Below, in pieces: positions 1 to 64,000 of a DNA stretch of 64,000 nt (the first letter of the stretch is position 1; every line of letters begins with the position of its first letter). The notes beneath the pieces were generated by a model. The model had not been told where the DNA came from, ran no database searches, and was given only the letters and a program-made list of their open reading frames with translations. Origin of the DNA: a virus; the IMG/VR virus record IMGVR_UViG_3300018933_000001, positions 1 to 64,000 of that record, one strand, 5' to 3'. A program made the translations under genes and the position numbers.

Positions 1-248
1 ATTATTCTATTAGGTTCAGTAACTATAGGAGATAGACCACTATAAGTACCATAATTTCCAACACTAAAATTAGTAGTAGAAGTATTGGTAAAAACAGTAA
101 AGTTAACAGATACTCCAACTCCTAATAAAGAGGGATTGTCTGTAGATTCTAAGGTAACTCCTAAAGGTAAATCGTCTGACCTTGGAACAATAGAACCAGA
201 AAGAGGATTATCTTTCCATTCTCTATAAGTAGAGACTTTAATGCTCAT
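1..248 (-). CDS. Partial ORF running off the window start (MSIKVSTYREWKDNP...), probable virion structural protein
   Basis: ATG at 248 overlaps the stop of the upstream gene; frame is open to position 1; beta-rich composition; lies in the head operon. Confidence 0.6.
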   Translation of the reverse strand, partial: MSIKVSTYREWKDNPLSGSIVPRSDDLPLGVTLESTDNPSLLGVGVSVNFTVFTNTSTTNFSVGNYGTYSGLSPIVTEPNRI

Positions 249-670
249 GTTAAATAGAAACTTCCTGTATCTGTATATTTGGATATATTAGTTGTAGTTT
301 TCACGGAGATATCTAATTCGTAAACTATATTGTGAACTCTGCTAGAAAAATCTAATCCTTTAGCTTGATATAAAGTAGCAATATCTGAACCGTTAATGTA
401 AAGAATTGCTTTAATATCTTCTTGTTTAATTATAGGAAAGACAAAGCTAGTATTATCGTATTGCTTAAGAACTAATCCTGTGAGTTGGTGTATTAATTTA
501 AACGTCAGCCCTATATTATTTATTTTAATAGGTTCGCTAACACTAATATCTATTACTACTGGAATTGTATCTTTAGTAGAATGACTAGAGTTTTTAAGAT
601 ACACATAAGGTTTTTCTACAGTAGAATCTTTAACTACTTGAAGAGTTGTAACTTTAGATTTGATTAGCAT
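245..670 (-). CDS. Hypothetical virion-associated protein (likely start ATG 670 rather than 706)
   Basis: ORF track; position downstream of the capsid genes. Confidence 0.55.
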   Translation of the reverse strand: MLIKSKVTTLQVVKDSTVEKPYVYLKNSSHSTKDTIPVVIDISVSEPIKINNIGLTFKLIHQLTGLVLKQYDNTSFVFPIIKQEDIKAILYINGSDIATLYQAKGLDFSSRVHNIVYELDISVKTTTNISKYTDTGSFYLT

Positions 671-745
671 GAGTAATAAAAATAAAAAGTATAGTCCTTC
701 TACCAAACTATACTTATTTAATAACTAAATTTAGTAGAAGTAGTA

Positions 746-1198
746 TTACTCTTCAGTTGATCCGTATTTAAAATGAAAATCTGCCCAAGTTTTACCTAAA
801 GGAGGCTTAACTCTAGTATTTAAATCTGCCATGCTTTCATAAGGTCTACTAGCAATAATTAAGGTCGCTGTCTTCTCTGCAATTCCTTTAATATTTTTAA
901 TATCTTCTAAAGAAGCAGTATTAATATCTAATCTAGAAATAATAGTTGGAGTAGGTTCTACAAAATTAGAAACTAAAGGAGTAGGATTGTCTTGAGTAGG
1001 ATTTAAATGTCGAACTTCTTGTTCGGGATTAACAGATTTAGATACTGCAACATGAGTTTCAACATCTATCACCGTTACTAATGTAGGATCTTTAACTATC
1101 TTCTCTGGTAAATCCCCCTCATCATAAGGAGTAGTTCTAGCCCAATGAAGATTACCACTTGGGTCGCGAACAGTTTTGTGCAAAATATACTTTTTCAT
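746..1198 (-). CDS. Helix-hairpin-helix (ComEA-like) DNA-binding domain protein
   Basis: C-terminal LDINTASLEDIKNIKGIAEKTATLIIASRPYESMADL matches the ComEA HhH pattern. Confidence 0.8.
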   Translation of the reverse strand: MKKYILHKTVRDPSGNLHWARTTPYDEGDLPEKIVKDPTLVTVIDVETHVAVSKSVNPEQEVRHLNPTQDNPTPLVSNFVEPTPTIISRLDINTASLEDIKNIKGIAEKTATLIIASRPYESMADLNTRVKPPLGKTWADFHFKYGSTEE

Positions 1199-1200
1199 AA

Positions 1201-2373
1201 TTAGTTCATTGTCTGAGCCATTAAAAGCTTAGGATTCATAACGATAGGAATAAAACTAGCAATAGTCGTCACTACATCATTTTCCGGGTCAGTATTTTCA
1301 CTACGAATCTTTAAATAGATACCTGCTTTAGGATTGGGAACATCCTTACTTGTACCTCCACCCATAATATTAGTCTTAGACTCCATAGTTGGGCCGATAG
1401 CAGAGATTCCCATATTCTCCTTCATAAAGACAATTCGGTTATCGTTAAGATAATTAACAGTAACCATCTCACCGTTAGGAAGTTCTTCTTGGTACTTCTC
1501 ACCAAAGATGGTAACTTTAGGTAGTTCACGACGTTCTAGTAGAGTTTTAGCCATATCAGTAGAAACAAGACCAATTTCAGAAGTAGTCATTGCACGAGCA
1601 GCATCCTTGGTACTCTTCTGATCTAAAAAGTGATTCCACAACTTTCTAGACATTACGATTTCATCAGGCATAAAACCATTAGTATCATAATAAAGGTCTA
1701 CTAATGTTTGGATATTGCGAAGTCCTTGAGCGTTGTTATAATCACTCCAACGATTAAGAGTAGGTTCAACAGTATTACCAGTAGCAATAAGAGGAACAGG
1801 GAAATGGTTATAAGGTGCATCTGCCTTCTTATAATCAATCTCAAATTTAGCTCCAGTAGCCATATCTTCAATAGATAATGCTCCGGTACTAGCAGCTTGC
1901 CACTTCATCATATCCATCCGGTCAACCATACCATCTAATAGATGTTGAACGTCACCAAACAAAGTAGTAGCCAAATCGTTGTTAGCGCCACGTTGAACAG
2001 TTCCGTCTGGCTTATGAATAGTTTGGATATTGCGCCACATATAATTAGCTAATTTGTAAGCTTCATATAAGTCCCACATATCATGCTCGTCATATCTACG
2101 ACGTTGAGCCAATTTAACTAATTGAGCTGCTACTTTTTCAAAGCTACCATGAGAAGTAACTGGGATTTCAGCACCCCAAGCAACAACTCTTGCAGCAGGA
2201 GCAACTCTACTCGTTAGCATTCCCATAAAGTTCCTAGTCTCAAATGTTTGAGTTGGGAAATACTTATCTATCAGCTTATCTCGTTTTAAAAGATGGCTTT
2301 CTGTTTCATCAACCAAAGCGTTTAATTGCTTGTTGATAAAAGGTTCATTGAAAAAACTTGCTACGTAACTCAT
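1201..2373 (-). CDS. Major capsid protein (lambda gpE-like, HK97 fold)
   Basis: 390 aa; ARVVAWGAEIP, RMDMMKWQAASTG and PDEIVMSRKLW resemble gpE-family capsids; synteny after protease, scaffold and decoration genes. Confidence 0.85.
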   Translation of the reverse strand: MSYVASFFNEPFINKQLNALVDETESHLLKRDKLIDKYFPTQTFETRNFMGMLTSRVAPAARVVAWGAEIPVTSHGSFEKVAAQLVKLAQRRRYDEHDMWDLYEAYKLANYMWRNIQTIHKPDGTVQRGANNDLATTLFGDVQHLLDGMVDRMDMMKWQAASTGALSIEDMATGAKFEIDYKKADAPYNHFPVPLIATGNTVEPTLNRWSDYNNAQGLRNIQTLVDLYYDTNGFMPDEIVMSRKLWNHFLDQKSTKDAARAMTTSEIGLVSTDMAKTLLERRELPKVTIFGEKYQEELPNGEMVTVNYLNDNRIVFMKENMGISAIGPTMESKTNIMGGGTSKDVPNPKAGIYLKIRSENTDPENDVVTTIASFIPIVMNPKLLMAQTMN

Positions 2374-2398
2374 ATTTTTATCTATTTATTATTTGTTA

Positions 2399-3232
2399 TT
2401 AAGACCATACATCGCGAGCTTCAAGGTCAGGACATTCATACATGAGGTTATTGTCATAATAAGGTAAATGTCTCTTATACAAATAAGCTTTATCTACAAT
2501 TCCTAAAATCTGACCAGTAACTCCACCAGGAGTAAAGTCAATTGAATGAGGAAATATACCTAAAACCTCATCTTGAGGAACCCCAATAGAAGAACCTACT
2601 GGTAAAGTACCTACAACAGCACTTCCTAAAACAATTTCTTCTGTTAACGGGTCAATAGAACTTACAGTACCTACAGGAACAGTATTAGCAGCCGTAGTAG
2701 TAACAGTAGAACCTAAAGTACCAGAAGGAGTAAAAGTAATCAGCGGGCGTCCAGCAGGAGAATAAGCATAAAGGCTAGCTCCAGCATTTACGAACTCCAA
2801 ATCTTTGTTAAGAGAAGGAATACGATTAAACTCTGCTGCTAAAATTGCTGCTGCTTCAGTTGCGTTAGCTGCCCCAACAGGAGTAAATTTAAAAGTCTGG
2901 TTATTGTAAGTAATTCCAGCTTCTCCTACCCCAGAGACGGTTAACATTGCAGAAGGGTTGAGAATTTGCAGTACATCTCCTTGAACAAAACAATAAGGAT
3001 TAGCTATTTTAATTCGATTAGCACTTGTAGGAGCAGTTACTCTGCCACGAGGAAGAAACCGCCATTCTCCATTTTTCTTAGAAACAAACATTCCTTCAGG
3101 TAAAGCATATTTACCATCTTTGTTTCGGCTGATATATTTGTTATTTAATGAAACGTGATAAGGAACTCGAATACCACGAGGGTAAACAATAATTGCCTTA
3201 TCTGCTTGAACTTTACCGTATCTTGTAAACAT
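2399..3232 (-). CDS. Capsid decoration/cement protein
   Basis: Between scaffold and MCP; beta-rich; DGKYALPEGMFV and AYLYKRHLP resemble head decoration proteins. Confidence 0.6.
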   Translation of the reverse strand: MFTRYGKVQADKAIIVYPRGIRVPYHVSLNNKYISRNKDGKYALPEGMFVSKKNGEWRFLPRGRVTAPTSANRIKIANPYCFVQGDVLQILNPSAMLTVSGVGEAGITYNNQTFKFTPVGAANATEAAAILAAEFNRIPSLNKDLEFVNAGASLYAYSPAGRPLITFTPSGTLGSTVTTTAANTVPVGTVSSIDPLTEEIVLGSAVVGTLPVGSSIGVPQDEVLGIFPHSIDFTPGGVTGQILGIVDKAYLYKRHLPYYDNNLMYECPDLEARDVWS

Positions 3233-3251
3233 ATTTATTTCTCTCTATTAG

Positions 3252-4280
3252 TTATTTAAAACGACGAAAAGCAGGATTTTCTTTTAACTTCTCAATCTGC
3301 AAGCGAGCTAATTCATCTTCTGCACTGTTAGCCGGAGTAATATCTTCAGTAACATAAGAACTAAAATTAACTCGTTCACCACATTCCTCATCTGCTTTAA
3401 GAGAGAAGAGAACTGCGTAAAGTTGAGTTGCTAAATCTACTTTGTTTGCGTTAGCTGTTTTAGAAAATGCTGCTACTCGGTCTTCATCTTTATCAAATGA
3501 ACCTAAAAGCAAGTCGTATTTAGCTCGGGACAACCAACGCTCGTCAAGACCTTGTTTAGCAAATTCTGCAATAGAGTTAAGCTTTTGTTTAAGAGCATTA
3601 GTACGTTCAATGTCAGCCATCTTAAACTCTAATTCTTGAACTCTTGGGTCAACTGCTGAATAATTAGCTTCTGGTTTATCTTCTTCATCCGATTCCTCAT
3701 CATCTAACTCTTCATCTTCGTCGTCTTCCTCATAGCCCTCATCTCCTTCTTTTAGCTCTTCTTCAGTAGTATCCCCACGTTCCAAAGCACCCATAAGTTG
3801 AAGACCTAAAGCAGCTTCCGGGTCAGTAGCAGTTTCCTCAAACATTCCGTTAAGAATATCAATAAACTCGGGAGAAGCTTCTAACTTACCAGCTAAGAAA
3901 TCTTCTAGTTCTTCTTCATCAATTTCTGTGGCATCTATAATATCTTGGAAAGCCTCATCTCGGTCTTCGTAATGATTATCAATTAGTTCCATTACTGCGG
4001 GAACTAAATAGAGACTTGCTGTACTAAAATTTGCGTAATTGTTGTTCATAGAATAGTTTTGTTCTTCTTCAGTATCATCTTCGGTAAAATCATCTAAATT
4101 GTCTTTTGTGAGTCCTCTCAATTCAGCTAAAGCTAATTCAAGTTCAGCTAAAGTTTGAGTTTTTAAATCTATTAACTCATCTTCAGAAATCTCTTCGTTT
4201 GTATAAGCTTCTTCTAAAGAGTCAATTGTCTCACTGTAAAGATTTACATATTCAATTTCTTGTTCTTTTAATTTACTCAT
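3252..4280 (-). CDS. Capsid scaffolding protein
   Basis: Very acidic and helical; between protease and capsid genes. Confidence 0.65.
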   Translation of the reverse strand: MSKLKEQEIEYVNLYSETIDSLEEAYTNEEISEDELIDLKTQTLAELELALAELRGLTKDNLDDFTEDDTEEEQNYSMNNNYANFSTASLYLVPAVMELIDNHYEDRDEAFQDIIDATEIDEEELEDFLAGKLEASPEFIDILNGMFEETATDPEAALGLQLMGALERGDTTEEELKEGDEGYEEDDEDEELDDEESDEEDKPEANYSAVDPRVQELEFKMADIERTNALKQKLNSIAEFAKQGLDERWLSRAKYDLLLGSFDKDEDRVAAFSKTANANKVDLATQLYAVLFSLKADEECGERVNFSSYVTEDITPANSAEDELARLQIEKLKENPAFRRFK

Positions 4281-4525
4281 TATTTTTTCTTAAGTAATCC
4301 GTAAGCAGCACCAGCACTTAAACCCCCTACAATAGCTGCTCTTTGAATAGTAGGAGCTTTTTTGTTCTTATTTTTCTTTAGTTTACCTTTAGAAAGAATA
4401 GGAACTTTTGCATCTGCTTCCCCTGCTAAATAACTCAAGCTATAACCCAATGCACCGCCAGCACTAGCACTTTTAGCAGCATTAGTAAACATCTTTCTTG
4501 GGCCTAAAGGTAATCTAGGTTTCAT
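4280..4525 (-). CDS. Small basic Gly/Ala-rich protein, putative internal head protein
   Basis: Lys-rich with two GxxxG-type hydrophobic helices; head operon. Confidence 0.5.
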   Translation of the reverse strand: MKPRLPLGPRKMFTNAAKSASAGGALGYSLSYLAGEADAKVPILSKGKLKKNKNKKAPTIQRAAIVGGLSAGAAYGLLKKK

Positions 4526-4533
4526 TGTAAATA

Positions 4534-4989
4534 TTACTTGGAGTATTGACCGCGTTTCTTACCTTTATCGGAGCGCATCTTACGAGCCATTGCAACTCCA
4601 GCAGCACCTAATGCACCAGCAGCAGCCAAACCCACCCCCACTTTATTTTTAGCAATAAACTTTCCAGCGCTAGATAAACTATTTTTAGCTTTAGCACCAT
4701 AGTATTGACGTTTTCCAGCAGCAGCATCTTTAGCTTTACCAAAGAATCCTTTCTTTTGTTGTGGGCCTACTAACGGTTGTGGGCCAAAAGGTGTAGGTGT
4801 ACTAGCAGCTCTACCTTGCCTTGCCATTGCATTTTGTCGAACTACTTTACTTTCCTGAGCGTTACCTCTAGCAACAGCCCTTTCCCGAATAGATTTACTA
4901 TCTGCGTTAGGCTTGGCTTTTTCACTTCTGTTGCGACCACCAGCAAAATTAGCGTAACCTTTACTGTAATCTGAGTTTAAAAATTTCAT
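4534..4989 (-). CDS. Basic putative internal head/ejection protein
   Basis: Short leader ending YANFA, highly basic body, C-terminal GVGLAAAGALGAAGVAM helix. Confidence 0.55.
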   Translation of the reverse strand: MKFLNSDYSKGYANFAGGRNRSEKAKPNADSKSIRERAVARGNAQESKVVRQNAMARQGRAASTPTPFGPQPLVGPQQKKGFFGKAKDAAAGKRQYYGAKAKNSLSSAGKFIAKNKVGVGLAAAGALGAAGVAMARKMRSDKGKKRGQYSK

Positions 4990-5013
4990 AAGTTTCTTTG
5001 TAATTAATATTAT

Positions 5014-6255
5014 TTAGGGAGCTTTATAACCAGGGGGAAGTGCTGGACCTTTACCTCTAAAAGTGGATTTGACTCCAAACTTCTGTCTTTGATTTTGTTG
5101 TTTAACTAACTGTTTCTTTCTAAGTCGTAAACCTGTAGTAGCATTTTCAACTCCACCCGTAAAAGTATTTTTTACTCTAAGAGCAGCATTACCTACACTT
5201 TTAAGCTTACCTCTTGTAGCATTTCCAATCTTGCTAGCTAATTGACCTCCAATTTGACCCACTGATTTACCCGTTACATTTCTATTTCTAAGCTGTTTAA
5301 ATGCTCCAGAAATAGCTTGACGATAACCAAATTCAGCAGTGTAGCCTTGTCCAGTATAGAACATTGCTATTTCATCTGGAGAACTAAATTTGCGAGTAGG
5401 AGCAGTTGGTCTAGAAGGAGTAACAGGGGCAGTTGGCGGAGTTTCTTCTTCTGGGGGCATTCCTAAGAACATATCTCCTAATCTAACACTTAAATCGTCA
5501 ATAGCAGCTTGAATAACTTCTGAAGGGTCTTGAATCCCCATTGAAGCCATTTCTTCTTCATCTATCTCATTAGCACTTTCTATTACTTCTAGAAATGCAG
5601 TGAAGACTTTAAGAGCTTCCTCTCTTTGCTGTTCTATTGTTTGAGAGGCACTCATCGCTTCATCAATAGATAATGCGTAGTTACTCTCTTTAGGCAATAA
5701 TAGATAATTTTTCTTGTTTCGTTTCATGTTGCCTTTTCTTTGGTTTTGATTCTGATAGCTAAACAAAGTAGCATTAGCAATAGCAGGTAAAGCAACTAAT
5801 GAAAGCTCTTTAATAGAAAAAGAATCTAAGTCAATTCCTGCACTTACAGATTTAGCTAAGCCTTGATTCATCTTCTCAATAATTTCAGAAGATTTAATCT
5901 TTACATCATTTACAAATACTCCAACTCGACCCAACAAATGTTTTAGCTTTGGATTACCTTTAGTATAGTCTTCAGTAATAACTTTGGCTTCTAAAGGACT
6001 TTCAATAAATCCAACTACATTATTAACATTCTTTTGATGTTCAGTAAGAACTGGAATTCCCAACTCAGTAGTTTCAAAGTGTTTATTAGTATTTTCTACT
6101 AACTTGATAACTTTATCTGGTGGAAAATCATGAGCAACTTTTCTACTATCTACATGAGGACTTTCATCAGTAGTAGAGTAAAATATCAGACCTTTTTTAA
6201 TAGTTTCGTTTGCGGTATCTTTTAGAGGTAACGCATTAAAGTGGATTGTTGTCAT
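5014..6255 (-). CDS. Prohead maturation protease with acidic middle and basic C-terminal extension
   Basis: VLTEH...VVG (His), SVSAG (Ser) and IKELSLVALPAIANA motifs of caudoviral prohead proteases. Confidence 0.8.
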   Translation of the reverse strand: MTTIHFNALPLKDTANETIKKGLIFYSTTDESPHVDSRKVAHDFPPDKVIKLVENTNKHFETTELGIPVLTEHQKNVNNVVGFIESPLEAKVITEDYTKGNPKLKHLLGRVGVFVNDVKIKSSEIIEKMNQGLAKSVSAGIDLDSFSIKELSLVALPAIANATLFSYQNQNQRKGNMKRNKKNYLLLPKESNYALSIDEAMSASQTIEQQREEALKVFTAFLEVIESANEIDEEEMASMGIQDPSEVIQAAIDDLSVRLGDMFLGMPPEEETPPTAPVTPSRPTAPTRKFSSPDEIAMFYTGQGYTAEFGYRQAISGAFKQLRNRNVTGKSVGQIGGQLASKIGNATRGKLKSVGNAALRVKNTFTGGVENATTGLRLRKKQLVKQQNQRQKFGVKSTFRGKGPALPPGYKAP

Positions 6256-6322
6256 AGTTTCTTTATATCATTTAATTTCATGCTACTATATTTTTATACT
6301 TTGGTAATTCTTATAGAGAATA

Positions 6323-6529
6323 ATGTTTCATTTAAATATAAACGAAAGATTTGGCAATAAGTTAAAAGAATATCGCTACAAGCACAATATGTCTCAGTAT
6401 GCTTTAGGAAAATTGCTTAGTTATACTCAAGCAGAAATATCTAAAGTAGAAAATGGAAAGAGAGATATCAGTATTAGTAAGTTTGTGTATATTAAAACAG
6501 TTTTAGACTTAATAGATTTCACCTTATGA
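6323..6529 (+). CDS. XRE-family helix-turn-helix regulator
   Basis: LKEYRYKHNMSQYALGKLLSYTQAEISKVENGKR is a canonical HTH_3. Confidence 0.9.
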   Translation: MFHLNINERFGNKLKEYRYKHNMSQYALGKLLSYTQAEISKVENGKRDISISKFVYIKTVLDLIDFTL

Positions 6530-7588
6530 TTTCTTTTTAGAAAATAATTCATTAGCAGTTCTAATAGTAGTTTTAGCAGTATTATTAATATCAGGTTTAG
6601 ACCAGTAAGAATATCCACTATGATAAACCTGCATTGCATAGAACTTATCCTTCTGCATTTTCTCTAGCTTTTCTTTATCTACTAAACTCTCAATTGTACC
6701 TTTTGGGGATCTAACCCACTGTGTATTCTTTTTATTTATAGATACATTAGAAAAAGGATCGTCAGAGTGCATAACATATTTAGTTTCTACAATGTCATCT
6801 ACTAATCCGTAATTAGGACTTCCAACACCTAACATTTTTATTTTTTGAGCAGGTACTCCCGCATTTACTAATATATGAGAAGTGTCTCTAGCTATCATAC
6901 CTCCTGCACTTTGAGTAATAAAATGAATATCTTTGTCAGGGTTTAGTTTGTACCACTCAAATATTTCTTGAGCAATACCTTTAGCATCTTCGCTCTCTCC
7001 TTTAACAGCTCCTTTTCTAGCAAAGTTTAATATGTCTTCTTTGATATCCATCTTACCTGCTGCATTTCTAGCTGCAACCATCTCAGTGTAACCCGTTGGA
7101 ATAATTTCTGTTTTTTTTAATAAATCTCTGTTTGTATTTTTTAATCCAAATTGAATCGGCCCCGTCATTTTAGCACCTGCTTCAAACAACTCTTCTTGTT
7201 TTGATAACCCAGGAAATACAAAAGTCATAGAATCTTTTTTATCTCCTAAAGATTTAGGTGGGGAGTAGTTTCTTAAATCAGTTCTCATTCTAACAGTATT
7301 TTTACCTGCTGCCATTTGTTTCCCTAACTTAATTAAATTACTATTATATTTCAACTTAACTACCGCAGCTCCAGCAAGTCCTACTCCTAATAATCCTCCC
7401 AATGTAGCGAGACTTCCAACAGCAACTTTTTTAGCTAACTCACTCTTTTCATTCTTGATATTGACTTTCTGATTTCTGTCAAATGCTCTAACTACTTTTC
7501 CCTTTCTAACAAAGCTCTTTACTTTTACATCTTTCTTAGTTTTTTGTACTTGACCTGCAAACGTAATAAACGTATCTCTTATTTCCAT
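6524..7588 (-). CDS. Alpha/beta-hydrolase (lipase/esterase-like) with basic N-terminus and hydrophobic anchor; probable virion protein
   Basis: FVFPG, nucleophile elbow HFITQSAGG, GVGSP, HSDDP and a late His; TM-like segment at about aa 55-78. Confidence 0.65.
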   Translation of the reverse strand: MEIRDTFITFAGQVQKTKKDVKVKSFVRKGKVVRAFDRNQKVNIKNEKSELAKKVAVGSLATLGGLLGVGLAGAAVVKLKYNSNLIKLGKQMAAGKNTVRMRTDLRNYSPPKSLGDKKDSMTFVFPGLSKQEELFEAGAKMTGPIQFGLKNTNRDLLKKTEIIPTGYTEMVAARNAAGKMDIKEDILNFARKGAVKGESEDAKGIAQEIFEWYKLNPDKDIHFITQSAGGMIARDTSHILVNAGVPAQKIKMLGVGSPNYGLVDDIVETKYVMHSDDPFSNVSINKKNTQWVRSPKGTIESLVDKEKLEKMQKDKFYAMQVYHSGYSYWSKPDINNTAKTTIRTANELFSKKKS

Positions 7589-10500
7589 AAAACAAAGTCT
7601 CTTATATCTGGTAACAACAATATCTTTTCAGACATCTCTTTACTTATAATACTATCATCTCCGTATTGAGAGAACTTAATAGAACTATCTGCTATACTCA
7701 CATCAAAACTACTTAACTTAGATAACATCTCTTCAGTTTCTTCTAAGTAAGATTGGTAAGTATTCCTAATTGTCACTATGTTGCTTACTTCTTCGTATTT
7801 TTTCTTAATGTCCGCTAGTTGTTTCTTATCCCACAGACCTTGACTGTAAGAATAACTCTTATCTACCTTACTCTGAATCTCTGACCTATATAGATTAACA
7901 AAATTATCTAACTCAGTATCAGTAGTAGGTAACTTCCTTAACTCTTGAGATATAATTTTTTGTTGTTCTACTACTTTCTTTATATAAGTCTCTTGAGTAT
8001 CTATTAGTAGGGTTCTATCTATGTTACTCCCATTACTTAATCTAGTCGTACTAATAGACCTAATAGTTTCTTTAGTAGTAGATAAGTTATTAAGTTCCTT
8101 CTTTACTTCATCTATATTAGTTACTACTTTATCTAATGTCCTTATGTTAGGAGTAGTTAAGTTACTTGTTTCTAATGCCCTATACTTGTTAGCTAATTCA
8201 GTAGCTTTCTGTTTAGTATCTATTCCATCTAAGGTAGAATCTAACACTTTACTCTCAATACTTACTTTATCTAATAATCCTTTCTTCTCTAATGCAAGGT
8301 TATCACGTATATTTTTTAGTTGAGTATCTGTAAAGGTTAAAGCATTTCGACTTCTAACACTACTTAAAGCATCTTCTAAAGTCACATTAGTAGGTAAGCT
8401 ATTTCTATTTCGTAATATCTGCCTGTTAGCATCTACTGATATTTGAGACTGAACATTATTTACTGTACTCTTAAAATTACGTGTATTATTTAGATGTTTA
8501 GTAATAAGGTTGTTATATCTATCTCTTGCAGTTATATAAGATTTATAAGTAGCTTGTCTTGTCTCTAATGGAACTGACTTATCATACATAATACTTCTTA
8601 ACCTGTAATGTTCATCTCTTGCAGTAATAACAGGTTTTAAGTTCTGAACATACTCAGGTATCTCCTCAACTACTTGATTAAATGTCTGCTTCTTAGTAGA
8701 TAAGGTTACGTAAGGTTTATTGCTAACTACTTCATCTATATCATCAACTACTTCTACTAATTCAGGCTCAAGGTTAGTAGGTAATTTCAAAGGTATGCGT
8801 AAGAGAGTCTTAGTAGTATCTTCTATTGCTTTAAATGCTTCATTGCTAACATCTAAAACTTCTTTAGTATCTCGTATTTGTTTCTCAGTGAGTTTAAGAG
8901 GTAATTTAACTAAAGGTCTATCTAATATACTATTAACTGCATTAGTAGCATTAGTAGTCACACTCTGAACTACTTCCTTTACTCCTTCTAATATCTTAGG
9001 TACTTGTATCTTATTTTTACCAAACTTACTATAAGCTAGATAAACTCCTGCAACTGATAATAGCCCAATTCCAGATAATATAAGTGAGTCATCAATACTA
9101 GGTACTAACCCTTTCTTTCCACCTTCACCATCTACTCCTACTAAATAGCACCAGCAAGAGACATGGAAAGGAGGAGCAATAGAGTATTTACCTTCCATTT
9201 CTCCATATTTAGTAGATACTTTACCCTGATATAAGGACTTAATATCTAATGGAGGCTCTTTAGCTCTACCTACACAATGAGCGCATAAGATAGGCATATA
9301 TTGTTCGCTGTTTTTAGCTCTATAAGCTTTTGGTATATTTCCAAAACTAGATAAAGCTCTTTGCCTGTTAACTACGTTCTCAGCTTCATTAGTTATCTTT
9401 ACTCTTGTATAACCTAATTCTTCTAATTTCTTGAGACGACCAATGTTATAAGCTATTGATATTTCAGTCTCAGCTATTCTCTTAATTCTATTAAGATTGC
9501 GATTATCTACTAACAAGCTCTCTAATTCTTCTCTTGTCCTGTACTTAGTAGCTTTATTATCCCATGCACCTTCAACATACTCATTTCCTTTCTTAGCGGG
9601 ATGAGTCTCTCTATATTTAATAGAATCAATGATAGGTTTAATAGAACTACTGTACTTAGTTACTTTATTATTTAACTCACTAACTAACTGATTAACCAAG
9701 TCCTCAAATAAAGTACCTTTACTACTTCTTTTAATATTACTTAGTTCCTTCTTACTAGATTCTCTACTCATGTATTCATATACAGACTTGTCGCTTCTAC
9801 CTAAGTTACTAATAAATGATTTTAGGTTATCTGCTGCACTTCTATCTTTAGTAGATAACTTATCCTTACTTCTAATAAGACTTCTGATTCTAGCTTGTTC
9901 ATCTTTACTATTTTTATTAGTAGTAGACTTAGTTAGTGAATCAAATAGAGTAGATTCTCTAGTATTAGGTCTACTTTCATTACTAAAATATTTCTTAATA
10001 GAATCTACAATACCTCTCTTATAATCACTTGCAAAGCTCTTACCGAGTAACAAAGTCCTCTTATTCTGATATATAGTTCCAAATTCACTTGAGTTAAGGA
10101 TATCTATACTATATTCTTTCGGTTCTAATGACTTACTTACTTCATCTATTCTTACTTCCATTACTCGAATAGTTTCTTGTAAATCACGAATTCTAACCTC
10201 AATAGATTTAAATTGTTTAGATACTGAGTTAGGTTTCTTCTCATTAACTTGTCCTAAGAACTGCTGAAGCTCGCTACTATAGCTCTTGAGGATATTTCTA
10301 ATGTCTCTTACCTCTTCATCATCAGGAGTATCTTTACTTAACTGATTATTTAGCCTCTTCTGCTCTCTTGTTACCTTCTTATTAATACTTTGAAGTCTTC
10401 TCTTTTCTTCATTTAGTTCTACTATCTTTTGAGCAGGATTATCGTTAGTAGCAAAAGTAATTAAACTATCTCCCTTACTAAACTTACTTGACTTCCTCTT

Positions 10501-10782
10501 CTCATCATTAAGACAATCTTTCTGACCTAACATCCAGTGACAGTTCCATAACTCATCTAATTGATTCTTAACTAATAGAGCTGGAGAAGATAAGTTCTTT
10601 TCTATATCCGATATTACTGACTTATCTAACTCATCTAACTTTTTCTTATAAGGGGTAAGGAAAGAAGCGTTAAAATCAAGTAACTTACTTTCTACTCTAC
10701 TAACAAAGTCTTCAACGTATTTTGTACTTAGAGAAGAGAAAGACTTTTTATTATTAGTTTTTTTTATCAATGCACTTGTCAT
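7579..10782 (-). CDS. MuF/SPP1 gp7-like head morphogenesis protein with long extensions
   Basis: RIAETEISIAYNIG, CAHC and PPFHVSCWC (MuF PPxHxxCRC-type motif). Confidence 0.8.
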   Translation of the reverse strand: MTSALIKKTNNKKSFSSLSTKYVEDFVSRVESKLLDFNASFLTPYKKKLDELDKSVISDIEKNLSSPALLVKNQLDELWNCHWMLGQKDCLNDEKRKSSKFSKGDSLITFATNDNPAQKIVELNEEKRRLQSINKKVTREQKRLNNQLSKDTPDDEEVRDIRNILKSYSSELQQFLGQVNEKKPNSVSKQFKSIEVRIRDLQETIRVMEVRIDEVSKSLEPKEYSIDILNSSEFGTIYQNKRTLLLGKSFASDYKRGIVDSIKKYFSNESRPNTRESTLFDSLTKSTTNKNSKDEQARIRSLIRSKDKLSTKDRSAADNLKSFISNLGRSDKSVYEYMSRESSKKELSNIKRSSKGTLFEDLVNQLVSELNNKVTKYSSSIKPIIDSIKYRETHPAKKGNEYVEGAWDNKATKYRTREELESLLVDNRNLNRIKRIAETEISIAYNIGRLKKLEELGYTRVKITNEAENVVNRQRALSSFGNIPKAYRAKNSEQYMPILCAHCVGRAKEPPLDIKSLYQGKVSTKYGEMEGKYSIAPPFHVSCWCYLVGVDGEGGKKGLVPSIDDSLILSGIGLLSVAGVYLAYSKFGKNKIQVPKILEGVKEVVQSVTTNATNAVNSILDRPLVKLPLKLTEKQIRDTKEVLDVSNEAFKAIEDTTKTLLRIPLKLPTNLEPELVEVVDDIDEVVSNKPYVTLSTKKQTFNQVVEEIPEYVQNLKPVITARDEHYRLRSIMYDKSVPLETRQATYKSYITARDRYNNLITKHLNNTRNFKSTVNNVQSQISVDANRQILRNRNSLPTNVTLEDALSSVRSRNALTFTDTQLKNIRDNLALEKKGLLDKVSIESKVLDSTLDGIDTKQKATELANKYRALETSNLTTPNIRTLDKVVTNIDEVKKELNNLSTTKETIRSISTTRLSNGSNIDRTLLIDTQETYIKKVVEQQKIISQELRKLPTTDTELDNFVNLYRSEIQSKVDKSYSYSQGLWDKKQLADIKKKYEEVSNIVTIRNTYQSYLEETEEMLSKLSSFDVSIADSSIKFSQYGDDSIISKEMSEKILLLPDIRDFVLWK

Positions 10783-10870
10783 ATATTATATTAGTCACTA
10801 TAATGTATCAGTATAGTCGAATGTCATGAGACCTCGCCTACTAGAATGTATTTGATGAACAGAACAAAGA

Positions 10871-11221
10871 ATGAAGATTCCCAAAGTTACGAAAGAAAAG
10901 TTGATTGAACGAATTCAGTCACGAATTAGAGAAGAAAGTAAAACAATGCTTACCCAAGTATTGCTTAATAAGATTTTTGATGTAGTATTTGAAGTAGTAG
11001 TTAGTTATATAGAAGAAGGTAAAGAAGTTACTCTACCCCACTTAGGAGTTCTTGGAATTAAAGATGTTCCAACTACTAAACGTCGGAATATTGGATTGAA
11101 TACTTTCTTTGAAGTTCCTAGTTACTTTAGACCTAAGCTTAGATTAAATGATGCTTTACGTCATAGATGTATTAATCGTGGTCGAACATTTAAGGAACCT
11201 ACTTTTAAGACGGTAGACTAA
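10871..11221 (+). CDS. HU/IHF-like DNA-binding protein
   Basis: GKEVTLPHLGVL...RRNIGLNTFFEVPSYFRPKLRLNDALR follows the HU arm pattern. Confidence 0.8.
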   Translation: MKIPKVTKEKLIERIQSRIREESKTMLTQVLLNKIFDVVFEVVVSYIEEGKEVTLPHLGVLGIKDVPTTKRRNIGLNTFFEVPSYFRPKLRLNDALRHRCINRGRTFKEPTFKTVD

Positions 11222-11223
11222 TT

Positions 11224-12846
11224 CTAATAAAATATAGAACGTCCAGTTGACCTAACAAAATCAGAACTAGGACTTCTATTACTACCAAATATTGAACGAG
11301 AAGGAGAGGAAGTATCAGCAAAGATATTTCTTCTTTCTTTTATGTGTTCTGGGATTTCCATCATCACCTCAGTAGTATCAATAACTCTTTCATTCCTTTC
11401 CAGCCAAAGTATTCCGTAGCAGAAAGCATCCATTACATCATCATTGCGACATAGTGGAAAAGTAGTTAATTGGTCTTTAAGAGTAACTATTTTCTCGCAA
11501 GCTTCTTTAGTAGGAAAATATATCTTACCATCTCTAAAAGCAGGAATAGTAGCTTTAAGTCTAGCTTCTTTTTGGTTGCCATAATCTTTAGGTTCAAGAG
11601 CAATAAAACCAGGATATTCTTTAGATAGGGCATGAACTACAGCAGGCCCAACACTCTTATATTCTATTAACTTATGACGACAAGGGTATTTAGCTAATAA
11701 GTCTTTTAGTTCTAATAATAAATCTTCAAATCTAAGTCTCTTTTCTACTATATCTACAACATAGTATTTATTTTCATAGATGCCAAAAATTACTATCCCG
11801 GTATAGCAAGCATCATCTTCTACTGATTCAGCTAAATCTCCTGCTAGTATGTATGACTCATAAGGGGGGGCATTTTGATATTCTTTGAAGTGTTTGCTAG
11901 AGATAATACTTCCTGCTGCACCTTTAACGTTTTGCTGACACTGCCTCTCAAACTCAAATGGGGTAAACTCAATCTCCATTCGTTTGATAGCTTCTATATC
12001 TAAGAGTTCAGGAACTAATATATCCCCAACATTCTTTCTCCAATCTTTAAAACCTAATTTAGTAGAGCTAGGAGAAACACCAGTATAAAGCAAAGGTAAT
12101 ACTAATCTATCAAACCCCCCTATTTCTTCCATTAAATAACCAGAAGTATCGTTCTCTCTCAATCTCTGTTGAATAACAATTAAAGCTTTTTCTTCACTAG
12201 ACGGATTAAAACGAGAGATTAATGTTCCTCCTACAAACTTATTAGTCTTGAGAACCATTTTCTTTGAGTCTGCTTCACTAGCTTTCAATGGGTCATCTAG
12301 AATAATTACGTCTGCACCTTTACCAGTAATAGAACCACCAATTCCAATAGTATATCTTTTACCTTGATAGTTGTTATAGATTACGTTTTCAGTATCTCTT
12401 GTTAGTTCTATTGGGTCTTCTACTAAATCTTCTATAGTATTTTGAACAAGCTTGTAATAATCATCTTTAACTAATCTCCTAAACTGCTCAGAACATTCTT
12501 TAGCAATATCAAAGGTATAACTACAATAAATAAACTTAAGATGAGGTTTCTTCAACCACCAATAAGCAGGAAAATAAACTCCAGTTAGTAGAGTCTTCAT
12601 AGTACGAGGACTGATATTAATGATTAATCTCTTAATCTGTCCAGCCATTACTGCTTCTAAATGTTCGCTTAATGCTTGAGCTAACCTACTATCTCTAAAT
12701 TCTGTTGATTCTACGTGTTCAAACCCAACTTTAAGAAACTGATAGAGAGAATCAGAAACTTTTGCATATTTCTGCTGATTGAGTAGAAACTCTATTTGCT
12801 CGTCTAATGATTGAAGTTTTTTCTGTATCTTATTATTTTTAGCCAT
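11224..12846 (-). CDS. terL: Terminase large subunit (likely start ATG 12846, MAKNNKIQ)
   Basis: LIINISPRTMKT (Walker A variant), ITGKGADVIILDDP (Walker B), IVIQQRL, AGDLA, LIE and NDDVMDA nuclease motifs. Confidence 0.92.
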   Translation of the reverse strand: MAKNNKIQKKLQSLDEQIEFLLNQQKYAKVSDSLYQFLKVGFEHVESTEFRDSRLAQALSEHLEAVMAGQIKRLIINISPRTMKTLLTGVYFPAYWWLKKPHLKFIYCSYTFDIAKECSEQFRRLVKDDYYKLVQNTIEDLVEDPIELTRDTENVIYNNYQGKRYTIGIGGSITGKGADVIILDDPLKASEADSKKMVLKTNKFVGGTLISRFNPSSEEKALIVIQQRLRENDTSGYLMEEIGGFDRLVLPLLYTGVSPSSTKLGFKDWRKNVGDILVPELLDIEAIKRMEIEFTPFEFERQCQQNVKGAAGSIISSKHFKEYQNAPPYESYILAGDLAESVEDDACYTGIVIFGIYENKYYVVDIVEKRLRFEDLLLELKDLLAKYPCRHKLIEYKSVGPAVVHALSKEYPGFIALEPKDYGNQKEARLKATIPAFRDGKIYFPTKEACEKIVTLKDQLTTFPLCRNDDVMDAFCYGILWLERNERVIDTTEVMMEIPEHIKERRNIFADTSSPSRSIFGSNRSPSSDFVRSTGRSIFY

Positions 12847-13032
12847 TGTTCTGTTAAAATACTTATTAATCAATAACTTAGCACATTTCACTATGACCAA
12901 ATTAACTTCAAAACAACTAGCAGATAGAAAAAGCTTTCTTAAGTCTGCAAAACTTAGTATTAATTTCACTAACGCTTTTTTAGCAGGTCGTTGTCCAGAA
13001 CCAGAAACCCCTTATTATAAGTATGTAAAATA

Positions 13033-13254
13033 ATGATTACAAAAAAGACTGTTAACGGGAAAGAAGAAATTACCTCATGTGCTTTAGCTACTTGTTGTCT
13101 AACTGGTACATTAGAAGGAGATAATATTAAACTGACAAATGAAAAGAATGAAGTGTTAACGTGTTCCCTAGCTGAATTTGCAGAGTTAGCACAGCATTTA
13201 CATATGGAAGAGGGTATGAGGTTTTCTAGGTTAGAAGAGGGTTGGCTCCTCTAA
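13033..13254 (+). CDS. Small Cys-containing hypothetical protein
   Basis: ORF track; SCALATCC motif. Confidence 0.6.
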   Translation: MITKKTVNGKEEITSCALATCCLTGTLEGDNIKLTNEKNEVLTCSLAEFAELAQHLHMEEGMRFSRLEEGWLL

Positions 13255-13454
13255 TGAAAGCTAATAAAGAAAAAGTAATCATAGTTATTCAAAGTAGATT
13301 ACGTGAAAATGATGTAGCAGGACAAATAGCTGAATTAGGCGGGTTTGATACCTTAAAACTTCCTCTACTTTATTCAGGAAAATCCAGCAATGATAAATTA
13401 GGTTTTAAAGATTGGAAAGATGTAAAGTGGAGAACTGAAATAATTAAACCTTAA
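13254..13454 (+). CDS. 66-aa mini-protein homologous to an internal segment of TerL
   Basis: About 34 of 51 aligned residues identical to TerL EKALIVIQQRL...KLGFKDW; ATG overlaps the upstream stop. Confidence 0.75.
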   Translation: MKANKEKVIIVIQSRLRENDVAGQIAELGGFDTLKLPLLYSGKSSNDKLGFKDWKDVKWRTEIIKP

Positions 13455-13459
13455 ATATC

Positions 13460-13468
13460 TGCTATACT
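13460..13468 (+). promoter_or_regulatory. Extended -10 promoter TGCTATACT
   Basis: Matches TGnTATAAT; intergenic. Confidence 0.5.
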
Positions 13469-13489
13469 GTTGGAAGAATCTCTACTTAG

Positions 13490-15116
13490 GTGGGGATTTT
13501 ATTTTTATTAATGGGAGAAAAACAAATAACTAACAAAGAACTTTATGACTACTTTTGGAAAATCTTTTTAGATGGAAACTCTACTAAAGAACAGAAAGCA
13601 GCAATGTTTAACGCTAGACAACTCTGGCATCAGTTTGAAGATAATATTTATGAAAAATACGGTAAAGGGATAGTTGCTCCTAGTAATATTTGTGATACTT
13701 CTAATCCTTTCACAATTCATTTTACTTGGGATGATGATAATGACTTAGAAAGAAATGTTTTAGGATGTTCTATAAATGAAAACCAAGAAGTATATATTTG
13801 CTTTTGTAAAAGTATTTGGGTAAAAGAAAACTTAGATAGTTCTTGTAGAGCAGACGTTGAGAATTGGGCAGAGTATTTAATTTTACCAGATATAGAGATG
13901 CCAGAAAGATTAAGGAGAATTTTTTATCAACACTACTTAAAGAAAAACAATGGTCACTAATTATCAACTGAACAGAAGACAACGAATGAACGAATATTTA
14001 GACTCTCTTAAAGAAGAAGCTATTCGGATTAATGGAGATGAATCAGTTATTTGGTTAGCAAAAGACTTTTTAACTCTATTCATCAATAAGCTAGCTCAAC
14101 AGAACAAAGTATTAGAAGTTCCGGATTGTTGCCCTAGTGAAAGTAACGAAGGAAATTTTCATATAATGTTCATTTGGGATAAAGATGAGCATTATTTAGA
14201 GTGTGAAATATTCAATAGTGGAGTTATTGAATTCTTCTATCGTAATAGAGACAGTGGAGAAGATTGGGGTTGGGATTTAAACTATAGTGTAGTTAAACCA
14301 GGTTTTAATAATCATTCAGATGAGTTAATAGATAAGTTATCTCTATTTGTGGAGTAAGTAAATGCCAAAACTAAAAAATATAGAGCAGTATTTAGACAGA
14401 CAACAGAAAATAAGAGGTAGGAGTTACGATAAGCTTATTAACATTGCTAGAAGCTACTGGTTCGCATTTAAACTCCAAGCTAAAAATTATAACAGAAAAC
14501 TTAAAGTCCCAGAAGTATCTATTAATAACGGTCACGTAGAATTTCGATGGTGGTTAGAAGAAGATTATAAAGATGTTTCTACTGAGTTAGTAGTAGAGAT
14601 TACTGAAAAAGACTCTTACTACTATTTTGAAAATGATGAAAGAGGATTAGTTTGGGAGAAACATTACGAACCTCTCATTCCTCCTTATGGAATTCCCACT
14701 GACATTTACAATAAAGTTCTATTATTCACTGAGGAAGTATGAGTAAAGAGCAAGAGTTATTTGATGAGATAGAATCTTATCGAGAAACTGTTATTAAAGT
14801 AGATGCTAGTAAGTTAGTATCTACTACAATCAAACATTGGAAGTTTCTTAAGTATTATATTGAACTAAATTGCGGTAAAAAGCTAGCTATCCCAAAGATG
14901 TCCTTTAGTAATAACGATATTCGGTATCCAGAAATAACTTTATACTGGGGCTTGTCCTCTCATCATTTAGATTTAGAAATTGAACAAGACAGAGAAAATA
15001 TCTGGGTGTACTACCATAATGAATCTACTAAAGAAGAAATTAGTTACTGGTACAAGTTAGAAAACATATTAGAAGATAGATTAGTTGATAAGTTACTACT
15101 GTTTATTGAGGAATAA
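13490..15116 (+). CDS. Four tandem paralogous hypothetical genes (13490, 13950, 14362, 14739)
   Basis: Shared 'P....(F/Y)xW....L..EI' core; three end in (D/N)K(L/V)xLFxE; related gene at 55418. Confidence 0.7.
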
Positions 15117-15420
15117 AAACTGGAATGAGCAAATATTTAGTTGAAGTTACAGACCTAGACCCAAAAGGCTTTGGTGGATTATCTGACCCTAAAGCTTTAT
15201 TCGACAAAGACAAATTCAAAGTTAACGGTTATTCTAGTTCGCCCTACTCATCTTCTTTTACCCCACCTCCTCCAAAGAGTTCTTTTCCTTGGGAATTACT
15301 TTTACTGGCTGCTCTAATAGCTCCTATCTTTAGTCCAGATTTAAGGAAGAATATTAACTTCGATTACTCTGCTACTTCTCAATCAGAACAACTTTTACCA
15401 AATATCAAACGTTAACTACT

Positions 15421-16518
15421 ATGTCACCTTTAGGCGCTGCTCCTCACTATTATGCTTTTCTTTGTTATTACTGGGTGGATGGTAATCTAACTGAACCAAT
15501 CTGGTATCGCAATCCATTAAATAATAAACTTTTAGTATACACAGATAGAGAGACAGCCCTAAAAGTAGCAGATGAATTAAGTACGCATTCTACTCTTATA
15601 GTAGTTAATGAGTATTGGCCTGGAGAAATGGATAATTATCAAATAACAGATGATTAATATGACTTATTATTTTCTTGTAGGGTTAGGTTATGTTCGTCCT
15701 ATAGTAATTACTGAGAATTGTGGACAGATACTACTGTTTCAAAATTTATACGAAGCTGCTACTAAAGCTCAAGAAGTAAAAAACTCAGAAGGTTATAAAA
15801 CAGTTTTAATTTGTACTACTTTAGAGTTAGATTTAAACAATTCAGAAACTAAGCATTTCTATCAACTAGAAAATTAATTATGAACTACTACACTATCTTA
15901 GTTACAGATTTAGAAGGGACTTATATGTATGAAGATGGTAGAGACAATATAGTTCTCTTCCTCAGTCAAGAAAAAGCAGAAATAGAAGCTTGTAAGGTAG
16001 CTCACAATTATCTTCTAGTACAAGTAGTTCCTTATCAGTTAGATATAAACTATGTAATAAGTGATTTATGATGTACTGGATAATTCATTATACGGATGTC
16101 TTAGGTGGAGAAGAGTTAGGTTGGGATGTAATAACTGAAGAAGAAACAGATAAAATAGCTCTCTTTACCAAGAAAAAAACAGCAGAAATAGAATCTAACA
16201 AATTAAGTAACGAGTTTAGGATGACACAAGTTATACCATTAGAACTAACTTACTTGGATAAGAACTATTTCATAATAGTAGATAAATAGTTCATTAAGAA
16301 CAATGTTCAATAAAGATGGTAAGTTTGGTTTTACGTTCTGGGTGCTTCTACTAAACAACGATTACATGAGAGATAACGAAACCGGATTAGTTCTAGTTTA
16401 TAGAGTAAAAGAAACTGCTATTTGGGAACAAAGATACTACAAAGAATGTAGAGATTTAGAAGTAGAAATAGTGGAGTTTACAGATTTTAGTATCAATTAT
16501 TTAATTTGTGATTTTTGA
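15421..16518 (+). CDS. Five tandem paralogous ~70-aa genes (15421, 15650, 15880, 16068, 16303)
   Basis: Shared aromatic N-terminus, '(I/L)xx(F/Y)...E.A' helix and C-terminal 'NY.I.D'. Confidence 0.7.
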
Positions 16519-17297
16519 TTAAAGTAAATATGAATAATTTACAGATTGTTTCGGATTTACATTTAGAGTTTCTTAGTTCAGACCAAGTAAAAGAGTTAGC
16601 AGATAGAATAACTTATAGAACATCAGGAGACACTCTTATCCTTGCTGGAGATATTTGTAGTTGGAGTGAGAAGAGAATAAGCAGATTAGATACATTCTTA
16701 GATTGTGTAGCTAATACTTATGACCACATTCTTTATGTTTTAGGCAATCACGAGTATTACGGATGCTCTTACTCAGAAGTACAGAATACTAAACGCAAAC
16801 TAGAAAATGAATGGGATAACTTATCTATTTTAGATAATGACGAAATTACAATTGATGTTTTAGGGAATAGTACAACATTCTATGGAACTACTCTTTGGTT
16901 TGATGAAACAATACAAACTCAACTATTAAAATACAACTTAAACGATTATAGATGTATCCAAGACTTTAACCCAGATGCTTGGAGTAGAAAAGCTATCCAG
17001 TTTATCAAAAATATCCAGGATGATGAGAGTAAGAAAGTGTTAATTACTCATCACGTTCCACATACTAGATTTATATCTGAGAAATATGTGGGTAATGAAA
17101 TGAATTGTTTCTATTTAAATGAAGTGGGAAAATTCTTGGATAAATTCGATTTAGTTACTTTCGGACATTCTCATGAAAGCGTAGATTGTCAATTTTCAGA
17201 CAGATGTAGAGCAATATCCAATCCCAGAGGCTATATTGATTCAGGTAATGAAGGTTCAAATGATAAGTTCCAATATCAGTTAGTAGTAGAGATTTAA
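16515..17297 (+). CDS. Calcineurin-like metallophosphoesterase
   Basis: SDLH, LAGD, GNHE, THH, GHSH and NPRGY motifs. Confidence 0.92.
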   Translation: MIKVNMNNLQIVSDLHLEFLSSDQVKELADRITYRTSGDTLILAGDICSWSEKRISRLDTFLDCVANTYDHILYVLGNHEYYGCSYSEVQNTKRKLENEWDNLSILDNDEITIDVLGNSTTFYGTTLWFDETIQTQLLKYNLNDYRCIQDFNPDAWSRKAIQFIKNIQDDESKKVLITHHVPHTRFISEKYVGNEMNCFYLNEVGKFLDKFDLVTFGHSHESVDCQFSDRCRAISNPRGYIDSGNEGSNDKFQYQLVVEI

Positions 17298-18877
17298 TAA
17301 TGCACAAATATTTAGTTCAAACTATTCACGATGACCATTTCAATGCTGATATTTTAGTTACAGTATTACAAGTTCTCCAATTAATAGAATCTGAGCATGG
17401 AACGATAGTAGTAGTTAAACACGATACAGATGAAGGTTGGAGTATTGACCCATATTTCTTAAATGACGTATTAGAACTAGATTACATTTTCTCTGATGAC
17501 GAAAAATACAAAGAACATCTTTCTTGGGAGAACTAATGAAAATACTACCTATTACTAATCATTTCGTTTATCTCCCGAGCGGAGTGTCTACAACGCAAAA
17601 TACTTTATTTCCCTCAAGGCAAGACTTTCGGGTCGAGCCAGTAGACCAGAAATTAACTGGTTATATCTATGCAGCAGTTCCAGATATAGTAACATCTACC
17701 AAGATAATCTTTATCCAAAGAGATTGTCTACCTTGGTTTTCTTCTAGTAATATAATTCAGTTTTGGATTGAGAACTTCAAAGTAGAAATAATCGCTTTAG
17801 TAGCTGATTCCCCAGAGAAAGTAGAATTATTATTTGATGAATATAGCAGGTTCTATGAACAGTGGAAAGAGAAACAAGAGAAAGACTCAGTAGTTAATAA
17901 ATTAAATAGATTGTATAAAGAAGAATGAATCAAGAAACTAATAACATAATCCAAGGTCTTAACTTTCTATTTACTAAATATCCTAATGGCAGAATAGAAG
18001 GCGGAGGTGACAGTTCATCGTCGGATATAAGTTTCATTTTACCTTTTAAAAAAGAGGCAATACCTCAAGAAAATTCACTTTTAGAATCTGATGAATATGA
18101 ATATCTAGAATTGTTAGGTTGGAATGAGTATATGGTAGATTCTACAAATATCTACGGTCATTTACAAACGAATAGACTTTGGAGATTTTATATTCAAAAA
18201 GTAGAAGAAGATAATGAGGAGGAAGAGTTATGAACTCCACTAATATATCTATTCCAGACAAACATACTAAGAACTTAATCAACAGACTAAACTTCCTATT
18301 AGCTCTTTACCCTAAAGCTAAAGTACGAATGGGATTTTCTAGAGAAGAACTTCATGTTAGAGGAATGGAAGATGACTTAATACTAGAAACTAAGAAAATA
18401 CTAGAAGATTGGGATTGGAGGTTATGTTTTTATGAAGAGACTTATTATTGGGAATACGAACTAATTGGTACTATAGATGATTAATATGAACAAGATAATT
18501 AACTTTTTCAAATCTCTAACTACACTTGAATGGTTAGCTCTATTTATGATTCCTGTTAGTATAGCTTTAAACATTTCCATTATTATTTGGGTAGTGACAG
18601 TATTTTTATGATGAACATAGATTTATTTGATGGTACAAAAACTCACTATTACCCTTATAATATTTTTGAGTTTAGTGAGAAGTTAGGTAAAACATTAGAA
18701 GCAATAGGATTAGCAGATAACGGTCACATAACAATAGTCAAAGATGAAGAAGATGAAATTTATGCAATTGATGGTTGTCTTATGTTCTATGTCTCAGATA
18801 CTTTAGAAGAAGCTATAAAGATATTTAGTAGAAATAAGTTAGAAAAACTAGAAGTAATAATGGAGTTAGATTAATAA

Positions 18878-19384
18878 ATGAAAGACAAGTTAATCAATTT
18901 AGTCAAGACAACTGCTAGCAATCTAGATATCAACGATAGACTAACTATTGCTATTTACTCAATGGGATTATCTGGAGAAATAGGAGAAACAATAGAAGCT
19001 TATAACATATCTGAAGAAGAATTTAAGACAGAACTAGCAGATATAGTTTGGTACACTGTAGCTCTTAGTATTATGCTTGATAAGGAAGAGTTATTGGATG
19101 ATATTAATTTTAGTAGTAAAGAGCTTTACTATCACGGTTTATATCCTGAATCAGATATGGAAAATCTACAAGAATGTCTACTAGAAAGTCTTAAGTATCT
19201 TGAGAAAGCTAAGAAATATGTAAGAGATTATCCTAGTAGAGATATTAGTTCTTTGAATACCTTTATCGAACCACTTAAGTTAATTAGTACAGGATTTGAT
19301 TTATCAGATAGTTTTGATATCTTGAATAAAAAGTTAGGAACTAGATATCCAAATGGATTTGTCATTAAAGGGATAAGAGAATGA
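18878..19384 (+). CDS. MazG-like nucleotide pyrophosphohydrolase
   Basis: GLSGEIGE...ELADIVWY...KLGTRYPNGF. Confidence 0.85.
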   Translation: MKDKLINLVKTTASNLDINDRLTIAIYSMGLSGEIGETIEAYNISEEEFKTELADIVWYTVALSIMLDKEELLDDINFSSKELYYHGLYPESDMENLQECLLESLKYLEKAKKYVRDYPSRDISSLNTFIEPLKLISTGFDLSDSFDILNKKLGTRYPNGFVIKGIRE

Positions 19385-19565
19385 TATATTTACGGTTCAT
19401 AGTATTTCTTCTAATAACTGGTTTTCTACTATGTCTGTTCGGTTCTCTATATGAAGAGTATCTAGTTAATAAAGAGATAGATATGAGAAAGTGGTTAAGT
19501 AGATTTAGTTCTTGGTTACTTTGGTTGTTTAAGGATTTATAAATCAAACTAAAAGGATAAAAATT

Positions 19566-19771
19566 ATGCAATTTGAATATAACGGCTACATTTTAGACAT
19601 TGAAGAAGTAGAAGAAATTGACCAAGCAAATCATTATAGAGCTTCTTGTTCTGAATTAAACTATTATTCAGCAGGATTTTGGAATACTAACTTAGCTCGA
19701 CTCGAAAGTCTCACTTGAGAGAAACGGTAAAAGATAATTTTAAAAGAGAAGTAGATAGAAAGAATAAATAA
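19566..19771 (+). pseudogene. Small ORF (MQFEYNGY...) apparently interrupted by a ~30-nt GC-richer insert
   Basis: Frame stops at TGA 19716-19718 inside the insert; a plausible C-terminus KDNFKREVDRKNK* follows in another frame. Confidence 0.4.
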
Positions 19772-19789
19772 AGATAAATAGTAAGTAAA

Positions 19790-19840
19790 TAGAAAAGAGG
19801 TAGTAGAACAACATCTATCACCTCTTCTATATTTATTTTT
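19790..19840. terminator. Bidirectional terminator-like hairpin between convergent genes
   Basis: AAGAGGTAGTAGA...TCTATCACCTCTT with A/T flanks. Confidence 0.6.
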
Positions 19841-19848
19841 AGTTGTTG

Positions 19849-19998
19849 TTACTTACTTTGTCCAACTTCAGCTTCTACTAACTTCTGCCATAACATCTTA
19901 GTAGCTTTATTACGTCTTTCTTCTTGTTCTGTAGTTTCTGGATAGTTGATATCACAGGCAACTCTCTGAACAATAAACCCAATAGCTTCCTTAGTCAT
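19849..19998 (-). CDS. 49-aa hypothetical protein (MTKEAIGFIVQRVACDINYP...) not in the ORF track
   Basis: GAGGA RBS upstream; extended -10 TGTTATAAT on the minus strand at 20067-20075. Confidence 0.65.
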   Translation of the reverse strand: MTKEAIGFIVQRVACDINYPETTEQEERRNKATKMLWQKLVEAEVGQSK

Positions 19999-20080
19999 TA
20001 GTTAGTCCTCAGTTTTTTTATTTTGTGAATTGAAGAGATAAGACTTTAGTATCTCACCTCTTATCTATTATAACAGATAA

Positions 20081-20137
20081 ATTACTTTTTTAAATCTTTT
20101 AAGCTATAAGAAATATAAACTAGCAAAAAAAGTAACA
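20081..20137. repeat. Left copy of a ~57-bp imperfect inverted repeat flanking the helicase gene
   Basis: ATTACTTTTTTAAATCTTTTAAGCTATAAG...AAAAAAAGTAACA aligns with the reverse complement of 21828-21885. Confidence 0.75.
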
Positions 20138-20140
20138 ATC

Positions 20141-21817
20141 TTATTCCACTACATATCCAGCTATTGTTTTACCCTCCACACTTTTCCGAGTTGGTTTAAT
20201 CTCAAATACTTTCTCTACGTCGCTAGCCTTAGCTTTCTTATCCATTCCTAAGTCTTTATATAGATTACTTAAGATAATCTTTATGTCTTTAGAACTATGA
20301 AATCCCGGTTGAAATTTATTTTTTATTTCTAGCAGAATAACATCTTGCGACCTACGATTATTTAATTCAGTTCTTATCTTGCTAGGTTGGAAACATAATC
20401 GTTTATAATCATCTTTAACCATTAAGTCTTTACTTTCTTCTATTAAAGAACACAACTTACTAGCAGCTTCCAAATCAATAGTTCCTTCACAATAAGCTTT
20501 GATAATGTTCTTAGCATTCTTAGTTACCATGAAGTTTAGTTTAAGAGACTTGTTAGCTGCTAACTCAAATCTATTACTGTTTTCGTAGAAGTTATTAATA
20601 GATAATCCGTTCTTATAAACTTCTATTACATCTTTAAAGATTCTCTTCTCTAGTAGAACTAATAGCTCATCGAAATATACTACTCCATCGTCATTAATAG
20701 CTAAATAACTCTCATCAGTAAATCCTTTAGCTAAAGCTTCTTTCTCTTCATTAGTCCCTTTATTGTATAAACTCAACCAATGATTAGTAGTTTTAGTTTT
20801 AGTCTCTACTAAAGAATCAAACTCTTCTTTAGTCATTAGTAGAGGATTTTCATTAAAGATATGGAAGATAATACTTCTAAAAGGATTAGTCTCAGTTCGT
20901 ATTCTTCCAGCTACTTGATAAATATCCGTATCAATAGAAATTAATGTATTCTTATTTCTGTTGTTAGATATTACAAATGCGACTCCTAAATCTGAATAGA
21001 TATCGACTCCTTTAAATGCACAAGAAGTAACAAAGTTAAACATTTTCTCTGGGTCGTTAGGAGTAGAGATATCATAATCTCCTAATTTCTTCTTATTCTC
21101 AGGAGAGTTACTACAAATGATTCTACATTCACTAGATAGCATTTCTGACTTATCTAGTATTTCCCTAATCATAGTTACAGAGTTGACATAGAAATAAGCA
21201 GTTTCAGGTTTATGGTTGTTAATGATGTCCATAGTACCTGTTCTATATTTCTCAATAATACAAGTAGCAGCATAAAGAGGCCGAGATGTTTGATGGGGTT
21301 CTACTTGTACTGGAGTTATGTTCTCCCATTCAAGTTCTGTGTAAGGTAAATTGACTAACTCTTTAGGTAAGAATTCCTTATCAATTGGAGTAGCAGATAT
21401 ATAGCTTACTAATGGAAAAGATATTAGAGTTGTTAGTAGAGAGTTAATAGCTTTATTTCGATACGAATACGCATCAAGTAAATCGCTAAACTCATCTATT
21501 ACGATATGGTAAGAAGGACTAATTAGATTAGCTACTCGACAAAAGCTATCGTAAGTAACCATTATTTTAGGAACTTCTACTTCCTTGAGATAGTTAGATA
21601 TATCTTTAGTTGAGATACCTGAGTAAACTCCTAATATGTTTTTTTGTCTTCTATTATTGGGATATTGAGCTACTTTGTTCTTAATCATTGCTACTGTAGG
21701 AACTACTAGAACTAAGGGTTCTGAGTTCTCTAAAGCAAATGAAGACATTCCACAGCCAGTAATCTTCTTATCTACTATTCCAAGAGGGATTGAATAGTAT
21801 TTATCCGAGTAATACAT
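20141..21817 (-). CDS. Superfamily-2 helicase-like protein, possibly origin-binding/replication initiator
   Basis: KKITGCGMS (Walker A variant), VLVVPT, VTYDS, IVIDEF, ISATP, TSCAFKGVD and QVAGRIR. Confidence 0.8.
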   Translation of the reverse strand: MYYSDKYYSIPLGIVDKKITGCGMSSFALENSEPLVLVVPTVAMIKNKVAQYPNNRRQKNILGVYSGISTKDISNYLKEVEVPKIMVTYDSFCRVANLISPSYHIVIDEFSDLLDAYSYRNKAINSLLTTLISFPLVSYISATPIDKEFLPKELVNLPYTELEWENITPVQVEPHQTSRPLYAATCIIEKYRTGTMDIINNHKPETAYFYVNSVTMIREILDKSEMLSSECRIICSNSPENKKKLGDYDISTPNDPEKMFNFVTSCAFKGVDIYSDLGVAFVISNNRNKNTLISIDTDIYQVAGRIRTETNPFRSIIFHIFNENPLLMTKEEFDSLVETKTKTTNHWLSLYNKGTNEEKEALAKGFTDESYLAINDDGVVYFDELLVLLEKRIFKDVIEVYKNGLSINNFYENSNRFELAANKSLKLNFMVTKNAKNIIKAYCEGTIDLEAASKLCSLIEESKDLMVKDDYKRLCFQPSKIRTELNNRRSQDVILLEIKNKFQPGFHSSKDIKIILSNLYKDLGMDKKAKASDVEKVFEIKPTRKSVEGKTIAGYVVE

Positions 21818-21827
21818 GAATTTTCTC

Positions 21828-21885
21828 TGTTACTTTTTTTCACCGATATTGTTATTATAACGTTAAAAGATACGAAAAAGTAACT
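21828..21885. repeat. Right copy of the inverted repeat; contains the helicase gene's likely -10 (TATAAT on minus strand, 21854-21859)
   Basis: TGTTACTTTTTTT...ATTATAACGTTAAAAGATACGAAAAAGTAACT. Confidence 0.75.
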
Positions 21886-21964
21886 TTAGCTAAAATAATT
21901 CTTATTAAGTCTATGAGAAAAAACTAAGAAAATGCAACTAGATATCTACTACTCTCTACCTTCT

Positions 21965-21975
21965 TGTGTTAGAAT
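21965..21975 (+). promoter_or_regulatory. Extended -10 promoter TGTGTTAGAAT
   Basis: Matches TRTGnTAnnnT; 25 nt before the ATG at 22000. Confidence 0.55.
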
Positions 21976-21999
21976 CAAGTAAATCAACTATTAGAAGCT

Positions 22000-22368
22000 A
22001 TGATTAATCAACCTGAATTCAAAAAGAAAAAGTTATATAAGATTAATGCTAAGACTCAACAGTTAGTAGGAATTGGTGAGTTAGTTAAAGATAGGTCTGA
22101 AGGTGAATATTTAGCTTATCAAAGAGCAGCTTGTATTTTAAGAACTGATAAATGGAATGATGCTAAAGAAGATTTGTCTAATGTCAATATCTATTTACCT
22201 GGTTTCTATGTATTAAGAGGTAAAGTTCCTGTTTTAGTTAGTTTACCAGAATTAGAAAGTAAAGAAGTAATTCATCCTGCTTACTATAAATATAAAGAAC
22301 CTAGTGAAGTAATTGGTTTTAGAGATACTCAAGATAATATGTGGTATTACGATCAATATCTTAGATAA
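22000..22368 (+). CDS. 'YDQY' paralog family member
   Basis: N-terminal KLYK...VGIGEL and C-terminal IGF...YYDQYL. Confidence 0.65.
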   Translation: MINQPEFKKKKLYKINAKTQQLVGIGELVKDRSEGEYLAYQRAACILRTDKWNDAKEDLSNVNIYLPGFYVLRGKVPVLVSLPELESKEVIHPAYYKYKEPSEVIGFRDTQDNMWYYDQYLR

Positions 22369-22373
22369 AAAAT

Positions 22374-22781
22374 ATGAAAGTATTTGTATTTGGTAATGGT
22401 AACATCCCGTTTTATAGCTTCATGGGTGATTATGAAGATTACTTAAGACGTTTAATTGGTGAAGATGTTCACTTTATAGTTTGTGATTTTAGAGGTGTAG
22501 ATACATTAACTATGGAATATCTCAAGACTGAAACAGAAAATGTAAGTGTTTATTATATAGGAGAAAAACCTAGGTATCTTCCAGATAAATTCAATACTAA
22601 AGTTTCTAAATGGGGAAATAAAGGTGGATTTAAGAGTGATAGTGAAAGAGATTTGGCAGCAATAGAAGATTGTACTCATTTCTTAGCTACAGATTTTAAT
22701 TCAGATAATAAGAGAGTAAGTGGTACTAAGAAGAACATTGATATGTGTTTGAGTTTAGGTAAAATCCCTATTATAGATTAA
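22374..22781 (+). CDS. SLOG-superfamily (YspA/DUF2493-like) nucleotide-binding protein
   Basis: MKVFVFG, FIVCDFRGVD, RDLAAIEDCTHFLA and SGTKKNI. Confidence 0.55.
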   Translation: MKVFVFGNGNIPFYSFMGDYEDYLRRLIGEDVHFIVCDFRGVDTLTMEYLKTETENVSVYYIGEKPRYLPDKFNTKVSKWGNKGGFKSDSERDLAAIEDCTHFLATDFNSDNKRVSGTKKNIDMCLSLGKIPIID

Positions 22782-22803
22782 ATTCTATTAGTCCTTACAT
22801 TAC

Positions 22804-22814
22804 TGTGTTATAAT
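22804..22814 (+). promoter_or_regulatory. Extended -10 promoter TGTGTTATAAT (second copy TGTGTTATTAT at 23461-23471)
   Basis: Perfect extended -10 consensus. Confidence 0.7.
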
Positions 22815-22842
22815 ACTTTTATAATCAAAGAAACTAACTATC

Positions 22843-23448
22843 ATGGGTAAACATAACAAAGACAAAGAGTACGAACTATTTCATCCAGATTACGGAATAA
22901 TTTTAGGTACAAGAGAAGACTTCATTGAGTTAGAACCTAAATTGAGAAGAAGTTTACATCATTTAACTACTGGTAAGTTAAAGAGAGCTTATGGTTGGAT
23001 ATTGGCAGATAACTTAGGTTTAGTAAAGACTCCGTATACTCCAAGAAATAGAAATATAGCAAGGAAGTTCTATTGTCCTGAAGAAGGAGTAATAGAATTG
23101 ACTATATCTAAGTTTTATGAAAAATATATCAAAGAAGAAGGAGGTACTTATGTCAATGTATCTTCTTTATGTTCTGGAGTAATTAAGACTTTATATAACA
23201 GATGGGTCTTGGCTGAGAATAAAGATAAATATGATAACTGGATAAGAAAAGATAAAGAATTGACGCTAGGAAATAAGTCTAGATATGCAAAACCAATAAA
23301 AATAGTGGAGTTATCTCATCCTGATTATGGGACTCATAAGTTAAGTAGAAAAGAATTTATAGATAGATTTGGGTTAGATAAACAATGTCTTACTGATTTA
23401 GTAACTGGTAGAGCAAAGAGTCGTAAAGGATGGAATTTAGTTGGATAG
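22843..23448 (+). CDS. Homing-endonuclease-type DNA-binding repeat protein without nuclease domain
   Basis: Three 'HPDYG...L..G....GW' repeats, collinear with the C-terminal part of the GIY-YIG protein at 48492. Confidence 0.7.
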   Translation: MGKHNKDKEYELFHPDYGIILGTREDFIELEPKLRRSLHHLTTGKLKRAYGWILADNLGLVKTPYTPRNRNIARKFYCPEEGVIELTISKFYEKYIKEEGGTYVNVSSLCSGVIKTLYNRWVLAENKDKYDNWIRKDKELTLGNKSRYAKPIKIVELSHPDYGTHKLSRKEFIDRFGLDKQCLTDLVTGRAKSRKGWNLVG

Positions 23449-23501
23449 TCCTTATTCTGTTGTGTTATTATGGAGTTAATTAGTTAAGAGAAATTAAGTT
23501 T

Positions 23502-25605
23502 ATGAAAGTATACAAATACAATGAAGATTTAGGTAAGATGATTGAAATTGGGACTTTAGTCAATAATGAATTAATATTTAATGTAACGAAGTCTTGTTTT
23601 GATAATGACGCTATACGTTTTATTGACAGAGATAGATTTTTATATGGTCATGATATTTCGTTGTATAACTATAAATTTTTTATCAAACTAGATAACGGTA
23701 AGTGGGATGAAGCAAGACCTAATAATGTTATTCAAGTAACTACTGGGACTGAAGGCATTACTTATACTTTAGGTCATATTAAAGATGGAGTTGTTATATT
23801 TTATGACCAATACATTGGAGAATAAATAAATGTCAGATAAAATAGTAGATTGGAATTCCAAACCAACTGGTCATTGTGATGAAGAGGGAGTATGGGTAGA
23901 ACCAGATAAAGAAGAAGATTTAGTTAGATTAGCTATGACTAGGAAATATGAAGAAGATAAATCAATGAATAACTTTGAAGGCTATAAAACTATTTTTTTG
24001 GATATAAACAAAGAGTTAGATTATTTGTTTATGAATTATGGACAACTCCCTTTAAAGACTTTAAGTAGTTTAATAGATACGTTATCTGAACGAATTGCTT
24101 ATGATAAAGAAATTCTTAGTACCGATATGGAAGAAGTAACTCAAGTAGAACCAGTTGAATGGATTAAAGATATTCAGTTTATTAAAGAGCAAATGCATTA
24201 TATAGCTCAAGTTCTATCAAAAGAAGTTAAAGAAGTTGAATTAGATTTAGATGCTTTGGATACTTATGCTTATAAAGCTAAGATTCTACCTAACAATGAG
24301 ATAGAAATGGTGAAGATAGGTAAGATTGATAGTTTTGGTAAGTTGGAGTTATTTGCTGTTGAGACTTATCCGCCTATTGTTCCTAATTTCTATCAACCTG
24401 AGTTTTATTATATTGGCAGTGGAAGTACATCAACTAATGCACCAAGTAATAACTCTTGGAATAGATTAGTACATACAGTAACTCCTAGTTATAAGAAGTT
24501 TGTTCATAAGAATGTTATTAACCAAATAGTAATTAGTAAAGAAGATATTAAGTATTCTACTGGCTATATTAATGCTGATGGTATAGCTATTTACTATGAC
24601 CAGCTTCCTAAGATAGTAAAAGATGAGGTAAAGAAGAATGATTAATAAAGTCTCTGTTTATAAGAGAAATGCTTTTACTAATCAAATGGTTCCAGTTGGG
24701 AAGGGTAAAGAGTTAGATGGTATTACTGAAATAGATATCTTCTATCCTCAGAATAAGACTTTTAATAGCTGTAGTTTTCTCAATCTATATACTCCAGAGT
24801 TTTATAGTTATGAAGGAAATAGACAAGTTATTAATTATTCTGATTATTATTATTTTGATGAGAACTACAAAGAGTTAGATTCTATTAAATATTTAGATGG
24901 ATGGATTAGTCAGATAGAGTTTGATAAATATGTTGTGGGATATATCTTAGGAACTGGTGTTAATCCTTATAATGCTATGATTTGGCTTTACGACCAGTTT
25001 TTAGATAAAGAGATGTTTGATAAGCAAAGTCAAGAAGCTAAAAATGCTGCATCTATTAAAACTGTTTATGCTAATAAATTTGAGAGATTACATAAAGGAA
25101 GATAAATCAGATGAGCGATTATAACTATCTAACTTATTCTCAAGAACAACTAAATAGAGCAATTAAGTTATTAGACAATACTTCTTTGAAAGATAATCCT
25201 TATGCAATAGTAGAAGCTCTTGAGGCATTAGAAATATTAGCTAGAACTAAACCAATCTACAAGAAAGCTTACGGTACTGGTGAATTTGTTCAAGTAGGTA
25301 AGTTAACTGCTAAGAATGAAATTATATTTGATAAGCCTAAATCATCTCTTTATTCTACGACAAAGAATCTAGGTAGAAGTAGTAAAGTATATTATGCTGG
25401 ATGGTTCACTCTAACAGACTGGAATACTGAAGGAGATTACTATTCTTATTACGAGATAGTTAATAGACAAATGTTTTCAGAGATTCTTTATGAACCTAGT
25501 AAATACAGTGAAGAGATTGAGCTAGTTAACTGTCCGGTATTAGGATTTATGATGGGTGATTATCGAACAGCAAAAGTAGTATTTTATGACCAGTATTTAA
25601 CTTAG
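23502..25605 (+). CDS. Four further 'YDQ' paralogs (23502, 23830, 24638, 25111)
   Basis: Shared 'YK....(M/F)V.(I/V)G' start of domain and 'G......(Y/F)YDQ' end. Confidence 0.65.
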
Positions 25606-26396
25606 TTAAGTAGATGAGAGGAGGTTAACTGCTTCCTCTTAGTTATATAAGGATGAATGATTCGTTTGCTAAATGGTCAAGTGATATTAGAGGTAGATAT
25701 GAATAAAGATAAATATAAGATTATACGTATTGAAGATAATGATTGGTTAGTACCTAAACAGAAATATAAAGTATTGATTGATAAGTCAGAAGATAAGAAG
25801 GAGAAGTAGATATGAATGATTTAATAAACTTAATAAAAGATAAGAAAGTAACTGAGCTATATCAAAAGACTTCTACTAAGATGATTTCAACTATTAAGAT
25901 AGGTAGAGGACAGATACTATTAAGTCCTATTACTTATAATCTACCTTCTGAGTATTATGTTAGGAAGTCTAAGTATCCTAAACCTAAATATGAGTTAGTA
26001 GAACAATATAGTAACTTGAAAGAATGGGTTAAGTTATATTCTGAGACTAATGGGTTTTGATATGAATAAATTAGCTATTGAGTCTTTAGTAGAATGGTTA
26101 GAAAATACTATTGACGAGTATCATGTATATTTTGCTAACTTTATTAAAGGTATTCCATTAGAAGATGTTAGAAACTTATTAGCAGCTCTTAGTGATGTCG
26201 AGTTTAAAACTGATAATGAAACTTTGATGATTTCTGTTTGTTCTTTTATGTATTCAGAAGATAAACATTTAGCTCAAACTGCTGCTTCTTTTTTACTATG
26301 GTGTGGAGGTGATTTAGGTAGAGACTTTGTATTTCAAGAGCTATCTACTAAAAAGATTCCTCATGAACGATTAGTTAAAGGATTGACTGAATTGAT

Positions 26397-27277
26397 ATGA
26401 AAGATAATGAATATTCTTTTTTACAGAAATTAACTCCAGATGAAGTTAAAGATAAACTAAGACCCTTTATCGTTAATGGGAGGGAAGTATTTGAAAGAGG
26501 TGATTACTCATTAGTGTTTATTGATAGTAAAGAGACTGTTTATGCTTTACATTCTAGTTTGTTTACTGATGAAGAGGAAGAGTATTATTGGTGGGTAAGT
26601 GTAGATGTATTAAGTCTCTATCATGCTCATTATCCTGAACTAATTAAGGGAGATGACATTATTGCTCTTAAGATTAAGAACTTAGATGATTGTTATGTAG
26701 CAGTTCCTAGTAAGTTTAATTCTCAAGATTGGGAAGCTACCTATGTTTCTAGAAGAGGATTTTTTGATATTTTTCTTACAAATAAGAAGACTAATGAGAT
26801 TGTTAAATTAAAGTCGGGTATTAATTCTACTGCTCAAATAGCTATTGATTCAGCTTATAAATGGTTTAGGGAAAGAGAGTTGGACATTACAGATTTGAGT
26901 AATTGGTTAGTTGAGTAATTATGCAGTATATAGCAAGTTTTTTTAACAGTCCAAAGAATACTTATGGGTTACAGACTTTATCTACAGAAAATAGTCTAGC
27001 TCCTATTCGTGAGTATTTTGTTATGCCTATTGAGTTAATGGATTTATATACTGGATTAGGTGGCAGAATTACTACTAAGAAAACTGATGATGGTTGGATT
27101 GTTACTATTATTAGTTACAAAGATATATTGAGAACAGTTAGTTATTTACCTATAACTTTTAGAACGTTTGTAGGTAGAGATGAAGAGAAGATAAAAGATG
27201 AAGCTATTAGTTGGTTCAAGAAGAATAAGTTAGATATTTGTAATATTAATGATTGGTTAGTAAGAGATTCGTTATGA
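26397..27277 (+). CDS. Paralog pair; 26921 begins with a capsid-like N-terminus
   Basis: Shared C-terminus A..WF....LDI....WLV; MQYIASFFNSP versus MCP MSYVASFFNEP. Confidence 0.6.
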
Positions 27278-28095
27278 GTGAAAGTAAAAAGATACTAGAT
27301 AACTTAGATTCAACTATTAAAAGTATTTCTCAAAATCCAATAACTCAGTTAGATGAGGTAAATACTATTTTGCATATTTTTGCAGTTAAGGAGGAGATAG
27401 CTAAAACTACAGATGAGAAACTAAAGAAAGATTATCAGTGGTTACTTAATGAATTAGAGATACATCTTGAAGAGTTGAGGAGGAAGAGTGATAATAAGTG
27501 GTTAAGTTATAGTCCGTTAGAAGAAATTATTAATAAAGATTGTGAAAGAACACTTAGCAGATTTACTTTTTAGGAGATAAGAAGATGAAGAAAGCTATAT
27601 CGTATTTGTATCGTGAAATTTTGTTGAAAGTAGATGAGAAATTAGAAGGTTGGTATACATCTGAGTACGAGTATGATGCTAGATATAAAGAACCTATTGA
27701 AGACTTTCGTTCTGAGTTAGATAAAGTAAATATTCAAGATGCAAAGAACTTTGATGAGAAACTTTTAAAAGAATTGTATGAAGAAGCTACTGATGAAAGT
27801 TGGATTGAACAAGAATTAGAACTTATAAGTGATATTAAAAATGATTTGAGATATGGTGATTTTCACATCGGAGATGAAATAGATGAAGGTGCCTCTTTTT
27901 ATCCTAGTAGAGAAGTTGGGATAGCTATTACTGGATTAGATAGTTATTGTCTTGGATGGACTTACTATTTTGGAGGAGGAGATTACGGTTGTCCTGATGA
28001 AGTTGAATGGGTGGAAGATTGTTATTTACTCAAAGTTAGAGAAGTTGAAGAGACAAGAATAGTTAAAATTTATGAGAAAATAGAGAAGTAAACAA

Positions 28096-28932
28096 ATGAA
28101 TCCAGAAGAAGAACTAGAACTATTATTAAAAGTGTTGAGAGAACAACCCTTACCAAAAAATGGATCTAATCCAAATCAACAAAACATCTTAAAGCTAGAT
28201 GATAAAACTTTAAAAAAGCTAACTGATATGGTAGAAGTAAGAAGTGTTAATTTTAGTGTTGAAGAGAAACTAGATAAAATTATTGAGCTGTTAGAGAAAT
28301 TAGTACCTCAACCAGTAGTTCTTAATACTCCAATAACTGTTAAGAGTGAAGACGATAACAATGTTGGTATTGATATTAACAAGTCTTTATATGAGTTAGT
28401 TAATAAGGTAGAGAAAAGACAGAAATCAGTTGGAATAGGTCAAGAAGATTTTATTAAGAGATTGAATGAAATAGATTGGGATAAGTTAGTAAATTCTTTT
28501 GGTGTACTACCTGATAATAGTTTGGAGAATCAAGTAAAAAAGAATTTGTTACCTAAAGTATTAGTAGAGAATGAGAGAAAGAGAAAGTCTAGTATTTTTA
28601 CTCCTGATGGAAAGCAGTTCTGGGTATTTAAGAAAAAGAAAGAAAAGTTTGTAAAAGTAGGTACAGCAGAAATAGTAGGAGAGCCACCTATTGTACGTAT
28701 TACTTTCTTAACTGATTATAAGAAGGAGTATATAGGTAATCCTAGTAGTTATGAATATGGCTTTTGGACAATGACTGACTATGGTGGTAGTTCTTGGCTA
28801 GGTTATCAGAAGAATCTATTAGAGTCTTATCAGTTTAAATATAATTTTACTGAGCTTCCATCTCCTGAAGGTGTTACTGGATATTTAACTGATGAAGGTC
28901 GAGTAGTTTATTATGACCAGTATCTTGAGTAG
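28096..28932 (+). CDS. 'YDQY' paralog with coiled-coil N-terminal extension
   Basis: FVKVGT...GYLTDEGRVVYYDQYLE. Confidence 0.6.
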   Translation: MNPEEELELLLKVLREQPLPKNGSNPNQQNILKLDDKTLKKLTDMVEVRSVNFSVEEKLDKIIELLEKLVPQPVVLNTPITVKSEDDNNVGIDINKSLYELVNKVEKRQKSVGIGQEDFIKRLNEIDWDKLVNSFGVLPDNSLENQVKKNLLPKVLVENERKRKSSIFTPDGKQFWVFKKKKEKFVKVGTAEIVGEPPIVRITFLTDYKKEYIGNPSSYEYGFWTMTDYGGSSWLGYQKNLLESYQFKYNFTELPSPEGVTGYLTDEGRVVYYDQYLE

Positions 28933-28970
28933 TTGAAGCCAACGTGGCTCTTACTCTTCTAACTAAAAAG

Positions 28971-29003
28971 AAGCTCCCTAAGTTGATACTCGGGGAGTTT
29001 TAT
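28971..29003. terminator. Bidirectional intrinsic terminator
   Basis: AAGCTCCC...GGGAGTTTT between convergent genes. Confidence 0.7.
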
Positions 29004-29028
29004 TATGTTTATTTAGTTTATAAGCTTC

Positions 29029-29757
29029 TTATCTCTTCTTATTGTTTTTCATTTTTTTATAAGTTTTGTAACCTAATGCTCCTACTCCAGCTCCAAGGGC
29101 TGCTCCACTAGCTACCGGATTACGTTTAATTGTATTTCCTATCTTATTTAAAAGACCAGATTTCTTAAAAGGTATACTATTTACTTTTACTTTAGGAGCT
29201 GTTGCTTTTACACCTTTAGTAGCATTTTTTTCCCAAGAAGATTGTTCAAAAGGATTAAGAGTGGGTGTGGTAAGAGGAGTTTTATATTTACCTTGTCCGG
29301 TTACTTTATCCGCTTGATTTTGTAGCCTTCTAGTGATTGCATTAGCTTTATTAGTAGTTTGGTTTTTAGCACCTTGTTTAAAAGAGTTAGCTGATTTAGA
29401 ACTGAGTTGGTTTTTAGCTCCTTTTGTTTTTAATAGACCTCTTTGAGTAGTAGGTTTCATAGTTCTATTAGAAGAACCAGCCTTAGTCAACATTGCTTGT
29501 TTACCGGATGCACTTAGTTTTTGACTTTTAGCTATCCCCTGTTCTAAGTCTTTATATCCTTGTGACATAGGATAGATACCTTTACTAACACTCTTTTTGT
29601 TAATAGCTGTTGTTCTAGCTACGGCTTTACCTCTGGCTACTGATTCAGGAGAAAATTTTTGTTTCCATCTACTAGCAAATTCAGCTAATGATTCTTGATA
29701 TATTTCTGTTTGACCTGGAAAATTGAAGTTTGGCATGATTGTTGTATTATTCTTCAT
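29029..29757 (-). CDS. Basic putative internal head/ejection protein
   Basis: Leader ending LAEFA, very basic body, C-terminal GAALGAGVGALGY helix like 4534; coupled to terS. Confidence 0.55.
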   Translation of the reverse strand: MKNNTTIMPNFNFPGQTEIYQESLAEFASRWKQKFSPESVARGKAVARTTAINKKSVSKGIYPMSQGYKDLEQGIAKSQKLSASGKQAMLTKAGSSNRTMKPTTQRGLLKTKGAKNQLSSKSANSFKQGAKNQTTNKANAITRRLQNQADKVTGQGKYKTPLTTPTLNPFEQSSWEKNATKGVKATAPKVKVNSIPFKKSGLLNKIGNTIKRNPVASGAALGAGVGALGYKTYKKMKNNKKR

Positions 29758-30505
29758 CTTCTTCTAAATCTAAATCATTTGATAACTCATTGTCATTATC
29801 AGATTGATTAGGAATATTACCTCCTAAAGTCGGTTCATTATTGTTAGCTAATCTAGCCTGAACCTTTTGTTTTTCTTTGAGTAACATATCTAGTTGACTT
29901 TCTATTCCCTTACCTCCTTTTAATTTAGATATAGATTTAGCTTTGTCTTTAATTTTGATATCTTCTACTGCTACTTGTAATTGTTCTTCTCCTAAAATAG
30001 ATTTCTTGAGTAAATGTACTTCTTTGATGATTGATACTATATCTTTGATATCTCTTGGATTAATCTTCTTAACATCTTCATCTCCTAAAACTTCAGTGTT
30101 AGATAGTCCATCTTCATTGATGATAGTTCTAACTGAGATATTTTGGTTTCTGTCTGAGTCTATTAGATTTAAGTAGGGTTCTAGATAAGCATCTATTATT
30201 GTGTTTATCTTTCCTAGTTGTTTTAGTGTGTAACTAGAAGAGATTACGGATTCTCCAAAAATCTGAGTTACTTTATCTTCAGTTACTCTTCTTTTGAGTT
30301 CTATATCTAATCTGTTTTTGTCTTGTACCCATTTATCTTTATGACATCTATCAGCAAGAGTGTTGAAAGGAATCCCGTGTTTCTCTGCTAATCGTTTAGT
30401 TGAGTAAGGCTTTCTAGTTTCATTACCGAATTCATCAGTTACTAACTCTCCGATTATGTATTCTAGTCGGACAGCTTCCCAATCCCATTTTTTTTGATAT
30501 GCCAT
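29747..30505 (-). CDS. terS: Terminase small subunit
   Basis: WDWEAVRLEYI...STKRLAEKHGIPFNTLADRCHKDKW is typical of the TerS N-terminal HTH; helical middle region. Confidence 0.65.
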   Translation of the reverse strand: MAYQKKWDWEAVRLEYIIGELVTDEFGNETRKPYSTKRLAEKHGIPFNTLADRCHKDKWVQDKNRLDIELKRRVTEDKVTQIFGESVISSSYTLKQLGKINTIIDAYLEPYLNLIDSDRNQNISVRTIINEDGLSNTEVLGDEDVKKINPRDIKDIVSIIKEVHLLKKSILGEEQLQVAVEDIKIKDKAKSISKLKGGKGIESQLDMLLKEKQKVQARLANNNEPTLGGNIPNQSDNDNELSNDLDLEEDEE

Positions 30506-30748
30506 CTTTATGTATTCTTATGTGTATTCTCTCTCTTAAGTTTAAATGATTTTAGGTGTAGATAGAGACTTTTGTGTTTTGTGAATTTTTAATAGATTTT
30601 AGTCTTTATGTGTTTGAGGAGTAAATAACTCACACTTATAAGCTTATCTTATTCTCCCAGCTACACCTATTTACCCTACTAATATCTGCTTTCTCATAAT
30701 TTGCCCTTATCTCTCCCCTCTTCACTCATCACTACTTTTTATCCCCTA

Positions 30749-30776
30749 TTGACTAAGCTAATCAAGTATGTATAGT
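30749..30776 (+). promoter_or_regulatory. Sigma70-type promoter P1 (TTGACT-16-TATAGT)
   Basis: Consensus match. Confidence 0.55.
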
Positions 30777-30841
30777 GTATTTTAGCTCAAATAACTTGTT
30801 CTTATTAGTTCTCTTAATTATATTATATCAACTTAACTCCC

Positions 30842-30870
30842 TTGACTTGTATCTCTACTTATGCTATTAA
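30842..30870 (+). promoter_or_regulatory. Sigma70-type promoter P2 (TTGACT-17-TATTAA, with extended TG); divergent TGATATAAT on minus strand at 30822-30830
   Basis: Consensus match with a weaker -10. Confidence 0.45.
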
Positions 30871-39222: not shown

Positions 39223-39270
39223 CCTCTGCCTTAATGAGAACTAACACTTCTCTTAGGGTGGAGGTTTTTT
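39223..39270 (+). terminator. Intrinsic terminator closing the early operon
   Basis: CCTCTGCC-TTAA-T-GAGAA / TTCTC-TTAG-GGTGGAGG followed by T6. Confidence 0.75.
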
Positions 39271-42200
39271 GTGTTTGTACGTTACAAGATTTTGGATTCT
39301 AGGAGAACTTATGGATAGTGAATTTCTTTCTCAAGTAGAAAAATCTAAGTCAAAAATGAAAGAAGCTCAGATGTTAATAGCGGAAGAACAGCAGAAATTA
39401 TACGAGCTAGTACAAAGTAGAGGTTACAAAATGTATGGGAATTTGTACATCCATCCTGATTATTGGGATGAATATGTAAAACATACGTGGAGAGGGAAAT
39501 ATCCAAAAGGAGCTGTCATTTGCTACTATACTATCTAATTAATGAGGAAGATTTTTGTGAATACTTACATTCGTAAATGCAGCCTTGAGTTACTTTTTGT
39601 TTGGTTCTGCGATACTGATTTAGAAGATGAATTAGGTAATCTAAGTAAGCTATTAGAAGATTCGCAAACTATTCAGATTCTAGTTAATTTGGCAAAAGAC
39701 AAGACACTAGACCAAATTCTTAACACGATTGATGAATTGGTAGAAGCTATCTAGTATTTAAATCTGAGAACAACTATCCAGGAGTGTCAGTTTTTAACGA
39801 GATAATTACTGATGAATTAGCTCTTAGTTTCTTGTATCGACTAGCAAAGTTAGTTTAATTATCTCACAAGTTTGTTTTTAGGAGTTCAAAATGATTCAGT
39901 ATGTTGTCAAATTTGGTTCTTACCGTCAAGAGGTATTAACCCGAGGAATGGTTGAGATACTAGCAAATGAACTAATCTCTCAGAATTTTGAAGGTTGTCG
40001 AGATGAAGGTAAAACTGCTCAAGATTTAATTAGTGTAGAGGAGAGAAAATAATCTACTGCTCATGACTCGTGGGAGCAATAAAAGAACGAGTAACAACAA
40101 TTACTTAGGAGAAATCTCGTGACTATTAAGAGTGACAAGTCGGATGAACAATACTGGTTTCCTGTAACTAGAGAAGGTATTAACTCCTATCTGGTTAATC
40201 AATCAGTAAAGACTAAACAATACTTTGAGTTATTGCTCTCTGATGATATCATACGTAGTATTTTGAAGAGAACATTTATTAAGTTAGAGAAAAAGCAATT
40301 GTCCAAAACTTTAGAAGAGTATAGCTCTATATTTGAAATGGTATTAGATTTTGAAACAACTTCTAAAAAAAGACAAGAGAATAAGAATTGGTTCAGCAAA
40401 CGTTTCGACAAATACTTGATCATACCCTTTGTTGCAGGGTATTTAAATTCAAGATTAGACATTGATTTAGGTTCTCTGAGAGAAAAGAAACAAGAAGAAT
40501 TTGCCAAAGCATTCTTTTTAGCTTCTGTCTACTTACATCTGTAATATTAATTCTATAAGAGGAGGTTACTAAATCTCTTAACTTAGTAAGGAGAAACAAA
40601 TAATGAACTGGCAAACTAAAGAAGTTAGAGATTGGTTAGATGAAACAGGTATTAAAAACTCTGAAAGAGAAGATATAGCTAAGTTACAAGAGTTAGTAGA
40701 ATCCCGTTTATTAGTTCAAGGAAACATTGGTTATACAGACCGAATAAAAAATCTAGCGGTGTTGTTATTTTTAAAGCACGTCCAATGGAGCCAATTGCTT
40801 CATTATGATTATGTAGTTAAAGGAGGATGAAACTAGACGAGTGTTCGCTACGCTCGTCTTCGAGAACTCTCTATCAACAGTACGGGAAAATAATTATGCT
40901 GCAATCACAAACAATTTCTACTACTGAACTACTAGAATTTTTAAAATCTTTAGTAGATGAAAGAGGTTTTGCTACTAAAACTTTTAGAGATTGGGAAGAA
41001 GAATCCTTTGGAGTTACAAGTATCTTCTTAAAGGATAATGAAAAAATAAAGTATTGCTTTAGAGTGTGTACTCTAGGAGAAACAGTTATGGCTTGTGTAA
41101 AGGGGTCTGAAAATGAATTGGTAGTCAACAAAAACACTCTTTGGGTTACTTTTGAAGAGTTTAAAAAATTAGTAGAAGGAAGCTAAGAAAATGCCTGCTT
41201 ATTCTACATCTACTAATGTCCGATACTCTGAAATCCCACAAGAGGTGATTGACTACTTAAGAATGGTTCCTGTTCGAGATTCTAATGTTGCTAGATGGAA
41301 AACGTACAAAGACTTTGGAGGATTGAGGAAAGGAGAACCAATAGTAGTTCCTCAATGTATTTCTGGCGATTATGCGGAAATTAATTTTTCTATTGCTGGT
41401 AACTCTGCTCTGGTTGGAGGACATACTTGGATTAATATCTATCAATCTATTTCAGATGTATGGACAGATGCTTATTGGGATGGTTGGATAGCTAACGGTA
41501 AAGTAGATTCACCTAAAGCTATTCAAGAAGCAGTTAGTAGAATTAAGTCAGAAAGATGGTGGACTAATTAAGTAGCAGGGAAAACTATGACTCTAAAAAA
41601 GTGGAAAGAGTTAAATAGTGGGGAGGAAACCATGTCAGAAGATTATTATGTCAGTGACTTTGAGACAGTTTCGTTACCTAAAGAGCTTTACGATAAGTTA
41701 AGTAAGATAGCAGAAGAGAGATTTGGTTACACAGGTCGAGGAATAGTTTCTGATTTAATAGGGGGACTTGTTAATGTGGGGTTGGAAGAAGAAAAGATTA
41801 AAAGGAGAAAGAAAATGACTAATTGGGAATATGTTCAAGTAGATATCCCTAAAGGACTTTACGATAGAATTGCAAGATTTGCTGATGTAGAAAGGGTAAT
41901 AGTTCAAGATATGACAGAATGGGTAGAAATAATGGAAGATGAAGAAAGAAGAGTTGAGATAGAAACAAGTAAAGTAAAGTTTCAAATCAGTAAGAAAGGA
42001 GAATGTTATTTTGAAGTAACAGCTCTTAAAGAAGAAGACCAAAATAATGATTTTATAGGTGTGTTTGAAAGTATTTGTACTGAAGAAGCTCTACTAAGAG
42101 TGGCTAAAGACGGTTATGGAATAGAATCAGATGAGATTGAGTTCGTTAAAGGTGCATCTAATGGCTAGATTTAAAGTAGGTTATCTTTCACGTCCAGGTA

Positions 42201-42858
42201 TGGGCAGTTGGTGGTATGTAGAAGGAGTTACCTATGAAGATGAGCAACATCCTTTTGCTAAACAACAGTTATTTGACGGAGACTTGAGTTTTGAGTCTTT
42301 TCTATGGCAAGCTAAAAGACAATTTAATGTAGAGAATCATGAGATTAAACGTTGTCAATAAAGACAGATAATTAAGCAAATTAGTTCTAAGAAGATACTC
42401 GACATCATTTTCTAGTTTAAAGTGTCTTAAACGAGCAAATAAAGGCATCTGAGAGGACATTATGAGTACAACACCTAGGAAAGTTACCGGAACAGTAGTT
42501 TTAACCATAACTTATGGATTTGTAGGTTATTGGGGAAAAGGTTTTGTAAATTCGACAGCAAGTGCTACCTGGCAGTTTGATTTTAAAGACCAAGATATAA
42601 CTATCATGGTTGCGGGATTAAGAGAAAAACTAAAAAGTAAACTTCATGAGGAACTTACACTGGCAGAGCGACAAAAGTTTGGTGCTAATGCTGAGATGAT
42701 TTTTAAATTCTATAATGTGATATCGGAAGCTCAAATGTTTATACCTTAACAATCGGAAAGATACTATGACAGAAGTAGAGCAAACAAGGTCACATTACTT
42801 ATCGGACTCTTTAGAGAAGCAATTTTCTGACAGTTTTTTACATTAGGAGAATAATCAA

Positions 42859-43317
42859 ATGAACTCTGAAAAGCCTCAAAAACTAGAGGAAACTGCTATG
42901 AACCAACTAATTCAAAGCAAACAGTATTTTGAGAAATGGGGAGTAAAGACTTTAAATCTGCAACAGTACCTCGAAAATCAAAAGAAACTGCGACAATCTA
43001 TTCAACAATTAAACAGTATACGTCCTCAGTTAGAGAAATATGTGAAAGATTATATCAAAGATAAAGAGTTGTTATCTCAAGTAAAGGTTTCTCGTATTGC
43101 TGAAATGACTTTTGTTCACATTCTTGAATATAAAGGTTATAGCGGTGTTATAGAGGTAGATGTTGAAGAAAATATGCTTTGTGGTAAAGTGATTGATATT
43201 AAAGACGTTATTACTTTTAAAGCTGAAACCGTAGAACAAGCGAAGATAGAGTTTGCTAAATCTGTAGATGATTATCTTGAGTTCTACCAAGAGTTAAAAA
43301 ATGAAGGTGAGTTATGA
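42859..43317 (+). CDS. Protein with C-terminal HicB-like antitoxin domain
   Basis: LEYKGYSGVIEVD...LCGKVIDIKDVITF.AETVEQ...EF..SVDDYLEF. Confidence 0.8.
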   Translation: MNSEKPQKLEETAMNQLIQSKQYFEKWGVKTLNLQQYLENQKKLRQSIQQLNSIRPQLEKYVKDYIKDKELLSQVKVSRIAEMTFVHILEYKGYSGVIEVDVEENMLCGKVIDIKDVITFKAETVEQAKIEFAKSVDDYLEFYQELKNEGEL

Positions 43318-43808
43318 AATTTGAAAAACTGATTAGATGGAAACGAAACTCTTCAGGAAATCTATTCTTAGAAGTTTTGCAGTTATTACCTGACTCGGAT
43401 AAAGCTAGTTGGGTAAATTACACTCAAGCAACTCATAAGCAACCTGATTATCAAATGCCCGGTGTGACTATGAGTAAAGGGTTTGCTACTGCTCAGAAGT
43501 ACCTTAAATTAGGTTATAAGTACATTAGTTATCAAAAAGAGTTTACTATGTCTTACATTGAATTACTCACTGAGTTTGTAGAAGGAACAGTTACAGTAGA
43601 CCAGTTCCAAGAATCATTTCTAAATAAGTTCAAGCAAGAAGAATCTTTTGTATCTGATGAAGAGTTTAAGATATTAGATACATTCTTTGGAGATGTAGAT
43701 TCTTACTGTGATGAAGATACCGAATTGTTTAACCCTGATTTCGATTTAACAGAAGAAGAACTAAGACAATCTGCTCAAGAAACACTTACTTTACTAAAAG
43801 CACTCTAA
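43314..43808 (+). CDS. Two-domain protein with C-terminal colicin-D-immunity-like helical domain
   Basis: YIELLTEFVEGTVTVDQFQESFL..FK.E...ILDTFFGDVDSY...LTEEELR. Confidence 0.65.
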   Translation: MKFEKLIRWKRNSSGNLFLEVLQLLPDSDKASWVNYTQATHKQPDYQMPGVTMSKGFATAQKYLKLGYKYISYQKEFTMSYIELLTEFVEGTVTVDQFQESFLNKFKQEESFVSDEEFKILDTFFGDVDSYCDEDTELFNPDFDLTEEELRQSAQETLTLLKAL

Positions 43809-43810
43809 CT

Positions 43811-44368
43811 ATGACAACTCTACTAAACTTATTCAAAAATGTTCAATCTACTGAAGATGCTGGCCTTAAGCATACTTTAGAGGTAATGTTTGCTAAATCT
43901 GCTGCTCAAATACCTGAAGATAGTAATTACTACTATGAAAATCAAGATAAAGTAGTTCTTCAAGGTTCTGCTATTAAGTCACTTGAGCCTCTGAGATACT
44001 TAACTAATGTGAAGATTTTAGTATTAGAAGACAACAGTATTAGTGATATATCTCCTCTCTTTGACTTACCTAATCTACAACATCTCAACTTAATAGGTAA
44101 TGAGATTAGTTCAGTAGATGGGATTGCTAAGCTACAGTCATTAGAAGAGTTGTATTTAGGACTTAATTTAATTAAAGATATTACTCCTCTTAGTACCTTA
44201 ACTAATTTAAGAATGTTAGGACTTAGAGGTAACGTGAGGATATCTGATATAAGTTCCTTAACTAAGCTAACTAATTTAGTAGAAGTAAACTTATCTGGTA
44301 CTTCTGTTAGTCAGGAAGATGCGAATACTTTATTTGGTGCATTACCTGGATGTAAGGTCATAATTTAA
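43811..44368 (+). CDS. Leucine-rich repeat (internalin-like) protein
   Basis: About five LxxLxLxxNxIxDIxPL repeats. Confidence 0.9.
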   Translation: MTTLLNLFKNVQSTEDAGLKHTLEVMFAKSAAQIPEDSNYYYENQDKVVLQGSAIKSLEPLRYLTNVKILVLEDNSISDISPLFDLPNLQHLNLIGNEISSVDGIAKLQSLEELYLGLNLIKDITPLSTLTNLRMLGLRGNVRISDISSLTKLTNLVEVNLSGTSVSQEDANTLFGALPGCKVII

Positions 44369-45215
44369 TTGTTTTTACTAGGGAGGAGACTAACCTAGTT
44401 TTGCTTAACCCATTAGTAAATTAAGGAGTTCATCATGAAACCTAAGTATTCAGCAAGTATTGGTCTTTCTGGAAGCACGTTTGTAGATATCTACTTTGCT
44501 CAACCACTGTCTCCTGAGACTACTAAGTTAATTAAGGAGTTAGAGAGGTTTAATGGTATCAAAATAAAGAATCAACCTAGTGCTATTGGTTTTTGGATTA
44601 CTTTTCCACCTATTTGGGATAAAGATGAAATAGTACAAGAAGTTGTGAATATTCTAGTCTTAGAAGGTTTTGATAGAACTAGCATTTTAGTCAAGTAATA
44701 AGTCGAATAGTAGAAGGTAACTAACTACTATAAGTTAGGAGAAAAATGACTGAACAAAAAGATTTAGAAAAGGTTATGACTTCTTGGAGAGATACACATG
44801 AAAATATTTTCCTTCAAGCTCATATCAATCATGTAATTAGAGTTTTTGGCATATGTCCAAATATTCCATCTGATAAAGTTCAATTAGTAATAGAAAGAGC
44901 TAAGAAACATTATGAGAGATTTCCTGACCAAATAGATATCCTAGAACAAGAGATTGCCAAGTTAGTAGGAACTAATCACTATGACTAGATTCAAAGTAAC
45001 AACATATCCTTGGAATCCAGATGGTTTAAGAGATTGTTCTGAGTTTGATAGTTACCTAGTAGAAGCTATCAGTCTGGAAGATTCTAGTCACGAGTGCTTA
45101 GGAAAATATAATGGATGTGGAAAGATTGAACTACTCAGAAGATTGAAGGAACATTATCAAGTAGAAGAATCTGAATTGTTTTTTACTTAGTTAGTAGTTA
45201 GTTACGAAATTAATA

Positions 45216-45250
45216 GACCTCTGCTCTTTATTGGGTAGAGGTTGTTTTTT
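45216..45250 (+). terminator. Intrinsic terminator
   Basis: GACCTCTGCTC/GGGTAGAGGTT followed by a T tract. Confidence 0.7.
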
Positions 45251-47051
45251 ATATTAGTAGGAAAAAATACTATGGGCGGTCAAACTAAAGTAGATTGTAA
45301 TAGTTTAGTAGTAAATACGGAATTAGGTACGCAGTTTATTATTAAAGTCACAGAGTTTTATGCAAGTAATAGTGAAGGTACTTTTTATATAGATAGTTGT
45401 TATAAAGAAACCGAAGACGCAAACTTTAATGGATTTATGGAGTATCTAAAAGTAGATGTATTCACTGAAGAGTGGAAGAGTAGAAAGAGGTTTGCTTTAG
45501 AATATAGAACTCCAGACTTTGGAAAACGAATATACACGTTTAGCTGGACATCTAGAGCAAACAGTCAACGTAGAGTAGAAAAGATAGATTTTATTCCACT
45601 ATCTCTCTACCCTTGTACCATTTAACGTCAGTTCTTCAGGAGTAAATAAATGCTTAAAGTAGTTAAAACTAAGATTACTCAAGAGGAATTTATCAAAGAA
45701 GTAGAAGCACTATTTCCTAGTAAGTTTACTGAAGAAGGTTTAAGAGTTTTATTTGATAAGATTGATGATTGTGGAGAAGGTGAATATGAGTTATCTAAAA
45801 TTGGGGACGATTTTGAGGAGTGGACATTTAAGAGATATCAAGACTATATAGTTGAGAGATATGGAAAAGTAGGAGATGTGTATGATGAACCAATGGGTAA
45901 GAAAGAGTTAGAAAGTTTCTTAAATGAGGAAGTTCATGAAGACGATTGGAGTGATTCAGTAGTGGATTTTACAGATTCTACTATTATATTTTCTACTTAC
46001 TACACTTCTCAGCTAGCTTATGAACTCAAGAAGATGTATGAAAGGATGAGGACTCTATCTATTGAAAAGTTTTGTGAGGAATTTGATTGTACTCAGGATA
46101 CTATTGAAGAGGTATTTAATAGATATAGAGATGGAGGAGCTTTAGATTTTAGTCTTATCAATAATAAGGAGATTCAAATCGTTCATCTAACTTACAGAGG
46201 TAAGACAGATACAGAGATAACTTTTGAACAATTTGAGGTCTAACAATGAATCAAGACATTCTATACGTTACTTTTATCTTAGGAATTAAGAGACACGTTT
46301 TCTTATTACCTCTGAAGTCTATTAAGAAGCTAGAAGCAGCAGGGTTAGAAGTAGGTAGAATTTATAAGTTAAATGTTTCTTCTCCTACTTTTTTAGTGTT
46401 CTATAGGTATGTCAGAGAGATTTACGGGTTTTTAGAAAGCACTTTCATTGTAGTTACTGAGAAAGCTTTAAACCCTAATAAAGCGACTATAACTCAGATT
46501 AAAGAGGATGTTATTAGCAGCCATTTATTAACTGTTGAGGAAGATTCGTTAGTAGAAAAGATTGTATTTTTTCCAGATATTTGTGAACTAGAAAATGAAG
46601 AGGAAGATGCTGAGTATCAAGAAGAATTGAAAAGAGCAGAGATGATAGATTCTCTTGTCACCACTTTACCTGAAGAATATAGAGATACAGATATTAAGGA
46701 GTGAGACATGAGTTTCTTTAGTAGATTTTTTAATATTAATAAAGTAGAAACTCCTGATGAAAATATTCTAGATAGATTTGAGAGGTTAGAGAACGAGAAA
46801 GATTGCTATATTTACAACGGTTTTGTCATTAAACTATCTCCTTTAAGAGAACATACTTATCCGGAACAGCAGGTTATCTGGGTATATGACTTATATGAGG
46901 CTAAATACGAAGGTGATAAAGTCAGCAAAGGAACTCATCACCAATATTACTTAGTAAAAGGAGGTAAAGAAGAAGCTATGGTTCGTGCTTGTGAACGAAT
47001 AGAAGAAACTATTTTGAATGAAGCAGGTATAAGAACAATTAAGGAGTAAAA

Positions 47052-47378
47052 ATGAGTAGAAATCTTTGTCAGTCTAGTTGTTGTGATAATGTTCTCCGTA
47101 TATCTGATTTAAGAGGTAAACCTATTGAATTTCGTAGATACTAAAAGAGTCCTCCAGTTATAGGTACTCGCTGGGACTGTCCTACTTGTAAAACTGCTTA
47201 TTTTGCTTGGTGGAGAGAAGGTCGGTGGTATCATTCTACTAATACATACGGAAACTTTGTAATTGACCTTAGTTATTATGAATCTTTTAACGATGAACCG
47301 GGTTGTCCAGAAGAGATGGATAATCCGAGATATTTGTGTTTAGATAATGCTGAAGATGTACAAGATATTTGGGGGTAG
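47052..47378 (+). pseudogene. Cys-rich gene with an in-frame TAA at codon 31
   Basis: AAGGAG RBS; MSRNLCQSSCC...RRY*KSPPVIGTRWDCPTCKTAY... continues in frame to TAG 47376-47378. Confidence 0.7.
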
Positions 47379-47380
47379 TT

Positions 47381-47913
47381 ATGGAATGGTCAGATATTTC
47401 TAGATTTTCAGCTTGGGGTAGATATACTTGCGATGTGACTTGGAATGACTTAGAATATCAAATCCAGCGATACATTGAAGAGTACAACCTTAACTTAGAC
47501 CCTGATTTTCAAAGAGGTCACGTTTGGTCAGAAGAGAAAAGATTGCTTATATCGAATATGTTCTAAAAGGTGGAAATCAAAATAGACACATTATCTTCAA
47601 TCATCCGGGTTGGTTTACTAACTTCAAAGGAGAGATGACTTTAGTAGATGGAAAGCAAAGATTAGAGTCTACCAGAAGATTTCTCAATAATGAGTTACCA
47701 GTATTTAATGGAATTTATAGAAAAGACTTTACTAGAAATGGGGGACTAAGCAGTAGAATTTCTTCTGATATTTGTTTTAAGTTCTATATCAATGACTTGC
47801 GTACTAGAAAAGAGTTGTTGCAGTTTTACTTAGATTTAAATACTGGTGGAGTTGTTCACACTGATGAAGAGATTAATAGAGTTAAAGAGTTATTAGCAAA
47901 GGAAGGAAGTTAA
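47381..47913 (+). pseudogene. DUF262 (ParB/Srx-like, GmrS-type) gene split by a 1-nt frameshift near 47540
   Basis: PDFQRGHVW in frame 1, then AYIEYVL...LVDGKQRL...LNTGG in frame 2. Confidence 0.8.
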
Positions 47914-47915
47914 TT

Positions 47916-48482
47916 ATGGAAGTCATTGGATTAGTAGGACACATTGAAAGCGGAAAGAATCACATTGCAAGTCTATTGGAGAAGCAATATGGTTATAAAT
48001 GCTTGATGATGGCGGGATTGGCTAAATTTATAGTATCTCAAATTGAAGGTATCTCTTTAGAACAGTTAGAAGATAGGAAATATAAAGAAGAATTTCGTCC
48101 TAAAGTTAAAGCTGCTGCTGAATCTCTTAAAAAAGCATTAGGAGAAACTGTTCATTGTAAATATGTTGATAACCTAATCAATCAACTTTGTTTTACTGAA
48201 AATAGATACTCAAGATTTGTTATATCTGATATTCGATGGCCATACGAGTATCTATTTTTTAGAGAACGATTTAGGTTAATAAAAACTCCTATCGATTTCA
48301 AAATTCTAAAAGTAGAAAGCGATTTAATAGATAAGACCAAAGCTAATAAAGTAGAAAGTGAGTCTTATATTGATACTTATTTCTCTCAACATAACGATGG
48401 AATAATCTTTAATGGTGAAGAACAAAGATATGACAGAGATAATTTAGATTTGATTGGTCAATTAGTTAAGTTTGTAAATTAA
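47916..48482 (+). CDS. Deoxynucleoside monophosphate kinase-like P-loop protein
   Basis: GLVGHIESGK, VISDIRWPYE and ESE motifs. Confidence 0.75.
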   Translation: MEVIGLVGHIESGKNHIASLLEKQYGYKCLMMAGLAKFIVSQIEGISLEQLEDRKYKEEFRPKVKAAAESLKKALGETVHCKYVDNLINQLCFTENRYSRFVISDIRWPYEYLFFRERFRLIKTPIDFKILKVESDLIDKTKANKVESESYIDTYFSQHNDGIIFNGEEQRYDRDNLDLIGQLVKFVN

Positions 48483-48491
48483 TAAGGAGTT

Positions 48492-49385
48492 ATGTATATG
48501 TCTAATAAGCTTACTGGAATCATTTATAGAGCTTATAACATTGTTTCTGGTAAGTCTTACATAGGACAAACAACTGGCTCGTTGGAAATTAGAAGAAGTA
48601 AACATTTGACAAATGCTAAGAGATTTAACTTTAAATTTGCAAATGCTTTAAAAGCTTATCCCAGAGAATGCTGGCAATGGAGTATTTTAATAGAGGTAGA
48701 AGTAGAAAAACTTAATGAATATGAGAGATTCTTTATTGCTGATTTAGATACTCAAAATAATGGATATAACTGCTACTCCGGAGGTTCGGGTAGCCAAAAT
48801 TATGATTTTATAGTTAACTCTACTAAATGCTCTAAAGTCTATGAACTATATCATCCTGATTTTGGGTTAATTTCCGGTACTAGGAGTGAGTTAATTAACC
48901 TAAATCCAGTTTTTCAAGAGATTCATAAATTAGTTAGTGGAAGAAGAATACACCTGACGGGCTGGGTTTTAGCTGAGAATAAAGATAACTATCCTAATCT
49001 TCGTAAAAAACATGACAGAAATAAAGCATACCGTTTTTATCATGTAGATTTTGGTACTATTACTCTCACTTTTAATGAGTTTTGTGAGAAGTATTTAGAT
49101 AAAAAAGAGAACAAGGTGTTTATACGAAGACTTATAAACGGAAGTCGTAAGCAATACCTTGGTTGGATAATGAATGAAAACAAAGAAAACTATGTAGAAT
49201 TAGTGTCTTTACAGTATAAAGTCCCCACAATTTATACTCTTACTCATAAAGAATATGGGACTCATTCTTTAACTAGAGCAGAGTTTGTAGAAAGGTTTGG
49301 AATTAATGGTTTTAAAATTTATGACTTAGCTCGAAAGACTAGAAAAAGTCATAAGGGCTGGATATTAGCAAAGGAAGAAGATTAA
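48492..49385 (+). CDS. GIY-YIG homing endonuclease
   Basis: GIIY...SYIGQT...R...H...E...NGYN followed by three DNA-binding repeats. Confidence 0.88.
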   Translation: MYMSNKLTGIIYRAYNIVSGKSYIGQTTGSLEIRRSKHLTNAKRFNFKFANALKAYPRECWQWSILIEVEVEKLNEYERFFIADLDTQNNGYNCYSGGSGSQNYDFIVNSTKCSKVYELYHPDFGLISGTRSELINLNPVFQEIHKLVSGRRIHLTGWVLAENKDNYPNLRKKHDRNKAYRFYHVDFGTITLTFNEFCEKYLDKKENKVFIRRLINGSRKQYLGWIMNENKENYVELVSLQYKVPTIYTLTHKEYGTHSLTRAEFVERFGINGFKIYDLARKTRKSHKGWILAKEED

Positions 49386-50931
49386 TATGCCTACATTAAA
49401 AGAATCATTACAATCAAAAGTAGATACGTTACAGGTAGGTTACATTACTCATTTACATACTTATTCACCAGATAAACTTCAGGCAGTAGCAGCTAGGTCG
49501 ATATGGAATGACCCTAGAATATACAAACCTATCTTCTCATTAGATAATCTAGGCATAAATAAAACACTTAAGTCAGTAGTTCTAGAAGTAAGGGACTCAA
49601 TAGCTAGAATTTACTATATATTAGACTCATCTTGCTTCTTCATTGACTTTGAATGTGACTACCAGACATTAGAATTAATAAAAGAACTACCTACGGAGGT
49701 CATTTACTATTTAAGGATATTGTGTAGTAAGAAAGGTAGATTAGAGTTAATAGGGAGAGAAGATAACTTATATCTACTATTTGAAGATACTTTTCCTTCT
49801 AAGATGAGTACGAAAGAAAGAAAGGAGAAAGAAGTAGATAAGTATGTTCTATCTATCTCACTCAAGGAAGTAAATGAGTTAGATTCCTCAGTTATTGAGT
49901 TTGTTAAGGAAGTAGTCGAGTTAGATGTAGTAAGTCATATAGTTAAAGAGAATCTTAGCTTACCTATAGACCTTAGCACTATATCTATCAACAAAGAACC
50001 TATCGAGTATTGGGGTTCGTTAGTAAGTACACCTAAAGGAGATTTCAAGATAGTAGATACATCAGGTATTAACTCTACTTTAGTGATATGTCCCGTAGAA
50101 GTAAGCATGAGACAATCTACTACCTTAACTAATGAAGTAGTACAGGAACTTAATCTTGAGGAAGGTACATCAGAACCTTTATCTGAACCAACAGAAGATG
50201 AGCTAGAACTATTACACGACATTATGGAAGAAGTATATGAGTAGTGAAGATTATCTACCTATTGATATAAGGATAAGCAATCTAATCTCTTCCCTTAAAG
50301 AGGTAGGAATTGATTTAAAAGATGCAAATATTCAGAAAGAGATACAGAGAGTAATTCTAGATATACTGACTTCTTCTAAGGTTGTTGTAGATACTTCAGA
50401 CACAACTAACTATATAACTATAGTAGCAAGAGCCGAGCAATTAGGTTATAAATTTAAAAATGAAAAGCACAAAGAAATGTTAGAGTCATTTGCGGGCAAG
50501 TTGTTTTGGGAAGGTAATATAAATTTAAAATGGAAAAGACCTGAAGATAACTCTCCTATTCCTATTTGGTTAGTAACCCTTGAATTAGACAAGGCTATTC
50601 ATAAATTTTTTACTACTAATGAAGATGAGTAATTTAGATGAAGCACTTTCACATACAAGACTATTAATAGACCAAGATACTTATCATAAAGACATAGATG
50701 AACCTACCCCATTAGCAGATAAAGTAGCATTAGTAGCTGAAGTAAAGCAGATGTTAGTAGATGACCTATTATCTCAAGGAGTACATTTATCAACTATCTT
50801 ATTTGCTTGGGATATGGCTGAAAGTACAGAAGGAGCAGATGAGGCACTTAATAAAGGGTTCTTATATAGTGTACTTAGCAACATTCAAGATTTAGAAGAG
50901 TATTACTCAGAGAGACTAGGGGATGATTTAG

Positions 50932-51129
50932 GTGTACTGTTCTAAATGTAAAGGAGACATCTACTTAACTAAAACTATGTTAACTATCAAAGGAAGTGAT
51001 AAATCTATAACATTAAAAGTTCCTACCTATATGTGTACTGTATGTAAGAAGATGACTTTTAAGAAGAAGGTTATAGATAAGTTAGAAAGAATCAGATTAG
51101 CTTTAACTCATCAAATCTATCCAAGTTAA
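50932..51129 (+). CDS. YgiT/MqsA-type zinc-finger protein
   Basis: CSKC...VPTYMCTVC. Confidence 0.65.
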   Translation: MYCSKCKGDIYLTKTMLTIKGSDKSITLKVPTYMCTVCKKMTFKKKVIDKLERIRLALTHQIYPS

Positions 51130-51177
51130 AAAGTTTGTGCTATATTGTGAATACACGTAGTTTGGGATTAGTGAATA

Positions 51178-51990
51178 ATGACAATTCAAATGGTTCAGAA
51201 GGAAGTAGATGGAATTGAGTTTTATGTATCAGCAGACGGAACTCAAAGTGGAATGAGTGAAAGTGGTTTAGCTAGAATGTCAGGAGTTGACAGGTCTAGT
51301 GTTCACAACCTACTTCAGAAAGCTGCTGCGGATAAAAAGGTTCCGGAAACTCTGAAACCTATATTAGGTAAGGATTTCTACCTACTAATAGGTGCGGATA
51401 AAAACGCTCAAGTAGTGCCAGCAAATATTTGTGCCTTAGTAATTGAGTATTACGCTTTTGAAAGTAAAGCTGCTAATGAAACAGCTAGATTCTCTTTTCG
51501 CAAATTTGCTAGTAAAGGAATTAGTTCTTGGATTAAAGAAATAACAGGTTATAAAGAAGACCAAATTCCAGAGTCTAAAGAAATACTTTCTATCTTGAAA
51601 GAAGTATTAACTAAAGTAGATAGCTTAGAAAAAGACTCAAAAGAATATAGAAATCTTAAAGGTAGAAGTGTCCAAGTTTTTCCTGCTTTAGATAAAACAC
51701 TTGAAGAGTTTGCTATTGAAGGAGAGTCATTACTTGAAGAGAATCCACAGAACTACACTCTTACTGAATGGGTGCATCTAACAAAGAGAGGCATTACTCT
51801 TGATAATTCTACTAAACATAGGTTTGCTTTGTTAGTTAGTGAAACTTATAAGAGCGTAACAGGTAATGAGCCTAAGAAAGAACATAGACAAGATAAAGAA
51901 ACTAAGAAGAGAAATAATAGTGTATCTGTTTATAGTTATACTGAGTTTCCCATTCTTCAGTTAGCTTGGAATAAGTTGTTTAATGTTTAA
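51178..51990 (+). CDS. Antirepressor-like DNA-binding protein
   Basis: GIEFYV...GMSESGLARMSGV HTH-like N-terminus; own extended -10 TGTGCTATATT at 51136-51146. Confidence 0.5.
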   Translation: MTIQMVQKEVDGIEFYVSADGTQSGMSESGLARMSGVDRSSVHNLLQKAAADKKVPETLKPILGKDFYLLIGADKNAQVVPANICALVIEYYAFESKAANETARFSFRKFASKGISSWIKEITGYKEDQIPESKEILSILKEVLTKVDSLEKDSKEYRNLKGRSVQVFPALDKTLEEFAIEGESLLEENPQNYTLTEWVHLTKRGITLDNSTKHRFALLVSETYKSVTGNEPKKEHRQDKETKKRNNSVSVYSYTEFPILQLAWNKLFNV

Positions 51991-52013
51991 ATTTAACTAA
52001 GTGGATTATTATC

Positions 52014-53141
52014 ATGACTAAACCAGTTGAAATTGTAACAGTTACTCGTATTATCCCAATCTTCAAAAATTCTGAGCCTGCTAATGCAATTGAGGTAATA
52101 AACTTTAATTTCCTAAACGGAGATGAGTGCGGATTTAATGTAGTTTCTCAGAAAGGTCTTTATCAAGTAGGTGACTCAGCAATCTATATCCAACCAGACT
52201 ATTGTCTTCCGAATACAGAGTTATTTAAATCTTTTACTGCTCCAAACGGTGATCCAAATAAGTCTAAGTTAGGAAAACAGAATCGAATTAAAGCTATTAA
52301 ATTTAATTTTCAGTTTGAAGATTCTTCTGACCCAATCTATTCAAACGGTATTTTATTACCTTTATCTGAAGTTGGATTACCTAATGATAAAGATGAAGAA
52401 TTTAATATAGCAGAGTTCTTAGGAATTACTAAGTACGAAGAACCGGAGAAGTTTAAGACTGGTAATGCTAAGGGAAATTTACCAGGTTTTCTTTATAAAA
52501 CAGATGAGGAAAACGCAGCTAACCTCAAATCTCATATTAATAGAGTTTTAGCAGCAGGTGAAAGAATTGGTTGGTCACTTAAGTATGATGGGAGTTCTCT
52601 TACTTACTATTGTCGAAAAGGAGTAGACGGTTGGGAACGAGGTATTTGCTCTAGAGTTATGGAAAAGAAGATTCCTGAAGACTTATCTACTACCTCGGAC
52701 GGTTGGGTTTCTTTAGCTGTATCATCGGGTTTATTTGAGAGAGGGCTACAGTATTGTCAAGATAATGACAGAGAACTAGCTTTTAGAGGAGAGATTTATG
52801 GCAATGATGTAACAAAAGGCTCAGGTAATAAATTGAACCCCCACAGTAAATGTAAACCGTCTTTGGTTATCTATGGTATTGATACTTTAGAATCTGGATT
52901 TGCTACTAAACTCCTACCTATGGAGGTTGAAGGTATCTGTAAGAGGTTAGAAGTAAACTATGTACCTTACTTACAGATATTTCCCAAGAATTATGATGAA
53001 TTAATTGAAGTAGCTAATAAGGTATTTGAGAACTATAGAGAACAAAAGAACTGGATAATTGAAGGGGTTGTAGTTAGAACTTTAGACTCTAATAAGTTAT
53101 CAGCGAAAGTCATGAATAACGCCTACGATGCTAAGAAGTAA
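52014..53141 (+). CDS. ATP-dependent RNA ligase (Rnl2/DRB0094-type with N-terminal domain)
   Basis: KYDGSS, RGEIYG, EGVVVR and AKVMNNAY ligase motifs. Confidence 0.85.
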   Translation: MTKPVEIVTVTRIIPIFKNSEPANAIEVINFNFLNGDECGFNVVSQKGLYQVGDSAIYIQPDYCLPNTELFKSFTAPNGDPNKSKLGKQNRIKAIKFNFQFEDSSDPIYSNGILLPLSEVGLPNDKDEEFNIAEFLGITKYEEPEKFKTGNAKGNLPGFLYKTDEENAANLKSHINRVLAAGERIGWSLKYDGSSLTYYCRKGVDGWERGICSRVMEKKIPEDLSTTSDGWVSLAVSSGLFERGLQYCQDNDRELAFRGEIYGNDVTKGSGNKLNPHSKCKPSLVIYGIDTLESGFATKLLPMEVEGICKRLEVNYVPYLQIFPKNYDELIEVANKVFENYREQKNWIIEGVVVRTLDSNKLSAKVMNNAYDAKK

Positions 53142-54033
53142 GTAATTTATTTTAGAGGAAAGTGACTAACCTCTGTTAACCAACTAATCAAAGGAAGAAA
53201 ACAATGACCAAATACTCTAAGAGAATTGACGAGTTAGAAATTGGGGATATCATACGTTTTTCAAGTAGTAAACAACCTAAGATAGTAGAAACTATAGAGT
53301 TACTGAAAGATAAGCCATACAGAAAGCTAAGTTTCCAAGATATACCTGAAGAACATATGTATTATGATGACATTTATGTTACTTACTTAGGCAATAACAA
53401 AGAAGAGAAAGTAATTACTCACAAAGGATATGTACTTAAAATAGGAAGGTATAACCATGCTCTTTTCAACGGAGAATGTGATGAGTTAAATTATTATGTT
53501 CCTGCAGCACCATTAGAATTCTTACAACAAGATTTTCCTAAATTTGTGGAGAAAAAGATGAAAGAGCTAAACAAAGAAAGACAGCCTCAAAAGGTAAATT
53601 ACTCAGTTCTCTACCCCTACTTCGATTTACTAGCTAATGATGAAGTTAGTTCTACACATACTAATGTTCCTCTTTATGTAAAACAGCAACTTCGATTTAT
53701 TTATGAACTATTTGAAGGAGTTCTTGACCTTACATTAGAAGAAATGAAAACACTTTACTTTGAAAGGAAGATGAGTAAGCAAGAACCTAAAATTGAAAAG
53801 TCACCTAAAACTAAGAAAGCAAAAGATTTATGTCTTGGAGATAGAGTAATACTACCTATAGTTGGAGAAATAACTGTTACTAAACTAACAGAAGTTAGCC
53901 CTGAGTATTATGAGTCTGTTATGAGAGTAGAGTGGTTACAAGAAGATGTAACTAGATTTGACTTAATCAGAAAGGAAGCTGAATTAGTTCTTGTTGGTTA
54001 GTTCATGCTAAGCTGTAAGTAAAAAACAGCAAC

Positions 54034-54495
54034 ATGAATACAATCTACTTAGATACTGGTTTTTCTAGATTAGGTTGGGCTATAAGTAAGAGAAGTAATC
54101 TCATCACTTACGGAACTTACACTACTTCACCTAAACAAGATAATGGAGAAAGGTTAGACAGTATCTACAAATATTTATCTAGCCTTATCCTTACTCATGA
54201 GATTAAAGATTGTCTAGTTGAGTTACCTGTATTAGCAGGAGTTAATGGGTCTAACCTATCTAAAGTAGTTGGATTAGTAGAGATGCTTTGTTACTTACAT
54301 TCTATTAAGTATAGATGTATCTCTCCTAAATCAATGAAGTTACAGCTTACTGGTAAAGGTAATGCTAGTAAGGAGGAAGTCAGGTTTTGGGTTGCTAAAG
54401 AGATAGATGTGTCTAAGATTCCTAAGAAAGAGTTAGATACAATAGATGCTATTGGGCTATTTGTAGTAGATAGGAGAAATCAGAGTGAAGTATGA
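54034..54495 (+). CDS. ruvC: RuvC-like Holliday junction resolvase
   Basis: YLDTG..RLGWA, LVE, P.SMK..LTGKGNASKEEV and DTIDAIG. Confidence 0.9.
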   Translation: MNTIYLDTGFSRLGWAISKRSNLITYGTYTTSPKQDNGERLDSIYKYLSSLILTHEIKDCLVELPVLAGVNGSNLSKVVGLVEMLCYLHSIKYRCISPKSMKLQLTGKGNASKEEVRFWVAKEIDVSKIPKKELDTIDAIGLFVVDRRNQSEV

Positions 54496-56360
54496 ATATA
54501 TTTTGGTAGTAGCAGATTATGGTAAAGAGTCTGTTTTCGTAGATTCTAAAAATATAGAATTAAACCAGAGAGAAATAAATTTACTTTCGGAAGGACTTTG
54601 GTTCTATAGTTGGCTGCTAGATATTCCTTTAGAAGTTAAAGGTAGAAGAGAACCAAAAGAGTGGGAATTTATTATAGACGAGAAACTAGATAATAAACCT
54701 TTAATAGAATCTGTTGCTAAAAAATTAATAGAAAAGATTAAAGAGTTGTTTCCTGATAAGGGACTTGAGTTTAGTGAGGAAAATAAATATGACTAAATTA
54801 CAAGCTTGGAAATTAGTAATAGTTAGTTTAATATTTGGTATTAGTGACAGAACGATTAACACTATTACTCATGACTATTCAGTAGATAGTTTACTTCAAG
54901 TAGTTTTAGGAGTAGTTCTACTTGCATTAGTGTATCAACTTTATCCCTATAATCATTAGTCACCTCCAAGAAATTTATGTCTTATCATGAACTGAAAGAA
55001 CGATTTGAGAAGTTACAAGATATTGATTTTGACGAGTATCCTGATAAGAGAGTATCACTAATTACTGACTTAGCAGAAGATATGCTATTTGAGTTAGGTA
55101 GATTAGAACGAGCTTGGTATTTATTTAAGAATAATGTTCCATCTGAAATACGTTCTTTCTATCCAAGAATAACTAAAGACCCTACTGTTAGTTGTTACAA
55201 AAATAATCATCAATTAGTAGGTACTCAATCTTTAAAGAATCTAGACTTTATTAAGTTACATGAGTTAGGACTTTATGTTCTGAGTAGTTATGAAGTTTAC
55301 TATATTAGGACAAGAGAACAAATAGGTTATATCTCTAATTTTTTAGAAGGAGAGCTAAAAGAAGTTGTAGCTTTTGAAGATTATCATTACGAAATAAACT
55401 TTGATTAAGGGGCTGAAATGAACAACCTTACTAATACATCTAGTGTTTTATGGAAGTTAAGAGATAAGTACCCTCAGTACGAGTTATCTGATGTAACTTT
55501 AGAAACTGCTGAGAAGTTAGTAGATAAATTATACATAACAGCTAGGAAGCAAAAGTTATGGTGGTTCCCTCCTAGAGTAGGTGGAGATTATTATCAAGTA
55601 GACTTGTATTGGGAACATAATAGAAAGAGGTATGACATATTTATAGAAGAGAATGAAATAAATTATATTGCTTATTGGGGAAACAAAACTGATGCAGAAA
55701 GAGAGCATGGAGACATAAATATAAAGAATGATTTAACTGATTTTTGGGAATGGATAGCTGAGTAATTAAATTAATAACATCTACTAATAAGGAGACTACT
55801 ATGAATAGAAAGACATTACCAAGATTTCTCAACAGACGGAAAATAGTAATAGAAGCTTTAGTTAAGGCTAGGGGTAATGGGGGTAACTCAGGAGATATAT
55901 TATACAATCCTAAATCTCTAGTTATAAGTAATAAGTTGTTTAAAAACTCTCCTTCATCTATCATTTCTACTGGTGATAAACCTAAGAACTACAAATATTC
56001 TAGTAAATCCAGAGGTAATAAGAAGTTAGGAGATAAAGCCAGAGACATTTATGAAGATGATTGGGATAAACTAGAAACACCTTCTATTAAGAAAAGGAGA
56101 TATTAATGAAGAAAGTAATACCTCAAAAAGTAGCTAATAAGGTTTATATCTTACTCCAACCAAAGAATCAGAGAAGATTAGGAATAGCAAATAATTGGAT
56201 AGAAGAGAAAGCTTATAAATCTGGAACTACTGAACTATCTAATAGGTTATACAAAATTCAGTAGGTTTTCTTTCTTTAGTAGATAAGAGGCATAAACCAC
56301 AAGTTGACCTAAAACGTCATAAACTCAATAAGCTATTAATCCAGTCACAAGAGAAACTAA

Positions 56361-56834
56361 ATGATTATCTACAAGAGAAATAAAAGTATTTTTGATAGTT
56401 CTGCTGCTTTTTTGGTTAACCCAGTTAATACTAAAGGAGTTAGTGGAGCTGGATTAGCCTTGGAAATGAAAAAGAAGTTTCCAGAGAACTTCAAATATTA
56501 CCATGAGTATTGTTCTAAGTCTTCTCCAAAAGGAGGGGATTTGATTTGGTATATTCCAGAAGCTTCTCAAGTAATTAACGGTGAACGTGCAATCATTAAC
56601 TTTTGTACTAAGGAAGATTGGAAGAAACCTTCTAAATTGGAATGGATTGAGAAAGGTATTAAACAGATAATTAGTATATTTGAAGAGAAATATCTTGATG
56701 GCAAATATCCAACTCCATTATTATCTCTACCAATGTTGGGATGTGGAAAAGGAGGATTAGAAGTAGATAAAGTTTTGGGTGTATTTACTAATGAATTTAA
56801 AAGTTGTAAATATGATGTGGAGATTTATTTATGA
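56361..56834 (+). CDS. Macrodomain protein (DarG/TARG1-like ADP-ribosyl hydrolase)
   Basis: LVNPVNTKGVSGAGLA, IINFCTKEDWK.PS and PMLGCGKGGL. Confidence 0.88.
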   Translation: MIIYKRNKSIFDSSAAFLVNPVNTKGVSGAGLALEMKKKFPENFKYYHEYCSKSSPKGGDLIWYIPEASQVINGERAIINFCTKEDWKKPSKLEWIEKGIKQIISIFEEKYLDGKYPTPLLSLPMLGCGKGGLEVDKVLGVFTNEFKSCKYDVEIYL

Positions 56835-57199
56835 TGACTATTTATCCTTTAACTTTTGTAGAATTTAAAACCTGGTTAGAGTCTAAGAAAGAAGATGCGA
56901 TAGTAGGAAGAATAAAAGATGGAAATCGCTGTCCAATAGCTAGAGCTTTAAAAGAAAACAATAGATTAAGATTAGTTTTCGTAGATGATATTGATACTCA
57001 GATTAGTTATGAAAGAATAATAAATCCACTTTGGGTACATTATTTCACAAGAGGAGTAGACTCTAATTGGCAAACTGAAAAAGTAGTAACAGCTAAGAAA
57101 GCGTTAGAAGTTCTTAACAACCTCTATATTTGTACAGTTTGCAATCAATATAACCCAGAAGGAACTAACTGCGGAAAGAAAGATAATTGTCCTTGGTAG
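56831..57199 (+). CDS. Paralog family member (with the 57953 N-terminus and 58850)
   Basis: EF..WLE.K....VG......PIA...P.W...F...D...AK.AL.VL. Confidence 0.7.
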   Translation: MMTIYPLTFVEFKTWLESKKEDAIVGRIKDGNRCPIARALKENNRLRLVFVDDIDTQISYERIINPLWVHYFTRGVDSNWQTEKVVTAKKALEVLNNLYICTVCNQYNPEGTNCGKKDNCPW

Positions 57200-57952
57200 C
57201 TAATAAAGAGGTAGAGTAGATGGGTATTTCAACTACAGGATTTGTATTAACCGAGAATAAGGATGTCTTTGCAGTATTAACTACGATTGAAGATACTTTA
57301 ATTGAATTGGTAAAGAAGTATTCTACCGGAGAGATTATATTTCTAGATAAGACAAGTAGATTTCCAAAAATTGTATGTAGTCCTCGTTCTATATCTTTTC
57401 ATATCCATTTTAAAGTTAATGATGAAAATAGAATACTCGGTGTCTACTTTGATTGCGATTGTGATTACAAAGAATATGGAGATTCTAAGATTATCTGGAA
57501 CGTTACTAAGTGGGGGATGGCTGAAGAAATAATACTAGCTGTCTGTAAAGCTATGAAACAATACGGTCAAGTCTTTTACGAAGCTAATGATTGTGATGGT
57601 GAAGTAGTAGAAGTTTAAGGTTGGTTAATCATGAAATATTCACTAGACTTTACTGATTTAGACCAAATGAAGAAGTGGTTAGATGAAATTCAAGAAGATA
57701 TAGAGTGGACGGGAAAGATATGGACTGCTACTACTCTTGAAGCGTTAATGAAGTACAAGGAGTATTTTGAAGTAAACGTGTCTGTAGATGATACTCAGGA
57801 CTTATTTCACTTACGTCAGATAAATGATTTAGTTCTTGCTTACACACAGCGACTTATTGAGTTTACTTTAGGTAAAATAGCAGATTTACCTAGCTAATTA
57901 AGAAACTAAGAGTGCTTGTATTGGAGAACTGATATGAGCATTTCTTTTTATT

Positions 57953-58831
57953 ATGGAGATTATTAATATGACTTATATTAGTGAGAAAGAGTCAGAACAG
58001 TGGTATCAAATATCTAGGAAAGAGTTTAGAGCTTGGCTGGAGTCTAAAGAGGATAATGTAATAGTCGGTCAAAGTATTGTTTACGGGAATGACCCAATTG
58101 CAACAGCTATCAATGAAAAAGAAAATGAATGGGAAACAGCAATAATAGACTCAGAAATGAGTATGACAACCTTTGATGGATGGATGAAAGTGGATAATCC
58201 TCGTTGGATAAATAGATTTATAGAAAAGATAGACAGAGACACTTTAGGAGATGAACCTGTAAATATTACAGCTAAACAAGCATTAAAAGTGCTAACTGAA
58301 GTAGAGGAGGAGCGAGGGAAAACTATAGATACAGAACGTCTCCAAGAAATTGAGAAAGCTAAAGGAATGTTTCTAACAGATTCTTATAATATGTCTGTTG
58401 GAGAACTACTTTCTTTACACGCAGATGGGGGGTTAACTCTTTCTAGCAATAATGTTTATAACTCAATTAGTTATCTCTCAGTTACTCAGCAAAATGAGTT
58501 TATAGAATCTATTTTTCTAGGTTTACCTTCTCAACCATTATTTGTGAAACAAGATAGTAACGGGAAATGGAAAGTATTATCTGGAAGTTGGATGCTAAAA
58601 ACCGTTCTAAACTTCTTAGATAAAAATGAAGGGGGTAGATTAGTGTTAAGAGCTACCGACTTACTACCTTGTTTATACGGTTTAACCTGGGATGATTTAT
58701 CAGATAGAGAGAGGTTTCAGTTTAAGAGATACAGGTTTCAAGTTCATATCTTAGCTGAGAACACAGAAGATAGGTATTTGAGAGATAGAGTACAGTCAAT
58801 TTTTTGGAGGTATAGCTCTTATGATTATTAA
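57953..58831 (+). CDS. Fusion of the paralog domain to a degenerate DUF262-like domain
   Basis: MSVGEL...FIESIFLGLPSQPLFV...GKWKVLSG; the FQR and DGQQR motifs are lost. Confidence 0.65.
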   Translation: MEIINMTYISEKESEQWYQISRKEFRAWLESKEDNVIVGQSIVYGNDPIATAINEKENEWETAIIDSEMSMTTFDGWMKVDNPRWINRFIEKIDRDTLGDEPVNITAKQALKVLTEVEEERGKTIDTERLQEIEKAKGMFLTDSYNMSVGELLSLHADGGLTLSSNNVYNSISYLSVTQQNEFIESIFLGLPSQPLFVKQDSNGKWKVLSGSWMLKTVLNFLDKNEGGRLVLRATDLLPCLYGLTWDDLSDRERFQFKRYRFQVHILAENTEDRYLRDRVQSIFWRYSSYDY

Positions 58832-58849
58832 CTTTAGGAGGTTACTGAG

Positions 58850-59194
58850 ATGACAGAATATCAAATAGACATTAACGAATTCAGAGCCTGGTTAGAAACT
58901 AAAAATAATGACGATGTAGTAGGAGTTATAAAGCTATGTCGCTCATGCCCGATAGCTAATTTTTTAGAAGAGACTCAAAAAATTACTAATGTACTCATTT
59001 CCCCTTGGGGGATAGAGGTAGTAGAACCCGTGATTAAGCTAAAAAGAAAAGTTACAAGTTTCAATCATACTCCTTGGGTAGCAAAGTTTATAGAAAAAAT
59101 TGACGCTATAGATGCAGCTTTTACCCCAGTAGTTGCAAAACAAGCATTAGAAGTATTAGAGGAAGTAGAAGGGAAACATGACTTACTTAACTAG
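58850..59194 (+). CDS. Paralog family member
   Basis: EFRAWLETK...VVG...CPIA. Confidence 0.7.
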   Translation: MTEYQIDINEFRAWLETKNNDDVVGVIKLCRSCPIANFLEETQKITNVLISPWGIEVVEPVIKLKRKVTSFNHTPWVAKFIEKIDAIDAAFTPVVAKQALEVLEEVEGKHDLLN

Positions 59195-59636
59195 AACTAA
59201 ACATTTGTTACGCGACTTAGAAGTAGTAGAATGTTCTATTCCAGAGATAGTAGATTTAGAGAAAGAGCTAAATATCTTTCTTCCAGAAGCTTATCGGGAA
59301 TTTCTGCTATGGATGGGTAAAGATACTGGTAAATTTCTACAAGGTTCAGAAGTTACTTACAAACATTTAGTCAAAATTCAAAGTTGGTCTAATGAGCTGT
59401 TAGAAGAAAGAAAATTACCACTTTTACCTACAGATGCTTTTGTTTTCTACATTCATGGAGGTTATCAATTTGCTTACTTTCTACTAAATGGAGAGGATGA
59501 CCCTAAAGTTTACTTCTTTGATGAGTGTATAACTAAAGGAGTTGAGTTACTAAGAGAATCTTACTCTGAATGGTTAACTACTGAAGCTGAAATCTTTTGT
59601 CAGTATCAAAGAGCTGAAAATTATGAAGAGAATTAA
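59178..59636 (+). CDS. SMI1/KNR4 (SUKH) family immunity-like protein
   Basis: EIVDLEKELNIFLPEAYREFL..MG, HGGYQF and DDPKVY. Confidence 0.85.
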   Translation: MTYLTRTKHLLRDLEVVECSIPEIVDLEKELNIFLPEAYREFLLWMGKDTGKFLQGSEVTYKHLVKIQSWSNELLEERKLPLLPTDAFVFYIHGGYQFAYFLLNGEDDPKVYFFDECITKGVELLRESYSEWLTTEAEIFCQYQRAENYEEN

Positions 59637-60328
59637 GTTATCTATTTCTGGTGATTCTGGTAATATTCCTGTTAGTGGGAGTCCTTTTTGGAGATACTCT
59701 TTAAATCTTAGTTGGGAAGAAGTTATTGGAGTTTTAGGTTTAGATGACAGTCTCATATCTAGACTCAAAAACTGGAAAGATAGTGTATTACAAGCTGACA
59801 ATCTTTATAGTTGGGAAGGTAAACGAGAAGAATTAGTTAAATGTGAAATAGAAGGTTTAGCTATTTTACTAGAACTAAGAAAAAAATTACCTGATTATCA
59901 GATTACTTATTCTAGTAATTTTAATAGTTATAATTGTGTACTCAATGAGGAGCAAGTTGATGACAGTTACTAAAAAACTTATACTATCTCCTGAGTATAA
60001 ATGTCTTAGTCCAGTTTGGGAAGATAAAGAAACAGAAAAGAGAAATTTTGAATTTGAGGAGTTGTTTGATTTAGGGATAGATGGTTGTGTTATTTCTAAA
60101 CTACGGACTTGGCAAAATATGTCTAACTCTGTTTTTGAGAAAATAAAAAACTGTTCTTTTACCGAGAGATTCTACACAAAAGAAGAGGCACTAGAATTTG
60201 ATAAGTTAGGGATAACTATTCTACTAGAACTAAGAGAACAACTACCTAACTGCTTAATTAGTTACTACAGCTCTTTTTTCAAGCAAAGAATTATTTTAGG
60301 AGGTTCAGATGTCTACTACTATCACTGA
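59623..60328 (+). CDS. Paralog pair of hypothetical proteins (59623, 59936)
   Basis: SP.W...LG.D...IS.L..W...G..ILLELR..LP...I.Y.S. Confidence 0.65.
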
Positions 60329-63300
60329 AGTTCAACAAGCACTAATCAAGTCACAAGTGACTCAGCAGTATTGGGTAGATGGAGGTTGGGAAGCTTTATC
60401 CAATCAACTAGAAGAAGAACTAGCAAAGGAGAACCAGATAGTAGACGTGTATCCTTATGTTGAGATAGATATTAGTGTAGATATAACCATTGTTCTTCCT
60501 GATAAAGTTTACAGGGTTCCACTAGAGGATGTTTCTAATATTCATGTTAACGACTCTTTAGTTATTAGCGTTGAGGATTTATATCCGGATTGGGAAGAAA
60601 GAGTTAGAGCAAAAATCGAGAAGAGTTCAATAGGTATTAGAAAGATGAGTATAGATAGGGTGTTTATTGTAACTTCTTTTCTTGGTACTGATGATAAAGT
60701 TCGTATTCTGAAAGAGAAGGTAAAGTAGTAAGGTGCATCTATTCAAGTAAGCTAAGTAGAGGACTTCTCATGAACATCATAAGAGTTGAGTATAGATTCC
60801 TTCGACTATCTGCTAATCTACTTGCTTTAGTAGAGTTACTACCAGGATGTAATATTCCTCAACCTACTACTTGTCTTTATCCTGAATTTCCTTATTTGAC
60901 AGATAGTAGAAAATCCAAAGCTAACAACATCTTTGAGAATCTAGAAGAGTGGATAGAAGACCAAAGTTTAGCTCTAGAATTGGCAGTAGAAGAAGCTAAG
61001 AGAAAATCAATAATAGAGTTTAACTGCAATCATCCAGAATATAGAGAAGTTTGTCTTTGGGTTTATCGTGACCCATTAGTATATTGGGATGAGTATTGCC
61101 CGATATTTGACAATGAGTTTAATTATGTATTAAGGTAAGAGTGATGGACTTAGCTAAAGAATTTGCACGAGCTATTAGAGTAATTAAAGAACAGACTAAA
61201 GAACAGGACAGAAAAGCAATAGAGGATTGGATTACTAACTGTTCAAAAGAAGATTTACCTGAGTTAAAGAGGCAGGCACTACAACTATTTAAAGCTTACA
61301 ATCATCAACAAGCAATGTTAGAGATTTCCATGATGCAGAATTTGATAGGTACTTATCCTCCACAGGATTCTACTATCTCTTTTCCAATTATTGAAGAAGA
61401 ATAATCACGTAGGTCAAACTCTGCTACCTGGTTAACCTTAAAAGTAGCAACTTTTTCAACCAATAGGAGTCCTCATCATGAGTCACTATAGCATCTTGGC
61501 AATCTTCAATGAAGGTAATTTAAATGAAGTTGAAACAGTTCTCAACCAACTAACTCTATTGAGACAAGGGGAAAAAAACTCTTTGATTAAGGCAGTTGAA
61601 GATTATCACTTCCTTAAGTCATTAGCAGTAAGAGGGTTTACTCAGCAAATTGTACTCTTCCTACTTAACCCCGATTCTATTAGTTCTGAAGAAGTTGTAG
61701 AACAGTTTCTATCGAGGCTAGAAATTTGGTTGATGATAGTAGAAAGTAAAGATGAGCAACGGAAATACGCAGAAATTGTCAATCGGTACCGAGATATTGT
61801 CTACTGTTTTAATGATGATGAGATTCTAGCTTTACGTTTCAGCTTACTAGATGTTCTTCGAGAGTTAGAAGAGTCTAAAGCTGCTAAGAAAGAAAAGAAA
61901 AGACATGATTTGTGGGAAAGGTACAATTTCTTAACTCAGTTTGAAGCACCTATGCAGTCTCAACCTGGTTATGAAGCTTATGAAACAGTAATGGAAGAAT
62001 ATGGTAAGCTCTTTGATTTAGAAAGTCAAGTTCCAAACATAAAAGGAACTATGAGCGAAGAACAACCTGACTTTATTGAAGCTTTCATGGGTACTTGGAA
62101 AATACCTGAAGGTTATGTAAGCCCTGTTCTCTATCAAGATAACTAAAAAGATAAGAAGGCTTAGTAGATGTCTGCTAGGTCTTTTTGCTGTCTTGGTGTA
62201 TCTACTTTTTAACTCCGGAGGAAAAACATGGTCAGCTTTGGATTTTACCACAAACCTACAGTTATCAGTCAAGAAGAGTTTAGGATTCTTTCATCTATTG
62301 GATTAGAGGAAGATGGGGCTATCTCTAACAACTATGTACCTCAAGATGATTATTTCATGTTCTTAGGAAGAGAAGTAGGTACTAAACAAGGTCTACGTAC
62401 TGAAAAGCAAATACTTAATGCTTGTAGATTGCTTCAAGTAGATAAGGTACTGAGAACACCTAAAAACTCAATACTAAGACTCCGACTCCGAGCTAATCTA
62501 GTAGTTCAAATAGGAGATAGTGTAGTCTACTTTCAGACTAAAGCAGGGGAAGTAGCAGCTAATGAGTATGTAAATAATTGTGTAGGTAGAAAGGTAGGAA
62601 TCTATCATCGCCGAGACAATAAGGAGGATAAACCAGAAGGCATTGAAGACTGTTACTTAGCGCCGGGAGTAATTTACCTCAACACTACTTATGGAGAAGA
62701 TACTTTAGCTCTATTTCTTTCAGAGTTATCTACTTGGCTCAAATGTCCTGTAAAAAAAGAATATCGAGAGTTATTAGCTTACTTAAGGACTAAAGCTACT
62801 AAGAAACATATCACTTCTCAAGCACTAGAGTCTATCTTTGGTAGAAAAGTGATGGAAAGAGTTTCTACTTTGAATGTTTTTTATCCAATAGAAATGGGAG
62901 GTGGTTATGTCAGACTCAACTCAGAAACCCAGATGCAACCAAACTACAGATAAGGATATCGTGATTCTTGTCCTAAATGGCAAAACTCAAAAGCCTTGTA
63001 GTAGAGATGAAGCTTTAACTACTGTGGCTAATTTAGATGACCAAACAACTACTTGGAGCATAATCTCATGACTGTTACTACTTTGACCGTTTTACCGTAT
63101 ATTTTCCCAATCGTTGAATTAGCTATTTCTGATAGACAAACAGATGTAGTAGAAAGAAACAATCTACTTGAAGACTTCCTTCTCTCTAAATTTGACGAGA
63201 TGAAAGAGCTACCTGAGTCATTCAACATTAATGATTTAGCTACTTACTGTTTTGGGAATCAGTATCAAGCCAGTTATCTGCAAGTACGAAACTTCATTAT

Positions 63301-64000
63301 CCGAACTAAAGAAGATTTGAAGATTTGTAATAAGGATGTTTTATCTACTGGACTTGCATTAGTATTCGATGAAGGTCTTGAGCTAAAAGAAGCTTGTAAG
63401 AAAGTTCATAAACATTACCGTTCAGGAGGAGCTTATCTCTTTAGTAGAAAGTTTCTGTTCATGCTTTTACTAACTAAGTCTGTTGATTTTCGGATGTTCA
63501 TTCGTAATATTCTAGATGATGAGGGAAAACAAGTCTATGATGTTCCTCATAATTTAGAGGAAAAGTACAACCGAATCACTGATGCAATGTTAGCTGCTTA
63601 GTAGTAATCTAATCTTAGGAGGTGGGATAAAACTCATCTCCTACACTTATTTAACTTATGGAAGAAGAAAAGCTTCACGTTTACTTAATGGCTATGGGGT
63701 TATTAAAAGCTAATAGTCATCTAAGTAGAAAACAATTAGAACTTCTACTAAAAACTGATTCTGATAAATATAGTTTAATGTTCTTTCCTACTGAACCAGG
63801 AATAGACAATCAAGTAAATGCTAGAGTTACTCATATCCAAGATATATTTCTAGCTTATCAAATCTGCTATACTCATTTGCTTTCCTTATATGAAAGACCT
63901 ATTACCTCTATCTGAAGAGTTAAAAGAAAAACTAATAAATGTTCTTAGAGAAACAGTCCAAGAGCTATCTCAGCATAAAGATATTTACTCTACTGCTTTC

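Follow-up and report, generated by a model that had tools for sequence, protein, structure and literature searches.

Why does a phage keep, beside its large terminase gene (terL) and on the opposite strand, a 66-amino-acid (aa) gene whose product resembles an internal piece of the terminase (TerL) itself? The phage in question is uncultured and comes from desert soil crust (a biocrust metagenome). Its whole genome, which has direct terminal repeats, is a 146.5-kb IMG/VR virus record, and the first 64 kb of that record constitute the stretch analysed here, which we call the window. We refer to the small gene as mini-TerL, or mini. It had been described, from the DNA letters, as a stand-alone copy of part of the phage's own terminase, and a decoy for terminase-sensing defence, a dominant-negative packaging inhibitor and a recombination remnant had been offered as explanations. 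The features of the locus are as follows.

11224-12846, minus strand: terL, large terminase, 540 aa (phrog_38, E 1e-68; Pfam Terminase_6C, PF17289, E 1e-4)
12037-12201, minus strand: terL segment matching mini, encoding the coupling-motif strand, a helix, the last core strand and the start of the loop toward the linker helix
12852-12860, plus strand: extended -10-like element TGTTAAAAT, 6 nt beyond the terL start
12893-13033, plus strand: possible 46-aa open reading frame (ORF) of uncertain status, inside an insertion of ~135 nt specific to this phage
13033-13254, plus strand: up73, a 73-aa Cys-rich gene (from tblastn in relatives and gene maps)
13254-13454, plus strand: mini, 66 aa plus stop (BLASTP match to TerL residues 216-270, weaker onward to about residue 280)
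13460-13510, plus strand: unit of TGCTATACT (extended -10-like), an 11-bp hairpin (13475-13500) and a T-rich run; a terminator-like hit

The terL gene is the first of a leftward head/packaging block. Its start codon was confirmed at 12846 and not at 12969, where the original prediction had placed it. An AlphaFold2 model of TerL (pLDDT 87) had as its top solved match in Foldseek the PhiV-1 terminase (8dgc_E, E 7.6e-20), a structure of that terminase within an Avs3 complex. The P-loop, SPRTMKT, lies at about residues 80-86 and the Walker B motif, ILDDP, at about residues 183-187. Neither a DNA nor a protein match was found among INPHARED phages, and the TerL of this phage has no relative among GTDB genome contigs. 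Two distant TerL homologues, P0034 (908 aa) and P0067 (724 aa), carry intein/Hint domains (PF07591, PF14890); a tie of mini to these intein-bearing proteins or to the split-TerL PHROGs 4758 and 5573 was considered and dropped, as no connection was seen.

The similarity between mini and TerL is clear. BLASTP aligned the two at 34 of 55 identities (62%) and 44 of 55 positives with 2 gaps (E 9e-20), and a sequence search of the whole 146.5-kb genome returned 12037-12201 on the minus strand as the sole second copy of mini (E 1e-17). The genes lie on opposite strands, as had been claimed, and mini is coupled to its upstream neighbour: the up73 stop codon TAA (13252-13254) and the mini start codon ATG (13254-13256) have one base in common (TAATG). 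The many synonymous differences reported earlier are equally evident, with a DNA identity of 64% over the codon alignment and a dS of about 1 between mini and terL. A perfectly identical run, previously given as 22 nt, does exist, but its length is 23 nt (AAA TTA GGT TTT AAA GAT TGG A). The run spells the conserved heptapeptide KLGFKDW in preferred codons, is equally present against the terL of the relative L005 and corresponds to a stretch that is deleted in another mini allele, L003; for these reasons we attach no special meaning to it, and codon bias on the heptapeptide rules it out as a sign of gene conversion or of antisense pairing. The two copies were also rejected as an inverted-repeat recombination substrate, because at 64% identity they are too diverged and an inversion would break terL. 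In an all-vs-all BLASTP of 663 ORFs (E <= 1e-5), no small ORF other than mini matched an interior part of a protein with a role in the head or in packaging.

Other relationships within the genome involve different genes. A 118-aa accessory ORF (26921-27277, plus strand) starts with MQYIASFFNSP, which is identical at 8 of 11 positions to MSYVASFFNEP, the N terminus of the probable major capsid protein (1201-2373, minus strand); this N-terminal match was confirmed, and makes the ORF a second case in which part of a structural gene recurs within an accessory gene. A 278-aa ORF (28096-28932, plus strand) shares 51% identity over 37 residues (E 2e-6) with a 3,121-aa protein (genome positions 126628-135993, minus strand), the matched part being the extreme C terminus of the latter. 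Two proteins of ~560-595 aa, encoded at 20141-21817 (minus strand) and at genome positions 90731-92518 (minus strand), are paralogues with 40% identity over 577 aa (E 1e-137).

Which part of the terminase does mini represent? In the TerL model, whose numbering equals the true residue plus one, the segment contains a strand (222-227), a helix (235-243) and a second strand (247-251), followed by a loop to about residues 282-284. Both Walker A (the P-loop) and Walker B lie outside the model residues 217-271 that mini covers, and the ORF stops at a position corresponding to TerL residue ~280, short of the C-terminal RNase H-like nuclease domain (PF17289). Compared with TerL, mini thus covers ~55-65 of 540 residues and lacks Walker A, Walker B and the nuclease. 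The polar residue of the coupling motif is also changed: Gln228, near-invariant across the 64 TerLs over which invariance was scored, is replaced by Ser in all seven mini alleles ([KQ]SRL). Given the missing Walker motifs and this replacement in every allele, the mini sequence is that of a TerL derivative that cannot be an enzyme.

The alignment of the seven alleles defines a family motif, D-K-V-x-I-x-I-[KQ]-S-R-L-x-E-x-D ... F-[DN] ... L-P-[LI]-x-[YF], with seven invariant positions (S14, R15, L16, D20, F31, L36 and P37). R15, L16, D20 and P37 correspond to the invariant or near-invariant R229, L230, D234 and P252 of TerL, and the strand/helix/strand hydrophobic pattern is kept in all alleles. 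Mini is clearly homologous in sequence to this part of the TerL ATPase (phrog_38; the fold of PhiV-1/T7 gp19, 8DGC chain E, and of T4 gp17, 3CPE). The kept residues may, however, have persisted because divergence time was limited, and not because a contact of the TerL type was retained. Modelled alone in AlphaFold2 from an alignment of only 7 sequences, mini reached a pLDDT of 51 and a pTM of 0.21. These predictions suggest that it probably lacks an autonomous fold and is likely to be a strand-helix-strand piece with exposed edges, needing a partner.

Relatives were collected through TerL-guided scans of IMG/VR and JGI metagenomes, together with look-ups of protein hits, which yielded ~19 distinct related lineages with TerLs 66-98% identical. 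About one-third of the related phages carry mini, in seven distinct alleles (the window, L008/L011, L003, L026, L027/28, L029 and L030-32) that are 31-80% identical to each other and 48-66 aa long, one of them fused into a product of 150 aa. In the remaining ~12 lineages, up73 is followed directly by the hairpin unit. When a profile built on the first mini alleles was run against 1.84 billion representative proteins, it matched TerLs, the window's own protein and five short proteins (P0003, 59 aa; P0005, 63; P0006, 65; P0007, 150; P0009, 48), and nothing else. A word-based search for short proteins resembling TerL 210-285 found none, and a near-length search with mini as the query returned mini itself and one allele only. 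A feature search of the ESM Atlas gave unnamed clusters of 39-76 aa with scores of 0.94-0.96, which may be fragments of TerL at contig ends. Mini and its neighbours have no Pfam or PHROG match.

Gene order is the same at every locus of a short protein: HU (plus), terL (minus), an up gene of 63-84 aa (plus), mini (plus) and the hairpin unit. Mini abuts or overlaps the stop codon of the up gene in relatives, with differing junction sequences. The sequences that flank mini in L003 directly adjoin each other in L009 and L004, and on a related contig from the same biocrust study the up gene is joined to the hairpin unit and mini is missing. One lineage carries a fusion:

L029 490-942, plus strand: mini fusion, 150 aa (P0007), in frame with an 88-residue accessory domain

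The fused domain is homologous to a window ORF at 55418-55765 (29% identity over 87 aa, E 5e-10). Both subtypes of TerL are found among the carriers of mini, as the TerLs of L027 and L030 lack the one-residue insertion that marks the window type; these two lineages contradict the idea that mini is confined to phages with window-type TerL as a weapon against the other type. The original prediction had named absence or decay in close relatives as the outcome that would speak against it, and this is seen in part: mini is absent from ~12 of the 19 lineages and the 48-aa allele has a dN/dS of 0.7-1.1, but the gene is intact in six lineages spanning both subtypes. With so many lineages lacking it and one allele near neutrality, mini is a dispensable accessory gene. 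On one contig (LCrCPGB2_illDRAFT_1000001, 307,959 bp) the terL region is present twice (L038 and L042), ~154 kb apart, probably because two genome copies were assembled head to tail.

The up73 gene adjoins terL in all relatives, and mini, where present, always comes directly after an up73-type gene; up73 has no Pfam or PHROG match. The spacer between terL and up73 is 42-53 nt in relatives versus 186 nt here (12847-13032). The possible 46-aa ORF in this spacer has a stop codon that overlaps the up73 ATG as TAATG, and it resembles none of the other ORFs in the genome. At the consensus level, TGTTAAAAT is a candidate promoter of the up73-mini unit; intergenic sequences from 11 loci have TGnTAnAAT or TATAAT elements at the equivalent place in relatives. 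On the other side, the TGCTATACT/hairpin unit stands immediately 3' of the mini stop codon and, in relatives without mini, directly after up73. This unit is found in all relatives, precedes the ribosome-binding site of the next gene and varies by changes that are compatible with G-U pairing; its hairpin contains G-U pairs and has a predicted folding energy of -12.2 kcal/mol (z -1.9), and the unit is unique within the window. Around the locus Rfam gave nothing beyond a chance-level hit, and the hairpin unit matched no family. Possible roles of the unit are those of a terminator combined with a promoter or of an element in a 5' leader. Downstream of it, at 13950-15116 on the plus strand, lie tandem paralogues of ~125-135 aa ending in L-x-L-F-x-E, without a Pfam or PHROG match; the array also occurs in L003-L011, L026 and L029, varying in copy number and members.

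How did a piece of terL come to stand here? The seven minis form one clade within the TerLs of the group, on long branches (aLRT 90, UFBoot 87), in a tree built from 59 shared columns, which do not fix where the clade joins the TerL tree. Besides the Gln-to-Ser replacement, the minis have in common a one-codon deletion after the YTG/YSG motif (the 48-aa allele ends before that position), and all are without the insertion of window-type TerL. Homology extends a few codons 5' of the ATG, as in L008 (SIVRMEPNNKEK) compared with TerL (LISRFNPSSEEK), and in long alleles it reaches the last codons. The description of mini as a copy of the phage's own terL therefore does not hold in a recent sense: mini is about as distant from the TerL of its own phage as from the other TerLs of the group, and it does not have the single residue inserted in the former. 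Monophyly, the common replacement and deletion, the missing insertion and the homology beyond the start codon instead indicate, at the level of sequence, that ~200 nt of a terL were captured once, long ago. Identities between pairs of phages for TerL, the up gene and mini are incongruent (98, 48 and 80% for the window and L011; 93, 83 and 43% for L011 and L026; 93, 46 and 44% for the window and L026), which points to single-gene exchange within the terL-up73-mini region.

The dN/dS comparison across homologues that had been proposed as a check supports a coding role. Most of the 21 mini pairs have values of 0.27-0.6, with Fisher p values down to <0.001; the same TerL segment has values of 0-0.2, and mini evolves far faster. 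In the comparisons of the window with L008 and L003, dN/dS is 0.34-0.36 for mini versus 0-0.03 for the TerL segment. The corresponding dS values of mini and of the TerL segment are similar (0.33 versus 0.39 for window-L008; 0.97 versus 0.78 for window-L003), indicating that mini has travelled with the genomes. The allele of L030, 48 aa long, stands apart with its dN/dS of 0.7-1.1 and may be decaying. Under neutral simulation, the chance that the frame stays open is 0.17 at a branch length of 0.16 and 0.025 at 0.5, and falls to 0.01 per lineage, and internal indels between alleles are whole codons. Derivation from terL and protein-coding behaviour, both part of the original prediction, thus find support in the homology, in seven in-frame alleles and in a dN/dS of ~0.3-0.6. 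From the dN/dS below 1, the improbably open frames, the whole-codon indels and the retained start coupling, we infer that mini is very probably a real, translated gene under relaxed purifying selection.

The function of such a gene can be proposed with less assurance. Its conserved sequence features make it quite possible that mini functions as a mimic of the TerL segment. Early in the history of the phage group, ~200 nt of a terL would have been captured, inverted, at the 3' end of a small gene diverging from terL; descendants would then have passed the captured piece on, exchanged it by recombination and in many lineages lost it. The encoded microprotein would consist of the coupling-motif strand, the helix, the last core strand and the following loop, and its exposed edge strands would bind, by strand addition, whatever grips these strands in TerL. 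Such gripping would take place on TerL that is still being made or has unfolded locally. The partner we favour, by analogy and with considerable doubt, would be a host terminase sensor of the Upx type, which mini would occupy or blunt before or during TerL synthesis. As a whole, the account of a single capture, a retained gene and a TerL-segment mimic is the one we prefer, tentatively.

The analogy comes from recent work on terminase sensing. Evans et al. 2026 (PMC13601566) describe Avs2 and Upx as sensors of terminases, and Upx is predicted by AlphaFold 3 to thread the unfolded TerL core strands beta1, beta4, beta5 and beta6 by beta-augmentation (PMC13601566). Counted in our own TerL model, the strands of mini are the fifth and sixth core strands, and from this strand count alone they may be equated with beta5 and beta6 of that study. 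Stand-alone TerL-like proteins, T4 vs.8 and Ksap1/2, interact with Avs2, and the authors suggest that such proteins might be anti-defence factors (PMC13601566). Against a decoy, vs.8 and Ksap1/2 trigger Avs2 instead of blocking it (PMC13601566).

T4 vs.8 is, like mini, a separate, lineage-restricted phage gene descended from terL and discussed in connection with terminase-sensing immunity (PMC13601566). It combines sequence homology with high structural similarity to the T4 terminase ATPase domain, has conserved Walker A and B motifs and is toxic on co-expression with EcAvs2 (PMC13601566). In contrast to vs.8, which has the full ATPase fold, mini is a 66-aa sub-domain fragment of two strands and one helix, unable to adopt such a fold, and does not qualify as a protein of the vs.8 type. 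Ksap1 and Ksap2 are small accessory phage proteins that are treated like terminase by sensors and activate Avs2 (PMC11564622; PMC13601566); they resemble the terminase ATPase structurally, with a sheet of 4-6 strands and flanking helices and no sequence homology reported (PMC13601566). Mini, unlike Ksap1/2, is a true TerL homologue and contributes two strands.

Variation among the carriers bears on the identity of the partner. Among the window, L011, L003 and L026 the TerL segment is near-identical, and the minis are 39-53% identical, except for the window and L011 (80%). Such divergence beside a near-constant TerL speaks against close mutual adaptation of mini and the TerL of the same phage, and is compatible with a quickly changing outside partner, or with generic constraints alone. 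By extension of the Upx model, there may exist a group of 'strand decoys', unfoldable microproteins derived from the buried core of the packaging ATPase that would pre-load or jam Upx-like sensors of nascent or unfolded terminase, an idea that we consider unlikely as it stands. If it were true, strand decoys would be a new anti-defence class that mimics an unfolded epitope and not a folded surface.

The mimicry reading has to be weighed against other ways in which a terL fragment could have been retained. The best surviving of these, which we regard as rather unlikely, is that mini is an exapted small protein with a role unrelated to TerL, for instance as a partner of up73 or as another early accessory factor, the terL fragment having only supplied an open frame. 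The constant position behind an up73-type gene and the start coupling to it agree with this view, as do the evolutionary rate far above that of TerL, the small number of invariant positions (seven) and the in-frame fusion of mini to an unrelated accessory domain in L029. However, four of the seven invariant positions are the TerL-invariant R, L, D and P, and the hydrophobic pattern is kept. A partnership with up73 in particular is opposed by the ~12 lineages in which up73 occurs without mini, so that up73 does not need it, and by the allele identities of mini and up73, which are uncorrelated.

Mini could instead act on packaging, by inserting into or capping the TerL of its own phage or of a co-infecting relative. 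It would replace the homologous strands during folding or block ring assembly, and would thereby time packaging or exclude competitors. Its derivation from the ATPase core beside the linker is compatible with such a modulator or dominant-negative, and so is its arrangement back to back with terL, with 42-53 nt between start codons in relatives. MicroProteins that poison their parent proteins provide a conceptual precedent. In eukaryotes, microProteins such as LITTLE ZIPPER and the Id proteins originate from a single interaction module of a larger protein, for whose partners they compete; they belong to another domain of life and have other folds, and interference is established for them and hypothesised for mini. 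The near-invariance of the TerL segment among carriers whose minis diverge is difficult to reconcile with this reading. Moreover, whatever mini did to a competitor's TerL it would do equally to the TerL of its own phage, and the strands concerned are buried in the folded ATPase core. We judge a packaging role quite unlikely.

A functionless remnant of an old terL rearrangement, its frame open by chance and its coupling the product of read-through, seems more unlikely still. The absence of mini from ~12 of 19 related lineages, the biocrust contig in which the up gene runs directly into the hairpin unit, the near-neutral 48-aa allele, and the lack of a family annotation and of a predicted autonomous fold would all be expected of it. 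Yet seven alleles have remained open despite a dS of up to ~1 or more, at a simulated chance of 0.17-0.01 per lineage; insertions and deletions within them comprise entire codons, most pairs have a dN/dS significantly below 1, and start-codon coupling has been retained in every lineage though the junctions differ. As decaying junk, the recombination remnant of the original prediction is not compatible with seven kept frames, in-frame indels and a dN/dS of ~0.3-0.6.

Control of terL expression in trans by antisense pairing of mini mRNA with terL mRNA, which the opposite orientation, the 64% identity and the 23-nt perfect run might suggest, is rejected as extremely improbable and largely refuted, since the run is a codon spelling of KLGFKDW that a foreign terL has too, uninterrupted identity of mini with its own terL extends over no more than 14 nt in L008 and 10 nt in L003 (from which the 23-nt stretch has been deleted), and synonymous sites between mini and terL are saturated, indicating selection on the protein and not on pairing.

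The preferred reading, that mini mimics the TerL segment, bears on immunity, where the terminase has emerged as a main alarm signal for several bacterial sensors (Avs1-3 and Upx). In the papers searched we found no phage counter-measure aimed at terminase sensing, and neither those papers nor Pfam or PHROGs contain a family like mini-TerL. As a gene that appears to be selected and to encode two TerL core strands and a helix, of the kind that Upx is predicted to grip, mini is a candidate for a decoy. Should it prove to be a packaging modulator, it would be an example from bacterial viruses of microprotein-type interference. Either way, mini would indicate that phages can form new genes from pieces, smaller than a domain, of an essential structural enzyme, and can retain them.
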